Positions 1 through 32,000 are shown, counted from the first letter of the stretch. The stretch: DNA of 32,000 bases from Delftia acidovorans NBRC 14950 (GCF_001598795.1 NZ_BCZP01000001.1:586262-618261), one strand, 5' to 3'. Notes: generated by a model from the sequence alone, not told the origin. Numbers and translations are program-made.

Positions 1-599
1 AGAAGTTCTCCGTGGTCAAGACGCTGCAGGCTATCGAAAGCGCCAATGTCGTGCTGCTGCTCATCGATGCCACGCAGGGCGTGACCGACCAGGATGCGCA
101 CATTGCCGGCTACGTGCTGGAAAGCGGCCGTGCCGTGGTGCTGGCCGTGAACAAATGGGATGCGGTGGACGACTACCAGCGCCAGATGCTGGAGCGCTCG
201 ATCGAGACGCGCCTGTCCTTCCTCAAGTTCGCTCCCATGCATTTCATCTCGGCGGAAAGGCGCCAGGGCCTGGGTCCGCTGTGGAACTCCATCATCCAGG
301 CGCACAAGGCTGCCACCTGCAAGATGCCCACGCCGGTGCTCACGCGCCTGCTGATGGAGGCCGTACAGTTCCAGACGCCCAAGAAGACGGGCATCTATCG
401 CCCCAAGATGCGCTATGCGCACCAGGGTGGCATGAACCCTCCGGTCATCGTCATACACGGCAATTCGCTCGAGCATGTGACGGAAGCCTACAAGCGCTTC
501 CTCGAAGGGCGATTCCGGAAGGAATTCAATTTGGTTGGCACGCCGTTGCGGATCGAGTTGAAAACCTCTCATAATCCTTTTGCCGACAAGGACAAGTAA
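1..599 (+). CDS. der: GTPase Der/EngA, C-terminal part (5' end lies outside the window)
   Basis: Frame +3 is open from the window edge ([31 protein letters not shown]...) to TAA at 597-599. It carries the NKWD (NKxD G4) motif and a KH-like C-terminal tail. It sits directly upstream of hfq-hflX-hflKC, the usual proteobacterial arrangement. Confidence 0.9.
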
Positions 600-701
600 C
601 AAGCTACGGGATTTCGGGAAAACCCTTGTGCGAACAAGGGCCCCAAAACACTGTGGTAAGGTGTCGGTTTACAACAACACTCTTCGAACACGGAGAATAT
701 C

Positions 702-953
702 GTGAGCAACAAAGGCCAACTCCTCCAAGACCCGTTCCTGAACGCGCTTCGCCGCGAACATGTTCCGGTGTCCATCTACCTCGTCAACGGCATCAAGCTG
801 CAAGGCCAGATCGAATCCTTCGACCAGTACGTGGTTCTGCTTCGCAACACCGTCACGCAGATGGTTTACAAGCACGCCATCTCCACCATTGTTCCCGGCC
901 GCGCCGTGAACTTCTCCACGGCCGAAGCTGCCGGCAGCGACGCCAGCGCTTGA
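702..953 (+). CDS. hfq: RNA chaperone Hfq
   Basis: 83-aa ORF with a GTG start at 702, preceded by GGAGA (692-696). The Sm1/Sm2 sequence [39 protein letters not shown]...[12 protein letters not shown] is unmistakably Hfq. Confidence 0.97.
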
Positions 954-995
954 GCTCGCTGCGCCCTGATGCCTCCCCGCACCGCCGGGGAGCTT

Positions 996-1020
996 CCTCA
1001 CCCTTCGGGAGAGGTTTTTC
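996..1020 (+). terminator. Hairpin plus T-run between hfq and hflX (candidate attenuating terminator)
   Basis: CCTCACCC (996-1003), TTC, GGGAGAGG (1007-1014), then TTTTT (1015-1019). The stem has 8 bp with one mismatch and a very short loop. The 3' arm doubles as the hflX Shine-Dalgarno. Confidence 0.4.
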
Positions 1021-2235
1021 TTGAGTTCTGAATCTTTTGACCGGTCCACGCCAACGCCAGTGCTGCTGGTGGGCGTGGATTTCGGCTTTCCCCATTTCGA
1101 TGGCGAGTTGGAAGAGCTGGGCCTGCTGGCCGGCACGGCCGGCCTGCGTCCCGTTGCACGCCTGACCTGCAAGCGCAAGGTGCCCGACGCGGCGCTGTTC
1201 GTGGGCAGCGGCAAGGCCGACGAAATCCGCATGCTCGCCCAGATGCACGGTGCCCAGGAAGTGCTGTTCGACCAGGCCCTGAGCCCGGCCCAGCAGCGCA
1301 ACCTGGAACGCCATCTGCAGATGCCGGTCAACGACCGCACTTTGCTTATCCTGGAGATCTTCGCCCAGCGCGCGCGCAGCCATGAAGGCAAGCTGCAGGT
1401 GGAGCTGGCGCGCCTGCAATATGTGGCCACGCGCCTCGTGCGGCGCTGGACTCACCTGGAGCGGCAGATGGGCGGCATCGGCGGCCGTGGCGGCCCTGGC
1501 GAAAAGCAGATCGAGCTGGACCGCCGCATGATCGACGAGTCGATCAAGCGCACCAAGGAGCGGCTGCAGAAGGTCAAGAAGCAGCGCGCCACGCAGCGTC
1601 GGCGGCGCGAGCGCCATGGCATCTTCAATATCTCTCTGGTTGGCTACACCAACGCCGGCAAGTCCACGCTGTTCAATGCGCTGGTCAAGGCGCGCGCCTA
1701 TGCGGCCGACCAGCTGTTCGCCACGCTGGACACGACCACGCGCCAGCTGTACCTGAATGAAGCCCAGCAATCGGTGTCCCTGTCGGATACCGTGGGGTTC
1801 ATCCGCGACCTGCCGCACGGCCTGGTCGATGCATTCCAGGCCACGTTGCAGGAGGCGATCGATGCCGATCTTCTGCTGCATGTGGTCGACGCCTCCAATC
1901 CGAATTTCCCAGAGCAAATCCAACAAGTCCAGAAAGTTCTGAAGGAAATCGGTGCCCAGGAGGTGCCTCTGGTACTGGTTTTCAACAAATTGGACGCCGT
2001 CGATCCGGAGCGGCTTCCAGCGCAGTTGCAGGACCAGTACGAGCTTGACGGGCTGCCTGTTTCACGGGTGTTCGTCAGCGCCCGCTCCGGCGAGGGGCTG
2101 CCGCAGCTGCGGCAGTTGCTGGCCGAACATGCGCTGCGCGCGGAGGCGGAACACGCCGAAGCGCACGGTGGTAATGAGCGGGATCAGGAGGAGGTGGATG
2201 GCGCGATGCCCCCTGGGCAGGACGCCGAATACTAG
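1021..2235 (+). CDS. hflX: GTPase HflX
   Basis: 404-aa ORF. TTG at 1021 is the first in-frame start, 6 nt after GGGAGAGG. It has an HflX N-terminal domain and G-motifs GYTNAGKS (G1), DTVGF (G3) and NKLD (G4). It lies between hfq and hflK. Confidence 0.9.
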   Translation: MSSESFDRSTPTPVLLVGVDFGFPHFDGELEELGLLAGTAGLRPVARLTCKRKVPDAALFVGSGKADEIRMLAQMHGAQEVLFDQALSPAQQRNLERHLQMPVNDRTLLILEIFAQRARSHEGKLQVELARLQYVATRLVRRWTHLERQMGGIGGRGGPGEKQIELDRRMIDESIKRTKERLQKVKKQRATQRRRRERHGIFNISLVGYTNAGKSTLFNALVKARAYAADQLFATLDTTTRQLYLNEAQQSVSLSDTVGFIRDLPHGLVDAFQATLQEAIDADLLLHVVDASNPNFPEQIQQVQKVLKEIGAQEVPLVLVFNKLDAVDPERLPAQLQDQYELDGLPVSRVFVSARSGEGLPQLRQLLAEHALRAEAEHAEAHGGNERDQEEVDGAMPPGQDAEY

Positions 2236-2306
2236 GGGCTAGCGCCCTGATTGGGCAAAATGCCGATTGGGTCCCTGTCTTTACCGAAGAAACCGAGACT
2301 TCTCGC

Positions 2307-3701
2307 ATGAATCTTTCACAACGCGCCCATCGCTGGGCGATGCTGCCGCAGCGCCTTCGCGGGATGTTCAACCTGAATGATCCGCGATGGGGACGTGGCG
2401 ACGACAAGAACGACGATGCTTCGCGCCCCGATGCCGACCGTCCCGCGCCGCCGCCCCCGCCTGCGGAGCCTGCACGCGACAACCGCGACAGCCGTGACAA
2501 CCGCCCCTCGTCGGGCGGTGGCCAGCCGCCTGATCTGGATGAGCTGTGGCGCGACCTCAACCGCAAGCTCTCGGGCCTGTTCGGCGGCAAGCCGGGCGGC
2601 GGCCGTGGCCAGCCGCCCATTCGCAATGGCGGTGGCAGCCAGCCTCCGGACATGCGCAGCGCCGGCATGGGCGTGGGCCTGATTGCCGGCATTGCCTTCA
2701 TCATCTGGATGGGCACGGGCATCTTCATCGTCCAGGAAGGCCAGCAGGCCGTCATCACCCAGTTCGGCAAGTACAAGAGCACGGTGGGCGCCGGCATCAA
2801 CTGGCGGCTGCCGTACCCGATCCAGCGCCATGAACTGGTCTTCGTGACGCAGATCCGCTCGGCCGACGTGGGGCGCGACACCATCATCAAGAGCACGGGC
2901 CTGCGCGAGTCGGCCATGCTCACCGAGGACGAGAACATCGTCGAGATCAAGTTCGCCGTCCAGTACCGCCTGAGCGACGCGCGCGCCTGGCTGTTCGAGA
3001 GCAAAAACCCGTCCGAGGCCGTGGTCCAGGCCGCAGAGACTGCCGTGCGCGAAGTCGTCGGCAAGATGAAGATGGACACGGCGCTGGCCGAGGAGCGCGA
3101 CCAGATCGCCCCGCGCGTGCGCGACCTGATGCAGACCATCCTGGACCGCTACAAGGTGGGCGTGGAAGTCGTGGGCATCAACCTGCAGCAAGGCGGCGTG
3201 CGTCCGCCCGAGCAGGTTCAGGCCGCCTTCGACGACGTGCTGCGTGCCGGCCAGGAGCGTGAGCGTGCCAAGAACGAAGCGCAGGCCTACGCCAACGACG
3301 TGGTGCCGCGCGCAGCCGGCTCGGCAGCGCGCCTGCTGGAAGAGTCCAACGGCTACAAGGCCCGCATCGTGGCCCAGGCCCAGGGTGATGCGCAGCGCTT
3401 CAGTTCGGTGTTCACCGAGTACCAGAAGGCGCCCCAGGTCACGCGCGACCGCATGTACCTGGAAACCATGCAGCAGATCTACGGCAACGTGACCAAGGTG
3501 CTGGTTGAATCGCGCCAGGGCTCCAACCTGCTGTACCTGCCGCTGGACAAGATCATGCAAGGCGTGAGCGGCAATGTGCCGGCAGCCGACAGCTCGGCGG
3601 CCCCCAGCACCCAGGCGCCTGCGCCTGCCGCCATTCCCGGCCTTTCGAACGATGCGCGCAGCCGCGACAGCAGTCGCAGCCGTGACCGCGAAGCACGCTG
3701 A
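2307..3701 (+). CDS. hflK: Protease modulator HflK (SPFH/band-7 family)
   Basis: 464-aa ORF with an N-terminal LNDPRWGRG motif, a Pro/Gly/Arg-rich linker, one TM segment (GVGLIAGIAFIIWMGTGIF) and an SPFH domain. The alternative start at ATG 2364 cannot be excluded. Confidence 0.9.
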   Translation: MNLSQRAHRWAMLPQRLRGMFNLNDPRWGRGDDKNDDASRPDADRPAPPPPPAEPARDNRDSRDNRPSSGGGQPPDLDELWRDLNRKLSGLFGGKPGGGRGQPPIRNGGGSQPPDMRSAGMGVGLIAGIAFIIWMGTGIFIVQEGQQAVITQFGKYKSTVGAGINWRLPYPIQRHELVFVTQIRSADVGRDTIIKSTGLRESAMLTEDENIVEIKFAVQYRLSDARAWLFESKNPSEAVVQAAETAVREVVGKMKMDTALAEERDQIAPRVRDLMQTILDRYKVGVEVVGINLQQGGVRPPEQVQAAFDDVLRAGQERERAKNEAQAYANDVVPRAAGSAARLLEESNGYKARIVAQAQGDAQRFSSVFTEYQKAPQVTRDRMYLETMQQIYGNVTKVLVESRQGSNLLYLPLDKIMQGVSGNVPAADSSAAPSTQAPAPAAIPGLSNDARSRDSSRSRDREAR

Positions 3702-3713
3702 GGAGCAGCCCAA

Positions 3714-4604
3714 GTGAACCGAGTTGGATTTTTCATCACCAGCATTCTTCTGGCGCTCGCGCTGCTCAGCTCCATGCTGTTCGTCGTCGATCAGCGCCAG
3801 TTCGGCGTGGTCTATGCCCTGGGTCAGATCAAGGAAGTGATCACCGAGCCGGGCCTGAACATCAAGATGCCGCCGCCGTTCCAGAACGTGCGCTACATCG
3901 ACAAGCGCCTGCTCACGCTGGACAGCACCGACACCGAGCCCATGCTCACTGCCGAAAAGCAGCGCGTGGTCATCGACTGGTACGTGCGCTGGCGCATCTC
4001 CGATCCGTCGGAGTACATCCGCAATGTGGGCCTTGACGAGTCGGCTGGCGCCATGCAGCTCAACCGCGTGGTGCGCAATGCCTTCCAGGAGGAAATCAAC
4101 CGCCGCACCGTGCGCGAACTGCTGTCCAGCAAGCGCGATGCGCTGATGAACGACGTCAAGCGCGAAGTGCTGGAGACCGTGCGCGGCGCCAAGCCCTGGG
4201 GCGTGGACGTGGTCGATGTGCGCATCACGCGCGTGGACTATGCCGAGACGATCACGGAATCGGTCTACCGCCGCATGGAAGCCGAGCGCAAGCGCGTGGC
4301 CAACGAGCTGCGCTCCACCGGCGCCGCCGAAGGCGAGAAGATCCGCGCCGAGGCCGATCGCCAGCGCGAGATCACCATCGCCAATGCCTACCGTGATGCC
4401 CAGAAGATCAAGGGCGAGGGCGATGCAGAAGCCGCCCGGACCTACGCCGAGGCCTTTGGCAAGGACCCGCAGTTTGCGCAGTTCTACCGCAGCTTGGAGG
4501 CCTACAAGGCCAGCTTTGCCAAGAAGAGCGATGTGCTCGTGCTCGATCCTTCGCAGACCGATTTCTTCAAGGCCTACCGCAGTGGTGGAAGCTCTGGAAA
4601 ATAA
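3714..4604 (+). CDS. hflC: Protease modulator HflC (SPFH/band-7 family)
   Basis: GTG at 3714 lies 8 nt after GAGGAG (3700-3705). The protein has an N-terminal TM segment then an SPFH domain ([17 protein letters not shown]...). It immediately follows hflK. Confidence 0.92.
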
Positions 4605-4640
4605 GCGCGCCTGAGCGGCAACGCCGCCCGGCCCCTGCAC

Positions 4641-4668
4641 GGCGCCCCTGTTGGGGCGCCGTTTTTTC
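4641..4668 (+). terminator. Rho-independent terminator after hflC
   Basis: GGCGCCCC, loop TGTT, GGGGCGCC, followed by GTTTTTTCTT. Confidence 0.7.
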
Positions 4669-4747
4669 TTGCGCCGCCGCTGTCGCCCGTGCACCGAATC
4701 GATTCGGAATACCGAACACCCGCCGTGGGCCTTGGGTCACCCCCAAT

Positions 4748-4776
4748 TTGGGCTGGCCCGCAACAGCCGGTAGAAT
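4748..4776 (+). promoter_or_regulatory. Candidate sigma-70 promoter for hisZ-purA
   Basis: TTGGGC (4748-4753), a 17-nt spacer, then TAGAAT (4771-4776), about 29 nt upstream of the hisZ ATG. This rests on a pattern match only. Confidence 0.35.
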
Positions 4777-4804
4777 CACGTTTTTAACAGCCTCCCCCTT
4801 TTCC

Positions 4805-5953
4805 ATGTCTGCTTGGGTCCTGCCGGATCACATCGCCGATGTCTTGCCTTCCGAGGCCCGGCACATCGAAGAATTGCGTCGAGGCCTGCTCGATACAGCG
4901 CGTGGCTATGGCTATGAACTGGTCATGCCGCCCATGCTGGAGTACCTCGAATCCCTGCTCACCGGCACAGGGGAGGCGCTGGACCTGCAGACCTGCAAGC
5001 TCATCGACCAGCTGACAGGCCGCACCATGGGTCTGCGTGCAGACACCACGCAGCAGGTGGCCCGCATCGATGCCCATCTGCTCAACCGCAAGGGCCTCAC
5101 GCGCCTGTGCTACTGCGGCCCCGTCGTCCATGCCCGCCCTGACCGCCCCCGCGCCACGCGCGAGCCGCTGCAGTTCGGTGCCGAAATCTACGGCCACCAG
5201 GGCATGGAAGCCGACCTGGAGGCACTGCACCTGGCGCTGGACTGCCTGCGCAGCGCAGGCGTCACCAACATCAATGTCGATCTGGCCGATGTGCGCATCG
5301 TGCGCAGCCTGCTGGCTGGCGTGATGGTGGACATGCAGGTGCTGCGCGGCGTGCACGCTGCGCTGGCCGCCAAGGATGCGAGCGAGCTCGAGCGCCTCAC
5401 GCGCGACTTCCCTGCCGCCTCGCGCGAAGGCCTGATGGCCCTGCTGCAGCTGTACGGCGGCATCGAGGTGCTGGACCGCGCCGAGAAGCTGCTGGCCCGC
5501 ACCGCAGGCGTGCAGCCTCTGCTGGACCAGCTGAGCTGGCTGGCGCAGCGCCTCGAAGGCGTGAGCGTGAGCTTCGATCTGGCCGATCTGCGCGGCTATG
5601 CCTACTACAGCGGCACGCGCTTCGCCATCTATGTGCCGGGTGCCAGCGATGCGCTGGTGCGCGGCGGCCGCTATGACGAGGTGGGTGCGGTCTTTGGCCG
5701 CAACCGGCCCGCCGCCGGCTTCAGCCTGGACATCAAGCAGCTCGTCGCCGTCGTGCCCGAGCGCCCGCTCAAGGCTGCCATCCGCGCGCCCTGGGGCGAC
5801 GATCCCCAGGTTGCGGCTGCCATTGCTGCATTGCGCCGGCAGGGCGAGACCGTGGTCTGCGTGCTGCCAGGGCATGAAAGCGAAGTGGACGAATTCCACT
5901 GCGACCGCGAGCTCGTGCAGGTTGCCGGGCAGTGGGCCGTGCAAGCCATCTGA
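4805..5953 (+). CDS. hisZ: ATP phosphoribosyltransferase regulatory subunit HisZ (HisRS paralogue)
   Basis: [26 protein letters not shown]... shows class-II aaRS-like core motifs and lacks an anticodon-binding domain. It lies between hflC and purA, as in other Burkholderiales. ATG 4805 is preferred over the TTG at 4748 given in the ORF track. Confidence 0.85.
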
Positions 5954-7369
<1,416 letters not shown>

Positions 7370-7412
7370 ACCACTGGCGGCTGAACCCCAAGATTGAACC
7401 AGGAGCCATTCC

Positions 7413-7937
7413 ATGCTGACGGAAGACGGTCAACACCTGTATGTGAGCTACGACGAATACCACGGACTGATCGAAAAGCTCGCGATCAAAGTGCACCAGT
7501 CCGGCTGGGAATTCGACACCATTCTCTGCCTGGCCCGTGGCGGCCTGCGTCCCGGTGACATGCTCAGCCGCATCTTCGACAAGCCGCTGGCCATCATGTC
7601 CACCAGCTCCTACCGCGCCGAAGCCGGCACGGTGCAGGGCCATCTGGACATCGCGCGCTTCATCACCACGCCCAAGGGCGAGATCGCCGGCCGCGTGCTG
7701 CTGGTCGATGACCTGGCCGATTCGGGTCACACGCTGAACGCCGTGATCGCCATGCTCAAGACCAACTACCCGCCGATCACCGAGCTGCGCAGCGCCGTGA
7801 TCTGGACCAAGGGCCTGTCGGCTTTCACGCCCGACTACTCGGTGGACTACCTGCCGACCAACCCCTGGATCCACCAGCCCTTCGAGCACTACGACACCCT
7901 GCGTCCCGAAAAGCTCATGGAGAAGTGGAAGATCTGA
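7413..7937 (+). CDS. Type-I phosphoribosyltransferase (xanthine/guanine PRT-like)
   Basis: 174 aa with AGGAG at 7401-7405 upstream. The PRPP-binding motif VLLVDDLADSGHT is present, and LCLARGGLRPG resembles Gpt-type purine PRTs. Substrate is not assignable from sequence alone. Confidence 0.8.
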   Translation: MLTEDGQHLYVSYDEYHGLIEKLAIKVHQSGWEFDTILCLARGGLRPGDMLSRIFDKPLAIMSTSSYRAEAGTVQGHLDIARFITTPKGEIAGRVLLVDDLADSGHTLNAVIAMLKTNYPPITELRSAVIWTKGLSAFTPDYSVDYLPTNPWIHQPFEHYDTLRPEKLMEKWKI

Positions 7938-7968
7938 TCGCCACTGCGCCTTTGGGTGCATGCCAGCG

Positions 7969-7995
7969 AAGGGAGCCTGTCGGCTCCCTTTTTCG
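7969..7995 (+). terminator. Rho-independent terminator after the PRT gene
   Basis: AAGGGAGCC, loop TGTC, GGCTCCCTT, then TTTCG. The stem core is 7971-7988. Confidence 0.7.
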
Positions 7996-8188
7996 TTGTG
8001 GCGGGTATTTCCATGCGCCGTTGTCATGCCTTGATGCAAGTCATGGATTGGCGCGCTTGCCGCGATATCTCGGGCCAACGTCGCGCAAATGTCGGTTTTT
8101 TGCACAGCAGCAAAAGCCGATGCCCCAGAGCGTCCGAGGGGCTGATTGGCGCAGCTACACTGCGCAGATTCTCAGAAGGTGGTGCTTT

Positions 8189-9352
8189 GTGAAACGTCTT
8201 TCCGTCGGGCGCTTGAGCGCGGCTGTGGCTTTGGTTGTAGGCGGCGGTGCGCTGGCCTGGCTGGCCGTGGCATCCCTGCCCGGATCCAAATCGGCCCGCG
8301 CGGCCTCGGCCACGTCTGCTGCCGTGCAGGCGCAAGCCGCATCGGCCCAGGCGGCCGCCGTTCCTGCCGCGCCTTCCGTTCCCTCGGCTACGGCCGCTCC
8401 CGCGGCCCCGGTCGCGCGTGTCACGCCGCCACCGCAGACCCAGGGCCCCACGCCCATCTTTGTGCTCAACTCGCTTGATGCCAACATCAGTATCGTGGAC
8501 CCGGTCACCTGGCAGGAGACGGCACGCATTCCCACAGGCAAGGAGCCGCATCACCTGTACCTCACGCCGGACGAGAAATCGCTGGTCGTGGCCAATGCGC
8601 TGGGCGACACCCTGACCCTGGTCGATCCGCGCACGGGCGAGGTGCAGCGCGTGATCCGCGACATCATCGATCCCTATCACCTGCGCTTCAGCCCGGACAT
8701 GAAGTGGTTCGTCACGGCGGCCAACCGCCTCAACCACATCGACATCTACCGCTGGGATGGCCAGAACCCGCAGCTGGTCAAGCGCGTGCCCACGGGCAAG
8801 ACGCCCAGCCATCTCTGGATCGATGCCAAGAGCACGACCATCTATTCCACCATGCAGGACAGCGATGCCCTGGTGGCCATCGACATCGCCACCCAGACCA
8901 TCAAGGCCCGCGTGCCCACCGGCCCCATGCCGGCCGATCTCTATGGCAGCCCGGACGGCACCAAGCTGTTCATCGGCCTGACCGGCAGCGATGGCGTGGA
9001 AGTGTTCGACGTCACCGGCCCCGAGCCGCGCAGCGTGGCCCGCATCAAGACAGCCGCTGGCGCCCACGCCATGCGCGCCGCCGGCGACGGCCGCCACCTG
9101 TATGTGAGCAACCGCGTGGCCAACACCATCAGCAAGATCGACATGCAGACCAACCAGGTCGTGGCCAACTACCCGGCACCGGGCGGCCCCGACTGCATGG
9201 ACGTCTCCGCCGACGGCCGCTACCTGCTGGTCAGCTCGCGCTGGGCGCGCAAGCTGTCGGTGATCGACACCGTGGAAAAGAAGGTGGTCCAGCAGGTCAA
9301 GGTCGGCAAGTCGCCGCACGGCGTATGGACGCTGGCCCACGCGCAACGCTGA
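8189..9352 (+). CDS. Exported YVTN-type beta-propeller repeat protein
   Basis: GTG at 8189 is preceded by AAGGTGG. The protein has an N-terminal signal/anchor (LSAAVALVVGGGALAWLAVA), an Ala/Pro-rich linker, then repeated blades (N..SVID, G..PHH/PHG, SPDG/SADG motifs). The stop overlaps the next start (TGATG). Confidence 0.7.
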   Translation: MKRLSVGRLSAAVALVVGGGALAWLAVASLPGSKSARAASATSAAVQAQAASAQAAAVPAAPSVPSATAAPAAPVARVTPPPQTQGPTPIFVLNSLDANISIVDPVTWQETARIPTGKEPHHLYLTPDEKSLVVANALGDTLTLVDPRTGEVQRVIRDIIDPYHLRFSPDMKWFVTAANRLNHIDIYRWDGQNPQLVKRVPTGKTPSHLWIDAKSTTIYSTMQDSDALVAIDIATQTIKARVPTGPMPADLYGSPDGTKLFIGLTGSDGVEVFDVTGPEPRSVARIKTAAGAHAMRAAGDGRHLYVSNRVANTISKIDMQTNQVVANYPAPGGPDCMDVSADGRYLLVSSRWARKLSVIDTVEKKVVQQVKVGKSPHGVWTLAHAQR

Positions 9353-10170
9353 TGGACCGCCGTCTCTTTGCGCAATCGCTGGCCGGTGCGGCGGCTTTCG
9401 GCCTGCTGCGCCCCGCGCTGGCGGCAGGGCAGGGCACAGGCTGTGCCAAGACCGTGTATCTGACCTTCGACACGGGCCACATGGGCATTGCCGACCTGGT
9501 GGCCGATGTGCTCAAGCGCCATGCGGTGCCAGTGACGTTTTTCGCGGCCAATGAGCCCACCCAGCAAGGCGATGGCAGCCTGGGCGAGACCTGGGCGCCC
9601 TGGTGGCGCGCACGCGCTGCCGAAGGCCATGAATTCGCCTCGCACACCTACGACCACATGTACTGGCGCGGTGATCTGCGCGCCTCGAAGAACGGGCCGG
9701 TCACGGGTTTTCGCGTGCGCCCCTCGGCAGGGCCTCGCGCCAACGAGAACTTCACGGTCGATGCGGCAGGCTATTGCGACGAGATCCGCCGATCCGCACA
9801 GCGGCTGCAGCAGATCACCGGACGCAAGCCTCTGCCGCTGTTCCGTGCGCCCGGCGGCAAGACTTCGCCCGCGCTGCTGGATGCCGCGCGGCAGGGCGGC
9901 TATATGCATGTGGGCTGGGCCAGCGCGGGTTTTCTGGGCGATGAGCTGCCCAGCGACCGCTACCCGAATGCGCAGCTGCTGGCCCAGGCGCTCAAGAACA
10001 TCCGCAGCGGAGACATCCTGCTGGCCCATCTGGGCATCTGGTCACGCAAGGACCCCTGGGCACCGGCCGTGTTGGAACCTTTGGTCACGGGCCTGCTCAA
10101 GCAGGGGTTCTGCTTCCGCACGCTGCGGGAGCATCCCGACTATCGGGATTGGGTAGCAAAATTCGCATAG
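9352..10170 (+). CDS. Polysaccharide deacetylase (NodB-homology) family protein with Tat-like signal
   Basis: The N-terminus MDRRLFAQSLAGAAAFGLL has a twin-arginine-type RRxF signal. NodB-like motifs TFDTGH and HTYDH are present. ATG 9352 overlaps the upstream TGA. The long upstream extension in the ORF track (8704) is out of frame over the propeller gene. Confidence 0.8.
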   Translation: MDRRLFAQSLAGAAAFGLLRPALAAGQGTGCAKTVYLTFDTGHMGIADLVADVLKRHAVPVTFFAANEPTQQGDGSLGETWAPWWRARAAEGHEFASHTYDHMYWRGDLRASKNGPVTGFRVRPSAGPRANENFTVDAAGYCDEIRRSAQRLQQITGRKPLPLFRAPGGKTSPALLDAARQGGYMHVGWASAGFLGDELPSDRYPNAQLLAQALKNIRSGDILLAHLGIWSRKDPWAPAVLEPLVTGLLKQGFCFRTLREHPDYRDWVAKFA

Positions 10171-10209
10171 TGTCCGCGCGCGCAGCGCGGCGGGCGATGG
10201 GAGCGTGGT

Positions 10210-11190
10210 GTGGACTGGTGGATTCAGTGGTTCGGTAATGCGCAGCAGCGCCTGTTCGAGGGCGTTGTCCAGCCCCTGCTGTTCGGCCTGGGGCAGGCCA
10301 GCCTGCTGGAGGACGCCTATGGCGCCACGGGCTGGCTGCTGGTGGGCCTGCTGCAGATCTTCATCATGGTGGCGGTGATCGCGCCGCTGCAGTACTGGCG
10401 GCCCGTCGAGCCCGTCACCGACCGGCGCGCCATCCACGTGGACATCATCTACACCGTGGTCCATCGGCTGGGCCTGTTCCGGCTTGCCCTGTTCTTCACG
10501 CTGGACCCGCTGTGGGACGAGCTCATGGGCCGCCTGCATGTCTGGGGGCTGCCGAGCTTTCACCTCGACGGCGTGTGGCCCGGCGTCACCGACCTGGCCT
10601 GGGTCAGCCTGATCATCTACCTGCTGGCCTTCGACTTCCTGGACTACTGGATACACCGCGGCCAGCACAGCATCGGCTGGTGGTGGAAGCTGCATGCGCT
10701 GCACCACTCGCAGCGCCAGATGACGGTGTGGAGCGACAACCGCAACCACCTGCTCGACGATGTCATCCGCGACACCATCATCGTGCTCGTGGCCCAGCTC
10801 ATCGGCGTGGCGCCGGGCCAGTTCGTGGCCATCGTGGCCTTCACCCAGCTCAGCGAGAGCTTCCAGCACGCCAACCTGCGCGTCTGGTTCGGCACCATCG
10901 GAGAGCGGCTGTGGATCAGCCCCCGCTTTCACCGCCGCCACCACGCCATCGGCATTGGCCACGAGCCCATGGCGCCCGTGCGCAACAAGAAGGCGCATGG
11001 CAACAACTTCGGCGTGCTCCTGCCCTGGTGGGACATGCTGTTCGGCACCGCCAACTTCGAGCTGCGCTTCGATCCCACCGGCGTGCGCGACCAGGTCCAG
11101 CCCAATGCCCAGGGCCAGCTGCGCGACTACGGCCAGGGCTTTTGGGCCCAGCAATGGCGTGGGTTCCTAAGGTTGATGGGTCGCGCTTGA
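10210..11190 (+). CDS. Sterol desaturase / fatty-acid hydroxylase superfamily membrane protein
   Basis: GTG at 10210 lies 6 nt after GGGAG. It is multi-pass hydrophobic and has three His boxes: HRGQH, HALHH and HRRHH. Confidence 0.8.
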   Translation: MDWWIQWFGNAQQRLFEGVVQPLLFGLGQASLLEDAYGATGWLLVGLLQIFIMVAVIAPLQYWRPVEPVTDRRAIHVDIIYTVVHRLGLFRLALFFTLDPLWDELMGRLHVWGLPSFHLDGVWPGVTDLAWVSLIIYLLAFDFLDYWIHRGQHSIGWWWKLHALHHSQRQMTVWSDNRNHLLDDVIRDTIIVLVAQLIGVAPGQFVAIVAFTQLSESFQHANLRVWFGTIGERLWISPRFHRRHHAIGIGHEPMAPVRNKKAHGNNFGVLLPWWDMLFGTANFELRFDPTGVRDQVQPNAQGQLRDYGQGFWAQQWRGFLRLMGRA

Positions 11191-11205
11191 GGCTGGGCTC
11201 GGGGT

Positions 11206-12105
11206 ATGCTTGCCAGCATGGGCTTGCTACTCGATTCCTTCTGGCGTGCGACGGCGTATTGCCTGCATAAGCGGGTGATTGCATGGTCGCTGTTTCCCTT
11301 GCTGTTCATGGCCATCACGGCCTGGCTGCTGGGCTATTTCTTCTGGGCCGATGCCGTCGTCTGGACGGAAGGGGTCCTGCAGGGCGTGGGCTGGCTGCAC
11401 ACCGTCTGGTCCTGGATGGGCGTGCAATCGCTGCCCGAGCTGGTGGCGCCGGTGCTGGTCGTGCTCTCGGTCACGCCGGTGCTGGTCGTGGTCTCGCTGC
11501 TGCTGGTGGCGCTGTTCATGACGCCGGCCCTGGTCGAGCTGGTGGCCCAGCGGCGTTTTCCCGCGCTGGAGCGCAGGCAGGGCGCCACCCTGGTCGGCAG
11601 CCTGGTGTGGTCCGCAGGCTCTTCGCTGATTGCCTTGATCGCGCTGCTGGTGTCGGTGCCGCTGTGGTTCGTGCCGCCCTTGGTGGTGGTGATCCCGCCG
11701 CTGATCTGGGGCTGGCTGACCTACCGCGTCATGGCCTTTGACGCGCTTTCTGCCCACGCCAGCAAGCCCGAGCGCCGCAGCCTTTTCCTGCGCCACCGCC
11801 TGGCGCTGATGCTCATGGGCGTGGTCTGCGGCTATCTGGGCGCGGCGCCGGCCATTGTCTGGGCCTCCGGCGTGGTCTTTATCGCGGCCTTCTGGATACT
11901 GATTCCGGTGGCCATCTGGATCTATGCGCTGATCTTCGCTTTCTCCTCGCTGTGGTTTGCCCACTTCTGCCTGGCCGCGCTGCAGCGCATGCGCGAGGAG
12001 GAACCGGCGCTGCCCGACACCCCCATCGTGCCCTACGCTCCCGACGCGCCGCTCGGAGCCGGCGCGGCCTCTCCCCCCTCCACCCCGCAAGAAAAGACCT
12101 CATGA
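11206..12105 (+). CDS. Multi-pass inner-membrane protein, EI24/CysZ-like (family assignment tentative)
   Basis: 299-aa strongly hydrophobic ORF with coherent codon usage. The N-terminus LLDSFWRATAYCLHKRVIAWSLFPLL resembles EI24-domain proteins as I recall them. It has a Pro-rich tail. Confidence 0.6.
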   Translation: MLASMGLLLDSFWRATAYCLHKRVIAWSLFPLLFMAITAWLLGYFFWADAVVWTEGVLQGVGWLHTVWSWMGVQSLPELVAPVLVVLSVTPVLVVVSLLLVALFMTPALVELVAQRRFPALERRQGATLVGSLVWSAGSSLIALIALLVSVPLWFVPPLVVVIPPLIWGWLTYRVMAFDALSAHASKPERRSLFLRHRLALMLMGVVCGYLGAAPAIVWASGVVFIAAFWILIPVAIWIYALIFAFSSLWFAHFCLAALQRMREEEPALPDTPIVPYAPDAPLGAGAASPPSTPQEKTS

Positions 12106-12920
12106 CCCTTCAAGTAGGCGCACTCATCATCGGAGACGAAATCCTGTCGGGCAAGCGTGCCGACAAGCACCTTCCCAAGCTGATCGAGCTGCTGGGCGCG
12201 CGTGGCCTGTCCCTGGCCCATGCCGAGTACGTGGGCGATGACCGGGCGCGCATCACCGATGCCCTGCGCCGCGCCTTCGCATCGCAGGCCGTGGTCTTCA
12301 GCTTTGGCGGCATAGGCGCCACCCCCGACGACCACACGCGCCAATGCGCGGCCGAGGCCCTGGGCGTGCCGCTGGCACTGCACCCGGAAGCCGTGGCCCT
12401 GATCCGCGAGCGCATGCGCGATGTGGCCACCGAAGAAGGCAAGCCCTACGAACCCCAGCGCGCCGACAACCTGCACCGGCTGCAGATGGGCAACTTCCCC
12501 GAAGGCGCGCGCATCATCCCCAACGTCTACAACAAGATCCCGGGCTTTTCCTGCTCGGGCACAGCGGGCACCGTGCACTTCGTGCCCGGTTTCCCTGTCA
12601 TGGCCTGGCCCATGGTCGAGTGGGTGCTGGAGCAGCGCTATGCCAAGCATTTCCACAGCACGGTGCAGCGGGAGCATTCGGTCATCGTCTACGGCGGCAT
12701 GGAGGCCACGTTGACGCCGTTGATGGTGGCCATAGAGCGCGACCACCCGGGCGTCAAGGTGTTCAGCCTGCCCAGCGTGGATGATTCCAAGCACGGCCGG
12801 CACATAGAACTTGGTGTCAAGGGCGAAGCTGGTGCCGTCACCAAGGCTTGGCCCACGCTGCTGGAAGGTTTGCACTCATTTGGTGCAATTCTTGGCCCTG
12901 AATTGGTGCGCAATATCTGA
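12102..12920 (+). CDS. CinA-like / molybdopterin-binding (MoCF_BD) domain protein
   Basis: ATG 12102 overlaps the upstream stop (ATGA). The N-terminus is MTLQVGALIIGDEILSGKRADKHLPKLIELL...FSFGGIGATPDDHT, typical of the CinA N-terminal domain. Confidence 0.75.
   Translation: MTLQVGALIIGDEILSGKRADKHLPKLIELLGARGLSLAHAEYVGDDRARITDALRRAFASQAVVFSFGGIGATPDDHTRQCAAEALGVPLALHPEAVALIRERMRDVATEEGKPYEPQRADNLHRLQMGNFPEGARIIPNVYNKIPGFSCSGTAGTVHFVPGFPVMAWPMVEWVLEQRYAKHFHSTVQREHSVIVYGGMEATLTPLMVAIERDHPGVKVFSLPSVDDSKHGRHIELGVKGEAGAVTKAWPTLLEGLHSFGAILGPELVRNI
12871..12887. promoter_or_regulatory. NtrC binding site 1 (inside the 3' end of the CinA-like CDS)
   Basis: TGCACTCATTTGGTGCA matches the consensus TGCACC-N5-GGTGCA at 11/12 positions and is a perfect TGCAC-N7-GTGCA dyad. 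Confidence 0.7.
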
Positions 12921-12942
12921 TTTACGGGCCGGTCCCTGAATC

Positions 12943-12959
12943 TGCACCGATTTGGTGAA
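12943..12959. promoter_or_regulatory. NtrC binding site 2
   Basis: TGCACCGATTTGGTGAA matches the NtrC consensus at 11/12 positions. Its centre is 72 bp from site 1. Confidence 0.65.
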
Positions 12960-13072
12960 GATGCCGGGCGGTGGATCGAATGCCGACAGAGGCCTCAATG
13001 TCATCCACAAGCCCTTCCCAAGGCGGCAGAATCACGGGGCTGGCGCGCCAAGCAGGTGCCAGTCTGCAGGCA

Positions 13073-13089
13073 TGCACTCAATGGATGCA
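13073..13089. promoter_or_regulatory. NtrC-like site 3, abutting the -24 element
   Basis: TGCACTCAATGGATGCA matches the consensus at 10/12 positions and ends 4 nt before the sigma-54 -24 element. Confidence 0.45.
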
Positions 13090-13092
13090 GCC

Positions 13093-13108
13093 TGGCACGC
13101 AAACTGCT
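13093..13108 (+). promoter_or_regulatory. Sigma-54 (-24/-12) promoter of glnA
   Basis: cTGGCACGcaaaCTGCTt has GG (13094-95) and GC (13106-07) at the canonical 10-nt spacing. YTGGCACG is matched exactly. It lies about 50 nt upstream of the glnA ATG. Confidence 0.8.
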
Positions 13109-13156
13109 TAAGAGTATTTATCTTTTTTGATCAGCCAGATTGGCAGGAGAGATCTG

Positions 13157-14572
13157 ATGGCAAAGACCGTTGCAGACGTGTTGAACATGGTGAAGGAGAA
13201 CGAGGTCAAATTCGTGGACCTTCGTTTTACGGACACCCGTGGCAAGGAGCAGCACGTCACGGTGCCGGTGTCGCACTTCGACGAAGACAAGTTCACCTCG
13301 GGCCACGCCTTCGACGGCTCGTCGGTGGCAGGCTGGAAGGGCATTGAAGCATCTGACATGCAGCTGATGCCCGATCCCGCTACCGCGAACATCGACCCCT
13401 TCTTTGAAGAGACCACGCTGTTCCTGCAGTGCGATGTGATCGAACCCGGTGATGGCAAGGCCTACGACCGCGATCCCCGCTCCGTGGCCAAGCGTGCCGA
13501 AGCCTATCTGAAGGCATCGGGCCTGGGCGACACCGCCTACTTCGGACCCGAACCCGAATTCTTCATCTTCGACGGCGTGCGCTGGAACACCGAACCCGGC
13601 AGCACCTTCTACGAAATCGAAGAGTACGAAGCACCCTGGAATTCGGGCGCCAAGTTCGAATCCGGCAACCGCGGCCACCGTCCGCGCAACAAGGGCGGCT
13701 ACTTCCCCGTGCCCCCCGTGGACAGCACCCAGGATCTGCGCGCCGAAATGGTGCTGCTGCTCGAACAGCTGGGCATTCCCGTCGAAGTGTTCCACCACGA
13801 AGTGGCTGGCGCCGGCCAGAACGAGATCGGCACCCGCTTCAGCACCCTGGTGGAGCGCGCCGACTGGACACAGGTCATGAAGTACGTGATCTGGAACGTG
13901 GCCAACACCTACGGCAAGACCGCCACCTTCATGCCCAAGCCCTATCCGGGCGACAACGGCTCGGGCATGCACGTGCACCAGTCCGTCTGGAAGGATGGCA
14001 AGAACCTGTTCGCAGGTGACGGCTACGCCGGCCTGTCCGACTTCGCGCTGTACTACATCGGCGGCATCATCAAGCACGCCCGTGCCCTGAACGCCATCAC
14101 CAATCCCGGCACCAACAGCTACAAGCGCCTGGTGCCCGGCTTCGAGGCTCCGGTCAAGCTGGCCTACTCGGCCAAGAACCGCTCGGCATCGATCCGCATC
14201 CCCTACGTGGCCAACCCCAAGGGCCGCCGCGTCGAGGCACGCTTCCCCGATCCGCTGATGAACCCCTACCTGGGCTTCTCGGCCCTGCTGATGGCAGGTC
14301 TGGACGGCGTGGAAAACAAGATCCATCCCGGCGAAGCCGCGACCAAGGATCTGTACCACCTGCCCCCGGAAGAGGACAAGCTGGTGCCCACGGTCTGCCA
14401 CAGCCTGGACCAGGCCCTGGAAGCGCTGGACGCGGACCGCTCGTTCCTGACCAAGGGCGGCGTGTTCTCGGACAGCATGCTCGATGCCTACATCGAGCTG
14501 AAGATGGGCGAAGTGACCCGTTACCGTCAGGCCGTGCATCCGGTCGAGTACGACATGTACTTCTCGCTGTAA
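13157..14572 (+). CDS. glnA: Glutamine synthetase type I
   Basis: ATG 13157 lies 6 nt after AGGAGA. The sequence [33 protein letters not shown]... shows GSI similarity along the full length, including the adenylylation-loop region NLYDLP-like [10 protein letters not shown]. Confidence 0.97.
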
Positions 14573-14583
14573 GGCGAGTCGGC

Positions 14584-14612
14584 AAAAAGGCGGCGCAAGC
14601 CGCCTTTTTTGC
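14584..14612 (+). terminator. Rho-independent terminator after glnA
   Basis: AAAAAGGCGGC, loop GCAA, GCCGCCTTTTTT. It starts 12 nt after the stop codon. Confidence 0.85.
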
Positions 14613-14752
14613 TTTCGGCCAGGACCTGGGTATGCTGGGCGCGGAACCAAAAGGGGTTGGCCCGCTCAAGAAATGACGTCCAGCCCGGAAGATGGAGCGA
14701 TACTTGCCCGGATAAGCCGGGCCCTTCCGATCTGGCTACCCGAGGGAATGGA

Positions 14753-15256
14753 ATGAAGAAACTGTTTGTGTCACTGCTGCTGCCCCTGCTGTCGGTGGGA
14801 GCCTGGTCCCAGGATGTGATCTACCGCTGCGGCAACGAGTACACCAACAACGTCAGCCAGGCCAAGGCCAAGGACTGCAAGCCGGTGGATGGCGGGCATG
14901 TGACGGTGATCCATGGCGGCAGCAAGCCGGCGGCCTCGGGCGGCAGCCAGGCACCGCGCACCTCCGCCGCTCCGGCCGCAGGATCGCCCGCTCCGGCCAA
15001 GGTCAACAGCAGCGCCCAGAAGGCCCGCGACTCCGACGCGCGGACCATTCTGGAAAGCGAGCTGGCCCGCGCCCAGGAGAAGCTGACACAGCTGCGTCAG
15101 GAGTACAACGATGGCAATCCCCAGCGCACCGCATTGGAGTTGCGCAATCCCCAGGGCTATCTGGAACGTGTCGAGCAGCTCAAGAGCAGCATCTCGCGGC
15201 AGGAAGGCGATGTCGCCGGCATCCGCCGTGAGCTGGATCGACTTCCCAAGAACTGA
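14753..15256 (+). CDS. Secreted protein of unknown function (DUF4124-like N-terminus, C-terminal coiled coil)
   Basis: The signal peptide MKKLFVSLLLPLLSVGAWS is followed by QDVIYRCGNEYTNN. The protein continues with a Cys-containing small N-domain, an Ala/Pro/Ser linker and a heptad-like helical tail. The upstream part of the track ORF (14609) is not needed. Confidence 0.7.
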   Translation: MKKLFVSLLLPLLSVGAWSQDVIYRCGNEYTNNVSQAKAKDCKPVDGGHVTVIHGGSKPAASGGSQAPRTSAAPAAGSPAPAKVNSSAQKARDSDARTILESELARAQEKLTQLRQEYNDGNPQRTALELRNPQGYLERVEQLKSSISRQEGDVAGIRRELDRLPKN

Positions 15257-15286
15257 CGGGCCCGCGCGGCCCACCGGAGCCCGGCC

Positions 15287-16363
15287 ATGATCCAGGACGA
15301 CCGGCCGGCGCCCCCGGCCTCCTATCAGGCGCTTGACCTGCTGTGCACGCTGATGACCGTGCTCGACGAGCAGGGTGCCGTGCTTTTCGCCAACGCCGCC
15401 CTTGAAAACGCACTGGGCCTGTCGCGCCGCATGCTCGAAGGCAGCGAGCTGGCGGCCTGTTTCACCGAGCCTGCCTTGCTGGACAAGGCCTTGCGTGGCG
15501 CCCAGGACAACGACTTCGCGGCCCTGCGCTTCGAGGCCAGCCTGCACCGCGTGGGCGGCGATGCGCTGCCCGTGCACGTCACGGTCTCGCTGGCCGAGCG
15601 GCCCGGCCATGTGCTGGTCGAGTTCTGGCCGCTGGAGCAGCAGGCCCGCCAGGACCGCGAGGAGCGGCTGCGCGAGCAGGCCCAGGCGCACAAGGAGCTG
15701 ATCCGCAACCTGGCCCACGAGATCAAGAACCCGCTGGGCGGCATCCGTGGCGCAGCCCAGCTGCTGCAGATGGATCTGGACGCCCCCGAGCTGCGCGAGT
15801 ACACCGAAGTCATCATCCACGAGGCCGACCGGCTGCAGGCGCTGGTGGATCGGCTGCTGGCGCCGCACCGCCATCCGCATGAGGTGGGCGACGTCAACAT
15901 CCACGAAGTCTGCGAGCGCGTGCGCTCGCTGGTGCTGGTCGAGCACCCTGCCGGGCTGACCATCACGCGCGACTACGACATTTCCATCCCGGAGTTCCGA
16001 GGCGACAGCGCCCAACTGATCCAGGCCGTGCTCAACATCGTCCAGAACGCCGCGCAGGCGCTGCAGGAGCGCATTGCGGCTGGTGATGCCGAGATCATTT
16101 TGCGAACGCGCGTGGCCCGGCAGGTAACTTTTGGTCGCCAGCGCTATCGGTTGGCATTGGAATTGCATGTGATCGACAACGGGCCAGGCGTTCCCGATGC
16201 CATCAAGGAGCGGATCTTCTATCCGCTGGTATCGGGAAGGGATGGCGGTTCGGGACTGGGGCTGACGCTGGCGCAGACCTTCGTGCAGCGCCACCAGGGG
16301 CTGATCGAATGTGAAAGCCAGCCGGGCCGCACGGATTTCCGCATCCTCATTCCCCTGCCTTGA
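15287..16363 (+). CDS. ntrB: Nitrogen regulation sensor histidine kinase NtrB/GlnL
   Basis: It has an N-terminal PAS-like domain, the H-box LAHEIKNPLGGIRGAAQLL, and N/G boxes (NIVQNAAQA, DNGPGVP, GGSGLGL). It lies between glnA and ntrC. Confidence 0.92.
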   Translation: MIQDDRPAPPASYQALDLLCTLMTVLDEQGAVLFANAALENALGLSRRMLEGSELAACFTEPALLDKALRGAQDNDFAALRFEASLHRVGGDALPVHVTVSLAERPGHVLVEFWPLEQQARQDREERLREQAQAHKELIRNLAHEIKNPLGGIRGAAQLLQMDLDAPELREYTEVIIHEADRLQALVDRLLAPHRHPHEVGDVNIHEVCERVRSLVLVEHPAGLTITRDYDISIPEFRGDSAQLIQAVLNIVQNAAQALQERIAAGDAEIILRTRVARQVTFGRQRYRLALELHVIDNGPGVPDAIKERIFYPLVSGRDGGSGLGLTLAQTFVQRHQGLIECESQPGRTDFRILIPLP

Positions 16364-16408
16364 GGCCCACGGAAGTCAACACTGCAACAAGGGAAGGATG
16401 CACCACCA

Positions 16409-17977
16409 ATGAAACCGATCTGGATCGTGGATGATGACCCTTCCATCCGCTTCGTGCTGGAAAAGGCACTGGGCCGGGAAGGCTGGGCAACGCGCAGCTT
16501 CATCCAGGCGCGCGATGTGCTCACGGCACTGTCCGATGTCGATGCCGGTGACCCGGCGCGCCAGCCACCCCAGGTGCTGGTGAGCGACATCCGCATGCCC
16601 GGCGGCTCGGGGCTGGAGCTGCTCGAGCAGATCCGCGCCCAGCAGCCGGGCCTGCCCGTCATCATCATGACCGCGTACTCCGACCTGGACAGTGCCGTCT
16701 CGGCCTTTCAGCGCGGAGCCTTCGAATACCTGCCCAAACCCTTCGACCTGCCCAAGGCCGTGGAACTCATCCGGCGCGCCGTCGAGGAAAGCCTGCGCGA
16801 GGATGTGGCCGAGGCCCAGGCCCCGCTGCAGGCCGAGATGCTGGGCCAGGCGCCTGCCATGCAGGACGTGTTCCGCGCCATCGGCCGGCTCAGCCAGAGC
16901 CAGGTCACGGTGCTGATCACGGGCGAGTCGGGCTCGGGCAAGGAACTGGTGGCGCGCGCGCTGCACAAGCACTCGCCCGTAGCGGGTGGCCCCTTCGTGG
17001 CCATCAACACCGCCGCCATCCCCAAGGACCTGCTGGAGTCCGAACTGTTCGGCCACGAGCGCGGCGCCTTCACGGGCGCCCAGACGCAACGGCGCGGACG
17101 CTTCGAGCAGGCCGAGGGCGGCACGCTCTTTCTCGATGAAATCGGCGACATGCCCTTCGACCTGCAGACGCGCCTGCTGCGTGTGCTGTCGGACGGGCAC
17201 TTCTACCGCGTGGGCGGCCACCAGGCCGTCAAGGCCCATGTGCGCGTCATCGCCGCCACCCACCAGGACCTGGAGCAGCGCGTGCGCAACGGCGGCTTCC
17301 GCGAGGATCTGTTCCACCGCCTCAACGTCATCCGCCTGCGCCTGCCCGCGCTGCGCGAGCGCAACGAAGACGTGCCCATGCTGGCACGCCACTTCCTGCA
17401 GCAAAGCGCGCGGCAGCTGGGCGTGGAGCCCAAGCGCATGGGGGTCGATGCCATGCAGCGGCTGCAGTCGTTCGCCTTTCCCGGCAACGTGCGCCAGCTG
17501 GAGAACATCTGCCACTGGCTGACCGTCATGGCGCCAGCCCAGGTCATCTCGGTCAAGGACCTGCCTCCCGAGGTGCTGGGCGAGGCCGCGCCACCCGTGG
17601 GCGGCGGCAATGCCGGCGTGCCCGCACCGGTGATGCTGTCGCATGCGCCGGCCGTGGCGGAAGAGGGAGTGGGCCGCATCGCCATGCCAGCCCCGTCGCT
17701 GGCCCAGCCGCATGACGGGGGGCTGGCCACGTCCGACCTGGACTGGGTGCATCTGCTGGGGCAGCAGGCGCGCCAGCTGCTGGAGCACACTCAGGCCCAG
17801 GGGCATGGCGAGGTCTGGGACCAGCTGTCCCGCCGCTTCGAGGCGCAGTTGATCCGCTCGGCCCTGGCCGTCACCCACGGCCGCCGGGTCGAGGCCGCCC
17901 AGCGCCTGGGCATAGGCCGCAACACCATCACCCGCAAGCTGCAGGAGCTGGGCATGGACGAGGACGCCTTCGAGTAA
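16409..17977 (+). CDS. ntrC: Sigma-54-dependent response regulator NtrC/GlnG
   Basis: It has a receiver domain (WIVDDDPSIR...DIRMPG), an AAA+ domain with GESGSGKE and the GAFTGA loop, and a C-terminal Fis-type HTH (AAQRLGIGRNTITRKLQELG). Confidence 0.95.
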   Translation: MKPIWIVDDDPSIRFVLEKALGREGWATRSFIQARDVLTALSDVDAGDPARQPPQVLVSDIRMPGGSGLELLEQIRAQQPGLPVIIMTAYSDLDSAVSAFQRGAFEYLPKPFDLPKAVELIRRAVEESLREDVAEAQAPLQAEMLGQAPAMQDVFRAIGRLSQSQVTVLITGESGSGKELVARALHKHSPVAGGPFVAINTAAIPKDLLESELFGHERGAFTGAQTQRRGRFEQAEGGTLFLDEIGDMPFDLQTRLLRVLSDGHFYRVGGHQAVKAHVRVIAATHQDLEQRVRNGGFREDLFHRLNVIRLRLPALRERNEDVPMLARHFLQQSARQLGVEPKRMGVDAMQRLQSFAFPGNVRQLENICHWLTVMAPAQVISVKDLPPEVLGEAAPPVGGGNAGVPAPVMLSHAPAVAEEGVGRIAMPAPSLAQPHDGGLATSDLDWVHLLGQQARQLLEHTQAQGHGEVWDQLSRRFEAQLIRSALAVTHGRRVEAAQRLGIGRNTITRKLQELGMDEDAFE

Positions 17978-18078
17978 GGCAAGCCGGCGGGCGGCCGGGC
18001 CCTTGCCTTGGCAAGGGTCCGGCTCCTACAGGCCGGCGCCCGGGGTGCTGACGGGCCGGCCCGCCCGGGCTTGGGACA

Positions 18079-18933
18079 ATGGAGTCCTCTTCGCTGGAAC
18101 GGCCTACGTCCCGACCTATCGTGCCCACAGTCCTCTCCAACCTCTGGCAAAAGGCCAAACCCGCCCGCCCGGGCGTGATGTACCCATCGACACCGCGCAA
18201 GCTCGGCGAGCCGGTCGATGCGTACTGGCATGACCGCTATTTCCTGGAGCCGTACTTCGTGCCGGGGCGCGGCTACGACCAATACCGGCCCGCCTATGCA
18301 CTGGGCTGGAAGGCTTCCCTGTCGCCGGAACACGCGCAGCAGGATTTCGAGTCCGCAGAAGCCCGACTGGAAGAACGCTGGGAGCAGGAACGGGGCGGCA
18401 GCCTGCTGCACTGGAACCAGGTGCGTGAGGCCGTGGAGGCCTCCTGGCTGCAGGCGCGCCGGCGCACGCCCGCACAGCCTGCGGCTTCCACGCTGGAACT
18501 GCAGACCACGGCGCTGCTCAATGCCGTGCTGGCCCTGGGTCGCCAGGCCCATGTCCGGTTGGGCGAATGCATGGATCCCATGCCCCAGGGACTGATAGGC
18601 CAGGTACTGGCGCGCCACTTCAATGCCAGCCAGGTCCTGGTCGATGACCTGGAACGCGCCATCGACGCCAACGGCGGCGTGGTGCTGCCCGTGCGCGACA
18701 GCCGTGCCGCACTGCGTCGCAACGCCTTCTGGGACGGGCTGCTGGGCAGGGAAGAGGGCGCGGACTACGTGCTGGACCAGGCCGAGTCCTGCCAGCAGCA
18801 ATGGCTGAGCGCCTATGAGGCCGCCGAGCAGGCACGCCTGCCCAGGGCGCTCAGCGAGATTCTCCACCGCCAGTCCCTGATGCTGCGCGGCCATATCGAG
18901 GCCATCCACTGGCTGCGCCGCTACATGCTGTAG
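18079..18933 (+). CDS. Hypothetical protein with an aromatic-rich N-module and a helical C-module
   Basis: 284-aa ORF with host-like composition. The start is uncertain (ATG 18079 or ATG 18178), and neither has a good SD. No family is confidently recognised. Confidence 0.55.
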   Translation: MESSSLERPTSRPIVPTVLSNLWQKAKPARPGVMYPSTPRKLGEPVDAYWHDRYFLEPYFVPGRGYDQYRPAYALGWKASLSPEHAQQDFESAEARLEERWEQERGGSLLHWNQVREAVEASWLQARRRTPAQPAASTLELQTTALLNAVLALGRQAHVRLGECMDPMPQGLIGQVLARHFNASQVLVDDLERAIDANGGVVLPVRDSRAALRRNAFWDGLLGREEGADYVLDQAESCQQQWLSAYEAAEQARLPRALSEILHRQSLMLRGHIEAIHWLRRYML

Positions 18934-18948
18934 CGCAAGTCTGAAAGC

Positions 18949-19725
18949 CTAGCCCAATGTCACGACGACCGGCGCATGGTCGCTGGGCTGCGGGTTCTTG
19001 CGCGGCGCGCGATCCACGCTGCAGGCGCTGACGCTGGGGCGCAATGCCTCGCTGACCAGGATGTGGTCGATGCGCAGGCCCCGGTTCTTCTGGAAGCCCA
19101 GCATCCGGTAGTCCCACCACGAATAGCTTTTCTCGGGCTGGTCGAACATGCGGAAGGCATCGGTCAGGCCCAGCTGCAGCAGCGCCTGGAAATGCGTGCG
19201 CTCTTCCACAGTGTGGTGGATCGTGTCCTTCAGGCCGATGGGATCGTAGGAGTCGCGGTCCTCGGGCGCCACGTTGAAGTCACCCACCAGCACCAGGCGC
19301 GGGTGGGTCGCCATTTCGCTTTTCACCCAGTCCTGCAGCGCCTGCAGCCAGCGCATCTTGTAGGCGAACTTGTCGGTGCCCGGCGCCTGCCCATTCACGA
19401 AGTAGCCATTGATCAGGCGCACCGGCCCGCCTTCGGCATCGAGGGTGGCAGCAATGATGCGGGCCTGCTCGTCATCCAGGCCCGGGATATTGCGCACCAC
19501 GTCGCGCACCGGCGTGCGCGTCAGCCAGGCCACGCCGTTGTAGGTCTTTTGCCCATGGCTGACCGCGTGGTAACCGGCCTCCTGCAGCGCCTGCAGCGGA
19601 AACTTGTCGTCGGTGAGCTTGAGTTCCTGCAGCGCCAGCGCATCGACAGGGTTGGCCTGCAGCCAGGCCAGCACCTGCGGCAGGCGCACGGACAGGGAAT
19701 TGACGTTCCAAGTGGCGATTTTCAT
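18949..19725 (-). CDS. xth: Exodeoxyribonuclease III
   Basis: The sequence runs MKIATWNVNSLSVRLPQVLAWL...GDFNVAPEDRD...RIDHILVS...SDHAPVV. These are the EEP-family catalytic motifs of Xth. ATG at 19725 is preferred to the longer track ORF. Confidence 0.93.
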   Translation of the reverse strand: MKIATWNVNSLSVRLPQVLAWLQANPVDALALQELKLTDDKFPLQALQEAGYHAVSHGQKTYNGVAWLTRTPVRDVVRNIPGLDDEQARIIAATLDAEGGPVRLINGYFVNGQAPGTDKFAYKMRWLQALQDWVKSEMATHPRLVLVGDFNVAPEDRDSYDPIGLKDTIHHTVEERTHFQALLQLGLTDAFRMFDQPEKSYSWWDYRMLGFQKNRGLRIDHILVSEALRPSVSACSVDRAPRKNPQPSDHAPVVVTLG

Positions 19726-19857
19726 TTGAAGAATGGTCCTTTGATTTGATTGTCGCATCACGGGTGGCAAGGCTACGATCCCGATGCTGATCTGCCTGGA
19801 GGAGCTTTTGGGAGGGCACATCAGAACCGTCACACTCCATCGACAAGACTATTCAAG

Positions 19858-22707
19858 ATGATGAACTGGCTCTCACAAGCCGCGCCCTGGCTGGCGCTGC
19901 TGGGCGCGATTCCCTTGCTGTATGCGCTCTCGCTGCTGCTGGCCACTTTGAACTGCATGCGCCTGCGCCTGCGTGCTGCGCCCATGGCCGTGGTGGAGCG
20001 CCAGGCGCTGGAGCCCGAATCACGGGCGGTGCTGGATGCCATGCGGCCGGAGTTGCAAGCCTTGGGCTTCACCTGGTGTGCCAGCCTGCAGGGCACGCAT
20101 CCGCAGGCCATGGATCCCGACCTGCCTCTGGAGGTGGACTTGTTCGGCCATGCCGCCGGGCGGGCCTGGGCGATGGTCCAGGCCGAACAGGCGGGAAGCG
20201 CCAGGCATGGCCGCACCGTGGGCTCCGTGACCTGGCTCACATTCTTTGCCGACGGGCGCAATTGGATGGGCTTCAATGGCCTACCTCAGACAAGCCTGCC
20301 TGCGCCGCCCGGCTGGACCTACCTGGACGATGCCCAGCCCGATACCGCATCGGCCTGGGCCGCCTACGCCGAGCGCCTGTCCGGCGACCGGGCTCCCGTG
20401 GTCCAGGGCCTTGACCAGGCGGTACAGCGCCTGGATGAGTGGGGCCGGAGCCAGGTCCCTGCACTGGTGGCCCAGGGCCGTGCGCTGCCTGCCGGGCCAG
20501 GGTTCTGGCGGCTCAGCTGGCGCGAGTCGCTGCGGCTGGCCTGGCGCGCCTTGCGTCAGGTGCGCAAGGAAGACAGGGCGGTGCCCGCCAGCCCATCTGC
20601 CGGCGCATGCCTTCATGGGCCGCAGGTCCGGCAAGTGTCCGAGGCGCTGCGCTTTCGCTACCAGAAAGCCGTGCAGCGCGGGCTGGGCATGGCGCACAAC
20701 CGCCACCGCAGTTTCTGGATCACGGCGGCGCTGTTCCTGGCAGCAGGCGCCGTGCTGTTTTCATGGGACATGGCGTGGATGCTTCTGGTGGTGATCGCCG
20801 TGCATGAAGGAGGGCATTGGCTGGCCATGCGCTGGGCGGGCTACCAGCGTCAATCCGTCTTCTTCATTCCTGGCCTGGGCGGCATGGCCACCGGAGAAAA
20901 GGCGGACGCCACGCCGCTGCAAAAAGTGGGCGTCTATCTGGCCGGTCCCATGCCTGGGCTGTTGCTGGCTGTGGGCGCGCTGGCTGCCGTAGGCTGGGGC
21001 CTGGTCCCGCAGCCACCCGCCTGGACCATGCAATTGCTGCTGCTGACCCTGGTCGTCAACGCCTTCAACCTGTTGCCCCTCACGCCTTTGGATGGCGGCC
21101 GCGTGGTGGAGAGCCTGCTGTTCGCTCGCCTGCCCGCAATGCGGCTGGTGTTTGCACTGGCGGGCATGGCCGCGCTGGGTGGGCTGGCCTGGTTCAGCCG
21201 GGACCCCCTGATCGCCATCCTCACCGGCGTGCTGCTGATGGGGCTGCCGTGGCAATGGCGGGTGATGCAACTGGAGCGGGCCATGCATCGCACCCTGCAC
21301 ACGCTTCCTCAACAAGAGGCATGCCAGGCCCCGGTCAGTGAGGCCGATGCCGTACACCGCGCATTCGGCGTGCTGCAGCAACCCGCTTTTGCGCGCTGGC
21401 CCTTTGTCCGGCGCGCGGCTGTTGCAGGCGCGCTGCTGCCTGCCTTGCAATCGCGTGCGCCCGGTTGGGCCGAAGGCGCAGCGGGCCTGGCAATCTACCT
21501 GGCCTGCCTGCTGCTGCCGGTGGCCATGGTCATGGGCATTCATCAAGCTGCGCCGCAGGGGCGGCAGGTTCTTGCTGCGCTGTGGGATGTGGAGCTGTCT
21601 GCCCGCCGTGATTACGTACCGGAGCAGCACCTGGCCGAGATCGAGGCCCGCCTGGCCCAGGCCGACCAACTGCCCCCGTCTGCCCAAGAGCAACGGGTGG
21701 AGATCTACCTGGAGGCCGCCCGGGAACTGCAACTCATGGACGACCATCCTCCGGCCGAGGCGCGCGCCAAAGCACTTTACCAATCGGCCTGGGCGATGAC
21801 GCAGTCCCGGGCACAGAGTGATCTGCAGCGTGCCCATGCATTGAAAGGCATGGCCGACACGGCGGATACCGCCGAGCAGGCAACGAATTTGCGCCAGCAA
21901 CTGGTGGCCGACCTGCAGGACGTGCAAGGCCCTGCACGCCGGGTGCTGGCCAGCGTGCAGGAAGTTCTTGCGTTCTGGGGACCGCCTGATCAGACCGTGG
22001 CGCAAAGGCTTGATCGGATGGTGCAGGCCGTGGAGATCCGCCGCGCCGACGCCGATGCGCCGGACGATTTCCTGCTGCTGCACGCGCGCATCAAGCTCGC
22101 CCGGTTGCTGGATGCCAGCGGCCACCCCGAAGCGGCGCAAGCCCAGTTGCAGGCCAATGTGATCGCGCTCCAGGCTGCGCTTCAGGCAGCGCCGCAAGCG
22201 GCGCATGCCGTGACTGCGGATTCGGCTCAGCGCCGTGAATGGAAAATCTTCTCATTGATGCAGGCCGAAACCCTGCATGCCCGGTTCATGGCCGAGCACG
22301 GCCAGACTGGCGCTGCCGTGGCACTGGCCCGCCAAACCGTGGAGCGCATCCCGCCGAAGAAGGCCGGCCACTACGCCTCCCAGGACAGCTGGATCGCCTG
22401 GCTCTGGATTGCCATAGGCATGGGTGATGCCGCTGAAGTGCGCCAGGCCCTGGAGCAACAGCTGCCTGCACCCCGTGCATATGCCGAAATCGGAATCGCC
22501 CAGGCCCGGCTGGCCGCCGCGCAACTGCTGAACGACGATGCCCTGCGCATGCAGGCACTGGCCGCGTTGCAACCGCTGTCCCAGGCGCGCCACGTTGCGC
22601 TTTGCAGGAGCCCGCGCGTGGCGCGCGACCTTCATAGCGACTGGCAAAACCTGGAGCGCAGGCTCCAGCACGAGTCTGCGCAGGCCGCAGGACTGTGCCC
22701 CCGATAG
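19858..22707 (+). CDS. Large membrane protein with a central M50 (site-2 protease) domain and a C-terminal helical-repeat region
   Basis: HEGGH (HExxH) is encoded at 20803-20817 within a TM helix. NAFNLLPLTPLDGGR (NxxPxxxLDG) lies at about 21058-21100. Multiple TM segments and roughly 400 aa of Ala/Leu/Gln-rich helical sequence follow. The start is ATG 19858 or 19861. Confidence 0.75.
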   Translation: MMNWLSQAAPWLALLGAIPLLYALSLLLATLNCMRLRLRAAPMAVVERQALEPESRAVLDAMRPELQALGFTWCASLQGTHPQAMDPDLPLEVDLFGHAAGRAWAMVQAEQAGSARHGRTVGSVTWLTFFADGRNWMGFNGLPQTSLPAPPGWTYLDDAQPDTASAWAAYAERLSGDRAPVVQGLDQAVQRLDEWGRSQVPALVAQGRALPAGPGFWRLSWRESLRLAWRALRQVRKEDRAVPASPSAGACLHGPQVRQVSEALRFRYQKAVQRGLGMAHNRHRSFWITAALFLAAGAVLFSWDMAWMLLVVIAVHEGGHWLAMRWAGYQRQSVFFIPGLGGMATGEKADATPLQKVGVYLAGPMPGLLLAVGALAAVGWGLVPQPPAWTMQLLLLTLVVNAFNLLPLTPLDGGRVVESLLFARLPAMRLVFALAGMAALGGLAWFSRDPLIAILTGVLLMGLPWQWRVMQLERAMHRTLHTLPQQEACQAPVSEADAVHRAFGVLQQPAFARWPFVRRAAVAGALLPALQSRAPGWAEGAAGLAIYLACLLLPVAMVMGIHQAAPQGRQVLAALWDVELSARRDYVPEQHLAEIEARLAQADQLPPSAQEQRVEIYLEAARELQLMDDHPPAEARAKALYQSAWAMTQSRAQSDLQRAHALKGMADTADTAEQATNLRQQLVADLQDVQGPARRVLASVQEVLAFWGPPDQTVAQRLDRMVQAVEIRRADADAPDDFLLLHARIKLARLLDASGHPEAAQAQLQANVIALQAALQAAPQAAHAVTADSAQRREWKIFSLMQAETLHARFMAEHGQTGAAVALARQTVERIPPKKAGHYASQDSWIAWLWIAIGMGDAAEVRQALEQQLPAPRAYAEIGIAQARLAAAQLLNDDALRMQALAALQPLSQARHVALCRSPRVARDLHSDWQNLERRLQHESAQAAGLCPR

Positions 22708-22730
22708 GTATCGTCGGGGAGGGCGCGCGC

Positions 22731-22919
22731 ATGCCGGCAGCGCAGGGCCAGCTATCCGCAGGCCCTGATGAAACCCCACCGAAAGAGAGCGCCGGGCCCT
22801 GCCCGCAGCATACGCAAATGCTTGATCTACTCGTCATTCACGCCACGCTGCCCGATGGCCGCCAGGACATGTCCATCGCCTGCCTCGCCACGACCTTCAT
22901 GGCACCGGGCAGACCTTGA
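22731..22919 (+). pseudogene. 5' remnant of a codA-type amidohydrolase gene (truncated duplicate)
   Basis: GGGGAGGG (22716-22723) is followed after 7 nt by ATG 22731. The ORF encodes ...PCPQHTQMLDLLVIHATLPDGRQDMSIA, almost identical to the start of codA at 24126-24209. It then diverges (CLATTFMAPGRP) and stops at TGA 22917-22919. Confidence 0.6.
22796..22880 (+). repeat. Direct repeat, left copy (85 nt)
   Basis: It aligns base-for-base with 24125-24209 at 81/85 identical positions. The mismatches are at 22799, 22809, 22817 and 22856. Confidence 0.95.
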
Positions 22920-22936
22920 ATCAGATTGATCTGATT
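22919..22936. repeat. Palindrome AATCAGAT-TG-ATCTGATT
   Basis: It has perfect 8-bp inverted arms separated by 2 nt. It sits right after the remnant ORF stop, at the GC-to-AT composition change. Confidence 0.9.
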
Positions 22937-23022
22937 TCATCTCGGATGAAAGGTGTCTACGATTGAAAATTTGCCAAGGAAATGCGGCCTTGGAATTTTT
23001 TCATTATCCGGAGGTATTCAAA

Positions 23023-24045
23023 ATGCATATATTCATAGGTGCTTTTTGCAGAATAAACAAGGCTGTCATGATATTTATTTTGGCAATGATGGCCACCTCC
23101 GCATGGTCCGTATGCGCAATTAAAGATACAAGTGATGGGTCAGGCTATTACAAGTATGTGTTCAGTAATTTCAATCCTCCAGAATTCAATCCCAATGTGG
23201 CCAAGAACACGGTGATTTACTCAAAAACCGCTATAGCGGTAATGAGTAATGGGGTTGGCGCTAGATTGATGAATTGTAATCCAATGGTCACGGGCTATAT
23301 TGTAGGTAAATCTACACCAGTCAATAATATATACCCGACGACAGTCGAAGGTATTGGAATCAGGGTTTCGTCTGGATATGGTGCTGCGCCTGTAAGTACT
23401 GCGCAGTATTCCAATCACCCCGGATCTTTTGCATATCAATATTCCGTTGTCACAGTTGAGTTGATCAAGACCGCAGATGGCGATATCACTGCAGGTGGCG
23501 TGCTGGACAGCGATTTCCTGTACGAACGCGCGAATGATGCATTTGGCCAGCTTCTCGCTCAATACAACTTTTCCTCGCCTGTCGTCCTCCGGCCCAGGGT
23601 GCCCACCTGTACCCCACAGGCGCCGGAGCCCGTGCGCATGGCCCAGACTGTCGCTCCAAAACTCACCTCAATCGGCTCAACCGGTGCTCCCCGCTCCTTC
23701 CTCATCTCGTTGTTGTGCAAGGGCGGCATCCCAGGTTCGTTGACCAGCGCCTATGTCACGCTGACGGATGTGGCAAATCCTGGAAATATCGGCAATGCTC
23801 TGACCCTGTCGAAAACCTCGGTGGCAAAAGGTGTGGGAGTCCAGATTCGCAAGGGTGAGCAGATCCTGGGATTTAGCCCGGACTCCAATGCCGCCGGCAA
23901 CAGGAATCAATGGTTTGCAGGGGCTGTTGCCTACGGGCAGGCGCGGTTGGATATCCCGCTGACGGCGCGCTATGTCAAGACCGAAGAGAACGTGACCATA
24001 GGCAGTGCCAATGCGGCGGCGACCTTCACCATCAGCTACCAGTAG
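23023..24045 (+). CDS. Chaperone-usher-type fimbrial adhesin (N-terminal receptor-binding-like domain plus C-terminal pilin domain)
   Basis: GGAGG (23010-23014) lies 8 nt before ATG 23023. The signal is ...MIFILAMMATSAWS. There is a Cys pair in the N-domain (VCAIK...MNCNP) and a pilin-domain Cys pair (PTCTPQ...ISLLC). The motifs GIGIRV and GVGVQI are present, as is the typical C-terminal strand ANAAATFTISYQ. At 340 aa it fits FimH-like tip adhesins. Confidence 0.8.
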   Translation: MHIFIGAFCRINKAVMIFILAMMATSAWSVCAIKDTSDGSGYYKYVFSNFNPPEFNPNVAKNTVIYSKTAIAVMSNGVGARLMNCNPMVTGYIVGKSTPVNNIYPTTVEGIGIRVSSGYGAAPVSTAQYSNHPGSFAYQYSVVTVELIKTADGDITAGGVLDSDFLYERANDAFGQLLAQYNFSSPVVLRPRVPTCTPQAPEPVRMAQTVAPKLTSIGSTGAPRSFLISLLCKGGIPGSLTSAYVTLTDVANPGNIGNALTLSKTSVAKGVGVQIRKGEQILGFSPDSNAAGNRNQWFAGAVAYGQARLDIPLTARYVKTEENVTIGSANAAATFTISYQ

Positions 24046-24124
24046 TTCCCCCCTGATCCCTTGCGCTTTCGGTCTGACCGCTGGCAGGCCATTCAGCGTG
24101 GTCAGGCAAGTCTGCGGGTGTGCG

Positions 24125-24209
24125 GCCATGCCCGCAGAATACGCAGATGCTTGATCTACTCGTCATTCACGCCACGCTGCCCGACGGCCGCCAGGACATG
24201 TCCATCGCC
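24125..24209 (+). repeat. Direct repeat, right copy (85 nt), forming the 5' end of the intact codA
   Basis: See the left copy. The offset between the copies is 1329 nt. Confidence 0.95.
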
Positions 24210-25418
24210 GTGCAGGGCGGGCGCATAGTTGAGGTCGCGGCCGGTCTTTCGGCGCCTGCCCACCAGGTCATCGATGCACAGCACCAGCTGGTGTCGCCGC
24301 CCTTCGTCGATCCGCATTTCCACATGGATGCCACGCTGAGCCACGGCCTGCCGCGCGTCAACCGCAGCGGCACGCTGCTGGAGGGCATTGCGCTGTGGGG
24401 CGAGCTCAAGCCGCTGCTCACGGCCGAGGCGTTGATCTCGCGCGCGCTGGAGTATTGCGATTGGGCGGCGGCCAAGGGGCTGCAGGCCATCCGCAGCCAT
24501 GTGGATACCAGCGATGCCCGCCTGCTGGCCGTCGATGCGTTGCTGGAGGTCAAGCGCCAGGTGGCTCCCTATATCGACCTGCAACTGGTGGCGTTTCCGC
24601 AGGACGGCGTGCTGCGCTCGCCCGGCGGCGTCGCCAACCTGCGGCGGGCGCTGGACAAGGGCGTGGACGTGGTGGGCGGCATTCCCCACTTCGAGCGCAC
24701 CATGGCCGAGGGTGCCGACAGCGTCAGGCTGCTGTGCGAGCTGGCGGCCGAGCGCGGCCTGCTGGTGGACATGCACTGCGACGAGTCCGACGACCCGCTG
24801 TCGCGCCACATCGAAACCCTGGCCTTCGAGGCGCAGCGCCTGGGCCTGCAGGGCCGCGTGACGGGCTCGCACTGCACCTCCATGCACAGCATGGACAACT
24901 ACTACGTGAGCAAGCTGCTGCCGCTGATCGCCGAAAGCGGCGTGGCCGTGATTGCCAATCCGCTGATCAACATCACGTTGCAGGGCCGCCAGGACAGCTA
25001 TCCCAAGCGCCGCGGCATGACGCGCGTGCCCGAGCTGCTGGCCGCAGGCGTCAACGTGGCCCTCGGCCATGACTGCGTGATGGACCCGTGGTACGGCATG
25101 GGCTCGGGCGACATGCTGGAGGTCGCCCACATGGGCCTGCATGTGGCGCAGATGACCAGCCAGGACGGCATGCGCGACTGCTTCGACGCCGTGACCACGC
25201 GCGCGGCGCGTGTGATGCACCTGGAAGGCTATGGCATCGAGGCCGGCTGCGATGCCAGCTTCGTGCTGCTGCAGGCGCGCGATGCGGCCGAGGCGATACG
25301 GCTGCGCGCCACGCGCCTGAAGGTGTTCCGCAAGGGCCGGTTGCTGGCCGAGGCGCCTTCTGCAACGGCTGCACTGCATCTGCCGGGCCGCCCGGCAAGA
25401 ATCGACTGGCGGCGCTGA
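24147..25418 (+). CDS. codA: Cytosine deaminase (amidohydrolase superfamily)
   Basis: It resembles E. coli CodA along the full length: PFVDPHFHMD, GTLLEGI, IRSHVD, LQLVAFPQDG, IPHFE, MHCDESDD, SHCTSMHS, QGRQDSYPKRRGMTRV, GHDCVMDPWY. The start is uncertain. ATG 24147 has no SD, and GTG 24120 is the alternative. Confidence 0.85.
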   Translation: MLDLLVIHATLPDGRQDMSIAVQGGRIVEVAAGLSAPAHQVIDAQHQLVSPPFVDPHFHMDATLSHGLPRVNRSGTLLEGIALWGELKPLLTAEALISRALEYCDWAAAKGLQAIRSHVDTSDARLLAVDALLEVKRQVAPYIDLQLVAFPQDGVLRSPGGVANLRRALDKGVDVVGGIPHFERTMAEGADSVRLLCELAAERGLLVDMHCDESDDPLSRHIETLAFEAQRLGLQGRVTGSHCTSMHSMDNYYVSKLLPLIAESGVAVIANPLINITLQGRQDSYPKRRGMTRVPELLAAGVNVALGHDCVMDPWYGMGSGDMLEVAHMGLHVAQMTSQDGMRDCFDAVTTRAARVMHLEGYGIEAGCDASFVLLQARDAAEAIRLRATRLKVFRKGRLLAEAPSATAALHLPGRPARIDWRR

Positions 25419-25432
25419 ACCGGCGCTGAACC

Positions 25433-25452
25433 GCCGGCGCGCTGGCGCCGGC
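25433..25452. terminator. GC-rich hairpin between convergent codA and the Crp-family gene
   Basis: GCCGGCGC, loop GCTG, GCGCCGGC. It has no flanking U-run, so terminator function is uncertain. Confidence 0.35.
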
Positions 25453-25453
25453 C

Positions 25454-26212
25454 TCAGGCGCCGGCCAGGCTGGCCTCGCGCACGATGGTCTGCAGGGCCA
25501 CCAGATCCCTGACCACCAGGCCCTGGGCTTCCACGCGAATGCAGTTGTCGCGCTCCATGCGCTTGAGCTCCTGGTTCACGCGCTGGCGCGAGGCGCCCAG
25601 CAACTGGGCCAGCTCCTCCTGCACCAGTTGCAGGCCTATGCGCAGCTCGCGCGGGTCGTCCAGCACCTGTGTGCCGTAGCTGCGCGACAGGTGCAGCAAC
25701 TGCTTGGCCAGGCGTGCGCGCAGGGGCAGGGTGTTGAGGTCTTCCACCAGCCCGTAGGTCTGGCGTATGCGGTGGGCCTGCAGGCGCAGCAGGGCGTCGT
25801 AGAACTCCACATGCGTGGCCAGGATGGCGTGAAAGCTGTCCTTGTCCACGCACAGCAGCGTGGTGTCGCCATGGGCATAGGCATCGCGCGTGCGGGGCTC
25901 GTCAAGAAAGGTGGACATGGCACCGAACCAGGCACCCGGCTCCACATAGGCCAGCGTGGTCTGCCGACCCGACAGGCTGGTCGAGCTCATGCGCACGGCG
26001 CCCTGCGCACAGGCATACCACCTGTGCGGCACATCGCCGCGTGCATAGATCAGTGCCCCGTCCTTGAGCCGCCGGACCGTGGTCTGGCGCAGGATGTCAT
26101 GGCGCAGCGAGGGCGAAAGGCTGCAGAACCACTGGCCGGAATTGATGGCCTCGCGCTCGGCGGGGGTGAGCATGGGCTCGTGGGTACTCGTTTGCAAACC
26201 GCTTGTCTCCAA
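25454..26212 (-). CDS. Crp/Fnr-family transcriptional regulator
   Basis: It has a cNMP-binding-like beta-barrel (LKDGALIYARGD...GAWFG) and a C-terminal HTH (QEELAQLLGASRQRVNQELKRMERD). It lacks an Fnr-type N-terminal Cys cluster. ATG at 26173 is an alternative start. Confidence 0.85.
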   Translation of the reverse strand: METSGLQTSTHEPMLTPAEREAINSGQWFCSLSPSLRHDILRQTTVRRLKDGALIYARGDVPHRWYACAQGAVRMSSTSLSGRQTTLAYVEPGAWFGAMSTFLDEPRTRDAYAHGDTTLLCVDKDSFHAILATHVEFYDALLRLQAHRIRQTYGLVEDLNTLPLRARLAKQLLHLSRSYGTQVLDDPRELRIGLQLVQEELAQLLGASRQRVNQELKRMERDNCIRVEAQGLVVRDLVALQTIVREASLAGA

Positions 26213-26224
26213 TCGGCCGCAATT

Positions 26225-27136
26225 TTAGGGTGTGCGGGCCTGCGGATAGGCGTGCAATTGCTCGCGCAGCAACTGCACGAAGCAGTCAGCCCTTTCGGTG
26301 GGCGCGTATTGGGGCGGCAGGGCCAGCACCACCTCCACCGCGCAGGCTGGAAGCAGTGGCAGCACACGCAGGTCGCGCGCGAACACCGAGGCCACGTAGG
26401 GGTTGACCACGCCCAGCCCCAGCCCCTGTGCAGCCAGGCTGCAGATGGTGGAGGAGTAGGTGGTCTCCATGGTGGAGCCGGCCTCTATGCCCTGCTCCTG
26501 CATGGTGCTGCGCAGTTGCAGGTAGATGTCGTCATCGGCGTTGAGCGTCAGCAGCAACTGGCCCTGCAGATCGCGCACATGCAGCCGCGTGCGCGTGGCC
26601 AGCGCATGGTCCGGGTGCATGACGCAGACGGCGCGGCTGCGGTGCAGCACGGTGGCATCCAGCTCGGGCGTGCTCAGCGCCATGGTGCTGACCACCAGGT
26701 CGAAGTGGCCATGCAGCAGGCCCTCGCGCAAGGGCGTGGAGCCCAGGGTCTGCAGGCTGATGTGGGTGCCCGGGTAGCGCTGCGCGAAGCTGCGCACCAC
26801 GGCCGGGATCACGCTCAGGCCCAGGGCCGGCGTGCAGCCTATGCGCAGCGTGCCGGCGCCGGACTGGCGCAGTGCGGCCAGGTCGCGCTCTATGCGCTCG
26901 CGCCCCAGGAAATGCTGCTGCACGGTGGCGAACAGTTCCACGGCCTCGGCCGTGGGGCGCAGCCGGCCCTTGTGCATGTCGAACAGCTTGAGCCCTGCGG
27001 CCGCCTGCATCTGGGCCAGCAGCCGGCTGACCGAAGGCTGCGTGGTGTGCAGCAGCCGCGCGGCGGCCGTGGTGGTGCCGGTCTGCATGACGGCACGGAA
27101 GGCCTCGATCTCTCGGGCGCTCAGGGGTCTGGACAT
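26225..27136 (-). CDS. LysR-family transcriptional regulator
   Basis: The N-terminal HTH EIEAFRAVMQTGTTTAAARLLHTTQPSVSRLLAQMQ is followed by a LysR substrate-binding domain. The gene is divergent from the Bug-propeller operon. Confidence 0.92.
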   Translation of the reverse strand: MSRPLSAREIEAFRAVMQTGTTTAAARLLHTTQPSVSRLLAQMQAAAGLKLFDMHKGRLRPTAEAVELFATVQQHFLGRERIERDLAALRQSGAGTLRIGCTPALGLSVIPAVVRSFAQRYPGTHISLQTLGSTPLREGLLHGHFDLVVSTMALSTPELDATVLHRSRAVCVMHPDHALATRTRLHVRDLQGQLLLTLNADDDIYLQLRSTMQEQGIEAGSTMETTYSSTICSLAAQGLGLGVVNPYVASVFARDLRVLPLLPACAVEVVLALPPQYAPTERADCFVQLLREQLHAYPQARTP

Positions 27137-27168
27137 GGCGATTCGGTCCTGCTCGGGGTGGCTGGCAA

Positions 27169-27187
27169 TGTATATCTTTTCTGTATA
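27169..27187. promoter_or_regulatory. Candidate LysR-type box in the divergent intergenic region
   Basis: TGTATA-N7-TGTATA contains a TATA-N9-TATA dyad with T-N11-A geometry. It lies 33-51 nt from the LysR start and about 100 nt from the Bug start. This rests on a pattern only. Confidence 0.25.
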
Positions 27188-27287
27188 GAGGCCACGAAAA
27201 AATGCATTTTTCCAAAGATGACAGGCTTTCTACACTGCCTCCATTGCATCGATTGCCCAGGCGCGGCAGCGCCGTCGAAAGGATTCC

Positions 27288-28280
27288 ATGAACAAGACAA
27301 CAGCACGCCGCACGGCCGCCGCAGTAATCGCCGCCGCCGTGGCGGGCATGGTGCCGGCAGCCGCCCAGGCACAGGACGGCTTTCCCCAGCCCGGCCGGCA
27401 GCTGCGCATCATCGTGCCGTTCACTGCAGGCGGCAGCTCCGACGTGCAGGCACGCATGCTGGCCGACCGCCTGAGCCGGCTCTGGGGCCAGCCGGTGGTG
27501 GTGGAAAACAAGCCCGGCGCGGGCGGTCATCTGGGAGGCCGATATGTGGCCGATCAGCCGGCCGACGGCTACACGCTGATGGTGGGCTCCATCGGCCTGC
27601 ATGCCGCCTATGGCGTGTACGGCAAGCTGGCCTATGACCCCGCAAGGGATCTGCGCGTGGTGACCGTGCTGGCCGAGATGCCGCATGTGGTGGTGGCCAC
27701 GCCCAGCCTTGCCGCCAGCAACCTGGCCGAGCTGACGGCGCTGGCCAAAAAGGCGCCTGGCACGGTCAACTTCGGCTCGGCCGGCGTGGGCTCGTCCGTG
27801 CACATGATGGGCGAGCTGTACAAGCTGCAGGCAGGCGCGCCCATCGTGCACGTGCCTTATCGCGGCAGCTCGGCCGCGCTCAACGACCTGCTGGGCGGCC
27901 AGATCCAGCTCATGTTCGAGAACCCGCCCACGGTGCTGTCGCACATACGCGGCGGCAAGCTCAAGGCGTTGGCCGTCACGGGCAGCCAGCGCCTGGCGGC
28001 CCTGCCGGACGTGCCCACGGCGGCCGAGTCCGGGCTCAAGGACTATGTGGCCACCTCCTGGACCACGGTGGCCGTCTCCTCCAAGGTGCCCGAGGCCATC
28101 GTCAAAAAGCTCAATGACGACATCCGAAAGGTCGTGGCCACGCCCGAGTTCCGCAAGGGCCTGCAAGAGCAGGGCATGAGCGCCGTCGCCAACAGCCTGC
28201 CTGAGGCGCAATCCTTCGTTGCCCGCGAAAAGCAGCGTTGGGACCGCGTGATCGCCGAAGGCCACATCTCCGCCCAATGA
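27288..28280 (+). CDS. Bug/TctC-family periplasmic tripartite tricarboxylate transporter substrate-binding protein
   Basis: The signal peptide ends AAAQAQ. The family signature is IIVPFTAGGSSDVQARMLA...VVVENKPGAGG...VPYRGSSAALNDLLGGQI. No tctA or tctB membrane genes lie in the window. Confidence 0.92.
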   Translation: MNKTTARRTAAAVIAAAVAGMVPAAAQAQDGFPQPGRQLRIIVPFTAGGSSDVQARMLADRLSRLWGQPVVVENKPGAGGHLGGRYVADQPADGYTLMVGSIGLHAAYGVYGKLAYDPARDLRVVTVLAEMPHVVVATPSLAASNLAELTALAKKAPGTVNFGSAGVGSSVHMMGELYKLQAGAPIVHVPYRGSSAALNDLLGGQIQLMFENPPTVLSHIRGGKLKALAVTGSQRLAALPDVPTAAESGLKDYVATSWTTVAVSSKVPEAIVKKLNDDIRKVVATPEFRKGLQEQGMSAVANSLPEAQSFVAREKQRWDRVIAEGHISAQ

Positions 28281-29575
28281 AACGCTCCATGACTTCGAAC
28301 ACCCCCGCATCCTTCGCCCCCTGCCGCCGCCTGGGCGATGGCGGCCAGCACCACTTCTTCGGCTACTACAACAAGTCCAGCTGGGACCGCAGCAACCGCC
28401 TGGTGCTGGCGCAGCAAACGCCGTGGATGGACCAGTACCTCACGCCCCAGGCGCGGGCGTCCATCGGCTACTTCGATACCGAAAACGGCGACCGCTTCCA
28501 CGCCGTGGGCGAGACCGGCGCCTGGAACTGGCAGATGGGCAGCCAGCTGCAGTGGCTGGACGGACTGGCGGGCCGCCAGCTGATCCACAACGACAGGACG
28601 GCAGATTCCGGGGGGCGCTATCCGGGGTTCGGCTCCGTGGTCATCGATGTGGACAGCGGCGAGCGGCGCACCCTGCCCATGCCTGTCTATGTGGTGGCAC
28701 CCAGCAGCGCCTGGGCGCTGTGCGTGGACTACCGTCGTCTGTACGTCACGCACGAAACCATTGGCTATAGCGAAGAGGGTGGTCCCTTCGCCTTGCCCCT
28801 GGCGCCCGAGGACGACGGCATCTGGCGCATGGAGGTCGCGACGGGCGAGGCCAGGCTGCTGGCCAGCTATGCGCGGCTCAAGGCCTTTCATCACCGCACA
28901 TCGATGGACAAGGCCATCCACTGGGTCAGCCATATCGAGGTCAACCCGTCGTCATCGCGCATCCTGTTCCTGCACCGCTGGACCGAACGCGTCAAGGACG
29001 AAACCTGCTTTCTGCACCGCCTGATCACCATGGCGCCCGACGGCTCCGACATGCGCCTGCTCGAATGCTCGGACCATCCGCTGCCCCAGCTGGCCGACGA
29101 CTTCGACCCACTGGCCGTGGGCACCTTCGACTACGAAAAGTCCGAATACCAGATCTCGCATCCGCTATGGCAGGACGACAGCCACATCATTGTGTGGGGC
29201 CCGCATGCCGGGGAGATCCACTATCACCTCTATGACGATGTGGAGGGCGGTGACGTGCAAGTGGTGGGCGCAGGCGTGCTGGTGGAGAACGGCCACATGA
29301 GCTTCTCGCCCGTGGACACGCGCTGGCTGCTCAGCGATACCTACCCCGACGACCGCACGCACGAGCGCTTCCTGTTCCTGTACGACATGCACACGGGCGA
29401 GCGCCACGACCTGGGCAGCTTCTACGCCTCGCCCGATCTCAGCAAGGAGAACCGCTGCGACCTGCACCCGCGCTGGAGCCGTGACGGGCGCCAGGTCTGC
29501 ATCGACTCCGTGCACGAGCACCAGCGGCAGATGTATGTGCTCGATGTGTCGGGGATCGTGGAGGCCCCGAGATAG
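28277..29575 (+). CDS. Signal-less TolB/PD40-like beta-propeller protein (possible PL22 oligogalacturonide-lyase-like fold)
   Basis: ATG 28277 overlaps the Bug stop (ATGA). The protein has 432 aa and no signal peptide. It shows propeller-type motifs (HIEVNPSSSRILFLH, CDLHPRWSRDGRQVCIDS). Family assignment is from memory of the architecture only. Confidence 0.6.
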   Translation: MKRSMTSNTPASFAPCRRLGDGGQHHFFGYYNKSSWDRSNRLVLAQQTPWMDQYLTPQARASIGYFDTENGDRFHAVGETGAWNWQMGSQLQWLDGLAGRQLIHNDRTADSGGRYPGFGSVVIDVDSGERRTLPMPVYVVAPSSAWALCVDYRRLYVTHETIGYSEEGGPFALPLAPEDDGIWRMEVATGEARLLASYARLKAFHHRTSMDKAIHWVSHIEVNPSSSRILFLHRWTERVKDETCFLHRLITMAPDGSDMRLLECSDHPLPQLADDFDPLAVGTFDYEKSEYQISHPLWQDDSHIIVWGPHAGEIHYHLYDDVEGGDVQVVGAGVLVENGHMSFSPVDTRWLLSDTYPDDRTHERFLFLYDMHTGERHDLGSFYASPDLSKENRCDLHPRWSRDGRQVCIDSVHEHQRQMYVLDVSGIVEAPR

Positions 29576-29597
29576 CTATTTGCGGGGCCTTGGAACC

Positions 29598-30527
29598 TCA
29601 GCGCCCCCAGCGCAGCACCAGCGGATCGAGCCGCCGCGCAATGTCCAGCAGCTGGCGGCGCACCTCGGGGTGCATGGGCGGCCAGGGCGCGCGCGGCGCG
29701 TCGCAGGCGATCACGCCGCCGGCCTTCATCAGCGCCTTGGCGGCCAGGAAGCCGGCCTGGCGGTTTTCGTGGTTGATCAGGGGCAGCCAGCGCTGGTAGA
29801 GGGCGAATGCGGTGTCGGGGTCGCCGTTTCTGTGCGCTTCCATGATGGGGCGTATGCCGTCGGCAAAGCCGCCGCCCGTCATGGAGCCCGTGGCGCCGGC
29901 CTGCAGGTCGGCCAGCAGGGTGATGGCTTCCTCGCCATCCCAGGGGCCTTCGATGGCCTCGCCGCCCAGGGCGATGAGTTCGCGCAGCTTGCCGGCGGCG
30001 CCTGCGGTTTCCATCTTGAAGTAGCAGACCTGCTCGATCTCGTGGGCCATGCGCGCGAGGAAGGCGGGGGACAGCGGCGTGCCTGCGGCGGGCGCGTCCT
30101 GGATCATGATGGGAATGGCGATGGCATCGGACACGGCCTGGAAGAAGGCCTGGATCTGGGGCTCGCCGAAGCGGAAGGTGGCGCCATGGTAGGGCGGCAT
30201 GACCATCACCATGGCCGCGCCCATGTCCTGCGCGCGGCGGCTTCGCTCGGCGCACACGCGTGAGGAGGTGTGCGTGGTGGTGACGATCACGGGCACGCGG
30301 CCCGCCACATGTTCCAGGGCTGTGCGCGTGAGGGTCTCGCGCTCGTCATCGGCCAGCAGGAACTGCTCGGAGAAGTTGGCCAGGATGCACAGGCCGTCCA
30401 CGCCCGAGTCGATCATGAAATCCAGGCAGCGCTTCTGGCTGGCCAGGTCCAGCGTGCCGTCCTCGTGGAAGATGGTGGGTACCACGGGGAAGATGCCGCT
30501 GTAGCGCGGCCGAGAAATTCCGGGCAT
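29598..30527 (-). CDS. Dihydrodipicolinate synthase/N-acetylneuraminate lyase family (class I aldolase/dehydratase) protein
   Basis: The sequence runs MPGISRPRYSGIFPVVPTIFHEDGTLD...GVDGLCILANFSEQ...VMPPYHG...YFKMET (Schiff-base Lys context). Only the 3' 930 nt of the 692-aa track ORF are real. The start lies 11 nt after the enolase stop. Confidence 0.88.
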   Translation of the reverse strand: MPGISRPRYSGIFPVVPTIFHEDGTLDLASQKRCLDFMIDSGVDGLCILANFSEQFLLADDERETLTRTALEHVAGRVPVIVTTTHTSSRVCAERSRRAQDMGAAMVMVMPPYHGATFRFGEPQIQAFFQAVSDAIAIPIMIQDAPAAGTPLSPAFLARMAHEIEQVCYFKMETAGAAGKLRELIALGGEAIEGPWDGEEAITLLADLQAGATGSMTGGGFADGIRPIMEAHRNGDPDTAFALYQRWLPLINHENRQAGFLAAKALMKAGGVIACDAPRAPWPPMHPEVRRQLLDIARRLDPLVLRWGR

Positions 30528-30538
30528 GGCGTGCTCCC

Positions 30539-31711
30539 TCATTCGACGATGCGGAACTGGTCCAGGTACTCGGTCTTGAGCGTGAGGCCCAGGCCCGGCA
30601 CATCGTCCCTGAGCTGCAGGAAGCCGTTCTCGGCCACGGGTTCGCCGTCGAAGATGTACCAGAACAGCTCGTTGCCCACCTCCACGTCGAAGATGGGGAA
30701 GTACTCGGCCATGGGCGAGGCCAGCGTGCTCATGGTCAGGTGGTAGTTGTGCATCTGGCCCGCATGCGGGATCACGGGCACGCTGAACGCCTCGCACAGC
30801 GCATTGATCTTGTGCGCGGCCGTGATGCCGCCCACGCGGTTGGTGTCGTACTGCACGACGCTGACGGCCTTTTTGTCCAGCAGCTGCTTGAAGCCGTAGA
30901 GGCTGAACTCGTGCTCGCCGCCCGAGATCGGAATGCTGGTGAGGCGGCTGAGTTCGGCGTAGCCGTCGATGTCGTCGGCGATCACGGGCTCCTCCAGCCA
31001 GCGCGGCTCGAACTTCTCCAGCTTGGGGAGCATGCGCCTGGCGTACTCCAGGTTCCAGCCCATGTAGCACTCCAGCATCAGGTCGCAGTCGTAGCCTATG
31101 ACCTCGCGCACGGCCTCGACCGAGCGCAGGTTCTCGCGCACGCCTTCCTGCAGATGGGCCGGGCCGTAGCCGAAGCGCATCTTGAAGGCCTTGAAGCCCT
31201 GGTCCAGGAATTTTTGCGCCTCTTCCTGCATGGCCTTGAGGTCGGTGCGGTAGAGCTTGCTGTAGTAGCAGGGAATCCTTTCCTTGGTGCGCCCGCCCAG
31301 CAGCTTGAACACAGGCTTGTTCACGCTCTTGCCCAGGATGTCCCAGATGGCCAGGTCCACGGCCGAGATGGCTGCCATGGTCACGCCCTTGCGGCCCCAG
31401 GCGTGCGTGGCGCGGTACATGCGCTGCCACAGGTACTCGTAGTCCCATGGGTCGTGGCCGATGACCAGGGGCGCCAGGTACTCGTCGATGATGGCCTTGG
31501 CGATGCGCGGCGCCAGCGCCACGTTGCCCAGGCCGACGATGCCGTCGTCGGTCTCGATCTCCACCACCGTCCAGGAATGGAAGCGGAAGGTGGACATGGT
31601 CTCCTGCGGCGCATAGAGCAGGTCCATGGCGTTGGAGCAGAAGTTGCCCTGGGGCGGCACGGTCTTGCCTTGCCATTCGTAGACGCGGGCGCGGACGGAT
31701 TTGATTTTCAT
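30539..31711 (-). CDS. Enolase-superfamily acid-sugar dehydratase, L-rhamnonate-dehydratase-like subgroup
   Basis: Blocks align with RhmD: [54 protein letters not shown]. Substrate is not assignable. Confidence 0.9.
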
Positions 31712-31739
31712 GATGGTGATGGCGAGGGAGTGAAGTCAG

Positions 31740-32000
31740 TCAGCACAGGCGCGCGGCGCCCATGCGGCAGGCGATCAGAAAGGCCTGCCACGTGGCCTCC
31801 ACGCTGGCCCGGCCCTGGCCCGCGATGTCATAGGCCGTGCCGTGGGCCGGCGTGGTGATGGGGATCGGCAGGCCGCCCTGCACGGTCACGCCGCGCGAGA
31901 AGCCCAGCAGCTTGATGGCGATCTGGCCCTGGTCGTGGTACATGGTCACGATGGCCTGGTACTCGCCGGCCTGGGCCTTCAGGAAGATGGTGTCGGCCGG
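31740..32000 (-). CDS. PdxA-family NAD(P)-dependent dehydrogenase, C-terminal part (5' end lies outside the window)
   Basis: The frame is open to the window edge: [63 protein letters not shown]. It matches the PdxA signature MYHDQG...HGTA.DIAG. Confidence 0.85.

Follow-up and report, generated by a model that had tools for sequence, protein, structure and literature searches.

The 86-nt direct repeat that flanks the fimbrial gene fim in Delftia acidovorans NBRC 14950 is a recombination scar made of the 5' end of codA and, as the preliminary description had argued, not a transposase-type target-site duplication. We consider it probable, on balance, that the repeat records an illegitimate joint between two alternative arrangements of one chromosomal slot, M50-codA and fim-codA, in which the M50 block would have been the incoming piece and the joint would have formed through homology-facilitated illegitimate recombination (HFIR) or a single crossover. 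The scar is a further natural instance of a known recombination type and reveals no new kind of element. It would offer a clean natural example of a bacterium gaining a gene while keeping the alternative gene of the same chromosomal slot, through a one-sided homologous exchange whose sole trace is a short gene-fragment duplication. The window, i.e., the whole stretch of 32,000 nucleotides that was analyzed, contains the following features at this locus.

18949..19725, minus strand: xth, exodeoxyribonuclease III (NCBIfam TIGR00195, 253 bits)
19726..22794, plus strand: M50 block, made up of a 132-nt upstream region, a site-2-protease-family coding sequence and an 87-nt downstream spacer
19858-22707, plus strand: M50 site-2-protease-family gene, 949 aa (Pfam PF02163)
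22795..22880, plus strand: left copy of the repeat, an 86-nt codA 5' fragment (23 nt of leader and 21 codons), 82/86 identical to 24124-24209
22878..22880, no strand: putative illegitimate junction, a 3-nt GCC microhomology of the codA fragment with the spacer that precedes fim
22881..23022, plus strand: 5' non-coding region of fim, probably retained from the fim-codA arrangement and conserved in the alignment
22919-22936: perfect palindrome AATCAGAT-TG-ATCTGATT in the fim 5' non-coding region, read from the sequence
22974-23003: terminator-like hairpin with a T run in the fim 5' non-coding region, found in terminator scans
23010: ribosome-binding site GGAGG upstream of fim, read from the sequence
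23023..24045, plus strand: fim, predicted orphan two-domain chaperone-usher tip adhesin, 340 aa (Pfam Fimbrial and MrkD-like domains)
24046..24123, plus strand: fim-codA intergenic region, with variable sites at 24111-24123
24111-24138: GC-rich hairpin straddling the start of the right copy (fold z-score −2.4)
24124..24209, plus strand: right copy of the repeat, 23 nt of leader and codons 1-21 of the resident codA
24147..25418, plus strand: codA, cytosine deaminase, intact, 423 aa (NCBIfam NF005748, 796 bits against a cut-off of 438)

The repeat had been described as an 85-nt duplication with 81/85 matching positions. This was borne out by a repeat finder, which added one base on the left and aligned 22795-22880 with 24124-24209 over 86 nt (82/86 identical, 95%) at a spacing of 1329. 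The four mismatches fell exactly where they had been placed (22799/24128, 22809/24138, 22817/24146 and 22856/24185), and similarity was lost abruptly beyond both repeat ends. The longest perfect run between the copies is 38 nt; this exact core was present twice in the window, while none were expected from 100 shuffles. The repeated segment comprises the codA 5' end from −23 to +63, i.e., a 23-nt leader and 21 codons. As proposed, the right copy leads into a full-length codA, and the left copy runs into unrelated sequence and a stop codon: it opens a 33-codon reading frame that ends at TGA 22917-22919 and appears to be a pseudogene fragment. The two copies bracket 1243 nt (the 1.24-kb fim cassette), in which fim is the sole gene. 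The AT-rich character reported for the segment after the left copy was also recovered, with a GC fraction of 0.39–0.46 at 22900-23500 that returns to ~0.6 afterwards, compared to 0.65–0.70 in the flanks. The reported lack of mobile-element hallmarks was confirmed as well: no tRNA was found in the window, no integrase or transposase within 10 kb, and no terminal inverted repeats pairing the cassette ends in the repeat finder output.

The preliminary description had also noted that three of the four mismatches occupy third-codon positions of the codA frame, and had taken this as a weak hint that the ancestral coding sequence began further upstream. We reject this extension. The enrichment at third positions has a P of 0.11, the start codon aligned with codA residue 1 in 77 of 80 homologues, and an in-frame stop was present within 15 codons upstream in 36 of the 80. 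Translations upstream of the start were not conserved among the homologues. An upstream-extended coding sequence was ruled out by this start alignment together with the upstream stops, and the alignments support ATG 24147 as the codA start. The repeat was also considered as a cis-regulatory RNA. This candidate was ruled out by the lack of a credible Rfam match (the best reached 21 bits, where the gathering score is 70, at an E-value of 0.035), the fold z-scores of the two copies (−0.9 and +0.4), and synonymous sites in codA codons 1-26 that are not conserved across genera. A similarity between 22626-22653, at the 3' end of the M50 gene, and 22891-22918 was attributed to chance (local alignment score 14; shuffle maximum 16–18).

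The duplication is not confined to this strain. Fourteen Delftia loci were available for comparison, six of them identified by an exact match to a 33-nt probe that came from the repeat itself. Among these loci and in the JGI metagenome collection, every occurrence of the repeat lay at the xth-codA locus, so that the 85-mer is not a multi-copy genomic repeat unrelated to codA, the case that the preliminary description had named as fatal to its own reading. The exact codA, fim and M50 proteins of the window are those of Delftia acidovorans GCA_000741825.1. The order M50, partial codA copy, fim, codA recurred in another D. acidovorans locus (L088) and in the Delftia sp. strains Lp-1 (L083) and Cs1-4 (L089; complete genome CP002735.1), all three found through the contexts of near-identical M50 proteins; including these, the M50 block was present in L083, L088, L089, L099, L101 and L103. 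The right copy was identical in 10/10 Delftia genomes compared, including those that have no left copy. The left copy was identical across six W-type genomes, and Lp-1 and Cs1-4 hold just its first 57 nt. The four differences between the left and right copies recurred in D. acidovorans genomes, Lp-1, Cs1-4 and metagenome contigs, with the 57-nt copies showing the three that fall in the first 57 nt.

An assembly artefact can be dismissed, since independently assembled genomes, the complete CP002735.1 among them, share the duplication. The presence of the structure with the same four differences in several Delftia lineages indicates that the duplication is old and was inherited or spread, and that it did not arise in this strain; an insertion that was recent and specific to a single strain, as might be read from the window, does not fit this distribution. 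Assembly behavior accounted for two further observations. The D. lacustris-type M50 contigs in Logan all end 53 nt into the left copy, as a de Bruijn assembly does at a repeat. A 1359-bp Logan contig that carries fim spans window positions 22826-24184; we dismissed it as an excised circle, since its ends match the k = 31 graph break predicted in the 38-nt perfect core.

Other Delftia genomes carry a simpler arrangement at the same locus. A scan of metagenome contigs with a 33-nt core, together with one Logan contig, recovered three loci (L100, L098 and L096, with L100 on a 639-kb contig), here called type 2, with the order xth, 220-nt spacer, fim and codA. They contained no M50 at this position and no left copy. 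These loci are colinear with the window up to 19725 at 97% identity, then continue for 220 nt of unrelated sequence, and become colinear again from 22878 through fim, the right copy and codA. The left homologous flank common to all arrangements is xth, and homology between the arrangements stops at its start codon (19723-19725). On the other side, homology restarts at 22878-22881, the end of the left copy and its junction with the cassette (BLAST alignments start at 22878 for all three loci). At this point the codA fragment, ...CATCGCC|GTGCAG, and the type-2 spacer, ...GATGGGGCC|TGCCTCG, overlap by GCC. A second junction (C type) was present in Lp-1 and Cs1-4, where the 57-nt left copy is followed by the last 70 nt of the 220-nt spacer with 1 nt of microhomology. 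Since these two genomes keep the last 70 nt, the spacer can be taken as native upstream sequence of fim and not as filler. Both composite forms, with 86-nt and 57-nt fragments, appear to carry a truncated version of it. Junction sequences and conservation were observed directly for all three arrangements (type 2, 86-nt composite and 57-nt composite). The comparison does not agree with the initial view of fim as the inserted gene: what varies between genomes is the M50 block together with the left copy, and three genomes have fim-codA without them.

The M50 gene itself is found in more than one place in this neighborhood. In L096, a divergent M50 allele with 73% identical nucleotides lies between the upstream 284-aa gene and xth. 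The xth 3' end is duplicated over 91 nt (83/91) on either side of this allele; the fragment has L100-like SNPs, and the intact xth end has window-like SNPs. M50 appears to be an accessory, highly divergent gene that reached this neighborhood on more than one occasion through recombination of this type. We dropped the idea that it is a known defence protein, as neither PADLOC nor NCBIfam gave a match. Integrase islands also occur in the neighborhood in other strains, where they abut the xth 5' end, 3 kb from the cassette. The xth-codA interval of Delftia, in which an accessory M50 protease, a diversifying orphan adhesin and, in some strains, defence islands are found, would thus be a recombination hot spot.

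To account for the three arrangements, we propose that the xth-codA slot in Delftia had alternative contents, either fim-codA, as in the three type-2 genomes, or M50-codA. We infer an M50-codA parent, of which the left copy would be the sole trace, as well as which DNA was incoming and the enzymology. M50-codA-type DNA reaching 63 nt into codA would have been joined illegitimately, at GCC, to the spacer upstream of fim, and its other end would have undergone homologous recombination in xth. The outcome would be a chromosome that gained M50, lost the 220-nt spacer and kept an 86-nt codA 5' pseudo-fragment as a direct repeat, with the four mismatches representing the difference between the two parental codA alleles. 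Such a process would correspond to HFIR, and a single crossover of a re-circularised fragment would lead to the same product. The event would be old, and the composite would since have spread or been inherited through several Delftia lineages. The preliminary description had offered Campbell-type or homology-facilitated integration as the origin of the repeat; this class of mechanism is retained, but its choice of fim as the inserted piece is not, as the M50 block is mildly favoured as incoming.

HFIR is known from Acinetobacter baylyi, Streptococcus pneumoniae and Pseudomonas stutzeri and also occurs, at low frequency, during conjugation in E. coli; it couples insertion with deletion and uses 3–10 bp of microhomology (PMC3240628). 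The Delftia junctions have this form. One side is homologous, with xth colinear to 19725, and the other is a short GC-rich microhomology, GCC at 22878-22880 (1 nt in Lp-1 and Cs1-4). A 3.15-kb segment consisting of the M50 block and the codA fragment replaces the 220-nt spacer (150 nt of it in the second variant), so that several kilobases were gained while 220 or 150 nt were lost, and no recombinase gene accompanies the segment. Unlike HFIR as described, the Delftia event is natural and ancient and is inferred from comparative genomics, and its incoming DNA would have contained a second homologous stretch, the codA 5' end, which went unused and was left behind as the direct repeat. The locus also resembles a Campbell-type crossover of a re-circularised fragment, in that direct repeats of a target-gene end (86 nt) bracket an insert (1243 nt). 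For degraded DNA that re-circularised and integrated by a single crossover at lacZ in E. coli, duplications of the homologous end of 109–950 bp were reported (PMC3240628), and the 86 nt observed here falls just below this range. The locus differs from the Campbell type in that the stretch of homology is very short, with 5% mismatches, the recipient arrangement was not found, and plasmid or replicon sequence is absent. A third comparison can be made with displacement arrays such as the V. cholerae T6SS effector-immunity modules, for which an HFIR-like displacement that keeps the old genes has been proposed, and the orphan C-terminal modules of Rhs/CDI loci (PMC5361080). There, as in Delftia, the new module sits beside the old one and does not replace it, a short duplicated fragment of the conserved neighbor gene is left, and the locus is a mosaic shared by recombination. 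However, the two Delftia modules, an M50 protease and a fimbrial adhesin, have unrelated functions and do not form toxin/immunity pairs, and a single step is seen instead of an array.

An arrangement with the M50 gene directly before codA and without fim would be both the donor in HFIR and the unoccupied recipient site in a Campbell-type integration, and a search for such an empty site among relatives had been proposed as a check. It was not found. None of the 14 Delftia loci had it (0/14). In species-representative genomes, no codA locus had M50 or fim nearby in the 80 matches listed, which come from other genera (best codA amino-acid identity 86%; Delftia itself is probably not among the matches listed). 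The neighbors of two distant M50 homologues (62% and 51% identity) were unrelated and gave no deep empty site, and an exact-flank pattern of the empty site gave 0 matches in the metagenome collection. Excision by recombination between the repeats, which had been expected to restore codA, is possible but unsupported, because no empty junction was found.

Which of the two pieces was incoming is the weakest part of the argument, and the polarity proposed here would rest on modest divergence statistics in a highly recombining locus. A fim-codA fragment entering an M50-codA chromosome would give the identical final sequence, and a repeat around a gene does not reveal which gene was inserted; relatives can change or even reverse the inference. 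Four observations mildly favour the M50 block over fim as the incoming piece. The fim-codA form exists among the genomes compared, whereas the M50-codA form was not found. Divergence from type 2 is concentrated at the edges of the M50 block: the M50-linked flanks differ at 3/27 sites at the xth 5' end (the last 27 nt before the block; SNPs at 19699, 19711 and 19722) and at 4/86 sites in the left copy, compared to ~2% elsewhere (P = 0.008; Fisher P = 0.018). When M50-bearing genomes are compared with type 2, the synonymous divergence of the backbone does not exceed that among the M50-bearing genomes themselves (pS of 0.086 vs. 0.093 for xth and 0.051 vs. 0.041 for codA). Finally, with a pS of 0.029, M50 ranked lowest among the genes compared (xth, 0.093; codA, 0.041). 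Local trees were uninformative for polarity, as fim alleles were shuffled among the configuration types.

The reverse order of events is a possible alternative that we hold only tentatively. Here the ancestor would have been xth-M50-codA, and fim would be the insert: a fim-codA fragment (spacer position 220 to codA +63) would have circularised and entered through the 86 nt of codA homology in a single, Campbell-type crossover, or linear DNA would have been anchored in codA and joined illegitimately at its left end. Direct repeats bracketing the fim cassette are the classic signature of a single crossover, the E. coli crossovers of degraded, re-circularised DNA leave comparably placed short duplications of the homologous end (PMC3240628), and the scar in L096 can be read alike, with the bracketed M50 allele as the insert. 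The final sequence would be the same as that reached with M50 incoming. However, the M50-codA chromosome lacking fim that this order needs as its recipient was not found, in contrast to the fim-codA form, and the crossover would have had to take place in just 86 nt of homology with four mismatches and a longest perfect run of 38 nt. The xth and codA genes of the composites are no more diverged from type 2 than from each other, with the excess confined to the edges of the M50 block, which is also more readily reconciled with an incoming M50 block.

To explain both junction variants (86 nt and 57 nt), one needs two separate events, or else a longer common ancestor that was shortened on two occasions. 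Under the latter, a larger ancestral composite, with a longer codA fragment, the whole spacer and perhaps an xth fragment, would have undergone two independent deletions to give the 86-nt variant and the variant with 57 nt of codA and 70 nt of spacer, so that the length of the repeat would be a product of decay. We find this doubtful. Both variants have the M50 block and its 87-nt spacer in common, as well as three differences within the first 57 nt, and no simple deletion would turn one variant into the other, as would be expected from a longer precursor. In contrast, no genome with a longer intermediate was present among the loci compared, three events would be needed instead of two, and the W junction has the clean microhomology expected of a primary illegitimate joint.

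Besides the 86-nt duplication of the codA 5' end in the window, an M50-associated duplication of similar length, 91 nt of the xth 3' end, is found in L096 as an independent event at a neighboring site, and the M50-bearing parent was never observed for either event. The similar lengths would be either a coincidence or the result of a specific mechanism, and the latter is unlikely. That the M50 block is a mobile module without a recombinase, using an undescribed insertion mechanism that makes duplications of ~90 nt, has accordingly little probability in our assessment. A conventional mobile element (a transposon, integron cassette or integrase island) that carried fim and left the 86-nt repeat as a target-site duplication or att site, as direct repeats around a single gene of atypical GC and the integrase islands drawn to this neighborhood in other strains might suggest, is highly improbable: neither transposase, integrase, tRNA nor terminal inverted repeats accompany the insert (its ends enclose the fimbrial gene alone, and the surrounding 10 kb are clear), no unit with the same ends was found at other loci or on mobile replicons (every occurrence is at this locus), the cassette had no match in the plasmid or phage collections, the type-2 cassette lacks the left repeat and runs on into 220 nt more of native sequence, and the integrase islands lie 3 kb off, directly against the xth 5' end.

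The gene between the repeats encodes a predicted tip adhesin of the chaperone-usher type. Besides a signal peptide, its product contains an MrkD-like receptor-binding domain and, at the C-terminus, a pilin domain, and both domains scored above curated cut-offs (Pfam PF22003, 34.5 bits against 27; PF00419, 60.6 bits against 25.6). In this it resembles the two-domain tip adhesins MrkD and FimH, including a binding domain that appears to diversify. Unlike these, fim stands alone: no PapD-like chaperone or PapC-like usher gene was found within 10 kb on either side, and assembly would depend on a distant Delftia operon. A candidate is present elsewhere in Delftia (L094), where a complete FimA-chaperone-usher operon ends with a 36%-identical paralogue of fim. 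The closest relatives outside Delftia are adhesin genes of Burkholderia cenocepacia (42–47% identity), which stand alone next to a chaperone-usher operon. Across ten genomes, the pN/pS ratio of fim was 1.93 in the N-terminal binding domain and 0.39 in the pilin domain, which argues that the gene is functional and that its binding domain is under diversifying selection. A diversifying orphan adhesin may matter for surface attachment in Delftia, a common environmental and opportunistic bacterium. The low GC content of fim is probably a trait of the N-terminal domain in this adhesin family and is no proof of a recent foreign origin, because the N-terminal halves of its relatives are GC-poor as well: the GC fractions of the first and second halves were 0.46 and 0.62 in the paralogue of the Delftia operon and 0.52 and 0.60 in the Burkholderia homologues.

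The two domains of the orphan adhesin gene fim (window 23023-24045) differed in their ratio of pN to pS. This was 1.93 in the receptor-binding domain (window 23110-23562, codons 30-180; pN 0.071, pS 0.037), whereas it was 0.39 in the pilin domain, as measured for the window and the same gene in the relatives' loci L083, L088, L089, L096, L098-L101 and L103. Alleles that diverge from one another at as much as 10% of nucleotides occurred in common across locus configurations, both with the M50 protease gene and left repeat copy ahead of fim and without the M50 gene there. Together, these patterns indicate diversifying selection plus recombination. Four features of the window lie on either side of fim:

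22919-22936, perfect palindrome AATCAGAT-TG-ATCTGATT, starting at the left-copy ORF's stop codon
22974-23003, terminator-like hairpin with a T run, bidirectional and conserved
24111-24138, GC-rich hairpin with a 12-bp stem, spanning the start of the right repeat copy
24124-24299, invariant stretch and following variable stretch at the 5' end of codA

The terminator-like hairpin leaves only ~20 nt between its end and the start codon of fim, and together with the palindrome it suggests that fim may be attenuated or insulated from upstream transcription.

Downstream of fim, codA showed zero variation from -23 to codon 26 (103 nt) in 10 Delftia genomes, and in the 25 codons that follow pS reached 0.24, seven times that of the rest of the gene (0.033). 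Limiting the count to the five genomes found by other means than the repeat probe gave 0/103 variable sites in the invariant stretch vs. 11/73 in the next (P = 4e-5). Neither synonymous constraint across genera nor an Rfam match was found to account for this contrast. The GC-rich hairpin (fold z-score of −2.4 for its region) has its 3' arm in the invariant repeat and its 5' arm within a hypervariable stretch, with six variable sites in 24111-24123.

Related arrangements were identified in other genomes:

L093 8001-8993 and 10931-11929, two stand-alone paralogous two-domain adhesin genes, Burkholderia cenocepacia CP013396.1
L096 949-1039 and 4145-4235, direct duplication of the xth 3' end, 91 nt, 83/91 identical
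L097 834-2761, a pair of additional genes, 356 and 289 aa long, between xth and an M50 allele 74% identical
L089 1-5870, island with a tyrosine integrase and a Gabija defence pair, Delftia strain Cs1-4 (CP002735.1)

Long intergenic gaps set each of the Burkholderia genes apart from its neighbours, and a single chaperone-usher operon lies next to the two, which appear to form a repertoire of alternative tip adhesins. The two copies of the xth 3' end in L096 bracket a 3.1-kb insertion holding an M50 allele with only 73% nucleotide identity to the M50 gene of the window, in a genome whose flanks match the window at 97%. The products of the two extra L097 genes had no match in Pfam or PADLOC, and the 289-aa gene carries a GxLDVD motif resembling that of a nucleotidyltransferase, a putative likeness. 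Immediately upstream of M50, three different islands (L089, L099, L084) adjoin what is left of the xth 5' end (22-32 nt; window equivalent ~19699-19725), which looks like an integration hot spot. The Gabija pair of the Cs1-4 island scored 787 bits for GajA and 733 bits for GajB.
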